In this document: positions 1 to 64,000 of the stretch, piece after piece | Numbering within the stretch: position 1 is the first letter of the stretch | Layout: each line of letters opens with the position of its first letter | Source of the DNA: Kudoa neothunni | Taxonomy: Eukaryota; Animalia; Cnidaria | Reading direction: 5' to 3' | Length of the DNA stretch: 64,000 bases | NCBI GenBank assembly: GCA_964304625.1 | Contig: OZ199840.1 | Coordinates: forward strand, 6,383,120 to 6,447,119 | Notes under the pieces: model-generated | Told to the model about the DNA's origin: nothing | Database searches by the model: none | The model's input: the letters and a program-made list of their open reading frames with translations, nothing else | Translations under genes and position numbers: made by a program

Positions 1-511
1 AGCGGATTTAAAAAAAATAAAATTTGTATACGGCTATTGAATAAGAGCTTCAAAGATTAAAAATATTACTGCGCATGCCTACATATCGTTTAGGATTAAA
101 ATTTACCGTGTCAATAACCTCCGCCTAAAAGAGTTATCGAACAAAGGTTGACTAAATGCGCCATTTAAATATTGTAGTAATTACTATTATCTAATTAAAG
201 ATTAGGCTGCTATTAAATATTTGAAAAGTAAAATATATTCTATTCTGAGACTTCATTCCTAAAATGTTCAGTCAAAACGAATTTAAGGATTTTTTGAGGA
301 ACGACACTTTAAAAAGTAGTGTAATCAATGGAATAGGTCGGTATTGCAATAGCTAATTATTTTTATTTATCATATCTTGCATTTTAAAATTATTTGGCGC
401 AGTAGAACTAATGGAAAACATCACAATCCCAAGAATTTTGGTTTAACGCACATTGCTGATAATCTCGATAAACTTGATGTTTTTAATAACAAGAAAAATT
501 TATCGACCTAC

Positions 512-790
512 CTCACTATATCGTAACTAGATAAAATAAAATAAATGATAATTAACTTTATCAAACCCGATAATCACCACAACCATAAATTAAACCCATG
601 TGATAAGAATTACAAGGAGTCCAAGAGAGGAGTGTGCGGTGTGTGAAACTTAAAAACTGCTGGACATTCGTAACCAAGCAATATCTATAATGTGTACATA
701 ATGCATATAGCGTCACACATTTTATCTAACGTATATAGATAAGGGTGAGTGCAATAAAGGTGTGTTGTTTTGCTGCGCAATAGATTCCAT
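512..790 (-). CDS. 5' exons of an unidentified gene; remaining exons not located, possibly beyond the left edge
   Basis: Frame-consistent GT-AG exon chain 790-731, 684-614, 526-512 (strong GTAGGT donor after the 15-nt exon) gives MESIAQQNNTPLLHSPLSIYILLGYECPAVFKFHTPHTPLLDSFYDIV... No family recognised. Confidence 0.45.
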
Positions 791-877
791 CACAATCATA
801 TCGTAGCTTATTCTACCGGCGCTATATTTCTAGCTGATAGGTTTGTTTGAGCTACCCCTCCAGGAAAACTGGAAAAA

Positions 878-2294
<1,417 letters not shown>

Positions 2295-2603
2295 CAGAAC
2301 AATTTTACACTTTATGATTCCGTTTTATGCGCTGGAAACAAAACGTAATTACTTAATATTAAAATATACATAGTAGTCTAAAAAAAATTTTGCGCCTAGT
2401 ATTACAAAAATTTATTTTAAAATATTCCACAATTTACAGTAGGTAACCGATAATACGCACTTTCATCAATATCACGTATTCAAAGTTTATATTAGGTGAA
2501 ACGCTTTATAATATTATGATTGTAAAAAAATCTCTAAAATATTTTTGAATAAAACTAGGAAATTACCAGTCTGTTTATCACCTGGCTATCCGATAGTACG
2601 CAC

Positions 2604-3771
2604 CAGGGTTGTCAGAGTTGGTACGTTTTAAGGTCAATGAGTTTCGAAATAGAATTATTATAAGTGCATGCCACATGGTGAGATAAAAGTGTTAGAAGAC
2701 ACGGAACAAAGTATCCACTCATATCCCTCAAATAGCTCAAAACGTCAAAATAAATAAAACGGATTACAATAATTATTCGGCATCGAGTATCAGATCATAT
2801 TGTGTCTGCCGCATAAGATGACTGTCTCTTGAGCAAGTTATTCATAAAATATTGGACGAATGAACAGTTCTCACAACGTTCCTCAAGGTTAGACTATAAG
2901 AAAACAGGGCTAAACTCGCACCTAAAATATTTGCACCTCTATTTATACTTGTAAATAGAATGAAAATATTACTGGAACACGTGCTCAAGATCTTGTTTAC
3001 TTTCTTATCAAAACTCCAGATTTCCATGTATTACTGACGAAACAGATATTTCAAAGGATTTTACACATCCCAAAGTTTGTGCGTTTGCGAATATTTGAAG
3101 CAATACATCCTACAAAGATCAGTGAAGATAAACCCCATTATACCCCTCTCAATGAAATTTCCAAAAATTATTATTGAAGATGAGTATTTAAATTTGGTTA
3201 GTGAATAGATAGAACTTAGTCTGTAAAATAACGGTCATTTCATTGAAAAAGACTCGATGAACTATTGATATGCGGTCACAAATGAAAGAAAAGGTGAAAC
3301 ATTTAAGTGTTGATTGCTGTCAGAATTAATGCTCTCTTTACTTGCTTTATCTCATTCGCCTGGATCTGCTGGAAAATTATTTTTATTAATGAATAAAAAC
3401 AAATTTAAAAAACAGATTTATATTAGAAGATGAAACAACAAATGCTCTAGTATGTATTAAATGTTTACTGAGAAACTTCAGTCGATCGAGATGGCATCCA
3501 TCTGACCAATTAACTAAAATGATGGAAAAAATGAACCTATATGATGAGGAGGACAGTGATAATGAATGAATATTTTGATATATAAATAGGTCCTATCAAT
3601 TATTTTTTCTGTTTCGATTTGTTTAATGTTGCTAGAATTATATATTTTGTATTATTTTTAAAGTATGATAACTATTTTAAAATTTTAGTACGATTTTAAA
3701 TTTTTTATACTATTTGGTACGTTTCTATTAAATTATTTAGTACGATTTACAAAAATCGTCTGGCAATTCTG
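2604..3771 (+). mobile_element. Non-autonomous hAT transposon (1168 bp)
   Basis: TIRs CAGGGTTGTCAGA / TCTGGCAATTCTG. Perfect 8-bp TSD GTACGCAC (2596-2603, 3772-3779). Degenerate hAT dimerisation-domain remnant (LLSELMLSLLALSHS...MNKNK..NRL...ETTNAL) at ~3310-3450. Confidence 0.85.
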
Positions 3772-3883
3772 GTACGCACCTTTTTGCCCAAACCACGTAG
3801 ATTCTATTTTTGTTTATCTCAAACGAGTGTAAAATTTAAATTTAAATAGTTGAATTTTAGTAGGAAAATTATTAATAATGGAA

Positions 3884-6275
3884 TCTAACGTGTGGATTAT
3901 AAATAGAGTTGCCCCGATACCAATAAAATTTCGTCTTTTAAAACCAGTATATAATGAAGAAATGTTTGTCAAATTACATTAAAATGTATCAAGATATCTT
4001 TAAATTGGCTCTTTAAAATTATTCTTATATTTTTATAAATCTTTACGCATTTCATAATTTAATAATACAAAAAACATATTTGGTTTGCCACATTTATTAG
4101 ACCTGTCAATAAAATATCAGGTAATAGTAAAATAGGCGGGGCCTAAAAAACGTCCTCTTTCACATGTTTTTTCACAGTTCTTTTTTCACGATTCTTAACA
4201 ATAAAATATAAGAATATGGATATCAAAAATTCAGCTCAAAATAATAACTTTCAAATTTTGAGAATTTTTCATCCGATCGCGGTCGGATACACGTATAATC
4301 TCCATCTTTTTTCAACAAACATTGAATTCATCTCTAAATTGTTTTGATAATCATTCATAAATTGGTTCTATTTCATATTTTTCCTCATATAAACACAAAT
4401 TTTACAATATCAAATTTAATTACACAGGTTTTTTATATGTTAGGCATGAATAGTTTAAAAACGAGAAGACAACTACGTGCTCTCTATATATTTTCTTAGT
4501 TTTCTCGGAGCTGATGAGTTTTTTTAATAATTAATTAACATTTTATTTTAGATCAACATTTAATTTCAACAGAGAAATAACTTAAGATAAATTATATTAT
4601 CACTTTTAAGCAGGAATTCTTACATGTGTGTTTAGTATAGCATTCGATAAACGTAAAAATGTTGTTATACAAAAACATAAAAACGAAAAAATCGTTATTT
4701 CTATAAAATAATTATTTTTAATGCAACATTTATGCACCGATATAAATAATAACCATAATTAACATATTGTATTGACATCTTGAAATATTCACAATTAGCA
4801 TATTTGGTCAAATTTGTTGTTAGTAAATTTTGGAATTTAAAAAAACTTATAAAACAATAAAAATATGGTTTCTATTATTTTTTTTAATGTTTTACACATA
4901 ATTAAAGGTAAAAAAATTAATACAATCATTTTTAAAAATTTGGTTTCTGAATTTTAATAATAAAAACTGAATTTCTTAATTTCCAATAAAAAATTTAATA
5001 GAAAATTATAAACTAAAATGAATCTTGCTATATTAATACCTATATTTAAATGTTCACAAAGTATTTTTATTATAATGAAAAATGAGATGTTAATGTGAAA
5101 TTTGCATTGAGTTTATTTTTAAAGTTAATTCATATAAAATTGTTTTATATCAATAATACAAATTTTGATAGTAATAATAAATAACTTTTGAGTTAATAAC
5201 TAAGAAAGAAACAAAATAATTCAAGGTTAGTTGATCAAAGCGCATTAAAGTTTATGCGGGGTCAAAGGATATTAATTTGAGCAATAAAAATTAATTTTCG
5301 TCTATTTTCTTCTATCTCTATCTCTATTACTTTTTCTATTTTCTTATCCCTTAAAAAGTTAGTGGTGCACACATTTTCCGAGCCGGTCCAGAATTCGATT
5401 TTAAAAATCCCCTGGGGAAAAAAATAACACATTAGATTGCACTTGAAGAGAGTTTAAATAATTCGGGAACGAAAATAAATATGACACTGACCTTAAATTA
5501 TTTAGCGTTGGTGCTGGAACGAGAAATGGTTAATTAAAAACGAGGATTGATACACTCCTGCACAGAAATAATCATGATTTAAATTTCGAAATCATAATCG
5601 ACAAAGTACGATACTTAAAAAAATATAGTTTGACTGATTCTATAAACCAATTTGAAACATTATATTTTTTTGAATGTTATAAAGAAACATAGCTATGCAA
5701 AATCTTCCTCAAACGAAGCTGGACAGTTGGGGCTAGTATCATAAAAATATGGCTAGCGAACAATTTAATTACCTGATAAAATATATTATTCATGGTTTGA
5801 TGTGTTCGTGAATAAAAAATATCAATCTCGCGCTAAATATTTGTTTTACCGTACTAAATTAATTAGTTATCCATGTAATGCATATCAAAACATTATTTGA
5901 GAAAATTAATAGTTTACAGACCGACAATACAATCAGTTAAATAACTTTATTAAGTAAAATCAGTAAATTTTAGAGTAATAAAACATTTTTTTGAATGACT
6001 GAAAATTTGGACGTAATCTCATTAGAATATAACAAACGTCTAAAACCATTGAAATTTAAAATGTTAGCATGCGTAGAACATGGTATCGGTATCGACGAGT
6101 ACTGAAATTTTGAGTACTCGTACTCGTTTTAAAAAATATAGGACCGGTGAAACCCTAATTATAAGGGTTGTAATCTACCAACCATATATGCGCGTCGAGA
6201 GTAATGCGGTATGGCATCATCCCTTTTTAATGCAAAGAACCCAGGTTCGAATCTCGATTCAGATCTTGTGTTACA
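3884..6275 (+). mobile_element. tRNA-containing mini solo-LTR copy 1, split by a hAT insertion
   Basis: 3884-3903 plus 6158-6275 reconstitute the element seen intact at 17736-17866. Ends TCTAAC.../...TGTGTTACA. Flanks TGGAA/TGGGA (4/5 TSD). Confidence 0.7.
3904..6157 (+). mobile_element. hAT-type element (TAGGGTTG... termini)
   Basis: Ends TAGAGTTGCCCCGATACC ... GGTGAAACCCTA. 8-bp TSD ATTATAAA/ATTATAAG. Its 5' part (3904-4062) recurs nearly identically at 18117-18332. Confidence 0.75.
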
Positions 6276-7466
6276 TGGGAAATTATTCCAAAATGAATCT
6301 TAAAACGCAATAATACTCGTCATTAGACATATTAAATTATACACTATATCCAGATTAAATGGTAAGGTGAATTTTTTTAAAATTTTTGGATCAAAATATA
6401 AAAACTTTTTTTCATATGGCACTGAAAATAAACAAGAAATAAAATAATATTTACAATTTCATAGAATTGACCATTTACTAAATTTTATCCCAATGTAAAA
6501 GATATAACTTTTATGAAAAATATCACTTAACCAAAATCTACAAATTATTTCTCGGCCAAAAAGTCTCAATAATATATTTTTAGTTATTGTAATCTAAAAT
6601 TGAGTTGTTTTACTCATGCTGAAACATAAAGAAAGCACAAATAATAATATCCTCGCGCGCAGCTGGACTGTGAATTATCGGTTGTAAGTTGCAACGTTTA
6701 GTAAACATTTTTTTGGACGTTCCCGGAGGGATTACGTACTATAGGCTACCTCCTGTATTACACATGCTCATTTAAGAATCTTACTCTGCGATCGTAACGA
6801 ACTCACGCACGAACAAAATCAGTTAGAATTGGTTTCCTCTTTGTCAAATTTTTTAATTAGGTAGTTTAAAATTTTATATATAAACACGCCACACATTTAT
6901 TTTGGAGATTCACTGTGATAACATTGAGATAATTCAATTAAAGATTAAGTATAACTTAAATAAGCTAACATAATTAAATCTAATTGAAACCAATGTTGTT
7001 TATAACCTCGGAATAATGTATGACTTAGTCTAACTAAAATTACAACTTATAAAACTTGCATAATAGGAGATACACTTTTATTCACATAACAAACAAATAA
7101 AGGGAACGAATTTTAATCACACCGTTAATCTTTTCTTTACTCAATATACTGAAAAAAAGTTTCTATTTATTCTGATTGACTCCAATAAATTAAAAATTTT
7201 TCTATATATAACTTAATTTACTGCAAATAAAAAATATTACAGTTGTTCCTGAATATCAGTTCCAGGGGATTAAAATACAAGTAAGCGCGAGATTAAATTT
7301 TAGAATATTCGGGCATTCACCTACAAATTGTTTTGGGAATTGTTCGTTTAATTCAATATCCAATTTGAAAATATTTAAGCCATAGTTGCTCCAATTCAAA
7401 ACAAGTGATCTTATCGGTTCTGCCTAGTTGTAACTATGAAATGTAGGTTGAATTGGTTTAACCAAT

Positions 7467-8530
7467 ATGGGTTCACGATTTAATTGTTTCGCCATGCCCC
7501 TTATACGTCATCCTCAAATTGAGCACAATTTTACTGTACATTGAAATCGAAAACGAATGAACTAATTCAGTTTTAGTTGATATTTCTGCATGGAAGTCAA
7601 ACTCCCCAGTAAACTTAAAATATATTTATTTTTCAATTATTCACAAAACTGAACATTTAATTCTTATGTAAACAGAGATTATTGGTATTCTCGATTATCG
7701 CAGCTACAAATATCCACCACTAAATTGATACTACCTCTGGGGTGAATACGCAAATGTGCTGGTATGAAATTATTTGAAAATATTTAGTTGCGTTCAACTG
7801 GAAAATGGTAATCGTTCATGGTGTTATTCGAGACCTCGATCCAATTTCTGTGAACAGGATAATGAAGCTATCAAGCTCTCATCGGATTATCGTAAATTAG
7901 TGTGAAAATGTTCCTTATTGATATTTTTGTTCATGACAAAAGTTCTCTCATTGATAGACAATGAAATTAAAATCGGAGTTCATCCAAGCAATATCTTCAT
8001 TGGTTGGTGAAACAATTACGATTTTTCCAATTTAAATAAATGTCAATTGTAGGAGGGTGTTCAGAGGGTGCAGCTGTAATCTATTTCACATTGATCACCG
8101 CAAATTTACCCTTCAGAGGGGTTATATGTGTTCATGGTTTTATACCATTCACTGAATATATAGTACGTCGACGCGTAAATAAAAATATTGTTTCTATGAA
8201 AATTCACTTCACCACAGATTTTTGTGAATCCCTCTGTAGAAATACCCGTCCTAATGATTCAAGGTGGTTTTGGGTTGTTAAATGCTGAGGTGAAAGATTT
8301 TTGATAGGTATGATGAATACCTTTGTTCCTCCAGCTCTTCTTTACAATTCCTACAACCTTCTAACCAATTTCAATTTAAATCTCGATGCTCGAATAGTTT
8401 GCAATCTTTCCACTGTTCCTGGTTCCAATGTATGTACATTACTGATTATGGTTTATGTGGCTTTTAACGATATATTAAGGTTTTAGAGATGATAGAGAAG
8501 TTTCTGTTAGAATCTTCTTGTATTAGATGA
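7467..8530 (+). CDS. Acyl-protein thioesterase (APT1/LYPLA, Abhydrolase_2)-like protein, 9 short coding exons, degenerate catalytic triad
   Basis: Spliced product: MGSRFNCFAMPLIRHPQIEHNFT-LIFLHGSQTP...KLILPLG...LIDNEIKIGVHPSNIFIGGCSEGAAVIYFTLIT...IPVLMIQGMMNTFVP...NLSTVPGSNVLEMIEKFLLESSCIR*. It is collinear with APT1 (VIFLHG, GIPSNRIILGGFSQGG, ILQCHGDCDPLVP, GMMHSS). Confidence 0.8.
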
Positions 8531-9221
8531 GGGTTTTTGTTGTTGTTAGCTGAACTTGTTATCGGTCTTATGTGTGTTGATGTATTTTAACCTTATACAT
8601 AAATAAAATTCGAACGAAATCTACTTCAAATTTTTTTAAAACGCAGAATTTTTTTTTTATTGATATGTTAGGTATGAATATAATTTTTGTCAATATTATT
8701 GCGCGCATGACCAAATATAACGATAATATTTATTTATATCTTTCAAAATTTTATCCTTCATTGTTGAAAAGTGTAATGTGTTGATATTTCTGCACATTGG
8801 GGCTATGAAAAGGGGGTATTTTTAGTAGAAAAAAAATTCATATACTAAGATGACAGAACATGTTTTTAAATTATAACTTTAACTTATTTATAACATCAAG
8901 TCAAATTTTTTATCATTTGTTACATTAGTTTATCCAATCATAAATATTGATATTATGATTGGATAAAAATTAAAAAAATATTCGAATCAATATTAATTAA
9001 TAGATTAATTGAAGTTAGCAATAAATATTAGAAATTGCACAATGTCTTAAAAATATGACCCAATTGTTGATTTCTCTTTTATATATAACTTACATATGGC
9101 TAAGTCAAATATATTAAAATTTTTCGTCTTCCACTATACTAAAACTAAATTGAAAATACATTATTTAATCTAAGACTAATAGTTTATATAAAGTTATTTT
9201 CGATCCATCTCCTAGAATTAA

Positions 9222-9418
9222 ACCTTTGAGGACAACTTTGGTTAAACTTGTTTTTTCCACGTATTTTCGATTGAATTTCATCTCTTTTTTAAATATTAAT
9301 TATTTATTAGTGCAGTAAAGTAGGTTAAATTTTCGGTGAAAATACATAAAATATAACAAAATTTCCAAAAAAATCATATAAGAGTGGATGTGTGAAGTCC
9401 AAGGTTGTTCTAGAAGGG
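9222..9418. mobile_element. piggyBac-type MITE (~200 bp)
   Basis: TTAA on both sides; imperfect TIRs ACCTTTGAGGACAACTTTGG / CCAAGGTTGTTCTAGAAGGG. Confidence 0.5.
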
Positions 9419-10036
9419 TTAAAAATTATGAATTTAATAATTTAGAAAAAGTATTAAAAATATGAAATCATTTTTCATAATTATTATGTACAATGTTGAA
9501 ATATAAGCTATAAACAGAATAAATAGGGTAGTATGATGAATGCTTTATTATAATAAATGACGCCATAAACTCGTATTAATTAAAAACTATTATTACGCTA
9601 AAAAATAACAACCATTTTATTTAAAAAGTTTGAAAATATTGTTTGTTCGAAAATTACATAACTAAGCTTTGTAGACACCAACATACTTTAAAAATTATAT
9701 TAATAATCCAAACATTGATTTCAATCAAATTATCTCTAAAAAACAAGAAAAAAATGTTTTTTGTTGATCCAAAAATTATTTGGCGCGCATGCGTGACCAG
9801 AAAAATATAAAATTATCTCCAGAGAAGTTATTGAATCCTTCAATATTACTTATTGTATATAGTTGAGGAAAATTACTCATTCCAATTAAACCGCCTCTAA
9901 GTTAAATTTTTATAAATAAATATCGAATAAGCTGAAAAAATCCTTATACAGAAATTCAATAAAAATCTGGTCAATTTTATTTGGAATCTGCTTGATTAAA
10001 ATGTACTCATGATATTTAATTAAGTATCTCCTATAC

Positions 10037-12690
10037 CAAGGGATCTCATCGGTTTTTTCAAAGTTACCCCCTCGACCTGGTGAAAAGTCTAAATTTACCT
10101 CCGTTAACTTAGGAGCAAAATTCATATTTCCTTTAGGCAGTGGCTATTTGCATGGATGGGAATATCTCCTAGAATGCGTGAGATATTAAAAATTTGATTT
10201 CATTAATATATTAGTGTTATATCCCTAGAGATTAAGCAATAAACATAATTAATTTACCGCTCACTTTGAGGGATTATATAATATATTCTCCTAGTTATCG
10301 TATTTTGAGTTAACTCGTGCCTCTTTCTTAGCGTAAATTTGCAACTATTTACAATTAGTCTATATTTTACCTAAAAAATTTTAAATGGAAAACTTGTGAA
10401 TTAAAATCTGTATTTTTCCAATCTCTCTATGAAAAAATCATACTTGTTTGATTTAACAATAGTATTTAATGTTTATTTACGGTATCCTAACCCAATTACT
10501 TCAAATTATCTACAAACTCGTACGTTACATACTCTAATGGGCATACGTACCAAACTACTTTTCACACATAATTCCATTGTCTAAAAATAATAGAAAAAAC
10601 TGAGGCTGCCGAACTACCACCTATTTTTTGAATGCAACTATGTTTGTATCCATCTTTTGTCGTTATTTTAGTGATGTCCACATTTATGCTCTTGTTTGAA
10701 AACAATTTTCTCGATGTACTAAAATTAAAATTTTACTAGGTTCAATTAGCGGTAAATTTTTATATCAATAATAAATCAAAATTCTATCAAATAAAAATTT
10801 TAATTTAATTCTTATTAGACGTTTTTTGGGTAACCAAAAACAGGTACTCTACGCACCTTCGGCCTTCCTGTAATATTTATTTCGGATAGTTCCTCCAAAA
10901 TAGCATTAGATAAGTAGGATGGCGGATAAGTAAAGTATTGCTTGCAAGTTTCGATGTTAAATGTGGTATCACAAGACTTTAAAAATTTGGTAATCATTAC
11001 AATTTGTTATTTCAATTCGCCTAGAATTCAAATTATAGAAGAATACGAAGAATCTTGCATTGTTGAAGATCGTTAAACGACACCTTTGATTTTGCGATTT
11101 ATTGATCCAAATATATAATTTTTGCGGTTTTTATAATAATTTTCAGCAGAGCTTAAGCCAATGATTCACTCATTTATGATTGAGTCCTTATTTTTGTCAA
11201 AATAAGTATTGAGGTTGGAGATTCCGTGTTCGTATAAATTCATCACATTAGGAATCAAATTGATCATTACTAGCACTATAAATTATTTAATTGAGAATTT
11301 TCCTAAAAAATATTCTTTACTCTGGATTTTTTCCCGCTTTCCTATTTAACTTCACGGAGGGTATATTTGACAGAGATGAAACCTACATATCAAAAGGAAA
11401 TCAGATTCAAATGCCATCTCGAGGCACATTATGAGGCATTGGTCTATATCTGTTATTATCGTTGATATCATTGATTTCAACCAAGGTGCAGCATCAGTTA
11501 ATTCATCTAACAACCATTCGATCGAATCTTCTGATTCATCGTACGTGATACTTACAATCGTTATGAGTCAATCCAAACGAATCCTGTGTAGGCGTTTTGA
11601 AGAGTGATGCTCTAGAAAAAAATATGGCTACATTCGGGATATTTTAATTTAAGTGAGATGTGAGTTTAATAGTACAATCCTCGAAAAAGGCACTCGTGGT
11701 GATTCACATCATAAAATTCACCGCATTGGTTCAACGAAACAAAATGGTTTCGCGTATAAACTTGTGGCACCGAGTAATATAGCCTATGATTATACGATAC
11801 TATTTAAATTAAACAAGAACTAAATCTTTATACACGATAACTATTAAAATTGTGAGGCCATGAGATACATGCTGTCAACGGATTATGTGCGTAACGTCCA
11901 ACAAGACAATAATCAATCTTATTGCATATAATAGAAATTAATTGACTAACATATGACGTATAAACATTAAACATTGTTATTAAATCAAGAAAAGTGCGAT
12001 TTTGGTCAATGGGGCATGGTTAAAATATGGTTTTAATCGACGAATTCCCGTTAAAGAATAGTTTGGAAATAATTATAAAATTTTTAAGATCTCACGTATT
12101 TTAGGAGATATTCCCATCCATGCAAATAGCCGCGTCCTTTCCTTTCCTTTAAGGTTTTATACCACTTTGGCTATAGCATAGGCTACTTTCACGCTAAATT
12201 CTAAAGGCTTGTACGCTTGTGTTATGACAATTTTTAATCCCAGCAACTCTTACTCATAAGCTGTATATAGATGTAATTTTTTATATTTTGCTAAATTAAA
12301 TTATTTCTTGCCTAGTCTTCCGCCCTTAGGATCAAAAACTATTAAAAATAATACAAACTAATGACACTTGAATATTATTTACCATGAAAATAGTCATTTT
12401 AAGTATTATTATTAGGCTACACGAAAATTAGATAACGAGCCGAAAATGAAAGAGACTGTTAATAATTTTATAAATAACCGTTAAGTACTTATTCTAAAAG
12501 CATTTTAATAATTTCCGCCGAATTCTTATTGAATTTAATAACGCTGAATAATACAATTCCTTAGAAACCCTGAAGAACGTCACACACCCATGATGCAAAA
12601 ATTTCCCCTATCCAATTTGGATGTTACTTAATTTACCCCTGTCCTTTAAATTTTACCCAGGGGTAAATTCACCCCGATTGAGAATCCCTG
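10037..12690 (-). mobile_element. hAT-Charlie-type MITE family A copy 1 (interrupted)
   Basis: Termini CAAGGGATCTCATCGG / CGATTGAGAATCCCTG. TSD TCCTATAC/TCCTAGAC. The reverse complement aligns with the copy at 27228-28860. Confidence 0.8.
10136..12137. mobile_element. 2-kb DNA transposon relic with ~60-bp TIRs and 9-bp TSD (Merlin- or MULE-like)
   Basis: TIRs GGCAGTGGCTATTTGCATGGATGGGAATATCTCCTAGAATGCGTGAGAT / ATCTCACGTATTTTAGGAGATATTCCCATCCATGCAAATAGCCGCGTCC. TSD TTTCCTTTA (with an extra 5 bp on the right side). The empty site is present in MITE A copy 2. Internal coding sequence is decayed. Confidence 0.7.
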
Positions 12691-12707
12691 TCCTAGACGA
12701 TCTAATG

Positions 12708-12996
12708 CATGAATGAGGAAACTACGGCCTGCAGACCACGAGCTCTTATATTAGGAACCTCAGCAAAATTTTATATTACTCAATATTCGCAACGTATTTT
12801 ATTCTCATCGCGTAAAAAAGTTTTTCTCAAGTGATATCATCTATTTGATTTGAAACGAATTAATTCAAAATAAAAAATTATTGTTCTATTTGCATTCTAA
12901 TGTTGGTATATAAGGCTATTAATTGATTTTGTGGTCCCCGTATCGTAACCTATTATGTCCATGCAGCCCGCGGATAAAAAAGTTTTCCCACTCCTG
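12708..12996. mobile_element. hAT-Charlie-type MITE (289 bp)
   Basis: TIRs CATGAATGAGGAAACT / AGTTTTCCCACTCCTG; TSD ATCTAATG/ATCTAATA. Confidence 0.65.
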
Positions 12997-13163
12997 ATCT
13001 AATAATAGAATCTAATTTGATGATACCTCCGTTCAAGAATTAATGAGAGAATTTTTCCAACAAAACAGAGTTTATTTATTACAAATACACATAATCATCT
13101 TGAGATATCAAAAATAAATTCGGTAATATTTTTAAATCAAAATCACATAGTTAATAATGTATT

Positions 13164-16100
13164 TTATTTTACAAGTCCTCCAAACACCTAAACAAAGTTA
13201 GCTGGCCAATAATATCTTTAATGATACTTCTTTCGGTATATGCTTTTTTGCCAAATCGTTATCGTCATCATCGTCATTCAGGTTTATTTCGTTAGGATTT
13301 GATACAGTATTAACATCAAATTCATTGGTATTTGCATCAGAGGTAGCCCTTAATGAAAAAACTAATCACGACAATCAACCATGAGTTTGTTAACTTGACA
13401 AATGAAATATTTTCTTTCAATTTATCACGTTCATTTGCTGCAGCGATCGCGTTTGCTTCCAATTGCTCCACAGCTATACAACCCAGAAATTAATTAGCCA
13501 ATTAATTTTACAGAAAAAAATTAATCACCTTGCATGGGATCAACTTCCTCGTCTTGGTTATGAACAAGTGTAACATTGATCTATTTTAGATAAAGATAAA
13601 ATATATTATCTTGTAAGAAAAACCTACCTTAGTGTGGAAGTGTGAAAGCATTGTTCTGCGTATACGTCGCATCTCTCTGAAGGTTTCAGGATTACCATGA
13701 TCTACCTCAAATTGCTGCCACGAATTCCAGAATTCAATATGGCTCTAAATATTTGATTTAATATGTTAACAAAAAATTATATCAGGTATAGCTGAAAATT
13801 TTTGAAGAAGAAACAGCCACTAATTCTATCTTTAAGTCTTGTGACCTGCCTTCCAAATTATTAATTTTTATACAGTTGAATTTTTGTCGAATTTGTTCAA
13901 CACTTAATTACATTAATAAGGCTTATATATTTTTTTAAAACAACTCCAAGCTCCTCGGGATTAAAATTAACTTTTCATCAAAATAGCGCTCATACATTAA
14001 AATTTCTCATACTAATGTAATTAAATAAATATTCATATAGTACAATAATGGATCGGTCGTACGTAACCACTTGGGGATGGGGAATGGTACGTACTGTATT
14101 GCGCAAGCGCACAAAATTTTAAGATAATAAATTAGCTATAACATAAAAAATACCGAAAAACATTTATTTTTTTGTTTAAAAATGCGATTTGAATTGAATA
14201 AACATCCGAAATAGGATCAGATATTAGCTCCCACGCCTTTGAGTAATGATATTTAAAATAGTTGCGAAACTCTTCTAAACGAAATAAGACCGCCTTTGAA
14301 AGGTTCAGACTTTTATCAAAAAAATCATCTTTCGTTTTTGAATCTTTGGGGAGTTTCTATCATTGCGCCATTGTCACTACCATGAATTAGGGAGGACACC
14401 ATTATAAACCATATTACTATATATTCACAGCATGTGCCTATGTTTATGCTTCATTTTTTAACTAGCAGCCATATTTACGTGGCTATAAAAACTTATTAAT
14501 TTTTTGAATCCGACAGAGAAAAATAAAACGCTTAGTTTAATCACGCGGTTAAAGCAAAAAGGTACGCGGGACTGGTCCTCACGTGACTTTTTATTTTTCG
14601 TTTATTTGTAGTAACTATACTTACAAGTTATTTAACGCGTGTAATTCTAACATTATATAACTTTTGAAATCATATTAAATATGAGATAATCTTTTAATAT
14701 ATGAAATAACTAATGTACATACGACCGGTCCATTATCGTAATTTCAAAAATTAAATCTACTTTAATTAATATTCTCCTTGATTCTATTATCTATATGTAT
14801 TCAATCACATACAATCCGATTAATTCAAAGCCCATTATATAGATATATATATATATATATACAATCTCAAGAAATATTTATAAGTCCGTGTACATTTAAT
14901 TCCTTCTGTAGAATTTTGGTCATAATTCTTTCCCGTTCACCACTATACTCTGGGGGAAATGTAATAATTATTTACAGCTACTAATTCAAATTTTAAAATT
15001 AATCTTTAATTTACCAAATTTAATCCAAATAAACTTAATATTTTATGGTTAGTTTCAAAAAATGCTCATAATTATAGTCATAAAAACTTAAAATTAATGT
15101 GCACAACGACGAGAAAATAACACTCACCTTGGGATCTGCCATTTGGGCCAAATAATTGTAGATGGAACGAGACCGGTCTATCTCACCTAATTTCGTCTCC
15201 ATGGCAACATAGCGTAATCCGATTTTTCTATAAAAAAATAAAACAAAAACCCCAACACAATCCTCACAAAGCAGATTGATTATTTAGACATTCAATGGCT
15301 TTATCGAAGATAGGTCTGGTGCATGTGAGACCCACAAGCTCGACACAACGATTGATATAAATAGTAAAAATTTGATATTTTTCACTATCCAGCACATTAT
15401 CGATAGCTCTTTCATAGATGGATATGGCATTTTTGGTAAGACCATATTTCTCTTCAACTTGAGCGTACGCAAGGTAGAACCATTTTGAGAATTTTTTGGG
15501 ACAATTCGAAAGCACCTGCTCGAAGAGGTCTCTAATACGTTCCAATTTGCTCGATCCCTATTAAAAAAATCAGTTCAAACAAAAGTTTATTTTTTTAAAC
15601 CAATAAGGCAGCTAAGACACATACATAACGATGAACAAATTTGATCAAGTAGGTGTTCCAGATATCATACACATTAGGCCAATGAAACAATTCGATACCT
15701 CGTTCAAATTCCTAATAGTTGCGTCAAGGTGAAATTAACTTAGCCGATAACTTAATTAATTAAAATAACCTTGAATGATTCTTCAAAGTAGTTGTGTGAC
15801 TCAAGAAAACTAGCAAAGTTAAGCACAAGTTGTGGATTGGCAATTTTCATTGACATAATTTGGTTGTAAATGCTTTTGGTAGCCTACAATAATAGATGAT
15901 GTGATGAGAAGAGAAGAGAAAAGCCGACCTCAAATGTAGAACAATTTTCGCTAAGATCACAATAGAAACACCACAATTTTAACGATTTGAAAAGCCGATT
16001 TTGGACAGTTTCATTTTGATCAAAGTATTTGACTTTGGCTTTCTGAGAAGGAACAGCGGTGGCACGTTCCAAAAGACATAACGCGAGATCAATATTGCCG

Positions 16101-17481
16101 TTGGAGATTTCCATTTCGGCATAATGACACCAAATCGACACCAAACTTTCGACATAACGATAGTTATGAGTGGTGGCCCGCTCGAAAATTATTCGGGCTT
16201 GTTGAATATTGTCAGAATAGAAACTTGCATATTCGATCCACAGTTGGCTTAGATTTCCCACAGTGTATTTACAGTTGATTGTTGCGATCGCTTGTTCGTA
16301 GGTGTCAACGACTTTATTAGGTTGATCCAAGTCTTGGAATAATTTGGCACGTTTCAACCATTCGTTGACATTGTGCGGGTTTTGACGAAGAAGAACACTA
16401 CTCAATAGAATAGCTCGCCTATCGATGAGATATTCGAGTCTTTCAAGCCGAAGTTCAAGATCAAATTTCTCAGCTTCCATCTTTGAAGGTTTGATACGGG
16501 ATTTGGCTTGCTCAAGTTGTTTCATATTTTCAACTTTAGTGGAAATAATAGTCTCTTCAAATTGAACGTATGTGTCGAAAATCTGGCCAAAATCCTTCAC
16601 AGTCATAACTTTGTTGATAGCTTCCTCAAAAATATCACGAGCACTTTCAAACATACCAATTTGGATGTAGTAATTAGCCAACATGCACCAAAGTTGTCCA
16701 TTACCATCAGTGAACTTTTCCAAAGTCGATCTGATTATTGTTGGGATCGACATATTGTTTAGTTGTTGAGGATGTTGGGTGATCAGCTCGCATAATTGAA
16801 AAATGAATTGGAATCGAGTTTTTTGACGTTTCGATTGGAAGGTTTTATTGTCGATAATTTTAATAATGTGGTTGGCAACCTGGTCGTAGTTTTCACTTTT
16901 TAACAAAAAATCAACATAATCTTCAATATTTTCCGGATAGATTTTGATGTAACGTTGGTAGATGTGAGAGGTGGTTGATGGACTGTCGATGAAATTTGCA
17001 AATCTAATGTACAGCGGCCATATCCGATAATGTTGTGTGATTGGTAAAGCTCGTAGAGATTCATCAAACGTTTCACGAGTCTTTTGAACCAACCTCTGAT
17101 GAAACAAAAATTTACAATATTCTATCCAAATTCGAGGCATCTTATGCATGAACAAAAGAGCTTTTTCATGGGCCGCATTGGTTTCTGCGTATCCAGGATC
17201 AGATATCGACTTTGTCAGATTGTGTGTTCGTCTGAGACGTAGATAATTGTTCCATAATTTATAACTGTATGGCATTTGTTGCAGAGCTCGCTCAAATATC
17301 ATATAAAGATCGTTAGGATTGATATTTTTTCGACTGGCCTTATACTCAATGTAACGGTTCCAACTAACCATACTGTAAGGGTGTCTCAGAACTTCCTCCT
17401 CAAATGGTAAATCATTTTCATCCTAAATCTATAATTAATCATGTTAGATCGATAAAATTTTACAATTATGAAAGAGTCCAT
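13164..17481 (-). CDS. XAB2: Pre-mRNA splicing factor SYF1/XAB2 (HAT/TPR repeats), multi-exon
   Basis: N-terminus [34 protein letters not shown]. The 495-aa ORF has [35 protein letters not shown] and [14 protein letters not shown]. Later exons give [19 protein letters not shown] and C-terminal NPNEINL...IPKEVFGGLVK*. Confidence 0.95.
14043..14738. mobile_element. TIR element with TA flanks inside the 1.38-kb XAB2 intron (13745-15127)
   Basis: TA|CAATAATGGATCGGTCGTACGTA ... TACATACGACCGGTCCATTATCG|TA; TA TSD suggests Tc1/mariner-type. Confidence 0.6.
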
Positions 17482-17735
17482 GATTGCCGAAATAGGCCGA
17501 TGATTTTTTTTTAATCTTAGTCCTCTTGTTTGTCTGCGATATTTAATTCTATAACTGTCCGTATGTAATATGGAATGATAGAATATAATTATTTAAAAGA
17601 ATTTTGTCTAAAATAAATATAAAAATTCAATCTGTAGCTATGGCATCTAATATTTTGGTTATCGCGTGGAAATTTAACGCTAGTTTAACCTAACTATCAT
17701 TTATCTACGTTTAGTTAATTATTTATTACCCAAGA

Positions 17736-17866
17736 TGTAACATGTGGATTATAAGGATTGTAATCCACCAAACATAAATACGCGATCGAGAGCAATGCGG
17801 AATGTCACCACCGCCCTTTAATGCAAATAACTCGGCTTCTAATCCTAGTTCGTACCTTGTGCTACA
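17736..17866 (+). mobile_element. tRNA-containing mini solo-LTR copy 2 (131 bp, intact)
   Basis: TGTAACA...TGCTACA termini. Perfect 5-bp TSD CAAGA (17731-17735, 17867-17871). Internal tRNA-like A/B boxes. Confidence 0.75.
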
Positions 17867-18116
17867 CAAGAACAATGCCATTGGGAGGACATTTAAATTT
17901 TATTTAGATAGTATTGAAATTAGATGTTAGTAAATTTTGGATTATGTTGAATTGAGTTAATCGGCAATTGGAACAATTTGTATTTTATTTAGGATAAAAG
18001 TAACTCTATTACTATAGAATTCGCATAATGTTCCATAAATAATCATGGCGCATTTAATATGAAAAATTTGATATAGGCTATTTATGCATAGATTTTCAAT
18101 TTGAAAATATATTCAA

Positions 18117-18332
18117 TAGGGTTGCCCTGATACCAACTTTAGATCAGTACTCGGTGCTCGCCAAAAGGTACCGATATTCAAAATCGATTCCAATAAAATT
18201 TCGTCTTTCAAAACCAGTATATAACGAAGAAATGTTTGTCAAATTACATTAAAATGTATCAAGATATCTTTAAATTGGCTCTTTAAAATTATTCTTATAT
18301 TTTTATAAATCTTTACGCATTTCATCATTTAA
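18117..18332 (+). repeat. Truncated second copy of the 5' end of the 3904-6157 hAT element
   Basis: Starts TAGGGTTGCCCTGATACC. ~140 bp are near-identical to 3920-4062. It stops at the TTAA used by the next piggyBac. Confidence 0.75.
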
Positions 18333-21300
18333 CCCCGCCTGCCCGAAGCGGGGCCACTTAGGGACCCCAAAATAACCATTTTGTTTATAATTTCAAACAC
18401 GTTTCATTTTCGATTGTAAAATTTCCTGAATTCCTCTATAAAGATATAAGGCTTCTATTTAAATATTTTTATATATAATTTTGTTTAATTATAATAAATA
18501 GTTTTCGCTTTTAAAATGACGTCTTACATATTTTTTAAGAAATAATGCCAATCTCATCTCCTATTTTATTTTATTTCATAGCTACATTAACTTTTCATAT
18601 TAATTGGAAATATCTTGTTGTATAGATATCAAGACTCCTCCTTCATCTTCTGAATTTTTTAAGAGAGTCAGGAAATTTCAACACGATTTTAGAGACCTTT
18701 GAATTATTTATTACGGAGGATATTTTGGATATAGCATGTTTAAATTCATACATACTATGGAGTAAAAAATATCCCGGTTGGAAAACGAACAGTAGAAGTA
18801 AGCAGCAATACTTTTTGCGCAAACTTTCCATTCAGTTAGCAAAGAGGAATGTTCTTCAGCGCCAGAGTCATTGTAAAAATTTGCCACATTATATAAAATA
18901 TGGCTTCGACGTATTTATTGATGAAAAGAATGATTCTTCGCCATCCGAAGTGAATTGTTTGCCACAGCCAAGTAGGAAACGATGTGGTTTGTTTCCATTG
19001 TCGAAAGTTTGTGTGTGCACGGCACAGAAATCAAAGAAATACAGTCGAGATTGGATATTGCGTGATTCGGTATTGCGTAATTTAAGATTTTCGATATGAA
19101 GATATTTACATTGGGACTTAATTTTAGAGTTATATCATTACTTTATTTATTAAATTAATTATATAGAATAAAAATAAAAAAATATTTTTTCTACATGCCT
19201 CTGATTTAGTATTGCGTAAAACCTTTTTATTGCTTAACGTAAATTACCAACGTGACTCGATATTGCGTGATTTCATCTTCAATATGCCCAGGGAACAGCC
19301 TTAAATTTCCGAGAAAATTAGAATAATACAATATTACAATTCAATAAAATCAATAAAGGGCACAAAGAAAATGACGGTTGAAAAGTTTAAACTTAATGGT
19401 ATGATTATTTTTAATCGATAACAATTTATTTTTTAAAGAACATTCAACGCTTGACAGAATTCTTTCTCATGAAACCAAGCTGAAAAATTCAGATGTTGCA
19501 GGAAATAGGAAGAGACATTCGAATGGAAGATTTATTAACATAGACGAAGAAGTTTATCAATGGTTCATCAAAAAACGCACCAATGGTCACATTATTTCTG
19601 GTGACGTAATACTTGAAATGGCCACCATAATTGCCAGAAAGAATGAAGTTCAAAATTTTAAAGCAAGCAGGGGTTGGCTAGCGGGGTTTAAAAAAAGGTT
19701 TGGAATCATTTTCATGGTGAAGTTGCGAGCGCTAACGTCGCAATATTGATTCGTGGATCTATGAAAATAAAAATTTGATAAGCATATATAGCCCAACAAA
19801 TATAATCAATATTGACGAAACTGGTTTGTTTTATGAGCAATTACAGAACAGTAGTTATTTATTAAAAGAAGAAAATGACATTAAAGGTAAAAAGCTATCG
19901 AAAAAAAGAATAACGATCTTGGTATCGTGCTCTTTAAGCGGAGAAAAGTTGCCCTTAGTCGTAATTGGGAAATACCAAAACCCCAGGTGCTTCAAGGGGG
20001 TAAAAAATTTACCTTATGAGTATAATTCCCAAAAAAATTCTTGGATGACATCTGCTATTTTTTTCAAGATACTGAAAAAAATTAAATTTTAAAATGGAGT
20101 CAGAACAACGAAAAATACTACAAGTGTTTTACAGCCACTCGATCTCGGAGTGATTACTTGTCTTAAAAGTAGATATAAAAAAATATTGTGTAGCCATATG
20201 GCATTATGTGATGATTCGTTAAATAATAAATTTACATTACTTAATGCAATTTTGACACTCCAAGAAGCATGGAACAGTATTCCACCTGAAATTATTGTCA
20301 ACTATTTTAAAAAGTCGGGCATATTTAGCGAAAGTAAAAGCTAATGCGAACTTCAAAAATTAATTCATTATCATAGGAGATACATAGACGGAAACAAATG
20401 ATAAAATTTTCGAAGATGAACAGAGTATAAATATACAATAAAATTTTAATATTTTTATAGTCGAGGAGGAAACATGGGACACCAACTTTGATGATGATGA
20501 TAACTTACCTAATTGTGAAGATGATAACGGCGATGTCTTAATATCAACAGTGAATCCAATTCAGAATGAAATCGAATCTGATGAGGAAGAACCAAAAGTT
20601 CCAATAAAAGATATAAAGCATGCCGTAAGTACATTAAGGAAGGTGTTTATTCAGGAAGATCCATCTGGACTCATCGATCTTCATCCGACAATGGATCGAA
20701 TTTTAAAAATATCATCTCAAAGATGGCACCAAACTAAAATTACTTCATTTTTTCATAAAAATTAATAATTTTGTCTGGTTGAGTTAAATAAAATTCCTTA
20801 TATTTATTTTATTTCACTAGCAATGATTTAAAGTAGGATAAACGCACAAAACAAGTTTAAATCAAATATTTTTACAAGTGCGCGTGTGCATGACTCGATA
20901 TTGCGTAAAACCTTTTTATTGCGTAGTTTTTCCTTGGTCCCAAAAATTACGCAATATCGAATCTCGACTGTACTACGTTTTGTTCTAACTGTAATAATTT
21001 ATTTTATCATCCAATTGTGCATTATTTAAAATTTTGTTTTTATAACTTTTTTGAAGTTTTTAACACCAACTAACAATTTAAGATCAAAATTAAGTATACT
21101 ACTGCTGTCGATTCAATGTGGGTTAATTTTTCAATGAAATCCATACAAATTAAGAAGTTGTATTTCTTAGTTTGAATATTTTTATCCATTAATTAGAAGA
21201 CTTCACTTAAAACAAAAAATTTTTGTTTTATTAAAAAAGTGTGAAATTGTATAAGTACCACGTAAATGAGAAGTAATATAGGATAAGAAATTTGGTATGG

Positions 21301-21801
21301 TTTAATCTCGATACAAAATAAATATTCGATTATATACACCAGATAAATTTCAATTAAATGCAGATATTTTGTGAAAATAAGACTCAAATATTTCGAGATA
21401 CATACGTCGGATTATGCCGATGATAAACGAGAAATACGCGCCAGCGGGAGGTGAGTCACTGATAACGTTTACATTGTTAAATTTAATTTTCTCGTGTATT
21501 TTCACATTTTCGTTTGATCAGATTTATATATACGACCGACTGATTAAAATCCGATAAATTTGAATGGGAAAATACCCCGTTTCTTCTTGTTATGCGTTAG
21601 CGTGAAAAAGGCATCATTTTTATGCATCGAGAGAATTGATTTAATTTTAATTTACAGTTTTTTTAGTTTAAAAATTCCTATTGATTTATTAAATTAAGGT
21701 TTTCGAAAATAAAAAATTGATATAGACCGATTTCTCTTGGGGTCCCTGAGTGATTCCACTTCGAACCGCATGTGATTTTTTTGCACTCCGTGCAGGGAGG
21801 G
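18333..21801 (+). mobile_element. Internally deleted piggyBac (host of a Tigger)
   Basis: TTAA|CCCCGCCTGCCC...GTGCAGGGAGGG|TTAA with subterminal GGGG...GACCCC palindromes. C-terminal transposase remnant DIACLNSYILW...FLRKLSIQLA...RKRCGLFP at 18725-19040. Confidence 0.85.
19042..20970 (+). mobile_element. Tigger/pogo transposon with decayed transposase
   Basis: 26-bp TIRs CAGTCGAGATT(G/C)GATATTGCGT(G/A)ATT and TA TSD. CENP-B HTH (VYQWFIKKR...FKASRGWLAGFKKRFGI) and DDE_1 (NIDETGLFY, KKRITILV, QPLDLGVI) fragments with frameshifts. Confidence 0.92.
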
Positions 21802-21805
21802 TTAA

Positions 21806-23662
21806 AAAAATAAAAAATCGTACCCAGCTGCTGTTGGACTTGTGTATGGTCACACAAAGAAAAAATAATTTTTTTTAATTTTTCAAAACTTTACAAAAAA
21901 TTAAGTTAGATAAACATTAGATGATATGTGGAATATGGCCACTACCTAAAAATTATACGCTTGGTGCTTTTGTAGTCTAATAGAGCCCACAATTCTATTC
22001 TATAATTTTATGTATAAAATTATAATAAAATGAAATTGAGAACATTAGCAAAATCTATCGAAGGAATAAAGAGAAAAGTGAGATATACTTGCCTGCAAGT
22101 TATACGATTATACACGAATCGTGCTTATTACAGAAATTTGTCTTCATGGAGGTCTTAATGAATATATATTCCACCGATTATAATTCTGACTTTATTGATT
22201 CTGTCACTGATTTATCTGAATATGGTGACAATAACCTTATCTGGGCTGCAGAAGCTTTAAAAACCTCCAAAATATTAAATGAAAACTTTTTAAGTAAGGC
22301 CTCTGGCCTTATGAAAGTTTCAGCTCAGAGAATTTTTCATATAACGGATTTTGGCATATTTTTGGGTGGCAATTTTTATATAAATGTTGCTTGTAATGAC
22401 AATCTGTTTGACTTTCATTATTATAATCACTGTTGCAAAGAGCTCTCAGTTATTGAGAATGGTTCCTACTATGGTTAGAACACTTAGAGCTAATAAGAGG
22501 AATGTTCCCCGTATATTGTAGAAAAATAAAACAAAGGAGTCATTAGCACACTTTTTCTATTTAATGAAAAGAAATTTCTGACCTCTTTAGTCCTCAAAAT
22601 CATAAGGCTTTGTTAATTTTGGCCATTTCAATAGCTTACACAAATATATTGAACGATGAAAAAAAGAAGTCAGGTAGCATCAATTATAACAAAATTAAAC
22701 GAGCTATTGATAATATTGGTCGGATTTTCACCTCCATAAATTTAAAAAGATATTCCATACGCGAGCCAGCAGTTATTTTTTATAATATCGACATAAATCT
22801 CTTAAACGCATTTTGCTCATACAAAATCATATTAAATGATGGAAAAATCAAAAGAGCCTAATTTTTAGAGAATCTTGCTAGTACGTTCCGTTCCTTCAGC
22901 AGTTTCTTGGCGCTAAATTTGTAACTAAATCAAGAGCAAGAAATCCAAATAGCATCAATATTGTCCCAAAAAATCCCGTAAACAATGTGCTGTAAGTCCA
23001 AGAAACAATGATCGTAAAATAATGCGTGTTGTACGGAAGAAACATTGCTACGAAGAACATTCCGAATGTGCTTGTTTTAACAGTTCATTGGACACAAATA
23101 AATGTCTGGATTACATTATAATTTTCATATTTTTGCGGAATGAGATTTCTGTTTTGACATACATAATAAATTGTTAATTAAAGGCAGAGCATCGATTTTA
23201 ATGTAGATCTGATAGAAATAATGATACGATCGTTTCCATAAACTCACAGATAATAAAAGAGGTCACAGAAAGAAAATGTTAACTTACACATTGATATATG
23301 CATTTAAGTTGAATGTTGGAGATCTTTTTAGTCCATTTTGTTGATAACTATTTTGCTGTGTCGTAAAATTTTAATCTAATTAATTACATATGAGATAATT
23401 TATAACACATTATTTTAAATATTTTTGAAAGTTCTTCCTAAATAATATTTCTCGAAAATTTATTTAACAAGAATATATAGTCTTAATATTGTTCGGTTGA
23501 TATCGGGAAATTTCGCCGACTCATAATTTTTTCGATAGAACTTTTTTATTTTTGAATGATGAAGTTTAAAAATTACTTAAATTCATAATATTAAATAATA
23601 AATAGGGCCTAATAGACTTCAAAAGCACTAGGTGTATAGTCGATTTTGAGTCGCTCGGAAGG
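21806..23662 (+). mobile_element. Old degenerate piggyBac (left end not found)
   Basis: Transposase remnants 22030-23090 (YNKIKRAID...FYNIDINLLNAF, Cys-rich tail). Right end ...GCTCGGAAGG|TTAA resembles the 36020 end. Inverted subterminal repeat at 21952-21989 vs 23605-23640. Confidence 0.7.
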
Positions 23663-23711
23663 TTAATGATAATAACGCTTGTTCGAATCCCAATTCAGAT
23701 CTTGTGTTACA
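23663..23711 (+). mobile_element. 3' half of tRNA-containing mini-LTR (copy 3)
   Basis: TTAATG...GTTCGAATCCCAATTCAGATCTTGTGTTACA matches the 3' ends of copies 1 and 2. It begins at the TTAA of the anticodon loop, where the piggyBac ends. Confidence 0.65.
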
Positions 23712-23725
23712 TTATTATTCAACAA

Positions 23726-24260
23726 GGTTAAAGTTCAGTTCCTCCCCCCTTCGGCGTCCGCCGGTTACCCGCCATCGGTACTAATCGGGTCATGTTTCAT
23801 AACATATAAACCCAATAAAATCTAGTTTACTTTAATTAGACGTAATTAAACAAAATATATCGATTAAAAAAATATAATATGTATTATTTTAAATGTTAAA
23901 AAAAATGTGTCAATTTATGTGCATAACAATATAACATGATATAAGTTAATATAAGTTTTTATCATTAAATTTGGGAATTATATATAAACGAATATTTTGG
24001 ATAGTACTATAGATATTATTGATTAATTATAGATTTTACAACATGTTCTTTCTAAAAAAATGTATAAACTAAAACAATATGTCGACTCATGATATTTGTA
24101 TCTTAATATAATTTTAATAGTTTTTAAATGGATAAAAATCACATATCATGCCATTTCTTTTTTAATTGTATCCTAATGAGACTATGTTAATGTAAAATAA
24201 TCTCTTTTAACTTAATTTTCTGAAGATTTTGTTATTTTATACAAAAACATTAATTATTTG

Positions 24261-24295
<35 letters not shown>

Positions 24296-24671
24296 CATTC
24301 TAAAAAATAATAGGTTAACACTTACCACTAATTAAAATAAACTTAACAATGCCGTAATTTACTAAAGATATTTATTCATCGACGATTGGAAAAAGACATA
24401 ATTATATAGATTTTTACAATAAAACAAAATCTACAAAATATAAATATGTTAATTTGATCTCCTCAGGAACAAACCATTGATGTTGGTAGCAAGTCAAGTT
24501 GCTGGAAAAAAATAATTAAATCTTCAGGATGATCCTTGAAGTAACATAAGTTTTCAAAATTTAGGTTATCTAAATTTTCGTAATTGAAGATTGCAGGAAG
24601 CATACTCCGGAAAATGTAAACAGCCGGAACCCCGATTAGTACCGATGGCGGGGAGGAACTGAACTTTAACC
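23726..24671 (-). mobile_element. Merlin non-autonomous element (946 bp)
   Basis: TIRs GGTTAAAGTTCAGTTCCTCCCC. Perfect 9-bp TSD ATTCAACAA. Merlin-like N-terminal remnant LIIFFQQLDLLPTSMVC on the - strand. Internal (TA)n at ~24265-24292. Confidence 0.85.
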
Positions 24672-25000
24672 ATTCAACAAAATACAAGTTTATTTTATTT
24701 ATCAAACAGATAGCACGAAGAATTTAATTACATTTTTAAGATTTATTGCTCTTCATCAGATCGCATAAAAATGGATTAAAACCAAATAACTATGAAAAAT
24801 TTTCGGTAAAATGTTCATGTAATAATTTTATAAACTATACTAAATTAAACTAAACTATGTGATGTAATCATTTATTTATAAAAATAATAAAAAGTTCGCT
24901 TGTTGCATAGAAAATAGAAATATTCGGTCATCCTCGATCAGTCCCAAACTCACGAGATGATAATTTTTTTTCTCTGTCCAAAATTATTCATGCTCTGTAG

Positions 25001-25526
25001 CAGGGGTCGGCAACCTTTTTGAGTGAAGGACCAAACAGACACCCTAACTCTAATGCGAGCCATATTTTTTGCTAATGTATTAAAATGTTAAGTTATGCTT
25101 AATTCAAATTTTAAATTTAAATATATAAATTAGAATTTATAAAAGTTATTTAATTATAAAAATACCTGGAATCAAAAGTGTTATATTCTGATAATTTGTA
25201 AGTGCAATGTAATCGACTCGTGCTTAACCTGAGGACGAACGATTTATTGGACTAGGTCAAATAGCATGAGATGAACTTATGTCTTTTTTTAAATATTTGA
25301 TACTTTTATTGACATAATTTTAACGTTATTTCAGCGATCATATTAATTCCTGTTTTCTGATTTAATAAAAATGTATTGGAGGCGGCAAAAATGTTTACAT
25401 CGACAACATATAAACATTTAAAAAAACGATCTCTATAACAACTTAAAAAGTATTTAGATATTCTAGATATTAAGAAAAATTTGTATGCCGGTCAATGCAT
25501 GGAGGGCCGTAGGTTACCGACTCCTG
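25001..25526. mobile_element. hAT-Charlie-type MITE (526 bp)
   Basis: TIRs CAGGGGTCGGCAACCT / AGGTTACCGACTCCTG; TSD CTCTGTAG/ATCTATAG. Confidence 0.8.
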
Positions 25527-25814
25527 ATCTATAGTAATATATTTTTATGATATAAAAAATTAATGTTTATTATTATTTTTTATAAAAATAAAAAGATGAG
25601 GAAATAGACAAAGTATTAGTCAAGCCGACTTATAAAAAATGTCACCTAATTTCTATCCCTTCACATTTTGAAGGAATAAATTCAGAAATCTTCCAATTAT
25701 TTTTAAGAATACAATGTACATTGTTGCATTGGTGAGGAAACGACTAAGACCATTGCTTGCGATTAATCCTTGCGCATGACCATTATTCACCAATTTGGCT
25801 GCACCATTCAACAG

Positions 25815-28800
25815 ATGGAAGAAAAAAATGCGGTACATCACCTCAAATGGTTTTTCTAAATTAGTTTTAGGATAGAGATGCCAATAAATTAGCGAAGCAG
25901 TATGAACAAAACATTAAAGTGATATTGGAGGAAGCAGAACAAAATAGAAATCGTATTTTTGTAGCGGCTCACAATCGGAGTCAGTTTTATAATTGTAGCA
26001 TCTAAATTTGACGAACAACACTATGAAAATCTGGATTCTTCGATGAAAAGGAATACATCCTTCGTGAAAAAGATAGTATTTGATTAAGTGGATTTACATG
26101 TTATTGTTTTTGTTACTGTTTAATAGAAGGGTTTTAACGAAGCCAATTTAAATTCGTTGTTGCAAGAAATCGAGCAACTGAATTTGAGCAATTATATCGA
26201 AGAAATTGTATGCCTGTTTTTGTGTGGATATTGATTTTAAATTATTATGTTTTTGGGATGTAGGCTTTGGGGCTTTTCGAGTGCAAATTTAAAGTAGTTT
26301 AATTCTAATCTCTTATTATAATTATTTTTTTCATTCTCTATTAAGATGGCGTCAGTTCCTCAGTTAGTATTGGTTCTTGGAAAGATACATCGAAATTACG
26401 CAAATTTTAACGTACTTTTGTACACAGTCGTTAAGGACAAGCTGTTGAACTATGTGTCGGAAGTAAATAAGATGGTTAAAAATTCTTCCTTTGAGAATAA
26501 CGAAGGTAATCAATTTTATTAATCGATTAAGTGAGGAAATATTATTTGGTTATATTTTGTAAATAGCTTGCTTATTCTCACAAGTATGTGATACATTTTT
26601 ATTTGACTTTAAACATTTCATAAGATCTTATTACCATGTCATATTTCTAATTAGTGTTACTGCTAATTTTTTTACGAACATATGTTGTAATTTGTTGAAA
26701 ACTTTGTGTTATACGATATAACAATATTTATGTTGAATTCGACAATTTAAGAGCTTGATTATCATTATTAACGTCTGATTTTTTCAACGACTTTCATTTA
26801 CTTTCTGCCGTAAAATTTAAATCTGGCTTAATGTTTGAGTAGGGAATCGCGGCTAAATTCCTGCATCGCTTTCATAGTTATTAGCATTAGCAATGATTTT
26901 TAGGAAGTTTCTGTTAGTTTGTATAAATTCAGTCTGTGTGTACTTAGTTCTGATTAGGATTAATTACTTCTTTTATTTTTTTGTAAATACGAGCTAAAAA
27001 AATTAATTAAAATAGATTTTAAAAATAAACTGAATATATTGCTCAGTATTTTCAACTTTTTTCGTAAAATATCCAACGCATTGTCTTATTAAAAAAATTT
27101 TATCACCTAAATAAAAACCACTCGAAATGTCGAATTTGATATAATTTGACGTTTTAATTTCATAATTTTGATAAATGACGACAAATTTGTTATAACAAAT
27201 ATTTACAAACTAAAAAACTGTCTAGATCATGGGTTCTCAACCGGGTATAAATTTTAAATGAAAGAGGTAAATTAAGTGAGTCACAATTGTATGGGGTAAT
27301 TTTGGCATAATGCCATTTGTGACGTACTTAACGAGTTCTAAGGAATTACATTATTCAGAGCTATTAAACTCACTAAGAAATTGGCAGAAATTCTTAAAAT
27401 ATTTAACGATTATTAATAAAATTATAATCGGTCTCTTTCTTATATGGCAGGGATAACTAAACCGTGGCTCTTGAAAAAATTTAATGTTGAATTTAGAAAA
27501 GCACAAAGTTTAAACTATTTAATCAAATAAAGAAATGAAATTTTTAATCGTAACCAGATAATATTTTTGTTTAGAAAACATAGTTACAAACTACCATATA
27601 GTTCTAATATTTTATGCAAACCAGAATTATTTCTAATTTTATTAAGAAATACAATTAAAATTATTGTTTATCCATTGCCAAAGTGATAGATAACGAAAGA
27701 ATAAAATACACATTAAAGCTTTAAAGATGATTCATAATTCCAACTCACCAAGCGAATTTTGGAAATACTTTCCAGAAACCAAATACCCAAAATTAAAAGG
27801 AGTTTGCCCCAAACTTGTTTTTATCTTTATTAAAACTTATTGTTGTGAGTCCATTTATTCAACGATGAAGTTTGTAAAATTGAGGAATCGCGGTCCCTTC
27901 CTCCTTTCCTCACAAACAAATAAACAAACAAGAACCTGACGGTACTAATTCGTACAGCGTCAACCACATATGAACCGATTACCGTCAGTTCACTGATAAT
28001 ACGGAAACATAAAAAAGTTGTAACATTAGAAACAATTTCTAAAATAAATATTTCGAATGAATTAAATTCTTGTGTTATTACTTTATTCATAAATATTTAA
28101 TTCCATTTTTTGTCAGACTACCCTACATGATTAAATATGAAAAATATTTTACTGTTTTTACGACCTTTTTTCATAGAGAAAAGTTTCTTGGATCATTAAC
28201 AATTTATTTACGTTTTTGGAAAAACCATCATAGTTTATACCTGTAAAAATTAGAAGTAAGTTTCCCAGCTATTAACTGAATAAGAAAAAAATTAAAAAAC
28301 CTTTATTTATAATTCTACACCATTTTATCGTAGTATTTACCAAAAATTTTCCAAAAATGTAAGTTTTAAATAAAAAAGAGGTATATAATTGATTTTATGT
28401 CTTATAGCTCTTGAAAATTTGGTTAACCTTGAAGTTGACTCCCGATCTGGTCAAGTCTGGGCACCCCAGTTAAAAAGCTCGTTTCTTTTTTAGTGATGCA
28501 GCCTAATGATGATAAAACTTAAACTGGCTATTTTCATGGTATATAATATTTGGGTGTCATTAGTTTTGACCATTTTTCATTACTTCTGATCTCTAAAAGT
28601 AAATGAATGGGCCAAAACTAATATAATTTGTAGAAATCTAAAAAAGTAGATCTGTAAGCAGATTGTGAGTAAAAATTGTCAGTATGAAGGCGTACATGCC
28701 TTTTAGGACCAGAATTTACACCTAAACCAGCCGCTGTCATAGCTAAACCAGTATAAAGCCCTAAAGTAAATATGAATTTGGTTTCCAAATTAAGGGGATA

Positions 28801-31800
28801 GATTTGGATTTTTCACCAAGCCGAGGGGGGTACATTTGAAAAATCGGTTGAGGACCCCTATTTCAGATTATTAATTTTTAACATTTAAAATCGTAGCTGT
28901 ACACATTTTCTTTTATGAAATTCTTCGTTAAGAATCTCTTGGGTAGCATTATCAATTTTAATTGTTAGAATAATAGTTTTTTAGAAATGGGCATATTTCT
29001 AATCTTTTAGTATTATTTTTTAACGAATAAATTTCAAAGTAGACTAATTATATAAAAATGAATTAGCTTATTTTTATCATTAATGCAATATATCACGAAT
29101 GTTATCTATCGAAATACTTGAATTATCAAATAAATCATTATTTTCTAATTAACGTAATAAATTTAATATATCTATAAATTTTTTAATTATTTCGTTAGAT
29201 ATTTTCATCTCACAATAAACTTTATATATACATATGTATATAAAATCGGTTTGTCGGAACCTACAAACATTTTTTATTATCTTTTCATTAATCATGTTGA
29301 GATTTTTAAATTAAAATTTAACTATTAATTAAATATGAATTACTCATAGACGGGGTATAAGGAAACCAAGCGAAATGTCGATCTAACCAAACCAAACTAG
29401 GACTTAAACTGTCACATTTATAATGAAGTGATAACCACGTTTAATTTTAGCTGTTTTATTTTCTCTCATTGTAATTGTTTACTCAAATAATCACGCAACA
29501 ATAAAAGAGATAAAAAATGGATAAGGTAATGATTTCAATGTTGTATGAACGGATCTACTATGCTTTACCGCCCATTTACGTTCCTCCAACATTATCTAAG
29601 AGTGCTAAAAAAATCTTCACGGCCCCTTAAACTATTGTCTTCATATTAAATATTAAGCAACACAGATCTAAATATTCATAATTTTGTGATTAAAACCTAA
29701 AGTGAGTTAGAAACGCTTTTCTACCATAGTGAGGTCCTCTGTAGAAACAAAAAATATTTGTGATTAAATTTTCACAATATTTACTTTTTGGTTACGTAAT
29801 GAAACGTTCTAACCTTGTTATTTTCTTTCTTGCCAACGATTGGATTTTCGGTATGTTATTCATTTTGAACATTAATTATAGTGGAACTCACAACCTGTTC
29901 TTTCATTAGAATTCAGCCAGTCCGTAGTCAATGTTAATAGAATATAATTGCGTCTCGTAATTAAAAATAAAAGATGGATAAGGTTCTCAATTATTCAACT
30001 TTTCCAAGTCATTTTAAGTCCTACAAGATGATTTACTAACGTGAAATTCCAATGTAATTATGTAATTGTTTCGAACCTTGATCGTTCTTTAACACTTGGG
30101 ATTTGTGTGAATTGAAAAAACGGTAATAATTCGTTCAAGACAACCATTTCTAACTATCTCTGAATACTCTCAATATTTACTATTCTAGTATCGTACTTTT
30201 TCATTTAGGGTAATTTTTTAATATCATATAATAGACGTTTGCTAAAAATGGCATAATATGTTCAAAACTTGTGTGCATTTATTATTCTTTTTATCAATTT
30301 CAGCGTTAACGCATTGTATACTTATAGTCATATTACCTCACTAAATCTACATTATTTTAACATTATTTTTCTAATAATTTTTTAGACTCTACAACCAATG
30401 TATACTTTTGTTTCCCAAAATTCAATGTTGTTGATCGTGTTTATTATTTAGAAAGGACTCCACAGTCAACTCTCTAATTTGGTCCTTATTTTCTACCTAT
30501 TTTGCGAGATGTTGGTGTATGAGATTGTTCCCACCAAGAAACACAACGATTTCAATACCGTTGTACGTGCTGTTCTGACGCTGTTGTTCGAAAGCACAAA
30601 AAATCTTAATCTCAATTGTTTGGCCCTACTTGTGCAACTTTTTAAGCATGTTGGTATTAGTTATGCCGGAATTTTTCCAAGGAAATTAAGGTAAGTTTTT
30701 TCTAAATACTCTCTGATAATTATCCGCCGACAGACAAGCAATGGAAGAACAAAATGGGCCAGCTACTACTCAATCTCCATCTTGTTATTTCCATGTAGTT
30801 TTTTGTTGTCATTGAAAAGATTGAACATTTTTCTAAAGCTAATTGATGAAAATCTAAGAAATTGGACCAAAGATGAACTTGATAAATGCTTTGAAAACTT
30901 TTCTAATTATTTCATTGAAAAGTCTGAACAGTTGTACCTCGCTGAACAGACCAACAATCAGATTATTGGTGTAATAATCATTTATACTAATTATGATCTT
31001 CTCAATCTTTTCAACGCTTGAATCTAGTTACGTGGTGCTTTATCGCAAGAAAAAAAAGATGCATTTGAACAACTACAATGTCTACATAAAAAAATGAAAA
31101 AGAATGTCGACATGTTAGCTGTACGTTAATTTTCGATCAATTCATCCACACTACATAACACATAACAATTCCCCCTTAATATATCTTTTGTAGGATATAC
31201 TGGATAGAGATTGCCCTTCCTTTGAAATTAAAACGTCAATTGGTAGATATATCGCCCCAAAACAATGCTAATCATTAAATTAGTGTCTGTGGTACTTGAT
31301 CGATTAGGAGAAAATATCGATGTTGTGCTGCCGGAAAAAGATACCGATGTATCATCTCTTCAGCTATATTAGTCCATAAATGCTGATCGCTGATCCAGGG
31401 TCATTTTATTCAGTAATAACCAGAGGTTCCAACCATCTTTAATTTTAATAAGTTTAACTCTTTGGTTGTTTAGGAATGCTAATTAACCACGATAGAATAT
31501 TAATTAAGTTAAATTGAATCGAATTGAATCATAGGAAATAATTAGAACTTTTATACTGTCTTTAAATAGAAATTGATGTGTGGTAAAAAATAAAAGCCAC
31601 AATATGCATGAGTGCGAATTGTTTTAAGTATTGTTTGACAGGAAGTTTGATATATTTTTGAAACTTAATTTAATGTAATAGAATAAAAATTTGTAGCAAA
31701 TACAATCTTGAACTACACTCAATTGATCAGTTTTACAATCAGAAATTTGTGGGCTGTTTTGTTGACGTTTCAGTCACCTATCAAACTTAATTTTCATATT

Positions 31801-34790
31801 AAGGCTTTCAATCTGCTTCTTTGGGGACGATATTGAGATAAAATCGTTTTACACGGATCTTCCATGTGTGGTATGTAACTAACTCTGTCATTATCAACGA
31901 GAGATTGCTGCAATGAACGGATGCTAATGTTTTATTTTGTGTAGAAATTTAAAAATATTATCTTTCCAAAGACGTCATATTTTGATTTCAAGAATAAAAT
32001 GACTCAAAAACGTTTAAAAATCATCAAAGACAATATTGGTCGATTTAAAAAATGATATGGATTTTGATGAAAATAATACGGATTTGCTAGGTAGCGTATA
32101 ACACACCCAACTCATTTGCAGTTATTGTCTTTAGATTATGAGAAAAGAAATATCAGTTGTGTTAATGAGAAATGAAATTTCAAGTAATATGATGAGTTAC
32201 ATAACTCAGCTGCAACAACTTGTAAATCGTGATTTAATCAATAATGTGAGTTTGTGTGATACATTTTTGTTTCTAATTTTAATGTGTGTATAGGCTGCCA
32301 TTGAATTTTTGAGTTCGTTGTTCACCAAGAAAAATCAAAAAATTCTCATCGAAGTACTTCATGGGCGCACCAGATACATTCAACTGAGGTATGTTATTTC
32401 ATATACCTGATTTATTGAGTCGTTTTTGAATAATTTAAAATTAAAATGAATTTTTAAGACTTGGTTTGCTTCCATTTTTTGCCAGGCTGATTGCTATCAT
32501 CAGCCAAGTGTTCCCTGAATTTGGTTATGAGATTGTCTATTTGCTTTGTCGTGATATTCGCTATCATGTAAATTTTTTATGCCTAGCTCCTTAAATAAAT
32601 CTATTAGTAATATACATATCTTTTGTGTAGGTTCAAAAGAAAAATCCCAACAATCTTGAATACAAACAAAGATTAGTCAAATACATCGGTATCATACTTT
32701 CCATCGCCCCAATTCATAAATTTTCTCAACATAACATTGGGATTTAGGCGAATTAACTCTTTTCGAAATATGCCCCAAGTTAGAAACTATAAATGTCGCC
32801 AAAGTAATATTAAAATTCTCTCTTAAAACCCTGTATTAATGAGTCATGTTGATATAAATGGTGTAGGTCTTTCTAGCTGATTTCTACGGTCACAACATCG
32901 ATATGCTATGCACTTTGCTAGATAGTTGTGGTAGATATCTGTTTGTAAATCATGAATCACATCAACCCACCAAACAACTGCTGGTATTTAGCCGACAAAA
33001 CTGCTGTTTCTTGGCTTGTTCTTACGCAGTCAAACATATCTCACCTCTAAATTTTGTGTAGGAGGTTGTTATTCGTAAAGTCAAATTCAGTATGATGGAA
33101 CGATGGCATGTTAGTCAGCTTGAAAATGCATGTCTCGCCTGCAATCCTGTCGCTGCCCTTAATTATAAAGTAAATGATCGATTTTAAATCACTTATATTT
33201 CCGATCCAATTCTTACTTTGATAGAATAAAAAAGCCAGAAAGTCAAAAGATCCCATTCTTCGCTATGTCAAATTCATTCTGTATACCACTCTCAGTAGGA
33301 AGACTTCTCAAAAAAATTTTCAAAGCCTCCTTCAGCTACCTTTTCATCATTTTCAGGTAATACCAAATAAATATTGTCTTTTTCCCATCATGTCATTACA
33401 TGGTGTAGGTGTATTGGTATGTGGTGAAATGTTTTTCGCGACCTTGGAAATTTAAATTTTCGTTGATTGACGTTGTTGTTTCCATGATAACTGCTCTTAA
33501 TTCCCGTAAAGTACTTTAACTAAACGACCACTTATAATGTTCGATCGTAACTATAAACTTTGATCCAGGGCCACCTTGTCAATGCCATTACTGATAGAGT
33601 ACTTGAAACTATGACCGCATTTATGGAGGTAACCGAAAATTCAATACATCCTTAAATAAATTAGACAAAATTTATAAATATGGGAATTTTTATCTAGAGT
33701 TTTGATTATCATTACAATCAGAAATTGTTATGTATAATGGTGTATTTGGGAGAGTTTTACAACTTTGGATTGATTGACTATAATACTCTTATACGAATAT
33801 TATACTTTATTGTCTCGCATAAATTTATTTTGGACAATTCTCAATATAAATGTAAATGGTTGGTTGCTTTGATATGTAGCATGTAATTGTGTTTTTTGTT
33901 GTTGAAGGTGTTGATCCTGATCACAATCTCATACGGATTCGAATGGTTTGTGACTGGTGAAAACAGTATTTCCAACGATTGATTTATGCGACAAGGAGAA
34001 AAAACAATCACTTTTTAACTTTCTACTCTTTTTTCAGGTAATACTCAAATTGAATTTCTTTCAAGTAGATCTTAACATTACATATTATAACATTAGTGCT
34101 ATTATTGGGACAAGAAGCTTTCCGATATCTATGCTGATAATCAATCATATTTTCCTCATTCGATTGACATGATTATGCAGGAGACCTTTGAATTTATCGA
34201 CTTTGTGGTGCCATTCTACGAGAGTGCAGATGAAGCCAAAAATGCATTTGAACAAAAATTCAATACCATAGTCGACAGCAGCACTTGCTATCTTCAACCA
34301 ACCGCTGTTTCTCCCCTCTTACGACTGTGGTATAGAGAGGGATATAGCATCCGATGTATATGACGATTATGAAGATTTGAACCCTGAAACTTTTATGGAA
34401 CATGAATACGAACGTCTCATCCAAGATAGATACAACAATCAAGAAAATATTCGCAACAAAAAAGCTATCGCCATCAATATTCCATATGCCGTTGTAGCAT
34501 CTTCCTCGTCATCCTCTTCGTTGTCATCTTTGGAAGATTCCGAAGACAAATCAATTCCGTTTGTAGCTTGCCATCAGGTCAATACTGATTATGATGATAA
34601 GTTGCAACAAAAAGATGTCAAAGTGAAGTTTGTAGTGAGAAAAAATAAAAAACCAATTGGCAAAGAAGTTATCATTCCTGGTGATTCATTCTTGGCATCT
34701 GATATTCTTCACAGGAAACAAATTGAATTGAAAGAAATGAAGCACATTAAAAGCCTTGTACTAAACCTTGAAAAAACTTCAAACCGATGA
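25815..34790 (+). CDS. UPF2: Regulator of nonsense transcripts 2 (three MIF4G domains), many exons
   Basis: Spliced motifs LDSSMKRNTSFVKKI, LNLSNYIEEI, NRDLINNAAIEF, LLPFFARLIA, VKYIGEL, DFYGHNIDMLCTLLDSCGRYL and C-terminal FVVRKNKK...IPGDSFLA...HIKSLVLNLE match UPF2. Some internal exon boundaries are approximate. Confidence 0.92.
27228..28860 (+). mobile_element. hAT-Charlie-type MITE family A copy 2 in the UPF2 intron (interrupted)
   Basis: CATGGGTTCTCAACCGG ... CGGTTGAGGACCCCTA; flanks GTCTAGAT/TTTCAGAT; homologous to 10037-12690. Confidence 0.75.
27448..28469 (+). mobile_element. hAT (Charlie/SPIN-like) relic nested in MITE A
   Basis: Ends CAGGGATAACTAAAC / GTCTGGGCACCCCAG. ORF 27727-27939 SEFWKYFPETKYPKLK...TYCCESIYSTMKFVK is a hAT dimerisation domain. 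Confidence 0.7.
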
Positions 34791-36019
34791 TAATAGGGAC
34801 ATTGATCAGGTGTATCGAATTAAAAAAATAAATTTCCAGCTTCAACCTCGGCACGAAAAGATTGAGGCATTCGAGAAGCAACTCCAGGCCACGTTGTTTT
34901 TAATCATCAAACAATAGAGCTTCGTGATACTACTGTTGTTAAGCACCTTTACTTGTTTTTCATCTTAAATATGTTCTTTTGTTTTTGCTTCGCCATTTAA
35001 TTGTGTCACATACATTTTAATGCCAAATTTTCTACGCCAATATCCAATTCATATACGCTGCGTAAATATTTTCAACTCTTCCATGAAATGTATAAAATGC
35101 ATAATATGAGCGGCTATTTGATACAGAGCAAGGTATAAATAAGGAGTAGTTATTTATATTTTAGATATATAATGATTTTTACAAATTATTTGAAAAAATC
35201 GGATATTGAATATTTAAGGAAAAATAATATATCCACCAATAAAACAATTATTTCTTAAAAAATTATTAACGTAAATTGTTATATTTTTATTTTAAAGAAC
35301 ATTATTATATTTGTTTACACGACATACAGTGACATTTTTTTATTCGATAAATTTTTTGATAAATATAATAATGCGCTTGAATTTATGCTCGATTCTAATG
35401 ACTAATTATCGATTATTTTCTCATGAAATTTAAAATATAATTACGTATGTTAATGACAGGTTAAATTGCAGTTTAGTACAATGGGCGAGGGGTGGTTCGT
35501 AATTTCTGATTGCGCGCGCGCTATTATATATTATGGAGGAAAAATGCTATAAATCAACTATAATGATAAGTTATTTGGAGGAAATTACTCAGTTATAGTA
35601 ATTTTTTTAATTTGCTGACAATTCTATTGGTGTGTTTCTCTTCAATATCCGTTTGATGATTACAACTATTTAAACCGTTATATCGAGTACTTTTTTCTAA
35701 ATCAGACAAATGAGAGAAGAAATTTTGAATAAAATAATTTTTCGTTCTCTATCGTCATTATGAAATTTGTAATCTCTGCGACAGTTACCATCACTTATGA
35801 AATCATTAATATTGATGTCATTTTCATATTGTTTCCGCTCCATACCTTCACTGGTTTTATAACAAAGTTTTTCTGTTATATTTCTCTTTTAATTTACTAA
35901 CTCAATTTTTATTTCTGTCCCTCATTCCGTCACCAATCGAAAAAAATCTCAGCTCACCCGAAAGTTACGAACCACACGTCATTACAAAATAATCCACAAA
36001 TATGATTAATTAATTTAAC

Positions 36020-38273
36020 CTTCCGAGCTCCTGAAAATCGACTTTACGCATTCCTTCTTGTGGAGTCCAATGGACCCCCATATTTTAGCTCAAATTATGG
36101 ATAAAAATAAAATAAGTAATTTAACAAAGTATGAGAGAAAACTATCGATAAAATATCGGAGACCGTTACAATTATACCACCAGGCGGTTGTTAACGATAA
36201 TTACCGAAACATTTAAAAGGTTAAATTAAGCATTAAATTGAACGAGTTTAGCCTCTTTTTTAATATAATGGATTTTAATAAAAATATATATCATTCCCCA
36301 TTAATTAAATCTTAAAAATTATTTCCTTCGTAATTAATTTCTTAATAATCACGCCCAATAATACCCGCAATACATATTGTTCCAAAATACATAAGATGCG
36401 AGATATTCATATTATCTCGGATTCTGATATTACAAAATATCACGCAAAAAACTTTTGAATTACTTTCATCACAGGTGGCTCAACAAACAAAGCAAAAAAT
36501 CCTCGTTTTCTGCCTCCGAGATCTCGAACAATAACGGCATCGCTCACGATCAACAAATTCTATTATGCAATTATAATTTTTATCAACTCGATTTTTGTTT
36601 CTCTGAACATAATCATTCGCCAAACCATTTTCAAGCTCTTCTAGAAACTTAACTTTTGAACAATTGATATCATTGAAAACAGTCATAAAGATAAAGTGAA
36701 TTAACCAAGCTAATACCAACCATAATGAAGAATATTGTTGTCGACCATCGATTCGTTTACTTTATACATTCGTTGTAGCAATAATATGATCCATTGTTTC
36801 CACCCCTCCTTTTTAACGATTATATTCCAGATTAACAAGTTTTTTCAGTCTGTATCTTTAGCATTTGTAATGAACCGGGGGTTGTTAGTAGTGAAACTGT
36901 TTTGCCTTCTATAGGAACATAGGAGATTAGTATTAATTTTTGATTAAACAAAAGTGCACTGAAATTTCCCGTTTGAATTTTATTAGATAATTTGTAATAT
37001 CTCTTTTGATTATTTCGGATTATTTCCAGTTATTCCCCCCATGTAAGAGTTTTGGGGAAATGGAAACTGAAGTAAAGAAATTTTCACAAACGATATTTCT
37101 CCCACATTCCATTAATGATGACAAGATCTAGAACAATATCTCCTCAACATTTTCTGACGTTTCATTATTATTATTTTTATCCAAATACACAGGTAAGTTA
37201 TGAATGTACTTGGTCTCGGGATTGGTAAGGAGAAAATACTTAATTCAGTAAATTGCCGGCTTGGACGGTGTATATTGCCCGAAGTAAAAATTTCCTTTAA
37301 AAGCAAATAGCTGCTCGTCAATGATCAAACTTTCCAACCCTTAAAAATATCACAAATGGGGAAGAACTTATCCATGATCCTCAAGCTTCTCTGGTTTTGA
37401 ATTCTTTATAGCGTATGAAGCTCGAAATTTGTGAAAACCTATTTAATGGCATAATCTTTCGAAAAATATCCCTTCGCTTTCCAACACTTCAAAGCAATTT
37501 GGATCATTCCAATTAAGATTTAAAAAATGAGAATACAATTGTAGACTCCCAAATCAGCTAACAAATCTTGTTTTGAAAAGTCTTCAAATAATTCTGATAA
37601 TTAAAATTGGTAAACGCGTTAATGTTTGAAATAACGGTTGAGAAAATAGATTCACCATGCAATATGAGATATGATCAGCTAAGAAGGTGATTTTGTTTGA
37701 AACATACGAAATTGAACCTGGATACTTGAAAAAATATTTCGTTTCAAGCTTTTAGCTATTTGATATTTCGCAGAAAACCAATAAACACCATCCTTATCTT
37801 CGTAAAAGTTTCGATAGCGTTTTTTATCTTCAGAAACATTAGAATGACATAAATATAAATTATTAAAAGATATCATAAAATTCATCCAAAATATTACGCT
37901 CAAAACGATTTATAGTAGCGTTTTATTCGTCGGCAATGATCGATATTTAATGTGTGTATGGTTTTTTCAAGTTTTCTCTGTTTCCTCTCAATAAAATTTT
38001 ATTCAATTCTCAAAATTGTTGTAAATTATTTTTCTATGCTGTTTGATAGAAAAACACGTGGTTCAATTGGACCCCAAAAGAAGGAATGTGTAAGTATTTT
38101 GATTATTTCGTTACCTGAATGTACAAATTAAAATTTTCTGTTATATTTTAATAGAACTTAAAATTTTAGGGAGAATAGATAGGATCTTCAATCAAATGAT
38201 GTAAAATAAGGTCTTCTAAAATTGATTCAAACATCCTTTGGGGTCCAATGGACCCCAAAGACGCCCAGGAGGT
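36020..38273 (-). mobile_element. Degenerate piggyBac
   Basis: TTAA|CCTTCCGAGC...CCCAGGAGG|TTAA with GGGGTCCAATGGACCCC palindromes. The - strand has remnants KDGVYW, IIDEQLFAFKGNFYFGQYTPSKPA and YNR*KGGVETMD. Confidence 0.85.
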
Positions 38274-41200
38274 TAAATGGGTCTTCTAACACCTACGATG
38301 ACCCACAGTTTCACATTGTAATCAGGCCTTTGGCAACATAAGTATATAGAAAACCACTGCAAGCGGAAATATGATTCTAGTCGAGTACTAAAAACCAGCA
38401 GTAACAGTATGATTGGGGAATTGAGGAGTATGAAAATTACTTTTTAAGAATTATCAAAAGTAATAAATAAAGAATTGCTGCAACAATATCATTATTGACC
38501 ATAATGAAGAAGGCACAAATATTTGGATTAACGTTTGGAGTGGCTACCATTATTTGGCCGACTTAAGATTTATTCAGGGACGCTGTCATTCATAAATAGC
38601 ACTATATTTTACCACAAGAAGTTCACATTAATAGAAATGAGGCAAGTTGGGTGCCTTCAAATGCGTGTACGCGGTACTACCAATTAAAACCCTGAAACCC
38701 TATTTGATAAGTCGGATGGTTTCTTATTTCATAGACTGAACCCTATAGGAGGAATGGGCGTTTTATGTCAATATATAATAAACTTATCCACATTTTAAAT
38801 ATTTTACGAATTTTACCTATCGCACGTTTTTGACCTTCCGATGATGAACCAGACGGTGTAGGATAGCCCTATTATCTACCTTATTTTAATTCTGACTGAC
38901 TTAAATTTAACAAATGGGTCTAAAATAAAACCAGAATTACTTATCATTGAATATTTAAATGTCGCGTGTTGAAACAAATTACAAAGGTGGTTGTGTCAAA
39001 AATAGGTTGTTGTATATTTTAGTTACGATTTTTTAAAAATTATACGCGTAAACAAAACCTTTTCCTGCCAAATATAAAATTCTATCTATTTATAGATGTA
39101 ATTCAAATATAGTATTGATATCTCATAGTAAAAATAATATTCTTAATGAATTATGTGTATTTTTAATGCCACCAATAATTATTGCTGAATTCCTTCGTTT
39201 CAAATTAAGTTATACACTCGTCGTCGTCATCATCATAAGTTAAAATGTTATTATCAAAAAAATTATCAGAAGAAATCGTTCCTTACTAAGATTTTAATTA
39301 AATGTGCATTTCTTGTATGATAATTGCATCACGCTCGATATTTTCTTAACAGATTTATCCTAATAAGTTCAAATTAAAATATTAAAATAATGAATACATA
39401 TATTAAATAATTTTAATTTATGAATACAATTAAAGATGGTTGAGGAACAAACATTACCCCAAGATTTATAAGGATTCTAACACAATTTCGTAATGTATAT
39501 ATCTGATTCGTTGCAGTCTTCATTTGTTAGAAAATGTTGACAAGAGATACTTAGTGAAAATTTAAAGAATATATTATTCCAAAAGTTAAATTCAGATAGT
39601 GGTATTCTATGGAAAAAACAGTAATTTTATTTTTGAGAACCAATATAAATTTTTCGGACGAGTCGACGATTGTTCAAACAGCAATGGAAACCCTCCTTTT
39701 TTGTGTTTTATGTTTACTATACCATTGCTTCATAAATTGGCTCAACATCTTTGCCGTTATCAAGGAATTTTGTTGAGAATAATATTCAACCGGAATTTTT
39801 TGAACGAAGCTGAATAACTTAAATATTTTAACATTCTGGTTAGTACCAACAGAAGTTTCCTTATTTAAATAAGCCGATACTAAAACTGACTCAAATTTTA
39901 AAAAGGTTTTATCGCACGCACCATTGTTTCTTTTTTAAAATAAAGGAGATATGGGGGCGATTTATAAAAATAGCTCTCATCAATATTTATTGTATAATTA
40001 TTATAGTTTTTTATAATATAAGAATTCTTTTGTGTTCATTCGTCAATATACGATGAAATTGTGAACACAAGCTAATTTCCTGTGAAATTAAAAAATGGGA
40101 ATATCTTTCCGTCAATTCTCAAAGTCGTCCTCTACTTGCGTAAAAATCTTCAATTCCAAATTTTGTAGCAATAAGCGCTGATTTTTTCCATTATGACATA
40201 ACATACACCTGGTTTATTTCGATTTAGCGCCTTAACAAACAATCCACATATATGAAAACAAATTTCTTTATATTTTTCGAATGCCATTTTTTTATAGCAA
40301 ATATCGAATAAATTATTTTTGCTCATTCGGCCGGATCGTACGCATCGGTAATTAACCCACAAATTCCCACAAAAAAATTGTAACTGAAGTAGTTACCACA
40401 TATATTAACTTGTTTTCATTTCCTCGGCGATAATTTATTTACTTCTCATTTTAAATTTATAAAATATGTTAGAATAAGCTTTTCATACATATGTGATTGT
40501 GTTCATGCCATTTTAAAACCTTGCTATAATCAATTACTGACTTCAAAAAGAACCTCGCTGTAACGATTCATTGCATAGTTAGAAAATCATTGTACGAGAA
40601 AATGTTTTCAATATAATTCTCAATCCTTACTCAAACAAACAAGTAATTTAAATCACCGATAAAATATTTAAATATACGTCAAAATCAAAAGCTCGGCTTT
40701 ATCTAGGTCCGGTTTTACTTATATCTATATATCTATATATATCTATCTATCTATCTCAATTTTAGAAATGTAGCTTGAATTTAATGAAATCTGAGAATGA
40801 AATTTTGTCATGCATCTATGGGGTTCAACGTTTTAGAATGTTTTTAATGGAGATAAAAATTAATTTTATGTTCGTATTTACGAAAAAGGGGGAGAATACA
40901 GCTTTATCTATAGATTTCATTATAATTCATACGAAAAAAAGTATTAATTTCCTTCATTATTGTAGATTAAATTATTTATATATATGGCTAGCTGTTTAAT
41001 GATTTATTGATCGAAATTTAACTATTTTAAATTTTTTGAAGATCATAATATAAGATTGTGACTTTTTGGGGTAAAAACGTGTCCAAAAATGTCGGCATTC
41101 ATTTTCAAAATATTACACCTTTAATAATTAATGCACTTTTTATTTATTTGGCATTTATTGGAGGAAATAACAAACTCAAAATAGACAGCGAACCATTAAT

Positions 41201-41294
41201 GAAATATTATTTGGTACAACATAAAGTTCCATCATGAGAGCGAAGAGAGATACAATCTAAAACGTACAATCATATGAATACACTCAATAAATTA

Positions 41295-43272
41295 TTATTC
41301 TAGAACACTGTGTTTGATGCTATACACAAAATATATGACTTCCCCTAATAAGAAAGATAGTTGTAATTCTATGAAAATAAATATCTTACCAATAATGATC
41401 CAAACAATAAAACGAAGCCAGGTAACATTATGAAGTGACGCCATAAGAAAAACGTTGATAAACATTCCTAATAAAGGCACGAAAGGAACCAATGGTACAG
41501 AAAATGCAAGATGTTCACATTTGGCTTTATAATAATTCATTATTTTGTACAGAAACAGCACAATAAACACATCAACAATCACAAGTATCACCATAAGGAT
41601 GGAAATAAAATGCCTTCGTAGACTAAAGTTGTACACGTCGAAAGAAATATGTTGGCCACTTCGAACAATAATGAACGATATGACAACCGAAGAAAAAAAC
41701 AAGAAACTCAGCAAAATATAAACCATATCTTTATACACGATTTTGCACGCGGAATCTTCACATTCCGACATTTTTACTCTCATGACGATAACACCTACAC
41801 ATACACCGGTGTATGCTAGCAATGTTCCGATAGACATCATCTCCACCAACTCCTCCACTGAGAGAAAAAATGCTAACGTTCCTAAAAGATATGACAGTTA
41901 TAATAATATTAGGTAGAATTAATAACAATTGAAAAAAAATTCTACAACAGTTAAGTGAACGATACCTGACATAAAACCGCTCACAATTGTTGAAACTATT
42001 GGAATATTGGTAGATTCCGAAATCCAAGCCAAAGGAGCAAAGAGAAGTCCATCACGAGCCATAGTATAGATAATTCTTGGAGTTGGGAGAAGAGATGAGA
42101 AAACACAGGTCATTAAACCAAATGATGCCCCAACACTGACAAACCACGTAGCAAATTTGTTGTCATTTCTCAGAAAAGCTTCAACAAATGCTGCACTTCC
42201 TTTCAAACTGTTGTATGGTGCTATAAGTGTAAGAACAGCAGATACCACTATGTAGAGGGATGCGCTGATGGCAATTGTTAGAAATATGGATTTCGGGATT
42301 GTTTTCTTAGCATTGATAGCCTCATCTCCAAGAGAGGCCACAACGTCAAACCCAATATATGAAAAGAAACAAATTGAAGCACCAGAAATTATTCCCTGAA
42401 TTCCGTAAGGCGCAAAATTCGACCAATTATCCACATTTATGTAGAACAATCCAGCTACAGTTATAACCACAATGGATGCCAAGTTAATCAATGTTCCGAT
42501 GGTGTTAAGGAATGCATATTTTTTGATTCCGTACACAATTACTAGGAAAGTTATCGTCAAACATATAAAAAACGACCAATAATCAAAGGAGTATTTGGTC
42601 GGTGATTTATTAATGTTGATGTTGCTTTCACTTAGAGATAACATTTGAACAAAAAGTTTGCTTACGTAGGTGGTAAACGATCTCACGATAGCAGCCGCTC
42701 CCACCACATATTCTAGAATTATGTTCCAACCAATAATGAACCCTAGTGCTTCTCCCATTGTCATATAAATGTAGGAATATGCTGAACCACTTCTAGGATA
42801 GATAGAGCTCAGTTCACAATAGCATAACGCACTGAAAAATGATGCGATTCCAGCAATAATATATGACAACACAACGCCGGGTCCAGCCACGTCGCTCGCC
42901 ACAGTCCCTGTAAGTACGTAGATTCCTGCACCAATGGTACTGCTAATTCCGATCATAGTCAGATCAAATGTTCCCAAAACTCTGTTCAATCCATTTGGCA
43001 TGTCTAAAGTGAGTTAGTTGAAAATATTGGAGCCTGGTGATTAATATTTAAAAAACATTTAAAAAAAAATCAGAAAATTTATATTATTTTACAAAATGAT
43101 TTTTTGATGGATATATGTATTAGAACCTACCTACGCTACTCCGGTCAAGCTGTGAGGGAATATCGGGAGTTCTACTTAGCTTTCCATAATAATAGTTGAA
43201 CTTTTTACGATGACCACTTGATTCGGCAGCAGTTGACGTCTTGTCATCACCATCATTTGACTCGGACAACAT
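41295..43272 (-). CDS. Cationic amino acid transporter (SLC7A1-4/APC family)
   Basis: Exon 1 (43272-43131, MLSESNDG...GKLSRTP) splices to DMPNGLNRVLGTFDLTMIGISSTIGAGIYVLTG. Further motifs: GSAYSY, CFFSYIGFD, PRIIYTMARDGLLF, LVEMMSIGTLLAY, FSVPLVPFVP, TWLRF, IYFVYSIKHS. Confidence 0.93.
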
Positions 43273-43475
43273 AAAACAAACTAATGATAGCTACAGCCCA
43301 ACTGTTTTCGTGATTCGGTGTACTTGTTGGATAGATATGCGAACACCAAACTATGGGGTGAAAATATTCGATAGAAAATGTGTTAATGCTTTCAATCAGA
43401 AACAATACAAAATGACACATTGAAGAAACGAATATTGAAACTTTAGAAAACTAATCTACACATCTAGAACTACAT

Positions 43476-43735
43476 TCAGGCTAAAGTTATCTTATAAACA
43501 GCATGCAACGCCACTGCCGATGTTGCTAAATATATGACATAATCAATAGCTGACTGATTGGATAAATATTACCAAGGGACGTGATTTTTAAAATCGCACT
43601 TAATCGTTGATTCGAGCATGCTTTCGCCTGCACACCAAAAGCCCCAGTCGCAAAACCAAACACGAATGCTCTCACTATGTAACATCCAGTGCATAATTCA
43701 TCTTTCGTTTGCTTATCACCATCTAGAACAACCAT
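43476..43735 (-). CDS. 70-aa CxxC + two-helix membrane protein, DMAC1/DUF4536-like
   Basis: Two exons with a GT-AG intron at 43526-43572: MVVLDGDKQTKDELCTGCYIVRAFVFGFATGAFGVQAKACSNQRLSAILKITSLATSAVALHAVYKITLA*. Confidence 0.55.
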
Positions 43736-44436
43736 GAGAGAGCTAATTTCCCCGTCGCGAAATATCGTTCATTTTCATTATTAATCGGAAATGCAATTGC
43801 TTGGATTTTTTTAAATTTAAATTTTCATTATTTCTAATTGTTTGAAAAAAAAATTTTTTCTTACGCTTGAATTTCTTGAATACGTTTTTGGGCATGAATA
43901 ATCCAAGTTTATACACAACGTCTAAATCTCTTTATCACCCCTTAAATTAATCTCAAAAAATTCATCACTTTAACTCTTTTAATTAAATTTATTTTACAAT
44001 TAAAATATTTTTATCATGTATTGTATTTATATTTCTGGCCCTTACATAATTGTCTGAGTATAACCTATTATTGTTATGATTGTTGAATATTTCTGAGAAT
44101 TAAAGTATCACTTATTGATGGTAATTATATTTAAAAAAAAACCTACTCCACTAATAATCCCATTTTGTAAAAATATGATATCCGCTAGATTTTGTTAAAT
44201 TTAATGTTTATTGAAAGTTTTAACATTTTTTAACCCCATCATTAGGATGTTAACCTTAGATGTGATTGAAAAAATGTTTTTCTGTGGCTAATAAAAAGTT
44301 ACTTTTGTTTACAAAAAAAATCTTATAGATTAAAAAGTTTATAAATTTTCTATTTCCTTGGTAATTTTCTGCGACAATTAGAATAGGCTCGACTATATTT
44401 CAACATATTACAACTTAAATAAGACACATCTTTATA

Positions 44437-45308
44437 TATTGGAACCTCGATTATCTGCAAAATTTGGGACCAGCGAGTTTCTGGTTAATCGACCCTAAAA
44501 CAATGACATACTCGCGCGCATTTTTTGAAGTTTTTACTTAAAGGACTGCTTATTTGATTTATAAATAATTCTTACTATTTATTAAATGAAATAGCTTAAT
44601 TTCGACTTATTAAATTAAAATTATTGGTACATCTATTAACTACGAACGTGGAAACTTAAAAGAAAAAACACCACATAATTATGGAAGAAAAACACGTCTA
44701 CAGGGAATTATTCTACTTTTTTTAATAATCGGCAATTAATGTTTATTTAAAATACATACAAGCATATGTTCGGATCTAGTACAAATTTCTACAAGAACTG
44801 AATGTTTAACTTGAGTTTTCAAAGAAAAATTTATAAATAATTAAGGCTGAGGCTATTTTTGCATTGTAAAATTTAATCCTAAACGGCATGTACGCTTGCG
44901 CACTGGTGTTTTTTAATCTTAGCAATTCCTATTTACAAGCTGTTTATAGATTAAATTTTTTAGAATCTTTTATATTTAATTATTTCCGGCCGAACACTTC
45001 GCTCGTAGGGACCAGAAATAATTAACTATAGACAAAACTAGAGTCGCCTAAATATTATTTATCATGCCAATAGCCACTTCCAATAACTAACTTAGAAATG
45101 TTTTTGTTTTAGATGTTACATTAGTATATGTGTTTCATTGTATACGTCGCACAGTGATTGATGGTACTAAATCCGGAATTATGATTAAATAGCTATTCCG
45201 GTTGTCGAATAATCAAACATTTATCTACACGTAATTTCAATAAAATCCGAAGAAAATTTTAAATATCTACCGGATAGCGCGATTTCTGGATTATCGAGGT
45301 TCGATTAC
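44437..45308. mobile_element. Tigger/pogo-type MITE
   Basis: TIR cores TATTGGAACCTCGATTATC / GATTATCGAGGTTCGATTA resemble Tigger CAGTNGAACCTCG termini; TA-rich flanks. Confidence 0.6.
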
Positions 45309-45750
45309 ATATAGGTATATAATGAATTTATAACTTAACGTTGAAGGCCGAAAAATAAGTGGGTGGAAGAAACCATTTAAGAAATAAGCAGACATGACTG
45401 ATTTCTTGAGGGATATTTTCGTCATTATATGGCGACATTTAACTTCTATCAAAACAATACTTTTTCCATAAACTTTAAATCTAAATATTCGCGGGCATAA
45501 TCATAAACACATCCAAACTTGATTATTTTAATTCCGATTTTCAAAAAACCAACAAAATTGGAAACTCTGAGAACACATGAGGCATGCATACAAATATAAA
45601 TGATTGTTTTATGTAACGATTATAAAAACCAATGCAAACAACAGCAACACCAGATAATTTTGCAACAACTAAATATCAGCTAATGGAACTCAATAACCTA
45701 TTTTGGGTCTCCGAATGCAGGATGTTAGGACAACAATTTGATGAACATGT

Positions 45751-48700
45751 CTATTCCCACTCGATTGTTCCGGGGGGTTTACTGGTGAGATCATAGAGAA
45801 CTTTGGAAATTCTTGGCACGCTGTTCACAATTCGCTGATGTATATTGTTAAGTGTATCCAAAGTAATATCGACACCAGGAACTGCAGGTAAAGCAGTCAT
45901 AAAATCAGAAGTAATGACGGGGCGCAACACAACTGAGAATCGCACAGTACTATGGTCGGCAAACTCGATATCGTCAAACTGTATCGGCAGAAGTACCACA
46001 GGAAATTGGCTGACAGAGTTGTATTCGTCGGATTCAACCAACGTTTCGCTCACGATATGGTCAGCTTTTCGCAGTATATCGACAACTGGAGGACAGATAT
46101 GGCAAATAGTGATTCGATCAATGGATTTTTCCACTATACGTCCACCAAGAGCATACAAAACTCTATTAGATAATAATCAAATAACGTACACTTATGATTG
46201 CAAAATAAACAAATATATGAATATGAGTATTACCTATTTACAATATGACAGGTTTTGGTCACGAATTTGGCTAGCTGGACCATGTTTGGCCAGTTAGGTT
46301 CTGGGTTGTCAGATGATATTACCAAGGGATGTTTATAGCTTCTGCCATCACCCTACATATTTTCGCCAACGTTATAATACACAGACATTCTTCCTATGAA
46401 AATTACCTGTACCCCAACACTATTGATAGGCAGAATATGGCAGAACAGAGGAAATTTATCAGTGTCCTGGGTTAATTTATCGAGAAAATCCAATTCTTCT
46501 GATGTTAAAGTCTCTTTAATCTCATCAAACATGGCATTGGTGCGTTTCAATTTGGTTCGTGAATGATAATTAACCATAAAATTAAGCATCGTTTGGGTGG
46601 AGGGAATAACACTGATATTTTTTGGTTGATTAGAATCATTGCATAAAATACGAATAGCCAATCCAGGTCCTATTAGAATGGATAGTATTCAGTTTCATAA
46701 AAAGCAAAGAGACACAGATGGCAATAAAAACTGCACAATATTTAATTGTTACCTGGGAACGGATGTCGATTGATTAAGGCAGGTTCGAGGCCTAGATCAA
46801 TACCGATTTTTCGAACCTCATCCTTGTGGAAATCTTTCAAAGGTTCCAAAATTAATCCCTTAATTAGTAATAACAATAATAATAATAATTTAATGGTTCA
46901 GAGTAAAATTATTTGGAGGATGAAAATTAAAATTACTTTTTCACGATTTTCTCTCACCAGAGCAGTATCGTTGTGATGTGTCTTGATTGTTTCCGCACAT
47001 CCAGAAACAACCGTAGATGCACTTTCGATGAGATCAGGCCTAAGAGTGCCTTGAGCGATTATTGTATTATCACGATTCAATTTGAGTTCATTCATTATTC
47101 GCTGGCAAACTCGCATAAACGTGTCGCCTATTATTTTTCTTTTGTGTTCAGGATCCACTGTTTGGCAGAGAGGACCGGTCTCTACCAGCATCCTGGGCAA
47201 CGGTTCACAAGAAGAGTGACTGTTTGAGTCCGAGTGAGCGGTGGTAGGATACACCTCCCGAGGGTCGACAACTTGATAAACGCTACTGACACCGTTTTCA
47301 GTGTGTGCACCATTGACATTAGCTCTAAGTTCAGGTTGTTGTGGTTGTTCAGCGTTGAACTCTGGCCCGGTTTCAAAAGTGGTTTTTGCCCAAAGGAACT
47401 CCCGATCGCATTTGTACACATTTAAATCGACACCGACAGATTTAAGTTGAAGGCAGATGGATTCACTTTCCGTGTGACGCATAAAACCATGGTCGATATG
47501 CACCAACGTAACTTTTTCAGACGGTAAAGCTTTTCTAATGAGTGTTCCACAGACCAGAGAATCCACTCCGCCACTCAACAAAACCAACACATGATAATCA
47601 TTATCAAATTTGGATACGAAATTTTTTATTTCGTTCACCGAATCGTCAATACGACTACTAATCGTGAATTCTGGTGTACATCCAGCTATCTAAATTGCGG
47701 TGTAACTTGTAAACAGTGATGAAAGCACACGGACGTTACGTTGAATAGGAAGTTCTCAAAGAGTCGATGTCCTATTTCGGTGAGAGTTACTTCGGGATGG
47801 AACTGAACCCCGTAAAGCGGGAGGCTTTCATGAGTTATCCCACACACAATACCACTCATTGATTTAACATCGCAGTGAAACTCTGCTGGTATTCCAGTAC
47901 AGATATCACCATGAGTAAGTAGAACTTTTGCCGAGTTGGGAATTGATCTATGCGTAGATAACAAATTTATTAATATCCAAGTAATCTCAAAATTAGAATG
48001 TTTCAAAGATCAATAAACTTAAGAATAACAACAGTTACGAAGCTATTATAAAGTAGATTAACGCAATTAAAAAAATAATATCTAATGGCCGTTAGTCAGA
48101 TATATTATAGACGATCAGTAATGCTGAAATAATTAAAAATATACATTATTTTTTAAAAGGTGCATAATATTTTTGATCGTAATTAATGAAATTTAAGATT
48201 ACTGGAAATATTTAGTAAATCATTTGTGAAAAATTGAACTTAGTTAAAAACTATATACTCGTAAAGGGGGCTCTTTGAATCAATGTCAACGTCAATTTGG
48301 CCATCTTGACGAGTGTTACTAAGCGAAGCAACTTGACCATCGAATAATTTGACCATCAGCTAATCAGTAAAAAGCGTAGAAAAACAGAAAAAGGGAAATC
48401 TATACCTGCATGCCAAAACAAATACCAAGAACTGGTATGCCCATTCTAAAGATATCAGGATCGAAAGATCCATACGGAAGGTCATTAACACTTCCGGGTC
48501 CACCGGAAATTATAATTGCCCTTTTTATAATAAAAAGAATAATATTTGTAGATAAGAATTTAGTGAAAACAATAATACGTGTAATTTTTCTGATGAACAA
48601 CAATCGATGGTGTTGACAACGGAATTATTTCTGTTCGTACATGTAATTCTCTGACTCTTCGATCAATCAACTATACAACCCAAACAATTATCACGCAATA

Positions 48701-48937
48701 AGTTGAAATTATTATTTAATAACATATTTGTAAAATTTCAATAAAATACGGGACAAAATATAAGATTTATTAATTCTATCAATTTTCTAGTATGCGGTAA
48801 TAATCACGACAAATTATCACCATACTGAATTTTATTGACAAACATCATTAACGATATCTAATAAAATATGTAATTACCTTTGAAAATTGCGAGCCTGCAT
48901 CCAAAATTGCCACAGTATGCACATTTGTTGCAGCCAT
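45751..48937 (-). CDS. GMPS: GMP synthase [glutamine-hydrolysing], multi-exon
   Basis: [26 protein letters not shown] (catalytic Cys), [73 protein letters not shown]. Confidence 0.96.
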
Positions 48938-49321
48938 TTCAGTTGTATTATAGTTTTGATTTCAATATAACTGGACAAATATATATTTATGAAGTATTTT
49001 ACCTCTACTGTTTACCTCGAGGTGGAATATGAGGGGCTCAACCGAATAGTAGGAAGGGTTAAATTTTCGACTTCAGTTTTTCGCAGTTAAGCTGACGAAA
49101 ATGCGCGAAATTTACCTTATCGACTATTTAAACCAATAAAATGCCCTATTCGTCGTCCCCGTTAGTTAACACTTTTATTTTGATCAAATAATGAATAATT
49201 ATTGTTAAAATTACAGCAATCTTCTTATTTAAAATTGCCTGAGATTAATTTGGCTTTATTGTCGGTTATCCTCGGTGACGATACAAATCGATTGTTCGCC
49301 GTGAGCTTTTGTGAGACTTTT

Positions 49322-49739
49322 ATGTCATTCGAATTCGGAAACAACTTTGGTAATATTCATACTATTAAATAACCCACTCCTAACTATGTTTAGATCCATT
49401 CAGCAATGAAACTGTAGGGAAAGTAGCCGATGTACAACCTGTACATATTCGTGTGCAACAACGTAATGGTAGAAAGACCTTAACCACAATTCAAGGTTTA
49501 GATGATGAGCTGGACAAGAAGAAAATATTAAAAGTTTTAAAAAAAGTATTTTTTTAGTGGTTGACTGATTGATCTGATGAGTTGTTTTATAGAACTTCAA
49601 TTGTAATGGTACCGTTACTTCCCACAAAGAATATGGAGAGGTCATACAACTCCAAGGCGATCATAGAGAAAAGGCTTCAAAAATTCTCACTCAATGTGGA
49701 TTAGTTGATGCTAACAACATCAAAATCCATGGTTTCTGA
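49322..49739 (+). CDS. EIF1: Eukaryotic translation initiation factor 1 (SUI1), 3 exons
   Basis: MSFEFGNNFDPF...VHIRVQQRNGRKTLTTIQGL...KKNFNCNGTV...YGEVIQLQGDHR...IKIHGF*. It is absent from the ORF track because of introns. Confidence 0.96.
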
Positions 49740-52348
49740 GTGTTTCTATTGTAGATTACCAACAATCCTGCGTTTAGTGCTTTAATTATAGTTTGTTATT
49801 GTTTTTTCTCAATTTGCGTGAGGTATTAACTCCAAAATTTTTAATTCTGTATGGATATCAGAGAAAGGGGCAATTATTTAAGGATTCGCCAATGAATTCC
49901 AGGCGGTTGTTTAGTTTGAATGTGGCACGTTTATTTTATTGTCACCCATTCATTTATGCGTAATTCTGATGGCATAGAAAATAATATGATTATGTAAATC
50001 GCATATAATGTACGTCTTGTGGTTCTTCTGCTCTCAGAAATGTTTCAACTCCGTTTTTATTATGATAGCATTGACGCTTTGTGTTATATCGTATTATTAA
50101 TCAGTTTCAAGGATAATTTTGTATCATAATAGCATGTAATTGGGATGTTTTGCTTCGTTTAACTGACCATAAGACTCAATGTGATCCGATGGTCTCTAAG
50201 TCAACAGCTAAATACTTCGATACTGATTAACGCCACGAATGATTATAAGAAAAGTGTTCCTTCTGTAGTCTTCCAAACTTGGATGTATATTAATCACATG
50301 ATGATATCGACTAATAGAGGAGAACCCATATTATTTTTTAAAAACTTGTTCGAATGTTATGATGCATTTGTTGTGTTTTTGATATTATTTAAATTTTTAA
50401 AGAAAGAAAATTTTTTGTTAGAAAAAATAAATAGAATTGTGTTCATCGTCTTTTGTATCACTCGTTGAAATAGATCATTTATTTCTAAATTAGAAATATA
50501 AATTAAGACCAGTGCAGATGCGGAATCCACGGCATTGCCCAGGAGCATGTGGTCATCTAGTTAAATATTGATTTGTTAAACACAGAAAATTCTGATTAAT
50601 AGAAAATTTCAGAACAAGGTTTGAAAATGCAAAAGCTAATATTTATTTTTACAGATATGTTACGAAATATAAATTCCGCCAGCATTCTCGCAATTTTGAC
50701 CAGTCGTTAATTAATTGAATATCATTTATTGAAAATGAATTGCAATAAATCAATCAAAATATATTGAAAAAAAATTCCATAACATATTTCAAAAAGTAAC
50801 AGAATTTTAGGCCTTTACGTAACAACAATGCAAACAGTTAAAATATCTTAAATTTGTTAACACAAATTCAGCCAAATTGTTATTTCTATAGTAATGTAAT
50901 AAATAATAATGGAACAGAGTTCCCACCGATGAGGCGTGAAAAAATTTTAGTGATGCATGGAAATTATTAAACTTGTAATGAACCGCTTTGCTGGAACGCG
51001 AAAAATCCTGAGTATTGGTGATGACATGGATAATGGTGAGATAATTGGACAGTATGACGTACTCGAAGTAAATATCGCGATTTTCGCCATCGCTTATCTT
51101 TACGTGACGATTAATATCATAAAAAAATACAACAAGCAGTGACTAATTATATAAAAATTAATAATAATATTTAACGCGTCCTTCGTCCAAATAGAGTCAG
51201 AATGGCTTGAATCTCAATCTTGTCTCATTTAGAATCATATATCCCTTTTTTATTACACGTATTATATTATTGATCAATTTTGTATTTGTATTATTTATTT
51301 TTCATTTGTTAGTCCCGTATAGAATTAAACCTTTCCTAGTGAAGGTTGGACTACCGTGAGTTTCATTCGACGCTGTTTTGATGGAATAAAGAACTAAAGA
51401 TGTAAATTTTAAAATCCATAGATAAATAAAGTTATATCTAATCTAAAACATTTTATTTTAATGAGAAAAGAAGTATATATTAATTGCTTCCAAATATTAA
51501 TGTGATAGGGAGCTTTATTCAATGTTATAGACAGTTTAATTTAAAAAAATTAATACTCTCGCAAAAGGTGTGACAGGAAACTCTTTTTCAAAAAAAAGTG
51601 GGCGCGACAGAACAAAGATTGGGGAACATTGATGCAAAACGAATATGATAGTGTTTATCCTGAATTTGCGAATTTAACTATTTATTCAATGTTAGCATTT
51701 TTATTTATTTTCCAAAAATGAGGTATAATTTTGTCTAAGTTTGTTGTTTAACAGGTTTGGATAACTAAAAATAGAGTCTATATATTGGTTAATAAAAAAT
51801 GCGGTTAGAGCAGCGGCATATGAACCATTAGAGTCTAGAGTTGAGGTTCGATTCTTGAAACTCTCATCAGAGAAAATTAAAGTTTAGATGTCAGTTTCTG
51901 AGAAATTTACAAATTCTGTAACTCTAAAAATATCCCCTAATTCTGATATATCTAGAGTACGTTTCGAGCCAACAAAGAGTTTTTCGAGGGTAAGATTGGA
52001 CGCTTGAATAATCGAGAAAGTATTCAGTAATAAAAATCTTACAGAAAACAAATACAGCACTGATGAAATCGAAGGGCAGAGTTTGAGGATTGTAGATGCT
52101 CTACAAAACGGATATATAGTAGACCAAATGTTTACAATGCGGATGTAAGATAAGATGTGGGTGCATATTGCTCGCTGCGGTTCCTACCGCGTTCATGGAG
52201 TCTGTTTGAACTCCACAACCTAATAATCTGCGTTGTTGGTTTATCTTTTTAACAAAAATCCTTTAAATTGATATAGAGTAGGTTAACATATTTTTCATAA
52301 TTAAATTATATAAAAAGTATTGAATCGCTGAATATCCAAGATCTAGAT

Positions 52349-54011
52349 CGGCGTTTTCCAACTTATTTCTGACTTACATCCCTTTTCGTTGAGAAGGTAA
52401 AATCCGCATCCCCTCTACATATTACGAGGTGTAGCTCACTTAAAATTTTACTCATTAGCTTTACGTGTAATATAGAGCCGGTTCCAATAATTAAGTAAAG
52501 ATAATTTCGTTATTTCGTTCCAGTATAATTTCAATATTTTAAAATTTTCGAGAAAAAAATATGATCTTTTTATTGTTTTCGTTCGTAAGTATTAATAGTC
52601 ACGCTCATTTCTAAATTAATTAAGTAATACTAAAGTTTTACTTATTGATTTTTTGGGTAAAGCGCATCTCGTAAAATTTTTCTGCATCATATCAAAAAAA
52701 TGAAAACTGATAATATAATGAAAAATAATGATGTATTAATCAATTTTTATGATTTACATATTGTAAAATCGATAATTAAATTTAAAAAAGTTTCAATTGT
52801 GATCCAATCTCGCATCTTCAAAAAATTTAATTCGCACCTACTCTACCAGGAATGCGGGAACCGGCGTTGCCAACCCAAATCGGACATTGGGCGTAATTTT
52901 TGCCGGACAAAATCAGAATTTTTTGTAAAAACGGAACAAATATTTAATTATATGTATAAATATTAAGTTAATTTATAATTAACTCGGAAACTTCAAAGTT
53001 ATGACATTATTTTGTCGATGTGTTGAATAATTCCCTCATTCGAAACGAGATCATCTAATATAGAGCGCAACATTATATTCCTTCTGATGTTTTCGACATT
53101 TCCAGAAAAATAAAATTCTCTTTCCGTAAAAGCGTTAATCAGAGTTAATTAAAGTAAAGATGTGCTATATTTTCCGATGGAATTAAAAATATTTCGCCGA
53201 TAAACAATGTTCAAAAAGGCGATTATTGATAATTTAATTAATCAAACTTTGTTTTTGAGCCTTTTCAATTCCTTTAATTTCAAACAATTGTATTAAAGAT
53301 TTTCGTTCGAATTTGTAACAAAACAACAAATATATCTGTATGAGGTTTTATTTTTACGTACGATCATTCATTCATTAATATTAAAAAAAATTAATCAAGT
53401 AGATGATATTTAGGTATTAACAAAATTAGAATTTTTTGAAATTTGATAACCAACATTTGTGATGATAACTTAGCATTGGATATCACCAATATCAGAGTCT
53501 TTTTTTTTTAAATTCAAGCATTCAGAATTCCAACATATCAAACTCTGGGTGATAATTCCAAATGGTCCATGGTTATGATAAAACTGTCTCATCGCTAATA
53601 ATGATGAGAAAATATCCGAAATATCGGTCTCAACTGGAGCATAACATGTTAAATGTGTTAATTTTCATAAATTTTGGGAATGTTAGTTTTAACCTCAATT
53701 TTTGTATTAAGCGGACATTTTAAGAATTATTATGATGTATAATCGTAACTTGTCTTTGGTGAACTTCAATTGCAGACATTTTAATTTGAAATAAAACATT
53801 GTCCAAAGTAAAAAATTATCTACTTGAAGATTTCTCCTAATGAAATCAACAGCGATTAATTTCCATTTTTGTGAATTTGTAATAACTTCTTACCTTTGAA
53901 ACATTGTTTCTCGATTATTCAATGTTTCGAAGAACAAGAATAAAAGACAGAAAAAATAGGACATGGTTGACAACGTTGGCGGGAACGGGAACCCCATTTT
54001 TTAAAGCGCTG
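52349..54011. mobile_element. hAT-Charlie-type MITE interrupted by another hAT
   Basis: Ends CGGCGTTTTCCAAC / TTAAAGCGCTG; NTCTAGAN-like TSD ATCTAGAT/ATTTAGAG. Confidence 0.55.
52862..53978. mobile_element. Non-autonomous hAT element (1117 bp)
   Basis: TIRs CGGCGTTGCCAACC / GGTTGACAACGTTG; perfect 8-bp TSD GCGGGAAC (52854-52861, 53979-53986). Confidence 0.8.
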
Positions 54012-54248
54012 ATTTAGAGTAATATTAAAATAGAACGCCAATCAACACAAACTTCAGCAATTAGTTTATTTTCTATTCATTTCTATATGCGATCACATTT
54101 TATCTATAAAGTTCATTAAATTTTACCTTAATGTCGATCACGATTTCAAACGACATAATTTATAGTCATTAAAAGCTGTTAATAATTGCAAGAAAAAAAT
54201 TATTTGAAAAATAACAAAATTTAACTATAAGAATAGCGAGTTGAAAAC

Positions 54249-54734
54249 TTAATGATGTTCCGGCCTCACTTTGTATCCAATGTGTCTGTAACCGAATACT
54301 CTTCTCCTTCCAATAATCTCTCCAACGAAAAACCAAAATAACAGTTCAGTCATTACGATAGAAAAAACCGCGGCATCTTTGAGTGAGGAACTGAGAATGT
54401 ATTCTTGATCAAAATGGAGGATATATTGCACTCCCTAGAGGAGTTTCAATCCAATGAATATTTTAATGAGAGTAGCAAAAGATATACTTGCTTGAGATCA
54501 CTGACTGAATGTTTAAATGGAAACATATCGTACAATTGAATCGCTTTCTTTTGCAAAATTTCTATAAAATTAGTTATTATGTGAAAAAAAAACCTCTCAA
54601 CAAGAGAAGATTCGTGGCAAACCTCCAATTTCGATAGACTGAAGTAATGTAAACCTGTAAGCTTTTTGAACAACGGGTTTTTTGGCTATATTCATCACCG
54701 TGCCACTTAAACGAGTGATATAGGCGGACGACAT
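54249..54734 (-). CDS. ATP5MG: Mitochondrial ATP synthase subunit g, 4 exons
   Basis: Spliced MSSAYITRLSGT-VYITSVYRNWRF...-EILQKKAIQLYDMFPF...-GVQY...SLKDAAVFSIVMTELLFWFFVGEIIGRRRVFGY. The E..xWF.VGE.IG.R..GY signature of subunit g is present. Confidence 0.85.
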
Positions 54735-54827
54735 TTTTAAATTTTTCCCCCGATAATGAACGATCACATGCGTTAATAGTTCGTGGTGGTGTGCGAAGCA
54801 GCAATTACAATACTTTTAAGTGAGTAG
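54735..54827. promoter_or_regulatory. Putative bidirectional promoter (93 bp between start codons)
   Basis: Divergent ATGs of ATP synthase g (54734, -) and the AFG3L2-like gene (54828, +). Confidence 0.6.
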
Positions 54828-57757
54828 ATGTTAAATTTTTATGCAAATTCAAAATCTATAATATGGAACCAATATAGTTCTTTTTTGGTTCAACGGTATT
54901 TAAATTTCCCTCATTTTTCTCTACCAATAATTGCTTCAATTGTAGATCCATTCCAAAGTATCACACGTCGATTGGTTATATCTTGTCTCGACTTCCACGG
55001 AAATCCAATGAAACAACAAATGGGAAAAAGAAGGATGATTCTGATTTAATGAAAAATCTCGAGAAAACATTCAAAGATTTGGATAGTTTATTGAGGCGAC
55101 TACTTTCGGGGAAAAACAAGTCAAGCGCCAAACCAACACCTCCTCAAAATAAAAAAAACTCAGATAAAAAATCTGACGAGAATGATTTTGTTAGAAAAAA
55201 TTTTGAAAATGTCCAACGGGAAATTGAGCGAGAACAAAATATTTTGAAATATTCCCTAAGTAGATTTTTTTGAATTGATTACAATTAAAAAGGTTGTAGT
55301 TCTATTTCTAATGATAACAGTGCCGGCCTTGTATGATCACAATTTTTGCAGAGAGAGTAGAGCAGTAGAAATTTCTTATCGGGAGTTTGTGAATACGATA
55401 CTTCTTCCGAAGAAGTCTGAAACTAGTGGTGGTAGTGAATCGTCTATCAAAATGACAATCGTTGACGACTCGAAGGTGTTTGTGGAAGGTCACAGACTTG
55501 AAAATGTATCATATTTTGGAGTTAGACTTTAATCGTTTATGATTTTGGGATTTGGGTAGGGAAAAGAATGTTTCTTCTATATTTTGAATTCAGTCGATTT
55601 TGAGAAGCATCTAAAAGAAACACTGAAAATTCACGGCTTGAATGACAATTATGTACAAATAAACTATTGGAATAGTTTGTATGTTAGTTTTGGGTTGAAT
55701 AATTGAATAATTCGTGTTGAATTTGTTACTTGTAGAATTAAACTAACTCGATTGGGAGTGTTTTTAATTGGTGCGTATGTGTGGATCTTTGTACGTTTGG
55801 TCTCATTCTTCTTCAGACCATCCACAATGCCAAGACTTGTCGATATGGCTGTAAATAAGAATTGGCAGTAATTAGAATGACGGTTCAAATAATTTTTAGA
55901 AATCTCGAATCAACTCTACGTTGCCTACTAGAGCTATTGAACGGAAAAATTTTATTCCTGTTATAAGTGATAAACGGTTCAAGGATGTTATAGGATACAA
56001 GGAGCAGAAACAAGAATTGATGGAATTTGTGGATTTTCTTAAAAATCCCAAAAAATATCATGAAATTGGCGCAAAAATTCCTAGGGTAAGAAATATCTGC
56101 TGTCTTAATGAATCTACACACACGTGTATCACTATTTACTAATTATGTTGAATAGGGAGCAATTTTGTATGGTCCTCCTGGCACTGGTAAAACATTGCTT
56201 GCCAAAGCTGTCGCTGGTGAGGCTGGAGTGAATTTTTTTTCTGCTTCTGGTTCCGAATTTCAACAATTGTTTGTTGGTGTCGGCCCTCAACGTATCAAGG
56301 ATCTTTTTGAAGACGCCTCCAACGCATCACCATCAATCGTATTCATCGATGAGATCGATTCGATTGCTATCAGCAGAGCAAAAGCTAGCAAAAATACTCA
56401 CAATGAAAACACTGCCACTCTCAATCAACTTTTGGCTCTAATGGATGGATTTAAAACCAACAAAGATGTGGTTGTGCTTGCTGCAACAAATCGTTTCGAT
56501 CAGTTAGATTCTGCGATACTTCGTCCTGGTAGATTTGATCGTCATATTCTATTCGGTTCCCCAGATCTTGAATCGCGCTATGATATGTTCAAGTATTACC
56601 TTCTGAAGACTCCTCTCGAGGATTCAATTGATTATGTGGCCAATAGAATGGCCCTAATGACCACTGGTTTCGTTGGTAACATTATTCTACTACTTTTTTT
56701 ATTGTGGGAGTCAAATTATATTCGAATGTGAATTTAGGTGCGGATATCAGCTTGATTTGTAATGAAGCGGCTATTTTTGCGGCTAGAGATAATAATGACG
56801 TAGTGAAAATGCAAGATTTTGAGAGAGCTACTGATCGGGTTATTGTTGGTAATAATTATTTTGCTGTTATTAACAATACAACAATACGATCATGTGTTTT
56901 TGAGCGTTTATTTATGTTTGGCTAAATTTAGGTAGTAAAAGCAGTGTCAAGTTGCAACCACACGAAAGACAAATTGTATCGTTGAGAGAAGCTGCTAAAG
57001 CGGTGATGGCATGGTTCAATAAGGACGCTCAACCTATTCTAAAAGTAACCTAATGATTTACGGCGTTATATGGATAAGCGGTTGGTTGACTTGGGGTTGT
57101 TAGGTTAGTATTGTACCTAGAGGACAAGAACTCGCATACACACAGAAATACATCAAAGAGGAATACCTCACCAACAAAGAAAAAGTAATTATTTAATATC
57201 GAAATTCTCTTTCATTTTCCACCACACAGTTGGACGCGATGCTGATGGTTTTGTTGAGTGGGAGAGCCGCCGAAGATGTTATTCTCAAGCAGTTGTATTC
57301 GGTGGCGAGTGATGAACTGTTAAAAATTACAAATCTCGTCTACAAGCAAGTATCTCAACATGCTACGTGGAGGTTTTTCATTTACAATAGGTGGGGGTCT
57401 TTGGGATGGGCGATTCGATTAGAAATGTCTCGTTTCAATCGTTATCTATGGAAAATAAATCATTATTCCCATTACGCCCTGAATACAACAAACTAATTCA
57501 AGATGACATCGATTCCAATGTCAGAACAATTATTAACAACGCCTATGAAAGAACCAAGAAGATGGTAATCCTGCACAAAGATCTTATTGTCAAAGTATGT
57601 GGTGATGTTGTTGCTATATTGAAATCTGTGGTGATTTTCTGTAAATTAGCTCGCTAAATTCCTCAATGAACACGAACAGGCTGACAACAAAGATCTCATA
57701 TCGATTTTAGGCACTAGACCCTATACTGATGATGTGCTACGCAGAATTGATCATTGA
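54828..57757 (+). CDS. AFG3L2: AFG3L2-like mitochondrial m-AAA (FtsH family) subunit lacking the HExxH zinc motif
   Basis: [15 protein letters not shown]...[13 protein letters not shown]...GAKIPRGAIL, Walker [15 protein letters not shown] pore loop, Walker [29 protein letters not shown]41 domain: [21 protein letters not shown]...KVSIVPRG...LSGRAAE...ASDEL...FGM...ILGTRPY. Motifs are closer to AFG3L2 than to SPG7. Confidence 0.88.
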
Positions 57758-59622
57758 TTATAAAGTGCTTAAACTATTTTTATTAGTGTGTTTTTAAGCG
57801 TTGTTGTTATTGTAAACGTGAATTTTATTTTACGGATTTTGTGTTGAATGAATAAATAAAATAAGAGTTTTTGGAGTTAATGATTAGCCTCACATCAAAT
57901 AGGAAAACTTGTGTAAAAATTTAATCTTACTTCGAAAGGATTTTTTATCGGTATATAGAGTTTTAAGAGAAATACTCATTATTAAAGTTTTGCCAAGATA
58001 TACTTTTGTCACTGATTGGTACTAGCCAAGAATTGTTGATAATTAACCCCAAATATGCAATATTGGACAATACATCCGTCGAAATTTCATAACGTTAATA
58101 CAAGCTCTGCTTTAATTGTATCTAAGAATCGGATAACCTAGTAGAAGCTATGATTTTTTATTAATTATATTTAGCATAAATCGATTGTATCGACACATTA
58201 CTGTCAAGCCTCGCTGTGACTTTTCTATATTACTTGTGGTTGCAAAGAAACCCAATTTTAATGTATTACGTGATAATGGAGATAATAACGATAGTATTCC
58301 AATTATAATGAGCTAATTCAGACTTGGGGATATAATTATATTAAGTTTCGTCATTATGTACCTCTAAAATATAGAGCCTGTATTATAAACTACAATTTAT
58401 AGTTTATAGGTCACAATCTTTGATTTGTTGTCGTTTTTGAGTCCGATAGACTTCATTTTTTACCATTTAATTATATTTGTAAACTTTAAAAACATCTTAT
58501 GTACTTTAAAAATGATTTCTACTCATAAAGTGAATAGAAATTAAAAAATACTGCTTCGTCAATCACTCTCGCAAATTGACATACAATAAAAGAGAGGGTA
58601 ATTTTCAGAGAAAATTTAAAAACCCAATAAATTTTACTCACAAGCTGTATACAGATTTAATTTTCACAAACTGTTATATTTAATTATCTAGCCCACTCCT
58701 TCGCTTTTAAAGGCGTGAAATAAGTATAGTCAAAAATAATATAACTAGAATATCCTTTATCGTGTAAAGGACCTGTTTAAGTATTATTAGGTTACATTTC
58801 TACAGACATATGAGATATAAAGAAAATAGAATGATCCTAGTTTTATAAATACTTATTCTTAAAAAATTTTAAGCATTTCTATAAACATATTAAATGAGTT
58901 TTATAACCCTGAGTAATAAACGTCTTAGCGGTTTTAAGTAAGAAACAAACCGCAATGTAAAAGAATCCTCTTATTAAATTTTGACGCCATTTAATTTACA
59001 TCCTGTCATGTAAAATTTATCTCCGGTTTAGAACCCCTAACGTAGACGAAAGTTCGCTATGTCAACATTTATGTATAGAATCTAACAGAAAGTTTGAAAT
59101 GTAGTTATTAACTTATTCTGAATCATTTTATCAACAAAATTCTTCGTTTTTGGACCAAATTTTGATTAGAGGGTGTAATTTTTATAAGTTAAAGTATAAT
59201 CTTTTCATGTTTAAATTTGTTTTGTTTGCGGTCTATAGATAATATATTGCGGAAATATTTTTATCTATAACGATTTAAATAATTAACATGTTTAATAAAT
59301 AATTCGTCAGTAAGTATCATCAAATTACAGGAATAAACGAAAAGTAGATAAAAATCCTATTCTTATGTATCGTAACCATGTAAAAATTTTATTCTGTCTT
59401 TGAAATGAATTGAAAATTTATTTTATATCAAAGTTGTAAATAATAGCTTAACCCTTTAACGATTTTAGGGTAAATTTTACCACAAAGCGATTTTTTATTC
59501 ATTATATCTATTTGTTTCAATTTTTCGATCTTATCAAATCTTCGCTATTCCTGCAACTTATAATGATCTTTGTCTTTCGAACAAATTGGAAAAAATTAAC
59601 GAATAAAAAAGTTTTCATTTAA

Positions 59623-62600
59623 CCCTTCCGGTACCAACTGGGGTATTTAAGTGACCCCATATTATCTATTTTGTTTCTAAATCCAAAAATCAGCTTCTGA
59701 TAGTCTTCAAAATTTCAGAATACCTCAATTACTATTATTTCGATATTTTGATGAAAATATTTTTTACAATATAATTAAATCTAATGAATAGATTCAAAAA
59801 TAATACTAGAGTTAATTTTTAATGCATCGGATTAGTTTTCTAATGTTACATATTTGTTTTATAAATATCAAAAATAGCTTTATCACCCCGAAAATTTGAT
59901 AAAATCCGTTCTATTATATGATAAAATGGTGCGCCTTTCTAAATATTACCGCCTCGCGGATTAACGAGGATTAATCCGATTACGCCACGCGCTTAACATT
60001 TCTTGTGGATATTGAGGTAGCGACTGTTAAATAACTTTTTTTGAGACATCGGTAATATTTAGTATGAGACTAGACCAAACCATTGATGATGTTGAAAACT
60101 TATTGAGGATTCTTCTTCGGTAGATAATGATAGTCGCTCAGAATATGAAATATGTGAATCAGACGATTGTGTTATTAGTGATATAGATAATGATTCTATT
60201 TTTTCTTCCCCGTCTGGTCTTGAGTGGTCCAAAAGAATTTGTTCGAAAACGAAAACTAAATCACACAACATCGTTACTTCATCCTCAGGCATTTTAGATG
60301 AGACAAACAATATAACGTCCATTTTTGATGCCTTTGAATTGTTTATGTCGGATGATATAATTAGTGAGATAGTAAAATACAGCAACAAGTACTGCGAAGA
60401 AACTAACCCAGAGACACACACGACAATAACTAAAAATGAAATAAAAGCATTTATAGGCATATTAATCGCTGCTGGGCGTTCAAATGGTAAGATGCTTGCT
60501 CATAGGAATATGTGGGATGGTAGTCCATTATTCAAACAATTATTCTTCCCCACAGTGATGTCCAGAAACAGATTCACTTATATTTATAGAAAAATCCGTT
60601 TTGACGATAAAGCAAATAGAATTTATCGGTTTCAAATTACAAACGACAAATTCGAACCTTGCCGCCAAATTTTCGATCTGTTTAATGAAAATTGCTTGAA
60701 ATATTATTCACCAGGCACGCATATTACAGTGGATGAAAGGTTAGTAAGGTTTAGGGGTAAATGTCCGTTTCGGGATCAAACTTTGGGTGGCTGCAGACGT
60801 AGAAACGTCATACCTATTAAACATTCAACCGTATACTGGGAAGATCGGTGGAACAAGGGAAATAAATCAGGCTGAAAATGTTGTCACAAGACTTGTCTCT
60901 CCATTTTATAGAACTGGCCGAGGAGTGACCGTAGACAACTTTTTTACATCCGTTTCTTTAGCCACGAAACTCTTCAAAGAGAACCTGACATTGACAGGGA
61001 CAATTAGGTCGAATAAACGCGATATCCCCAAAGAATTTTTAAAATCGCCACGCCGAGAGGTTTTCTCCTCTCTGTTCGGGTTTTCTGGTCATCTTTCACT
61101 TTCTTCCTATGTACCCAAAAAGAACTATGCGGTCAATATATTGTCTACCGAATTTCATGATTCTTCAACAGAAGGCACATATAGAAAAAGACCAACGGTG
61201 ATTCTTCACTATAACAAAACCAAAGGTGGTGTTGATAATGGGGATAAAATGACCCAGTCATACTCCTGTTCGCGACCTACTCGTAGATGGCCACTGAAGA
61301 TTTTCATGGAAATCATTGGCATAGCTGCGTTGAACGCATATATTATTTGGATCCAACAAAATTCTGATTGGAAAAAAAATGATCGTAGCAAGCGACAGAA
61401 ATTTCTTCGCGAGCTTGCTATAGAATTGGCAACACCCAATGTAGCATATCGTCGTGAGAATTCCCATACTCTTCAATCCCACATAAAGTATGGTTTCCAA
61501 TTTTTTGAAATCTCTACCAATAATGACGATTTGACGATGTCTGAATCAAATTCCACTCAGCAATCAAAGAGAAATAGATGCCATTTTTGTCCTCGGAATA
61601 AGGATAAAAAATCCAGCCTGAGATGTTTCAACTGCCTCAAGTTTGTTTGCATAAAACATAGAGTAAAAAGAAATATTATTTATTGTTTGGATTGTACCGA
61701 TTCTTTGGAATAAATCGTGTTAATATATTTTTTTATTCGGCATATGGTTGCAGATTATAAATTATACACAAATTTTCACTAGTAATTGAGTGCGATGTGT
61801 AATTCATTTTACGATCTCTAATGCATTATCATTTATGACATATACAATTTTGGTCTATTATAATAAATAAATTCTACCCAAGGCTCAACGGATTCACAAT
61901 TTTTGAATTTATACACAGTCATGCCATTTGGGAGAAAAAATATCGGCCTGTTGAAAAAACGAATAAAATTAACCTCGCCACAGAGGAAAGAATAATTTTG
62001 TTTACAAAATAATTCTCTACTTTGAGAAATTTTACCAAATATGACTCGTAAAATTAAGAAAATATCTACATAAAAGTAAATATTCTAATTTCTGTTTTCG
62101 CTACTATTTTGCGAATTTCAAAAATAATAAAATAATGACAAGGCGAAAGTGATTTTGTTGTACAAATAAATATTAAAAATAATTACGTACAAATATGACA
62201 GATATGTTGAATATTATTTTTGGTGCCTTAAACACTGATGCTCAAATAATGCAAACTGAAGTCACTGCGCCATTCATTGTTTAAAAATATTATCATTTTG
62301 TGTATTATTCCATGGATGTAACTATTGACACGGCAAATAATATTTAGAGGTCACTAATTTTGGCTATATTTAATTATTTATATCACATCGCTTCGCTTTT
62401 GCCTGTCAGGAATAATTAAATAGAGCAGATTTTAAACGATTAAACCTATACAAAGTTTGTGAGTAAGAGTCGCTGAGATAAAAAATTTATATTGAGTAAG
62501 CGTACATGCAGTTTATGACTAAATTTTGTGTCTATAGCATCTGCCTACTAAAATTTATGAAATAATATAGATCAGCATTGGATAATAGAAGTCTTCGCTC

Positions 62601-63040
62601 ATATAGCTTAAATTTGATCAAAGCGGCAATCACACCGATCCATCATTAGCTACGGATTCACCGACTTATACCGAAAAGCGATGAGTATTTAGTTGCTGTG
62701 ATGGTCATTATTTTTTCTAATTATTCTTAATTTTTTGATCATTAGTCTTCCATATATCCTGTTTCGGCATAAAACTGATAATATTTGCTATTTATGCTAC
62801 ATTTTGATGCATTTGTATCATTGTCTGTGCAATGGTTTTCGTCATGAACAAAATGATTTATGTATAGGTCAAATAATAAAAACTAATTTTATTGGGCATG
62901 AATTATCATATTTGTGTCTCTTATTTTTGGTGAAATAGTTTCTAGCAGATTGAACAAGTTTAAGGTGTAATTCGGCTGGGGTACGTTAGTGACCCCAGTT
63001 GGTCACCCACGTTCTGTTATCGTAGTTGGTACAGGAAGGG
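59623..63040 (+). mobile_element. Inner near-full-length piggyBac (3418 bp)
   Basis: TTAA TSDs; 17-bp TIRs CCCTTCC(G/T)GTACCAACT (16/17); subterminal GGGGTA...GTGACCCC repeats. Confidence 0.93.
60064..61713 (+). pseudogene. piggyBac transposase, frameshifted
   Basis: TVDERL, VDNFFTS and KGGVDNGD (the DDD triad) plus the C-terminal Cys-rich domain are present. There is a frameshift near 60095, and a deletion at ~60772 removes QY.PSKP.KY (CPFR joins GIKLW out of frame). Confidence 0.9.
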
Positions 63041-63228
63041 TTAAAGATTATCCTCTAACGTTTTGGGGGATAAAATTTACCCCATATTTTTATCACTTTA
63101 ATATAAAGAGTATATTGTATACTGTGAAATAACGAATTTTTAGTAAAATCAAACGAGTAGATTTTAAGAAAACAACGAACAGAATGACTAGTTGATGTGA
63201 CGCGCGTGCGCGCGGCGCATAATTCCAA

Positions 63229-64000
63229 ATGAGAGACACAAGTGGTTTCATTGACGAATTAACCTCATCTGGAAGCGAATTTGATGACCAAATTATCGAT
63301 GAAAATGATATATCGGACGAAGAAATAGATTCAATTGATACCAGTGATAATAATTTAAAAAGTAAATATGGAATTCTTTGGACTTTGTCAAAACCATCTA
63401 CGAGAAAAACCTATGCCAAAAATATAATGAATTCCATTCCTGGTGCCATTTCAAATGCGTTGTTAGAAATAAAATCATTCATTGATTGTTTTTTGTTATT
63501 TTTTACTTCAGAAATTATCGGCATTATTATAAAGTACACAAATAAGCATGGAAACCATTATTTCAAAGATGAGTGGCAAGATATCGTAGAAGTTGAATTC
63601 AATGGTTATGTAGGTTTTTTAACATTAATGGCTATTCATACAGATAGGCAAGAACCGTTGCGCGAACTTTTTAGCGTCAATGAGAGCAAGGAAATTTACA
63701 GACGATTGTTTTCACATAAGCGCTTCACTCAAATTTCCAGATCCTTTCATTTTAACGACTTCAATACAAGATCGGAAAGGAAAACAGCTGATAAATTTTT
63801 CTCTATTCGTGAGATATGGGTTGATATACTGCCAAAATGTTTTGCTCCAAACCAAGATATTACAGTGGATGAGCAACTCGTATCATTTGGGGGAAGATGT
63901 CCTTTCCGTCAATATATGCTCATGAAACCGGCGAAGTATGACGTTAAGTTTTTTTTATCGGTGGATCCTACTTCCAACTATGTTTCAAATATCAGCGTGT
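63229..64000 (+). CDS. piggyBac transposase of the outer element (5' part, open to the window end)
   Basis: 257 stop-free codons: MRDTSG...SKYGILW...IIKYTN...DKFFSIREIW...TVDEQLVSFGGRCPFRQYMLMKPAKYDVKFF. Confidence 0.85.
   Translation, partial: MRDTSGFIDELTSSGSEFDDQIIDENDISDEEIDSIDTSDNNLKSKYGILWTLSKPSTRKTYAKNIMNSIPGAISNALLEIKSFIDCFLLFFTSEIIGIIIKYTNKHGNHYFKDEWQDIVEVEFNGYVGFLTLMAIHTDRQEPLRELFSVNESKEIYRRLFSHKRFTQISRSFHFNDFNTRSERKTADKFFSIREIWVDILPKCFAPNQDITVDEQLVSFGGRCPFRQYMLMKPAKYDVKFFLSVDPTSNYVSNISV

Follow-up and report, generated by a model that had tools for sequence, protein, structure and literature searches.

The window analysed here, a stretch of 64,000 nucleotides from Kudoa neothunni (contig OZ199840.1), carries three copies of a 131-bp repeat, all present where a preliminary description of this DNA had placed them. 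One copy is intact, one is split by an insert and one is a 3' fragment. Their features, including the target-site duplications (TSDs), are as follows in window coordinates.

17731-17735, plus strand: left TSD CAAGA of the intact copy, identical to 17867-17871
17736-17866, plus strand: full 131-bp solo LTR, TGTAACA...TGCTACA, the intact copy
17744-17768, plus strand: conserved 5' hairpin with arms GTGGATTA and TAATCCAC
17788-17853, plus strand: degenerate tRNA-like segment of the intact copy, with a box-A-like block GAGAGCAATGCGG; no Rfam tRNA match at E<=10
17816-17822, plus strand: anticodon-loop-like CTTTAAT of the intact copy
17835-17845, plus strand: eroded box B of the intact copy, GCTTCTAATCC
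17867-17871, plus strand: right TSD CAAGA of the intact copy
3879-3883, plus strand: left TSD TGGAA of the split copy, a 4/5 match to 6276-6280
3884-3902, plus strand: 5' 19 nt of the split LTR copy, TCTAACGTGTGGATTATAA
3896-3903 and 6158-6165: 8-bp TSD of the hAT-like insert, ATTATAAA and ATTATAAG, a 7/8 match
3904-6157, no strand assigned: 2,254-bp hAT-like non-autonomous insert with termini TAGAGTTGCC and TAGGGTTTCA, of imperfect TAGRGTT type
6158-6275, plus strand: 3' 118 nt of the split LTR copy, with box B GGTTCGAATCT at 6244-6254
6276-6280, plus strand: right TSD TGGGA of the split copy
23663-23711, plus strand: third LTR copy, a 3' fragment ending TGTTACA, with box B TGTTCGAATCC at 23680-23690

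The perfect 5-bp TSD (CAAGA) reported for the intact copy can indeed be read directly on both of its flanks. The split copy has flanks of its own, TGGAA and TGGGA (4/5), which were absent from the preliminary description. Its proposed interruption by a hAT element stands as far as the insert, the hAT-like 8-bp TSD and the termini are concerned, but no transposase ORF was found in the 2,254 bp and no ORF of at least 80 aa is left there; the label hAT is therefore drawn from TSD and termini only. The interior sequence that had been quoted for the intact copy does exist in the window, but it is that of the split copy (6196-6256), and the box B of the intact copy is eroded.

We searched the whole genome (40.26 Mb, in three large contigs and one small one) with both ends of the repeat. 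The 5' 21-mer gave 71 matches at up to two mismatches, compared with none for the reversed control, and the 3' 19-mer gave 83 matches at up to three mismatches, compared with three for its control; merging both sets with the BLAST matches left about 117 loci. The BLAST alignments are bounded precisely by positions 17736 and 17866, indicating that the unit is sharply bounded and has no longer SINE body. Nearly all copies have the termini TGTAA...TTACA, beginning TGTAACATGTGG..., with an inverted terminus of only 7 bp, and the ends given earlier as TGTAACA...TG(T/C)TACA are consistent across copies, sharp and of TG...CA type genome-wide. Perfect (5/5) 5-bp TSDs flank 12 of the free copies (CAAGA, GTAAG, CAAAT, CTTTG, AATAA, GTAAA, CAGAT, ATTAC, GTATT, GAAAC, ATAAA and GAAAG) and a 4/5 match flanks nine more, whereas a control in which the comparison was offset by 12 nt downstream, in a 26-copy subset, never gave a match of at least 4/5. 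The insertion targets are AT-rich, and a clear motif was not seen among them. A fixed 5-bp TSD, previously taken as an integrase/LTR hallmark, is thus a property of the family, and lies in the 4-6 bp range of TSDs made by LTR retrotransposons. Together with the TG...CA ends, the lack of an A-tail and an inverted terminus of only 7 bp, it supports integrase/LTR-type insertion and the earlier assignment to a non-autonomous LTR element. About 117 miniature LTR remnants make up the 131-bp repeat family, which is real and old and whose members were inserted by a retroviral-type integrase. The earlier argument against a SINE likewise holds. tRNA-derived SINEs (SINE2) are also short interspersed repeats with a tRNA-like A/B box region, but their TSDs vary in length, their 3' tail is A-rich or a simple repeat and they lack TG...CA ends, whereas here the TTACA end is sharp, the TSD is fixed at 5 bp and matches stop at 131 bp.

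One locus, L024 (contig 1, minus strand), holds two LTRs in direct orientation, of 137 bp and 130 bp, separated by an internal region of 251 bp. Its outer flanks, TCAAA and TTAAA, match as a 4/5 TSD, while no TSD flanks either LTR individually. Two nucleotides past the 5' LTR lies TGGTGACAGGGGT, which agrees at 11 of 13 positions with the reverse complement of the tRNA-Leu(CAA)+CCA 3' end, and GGGGAA adjoins the 3' LTR in a PPT-like position. With about 117 copies in 40 Mb, we estimate that chance alone would place about 0.04 pairs on the same strand less than 400 bp apart. The preliminary description had proposed looking for two-LTR copies with a PBS and a PPT. One was found among the roughly 117 loci, with an imperfect PBS, but its internal region is unique: a second copy was not found in the genome, and the region resembles neither the interior of the Gypsy element described below nor the PPT-like flanks at L014 and L104. 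The two LTRs are 77% identical, no closer to each other than random family members are.

Three other pairs of copies were considered as full-length elements and rejected. The pair C3:9562439/9569316 flanks a NUP210-like host gene, the pair C1:14020381/14024680 belongs to a 4.3-kb tandem duplication whose detected blocks are 97-100% identical, and the pair C1:13407007/13416563, whose members lie 9.5 kb apart, lacks retroelement ORFs between them in a 10-kb stretch that leaves the second copy outside. The tandem duplication (L120:1-6601; contig 1, 14019300-14025900) has a 4.3-kb period, includes an LTR copy and reflects either a recent event or an artefact of the assembly. Pairs with identical flanks of the same kind are L011/L012, L008/L009 and L096/L097, which lie 28 kb, 45 kb and 49.5 kb apart, respectively. 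Beside the NUP210-like gene (Ig_NUP210 domain, ORF 5739-7214) we also observed a tandem array with a 10-nt period (L032:3963-4313).

The TGT...ACA ends with their short inverted repeat could also be those of a MITE of an integrase-like cut-and-paste DNA transposon of the Ginger2/TDD type that makes 5-bp TSDs, as Dictyostelium TDD-4/5 do (PMC2836005). A Ginger2-type element does lie near the window.

L033:522-2871 (contig 3, 6 kb beyond the window): Ginger2-type element with 145-bp TIRs (99% matching) and one 619-aa ORF, in TATATA

The TIRs of this element, however, start TGTTACC and its TSD is of the 4-bp type, in line with the 4-bp TSDs in RTATAY of animal Ginger2 (PMC2836005). The 131-bp family has a TIR of 7 bp only, against 50-180 bp in Ginger2/TDD elements, no sequence in common with the local Ginger2 and varied targets that are not TA-palindromic, and L024 has direct repeats with PBS-like and PPT-like sites. 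Since termini, TIR and TSD all differ and long TIRs are absent, Ginger2 was rejected as the source of the family, and we regard a Ginger2/TDD-type MITE as very improbable.

The same contig also carries a retroelement whose LTR has its 3' end in common with the 131-bp repeat.

L034:548-4418 (contig 3, 19 kb beyond the window): small Ty3/Gypsy element, ORFs broken into pieces

The broken ORFs encode protease, RT, RNase H and integrase domains. The LTR of this element, TGTGACGTCA...GTGTTACA, starts TGTGACG and is 83 bp long rather than 82, with its boundary set from solo copies; Gypsy LTRs typically begin TGTNR (PMC2836005). The PBS agrees with tRNA-Leu(CAA) at 18 of 19 positions, so that the primer tRNA is the same as in L024, and 5-bp TSDs (AACCA, ATGAT and TCGCT) are present in all three informative copies. 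A search for an autonomous element with the same termini as the repeat had been suggested; the last 8 nt of the Gypsy LTR (...GTGTTACA) are identical to those of the 131-bp LTR, and the first 8 match at six positions. Solo LTRs occupy four of about seven Gypsy loci, indicating that solo formation is common in this compact genome. Separately, TGACGTCA, a CRE-like palindrome, was observed at the extreme 5' end of the Gypsy LTR.

Taken together, we propose with moderate confidence that a Helenus-like TRIM, moved by the resident Gypsy family, left the 131-bp units behind as its solo LTRs. An old, small non-autonomous LTR retrotransposon (TRIM) would have been the source of the units. Its cDNA would have been inserted by a Ty3/Gypsy-type integrase, leaving TGTAA...TTACA ends and 5-bp TSDs, and recombination between the two LTRs would later have deleted the short interior in nearly all copies. 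The helper is probably the Ty3/Gypsy family of the same genome, with its tRNA-Leu(CAA) primer, its ...GTGTTACA end and its 5-bp TSDs; agreement in PBS, terminus and TSD points to mobilisation in trans. The LTR itself would carry a degenerate tRNA-derived patch, made up of a box-A-like block, an anticodon-loop-like CTTTTAA and an intact box B 45 nt away from the first. If so, the TRIM and the resident Gypsy would form a concrete helper-passenger pair with a common primer tRNA, LTR terminus and 5-bp TSD. Some features of L024 run counter to the TRIM reading, namely the 77% identity of its LTRs, its imperfect PBS and its unique internal region.

So does the youngest subfamily. Whereas free full-length copies have a mean pairwise identity of 80%, a 119-bp subfamily with a 2-nt insertion and a 12-nt deletion has a mean identity of 93% and is the youngest. 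It has about eight members by match span, and of the five that were examined, four have perfect TSDs and the remaining one a 4/5 match. All five are single units, each with its own 5-bp TSD. This pattern favours a reading in which the 131-bp unit is the whole element, that is, a SINE-like transcript that is reverse-transcribed and inserted by the Gypsy integrase and has no internal region. Single units outnumber two-LTR copies by about 117 to 1, and the 7-bp inverted repeat mimics the Gypsy U5 end at both termini. However, a mechanism for the priming and completion of such a cDNA is not known, L024 has the classical order LTR-PBS...PPT-LTR with one outer TSD, and the Gypsy LTRs of the same genome are also mostly solo. 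We consider a single-unit element improbable. An 'integrase-dependent SINE', whose short and possibly Pol III-made transcript would be inserted by the Gypsy integrase and for which L024 would be a by-product, is slightly less probable still. The solo LTRs of a Gypsy-mobilised TRIM remain our preferred explanation.

About 25 copies have common flanks and are embedded in a ~530-bp Tc1/mariner-like element with inverted termini TACAGTGCAACCTC....

L005:1314-1822: ~530-bp MITE carrying an LTR copy; also at L011, L013, L029, L030 and about 20 more

The 5-mers TCCTA and TCGTA (4/5) adjoin the embedded unit. The common MITE flanks indicate that these copies go back to one old insertion that was amplified passively by the MITE, and they were not counted as independent insertions. 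They make up about a fifth of the 131-bp family, with a mean pairwise identity of 83%.

The preliminary description had placed a tRNA-Lys(UUU) core at the centre of the repeat, a proposal that our data do not sustain. ARAGORN found no tRNA gene in the repeat, and Rfam gave no match at the gathering score and no tRNA match at E<=10 in three copies. With a covariance model built from 29 host tRNA genes and run with filters off, the copies scored 8 bits over an 11-nt T-loop/box-B stretch or 7-11 bits at 'full length', no better than flanking noise, as against 50-71 bits for real host tRNAs. The significant tRNA covariance-model score on which the preliminary description had made its proposal depend was therefore not obtained. 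The predicted anticodon and acceptor stems of the copies are unpaired. Parentage by tRNA-Lys(UUU) was also rejected by comparison with the host tRNAs: over the whole length, Arg(UCU), His(GUG), Thr(UGU) and Ile(AAU) match best, and Lys(UUU) ranks 23rd of 31. The host tRNA-His has 19 of 19 nt of its T arm in common with the repeat. The 3' part may resemble canonical metazoan tRNA-Lys(UUU).

A sequence-only profile HMM built from the same host tRNAs matched 49 of 72 copies with scores of up to 17.1 bits, compared with at most 5.7 bits in ten shuffle sets. These matches are colinear and mostly gapless, span model positions 28-70 and align CTTTTAA exactly with the anticodon loop and GGTTCGAATCC with the T loop. 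Among the 39 full-length copies, the full box B GGTTCGANNCC is present in 19 and GGTTC in 31, a strict box A (TRGCY) in one and a relaxed form ([GT]RGC..[AT]G.GG) in 16; the modal spacing from the box-A-like block to box B is 45 nt. Column conservation is 0.92 in box B versus 0.78-0.85 in its neighbours. The patch is not a tRNA gene but is probably derived from a tRNA or a SINE2 and worn down to its loops, and any Pol III promoter activity of it is putative.

Several observations run counter to this tRNA part of the interpretation: the cloverleaf went undetected in the copies, TRGCY occurs in one of the 39, and box B is altered in the youngest subfamily. They agree with a different reading, in which the units were left as ordinary solo LTRs by an LTR retrotransposon or TRIM driven by Pol II and the tRNA-like patch is an incidental captured fragment, or is a hairpin with a box-B-like 11-mer and no promoter role. 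Box A is poor, the 11-nt T-loop motif accounts for most of the profile score (8 bits), and this motif lies inside a hairpin of about 10 bp, AGGTTCGAA...TTCGGACCT. In the youngest subfamily the 12-nt deletion collapsed this hairpin and turned box B into GGTTCGGACCT. As the subfamily spread after this change, an intact box B was unnecessary for the last spread, and the deletion weakens the likelihood of a Pol III promoter role. On the other hand, the anticodon-loop-like motif and box B stand gapless in tRNA register, their box-A-like partner lies at a tRNA-like spacing from box B, and box B is more conserved than the columns adjacent to it. In addition, the calculated number of perfect box B matches, with ten specified bases, that chance would give in 131 bp is ~2.5e-4. 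An incidental patch is, in our judgement, unlikely, and we continue to favour a Helenus-like TRIM with a tRNA-derived segment. Folding of the whole unit as RNA gave z = -4.6 in one copy and was not significant in two others.

A tRNA-like stretch in the LTR of a miniature non-autonomous LTR retrotransposon has been described as Helenus (TRIMp3; Kojima 2024, Biology 13:119; PMC10886601), which is known from fungi, a single plant and six phyla of animals. The suggestion that the 131-bp repeat is possibly a new lineage thus gives way to a kind of element that is already published. In Helenus, boxes A and B are conserved, isotypes often disagree and none contains a functional tRNA; families known only as solo LTRs, or failing tRNA prediction, have been described, and PBS types of animal Helenus are shared with Gypsy (PMC10886601). 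The 131-bp family is similar in LTR length (131 bp versus 120 bp in Helenus-1_SMo), in its GGTTC box B in 31 of the 39 copies with an ambiguous isotype and no functional tRNA, and in a PBS type common with an autonomous Gypsy (tRNA-Leu(CAA); 11/13 in the TRIM and 18/19 in the Gypsy). It is also likened to Helenus, by description, in surviving mostly as solo LTRs with TSDs. The family can be placed within the published Helenus type and does not constitute a class of its own.

It differs from Helenus in three respects. The statement in the preliminary description that animal tRNA-type families make 4-bp TSDs proved correct: Helenus TSDs are 4 bp in animals and 5 bp in fungi and plants (PMC10886601). 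The 5-bp TSD of the 131-bp family in an animal host is thus like that of fungal and plant Helenus and of the local Gypsy, TSD length by kingdom being taken here as a descriptive trait and not as a strict criterion. The genome itself encodes a Notch LNR domain (48.6 bits), which is specific to metazoans; families of nematode cuticle collagen and of arthropod cuticle protein were looked for and not found, in searches whose controls were uninformative. Furthermore, the Helenus box A, TRGCY ... YGG, is not seen here in its strict form beyond the single TRGCY copy, and one two-LTR copy stands among the roughly 117 loci. What sets the family apart is a TSD of 5 bp in an animal host and the scarcity of full-length copies, of which almost none remain; these traits open no new category, and a Helenus-like TRIM family with a tRNA patch is added to a very compact 40-Mb animal genome.

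Promoter-like segments derived from small-RNA genes are also found in the TRIM LTRs of Cassandra in plants and Ajax in nemerteans, and Ajax has 5-bp TSDs and a tRNA-Leu PBS as well (PMC10886601). Their segment, however, derives from 5S rRNA (box A/IE/C) and not from a tRNA, and Pol III transcripts have been shown for Cassandra, whereas the 131-bp family is known here from its sequence alone. PbTRIM of ants, the bivalve TRIMs and ta-TRIM of Echinococcus are similar in their short LTRs, short non-coding interior, mobilisation in trans and many solo LTRs, but are not known to carry a tRNA-like box-B segment.

Our search scored only 38 tRNA genes in the 40 Mb of this genome, as against about 117 tRNA-like box-B sites in the repeat family, which could mislead tRNA or Pol III annotation. 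Two further observations concern host tRNAs. The tRNA-Leu(CAA) gene (L112:50-159) has a long intron and was mislabelled Ser(cga) by ARAGORN. At L010:911-972, beyond the limits of the element, the host-tRNA model gave 15.4 bits to a 62-nt segment through its acceptor and T arm only; this segment may be a tRNA relic.

Finally, all copies, like window positions 17744-17768, contain a conserved, perfect 8-bp hairpin, GTGGATTA-N9-TAATCCAC, near the 5' end of the LTR. Its column conservation of about 0.94 is among the best of the interior columns. TAATCC is a K50-homeodomain-type site, and the hairpin may therefore serve the LTR as a promoter or enhancer element.

Follow-up and report, generated by a model that had tools for sequence, protein, structure and literature searches.

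A Kudoa neothunni m-AAA gene with intact motor motifs and a dismantled zinc site: a candidate protease-dead subunit of a mixed ring

Can an animal m-AAA subunit keep its motor when its protease site has been dismantled? The question is raised by a gene in the window, the stretch of 64,000 nucleotides of the Kudoa neothunni genome that we analysed (assembly GCA_964304625.1, contig OZ199840.1, positions 6,383,120 to 6,447,119 of the forward strand). The assembly spans 40.2 Mb in three chromosomes, with a scaffold N50 of 12.0 Mb and a median intron of 49 nt; very few parasite transcript reads mapped (PMC12239612). In human AFG3L2 zinc is bound by H574, H578 and D649, and the HExxH motif is described as strictly conserved and needed for activity (bioRxiv 10.1101/551085). 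In the reviews consulted, FtsH proteins that are naturally protease-dead are confined to plastids, cyanobacteria and some bacteria, and our literature search, incomplete in its coverage, found no natural protease-dead m-AAA subunit for animals or mitochondria. An earlier note, made from the letters alone, had read the gene as an animal m-AAA pseudoprotease, acting either as a dislocase or chaperone or as a subunit of a hetero-hexamer, and its AFG3-type homology, intact motor motifs and dismantled zinc site support that reading.

The AFG3L2-type gene, modelled by hand, has 13 exons that encode 754 amino acids, separated by 12 GT-AG introns of 40-83 nt, with no internal stop or frameshift. Its features are as follows.

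54828-57757 (+): whole gene, 13 exons, 754 amino acids
54828-54895, 54946-55259, 55300-55505, 55560-55678, 55736-55850 (+): exons 1-5, from splice signals and hydropathy only
55900-56085, 56156-56675, 56738-56848, 56932-57044 (+): exons 6-9, from homology
57104-57184, 57230-57349, 57391-57594, 57650-57757 (+): exons 10-13, from homology
54828-55027 (+): N-terminus resembling a mitochondrial presequence by composition only (7 K/R, 1 D/E and 11 S/T in the first 50 residues)
55238-55334 (+): predicted transmembrane segment 1, about residues 121-140, across intron 2 (Kyte-Doolittle peak 1.58; hinges on the choice of a 40-nt intron)
55758-55814 (+): predicted transmembrane segment 2, about residues 244-262 (Kyte-Doolittle peak 2.17)
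55900-56848 (+): AAA+ ATPase domain and lid (Pfam AAA, E=3e-44; AAA_lid_3, E=1e-7)
56171-56194 (+): Walker A, intact
56267-56278 (+): pore loop 1, LFVG, intact
56339-56359 (+): Walker B, intact
56441-56452 (+): ISS motif MDGF, intact
56519-56542 (+): arginine finger, LRPGRFDR, intact
56985-56999 (+): dead zinc motif REAAK, that is, HExxH without both His, with Glu kept and Gly changed to Ala (6NYY alignment, conserved columns)
57104-57184 (+): substrate edge-strand exon, PRG kept, LG changed to LA (G595A; conserved-column comparison)
57257-57274 (+): GGRxAE motif as SGRAAE, first Gly changed to Ser (SGR also occurs in some active homologues; reference comparison)
57302-57319 (+): VASDEL, aligned to GAQDDL, Gly changed to Val and the third zinc ligand Asp (AFG3L2 D649) changed to Glu at 57314-57316
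57391-57757 (+): C-terminal protease-ring helices, with FGM and the equivalents of S674, Y689 and R702 (AFG3L2 numbering) kept (reference comparison)
57851-57856 (+): AATAAA polyadenylation-like signal, about 95 nt past the stop (from the sequence)
54249-54734 (-): ATP synthase subunit g gene, head-to-head with the m-AAA gene (Pfam ATP-synt_G, E=6e-11)

An AAA module with Walker A and B, SRH and lid is followed by an M41 domain, and by fold and homology the protein belongs to the FtsH/M41 family. Pfam gave no match to FtsH_ext, the N-terminal exons being placed by composition, hydropathy and splice signals. Walker A and B, the FVG loop, the arginine finger, the splice sites and the frame, all of which the earlier note had called intact, are so in the 13-exon model. 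The start codon lies 93 nt from that of the ATP synthase subunit g gene, and the two genes likely have a promoter in common. This head-to-head arrangement, together with the AATAAA past the stop, would lend indirect support to expression of the m-AAA gene. A search for sequencing runs that contain the gene listed no RNA run, and one metatranscriptomic run yielded no reads, an outcome that does not bear on expression.

Elsewhere in the window lie remains of piggyBac-like transposases, at 60096-61713 (+) and 63223-64000 (+), the first of them (Pfam DDE_Tnp_1_7, E=1e-32) with a frameshift near 60750-60870, and an eIF1/SUI1 gene at 49384-49736 (+), recognised by Pfam match. From their translations we take further loci to be a GMP synthase-like gene (45751-48624, -), a cationic amino acid transporter-like gene (41298-43013, -) and a SYF1/XAB2-like gene (15887-17422, -).

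The zinc site is encoded largely in the exon at 56932-57044 (+), where the catalytic Glu codon (56988-56990) is retained between an Arg codon (AGA, 56985-56987) and a Lys codon (AAA, 56997-56999). Human AFG3L2 (6NYY), the only PDB match of this exon, places its HExxH helix in register with it; weak alone (E=0.049), the match is joined by three other exons for which 6NYY is also the best PDB match, four exons in all. Numbered through these alignments, H574, H578 and D649 of AFG3L2 become Arg, Lys and Glu in the Kudoa protein. Both losses described in the earlier note are thereby borne out, namely REAAK in place of the two zinc-binding histidines and VASDEL in place of GAQDDL. Four cleft glycines are replaced as well (G568A, G595A, G621S and G636V). 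With REAAK for HExxH and Glu for the third-ligand Asp, the protein lacks the hallmarks of an active M41 peptidase. Speculatively, the Arg and Lys at the His positions may pair with two Glu residues and fill the empty zinc pocket.

A scan of three forward frames and the reverse strand of the gene region found no HExxH, which excludes an alternative exon that supplies it. Contigs from three DNA runs, one of which covers the whole gene, have zero differing letters across it; all three runs derive from a single sample, probably the source of the assembly itself, and so check the assembly rather than the species, the dead zinc site being known from one genome. To reach AGA from a His codon takes three base changes, and to reach AAA takes two. 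Sequencing error and A-to-I or C-to-U RNA editing were both rejected on this count of base changes. That some peptidase activity survives at a modified metal site (Glu566, Glu640 and others), or that the site is an assembly artefact, is barely credible. In favour of such activity, the catalytic Glu remains and the Asp-to-Glu change at the third ligand is conservative, but arginine is not a zinc ligand and lysine is one only rarely. Plant FtsHi proteins likewise keep only the Glu (xExxx; PMC8197885), and an artefact is at odds with the matching read contigs and with an assembly QV of 48.5 (PMC12239612).

Was the site lost selectively, or is the gene a decaying duplicate, or its protease domain one under no selection? 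Decay would fit the long branch of the protein in our trees and the failure to find an orthologue with exon-length queries, to which full-length relatives are invisible. We used 49 reference FtsH/AFG3 proteins as a yardstick of conservation. In the AAA domain 114 of 148 conserved columns are retained, compared with 107-111 in the other myxozoan FtsH proteins of the set, and in the protease domain 33 of 61, equal to the active C2 paralogue (33/61); protease-domain identity to the references is 30-36%, against 29-41% for that paralogue. A stricter comparison took the 24 protease columns with conservation of 90% or more across the 49 references and one and the same residue in four HExxH-intact myxozoan proteins. 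Seventeen of these are kept and seven are lost (A563S, H565R, G568A, H569K, G595A, P601I and D640E). The losses take in every one of the three zinc ligands (P=0.017 under random losses), and six of the seven map to the HExxH helix, the edge strand or the third ligand; the paralogues, in the same test, lose 1-3 columns out of 18-20. Changes in the AAA domain affect 5 of 73 invariant columns, a number below or close to that of the paralogues, and the unusual ATPase changes are E431L just ahead of MDGF, N515L in the lid and R384K. The residues that hold the AFG3L2 protease ring together (T654, M666, S674, Y689 and R702; bioRxiv 10.1101/551085) are matched in the Kudoa protein, M666 within FGM.

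Divergence tells a similar story. Protease-domain pN to the paralogues is 0.44-0.49, with pS near saturation, and stands at 0.45 between the two active paralogues. In a neutral-decay simulation the chance that the protease exons stay free of stops was 0.04 once 0.1 substitutions per site had accumulated and 0.003 once 0.2 had. These values and the pattern of column losses speak against the neutral decay that the earlier note had named as its alternative, as do the two His codons, each altered by more than one base change, the canonical splice sites and the open frame across 13 exons; stops, frameshifts, broken splice sites and neutral-type divergence, the marks of a pseudogene, are absent. A genome search found the gene in single copy at the DNA level, and its AAA domain is only 52-54% identical to those of the paralogues, on which grounds a recent duplicate was rejected. 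Taken together, the open frame, the retained motor and ring residues and the clustering of losses at the zinc site argue for targeted catalytic loss. As far as the coding sequence can tell, this points to selective loss of the protease rather than decay, which we regard as highly improbable.

The earlier note had also left two matters to the genome, whether an HExxH-intact AFG3L2 or SPG7 exists and where the gene falls in a phylogeny. Four distinct FtsH-type genes are present: a YME1L on C2 with HEAGH, the dead-site m-AAA gene, and two HExxH-intact m-AAA paralogues, so the first is answered in the affirmative. The paralogue on C3, at 5.73 Mb, reads HEAGH, SARDD and FVG; that on C2, at 0.185/0.218 Mb, reads HESGH and GAMDD with an LVG pore loop. 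Two trees, with long branches and with named animal AFG3L2 and paraplegin left out of the set, unite the three Kudoa m-AAA proteins (100/99; 99) amid AFG3-type sequences, away from YME1L. This grouping suggests an m-AAA duplication within the myxozoan line, and the dead-site gene and the C2 paralogue have five intron positions in common. The C3 paralogue may be paraplegin, its scores of 41.2 bits to AFG3L2 and 38.3 to paraplegin being ambiguous between the two. At the position of AFG3L2 G671 the dead-site protein has Arg, and the Gly is missing in all three Kudoa m-AAA paralogues.

The C2 paralogue differs in another way.

C2:185.4-186.3 kb and C2:217.8-218.7 kb: C2 m-AAA paralogue, two copies

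Its pore loop 1 reads QSLVGMG, FVG having become LVG with loss of the aromatic, and its zinc site is kept; in AFG3L2 the pore-loop aromatic, F381, grips substrate (bioRxiv 10.1101/551085). A 1.8-kb intron lies ahead of its AAA exon. A Logan contig of SRR33849685, presumably from another myxozoan, carries an orthologue that is 79-81% identical, has introns of 34-38 nt and is under strong constraint. It has the same LVG and HESGH, which indicates that the paralogue set is old and the LVG change conserved. Arabidopsis FtsHi1 also reads LVG; such a loop is thus tolerated in heteromeric motors and is no proof of a dead pore. The two copies lie in a duplicated block (C2:173500-234098, at least 28 kb, 99.77% identical, offset by about 32 kb) that is either a real tandem duplication or an unpurged haplotype. 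The block also carries a gene for a GTP-binding protein.

We are now able to propose a role for the dead-site protein. On balance, and with moderate confidence, we read it as one subunit of an m-AAA ring of mixed composition in the inner membrane of the mitochondrion, competent as an ATPase but dead as a protease. The subunit would co-assemble with one or both HExxH-intact paralogues, grip and thread substrate through its canonical FVG loop and leave cleavage to the zinc sites of its partners by intersubunit complementation. After duplication, selection on the catalytic site would have relaxed while selection on motor and scaffold was maintained. There is precedent for such a division of labour, since yeast regains respiration through intersubunit complementation when AFG3L2-E575Q is paired with paraplegin, and rings that mix wild-type and inactive subunits are functional (PMC3192828). 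Similarly, a protease-dead type B FtsH supports PSII repair and an ATPase-dead one does not (PMC9020784). In these engineered systems, as in our proposal, one subunit provides ATPase and scaffold and another proteolysis, but they are laboratory mutants, whereas the Kudoa loss is natural, extends to every ligand and is a fixed feature of the genome. Against this reading, the C3 paralogue, which has every canonical motif, could work alone, E431L, N515L and R384K leave full motor activity an assumption, and exon-length searches retrieved no orthologue.

A lesser probability attaches to the other option of the earlier note, a stand-alone ATP-driven dislocase, unfoldase or chaperone, homo-hexameric or separately complexed, that extracts proteins from the inner membrane or draws them across it without degradation, in the manner of Ccp1 dislocation by yeast m-AAA or of the plastid Ycf2-FtsHi import motor. 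The AAA domain, with FVG intact, retains more conserved columns than any other in the myxozoan set, the cleft is seemingly filled (G568A, G595A, G636V) beyond what mere loss of function requires, and m-AAA dislocates Ccp1 through its ATPase, for which the Walker motifs and not the zinc site are needed (PMC12994072). However, substrate would have to find a way out of a homohexamer whose chamber is closed and catalytically dead, and FtsHi proteins themselves act in complexes with active FtsH12 (PMC9020784). The partner protease of a Ccp1-like pathway was also sought: an exon-wise genome search, insensitive by nature, detected no PARL-like rhomboid, the single rhomboid found looking RHBDD4-like. 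A hetero-hexamer subunit is accordingly favoured on the available sequences, given the HExxH-intact m-AAA partners in the genome and the missing PARL-type rhomboid, itself a weak test. The same insensitive search gave no match to Peptidase_M48 (OMA1/STE24) and detected one Band-7 family locus; losses in mitochondrial proteolysis (M48, PARL-like rhomboid) are possible in this genome.

Less probable again is a structural or regulatory subunit that joins the ring and damps or redirects its proteolysis while its ATPase contributes little. The kept ring-interface residues are compatible with this, as are alterations close to the ISS motif and in pore loop 2 (E431L; a loop 2 without an aromatic), but Walker A and B, the sensor Asn, DGF, the arginine finger and FVG are all present and the invariant AAA columns are largely unchanged. 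Returning to the motor-only subunit of a mixed ring, we tentatively extend it, as a conjecture more doubtful than not, to a split of m-AAA function in myxozoans after duplication, into a motor-only subunit (the dead-site gene) and a protease subunit with an LVG loop (C2).

Comparison with known systems sets the protein apart. Human AFG3L2 (6NYY, MEROPS M41) has a layout of leader, two membrane segments, AAA and M41 domains, which the Kudoa gene matches with a putative leader and two predicted membrane segments ahead of its AAA and M41 domains, and FVG, DGF, the arginine finger and several SCA28-related ring residues are kept; the differences are R/K/E for H574/H578/D649, the lack of an aromatic in pore loop 2 and the Arg at G671. 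Paraplegin (SPG7) is likewise an m-AAA subunit active only within a mixed ring (PMC3192828), but it supplies proteolysis itself, and exon 6 of the dead-site gene scores 46.2 bits to AFG3L2 versus 33.6 to paraplegin. A further comparison is with Arabidopsis FtsHi1/2/4/5, FtsH-family ATPases in which both HExxH histidines are replaced and the Glu is kept (xExxx; PMC8197885) and which work beside an active FtsH in the Ycf2-FtsHi-FtsH12 plastid import motor. They are plastid proteins, mostly of i-AAA-related group 3 ancestry (PMC9020784), whereas the Kudoa protein is AFG3-type and presumably mitochondrial. FtsHi chains score 18 bits against the Kudoa exon, versus 46 for AFG3L2. The loss of the HExxH histidines is common to both, but this is an animal nuclear gene with neither plastid or cyanobacterial location nor FtsHi/FtsH12 ancestry. 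Judged by sequence, it is at most functionally like FtsHi and not FtsHi by ancestry, the loss being independent.

A word search with the AAA exon, restricted to proteins of 94-300 amino acids, returned generic matches of 51-59% and no orthologue, and in a large representative protein search double-AAA proteins dominated, and no relative with a single AAA domain scored above about 240 bits. The C-terminal exon had no match in proteins or metagenomes, and the Atlas yielded only generic M41 clusters, under 0.9. Blank exon-length searches of this kind do not show absence. A double-His replacement of the REAAK kind occurs in none of 71 FtsH-like proteins long enough to check (0/71), the five misses among them looking like intron read-throughs or truncations. 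A single-sequence fold of one paralogue exon was uninformative (pLDDT 36).

If myxozoans do divide m-AAA function in this way, the split would amount to intersubunit complementation that arose naturally and became fixed, and the dead-site protein would be the first protease-dead m-AAA subunit described from animal mitochondria. A fixed protease-dead animal m-AAA subunit would naturally test which m-AAA functions (dislocation, chaperoning, assembly) need the ATPase alone, and the same system would test the number of active sites that a ring requires. The answers would bear on the mechanism of SCA28/SPG7 and on the upkeep of the highly divergent myxozoan mitochondrion.
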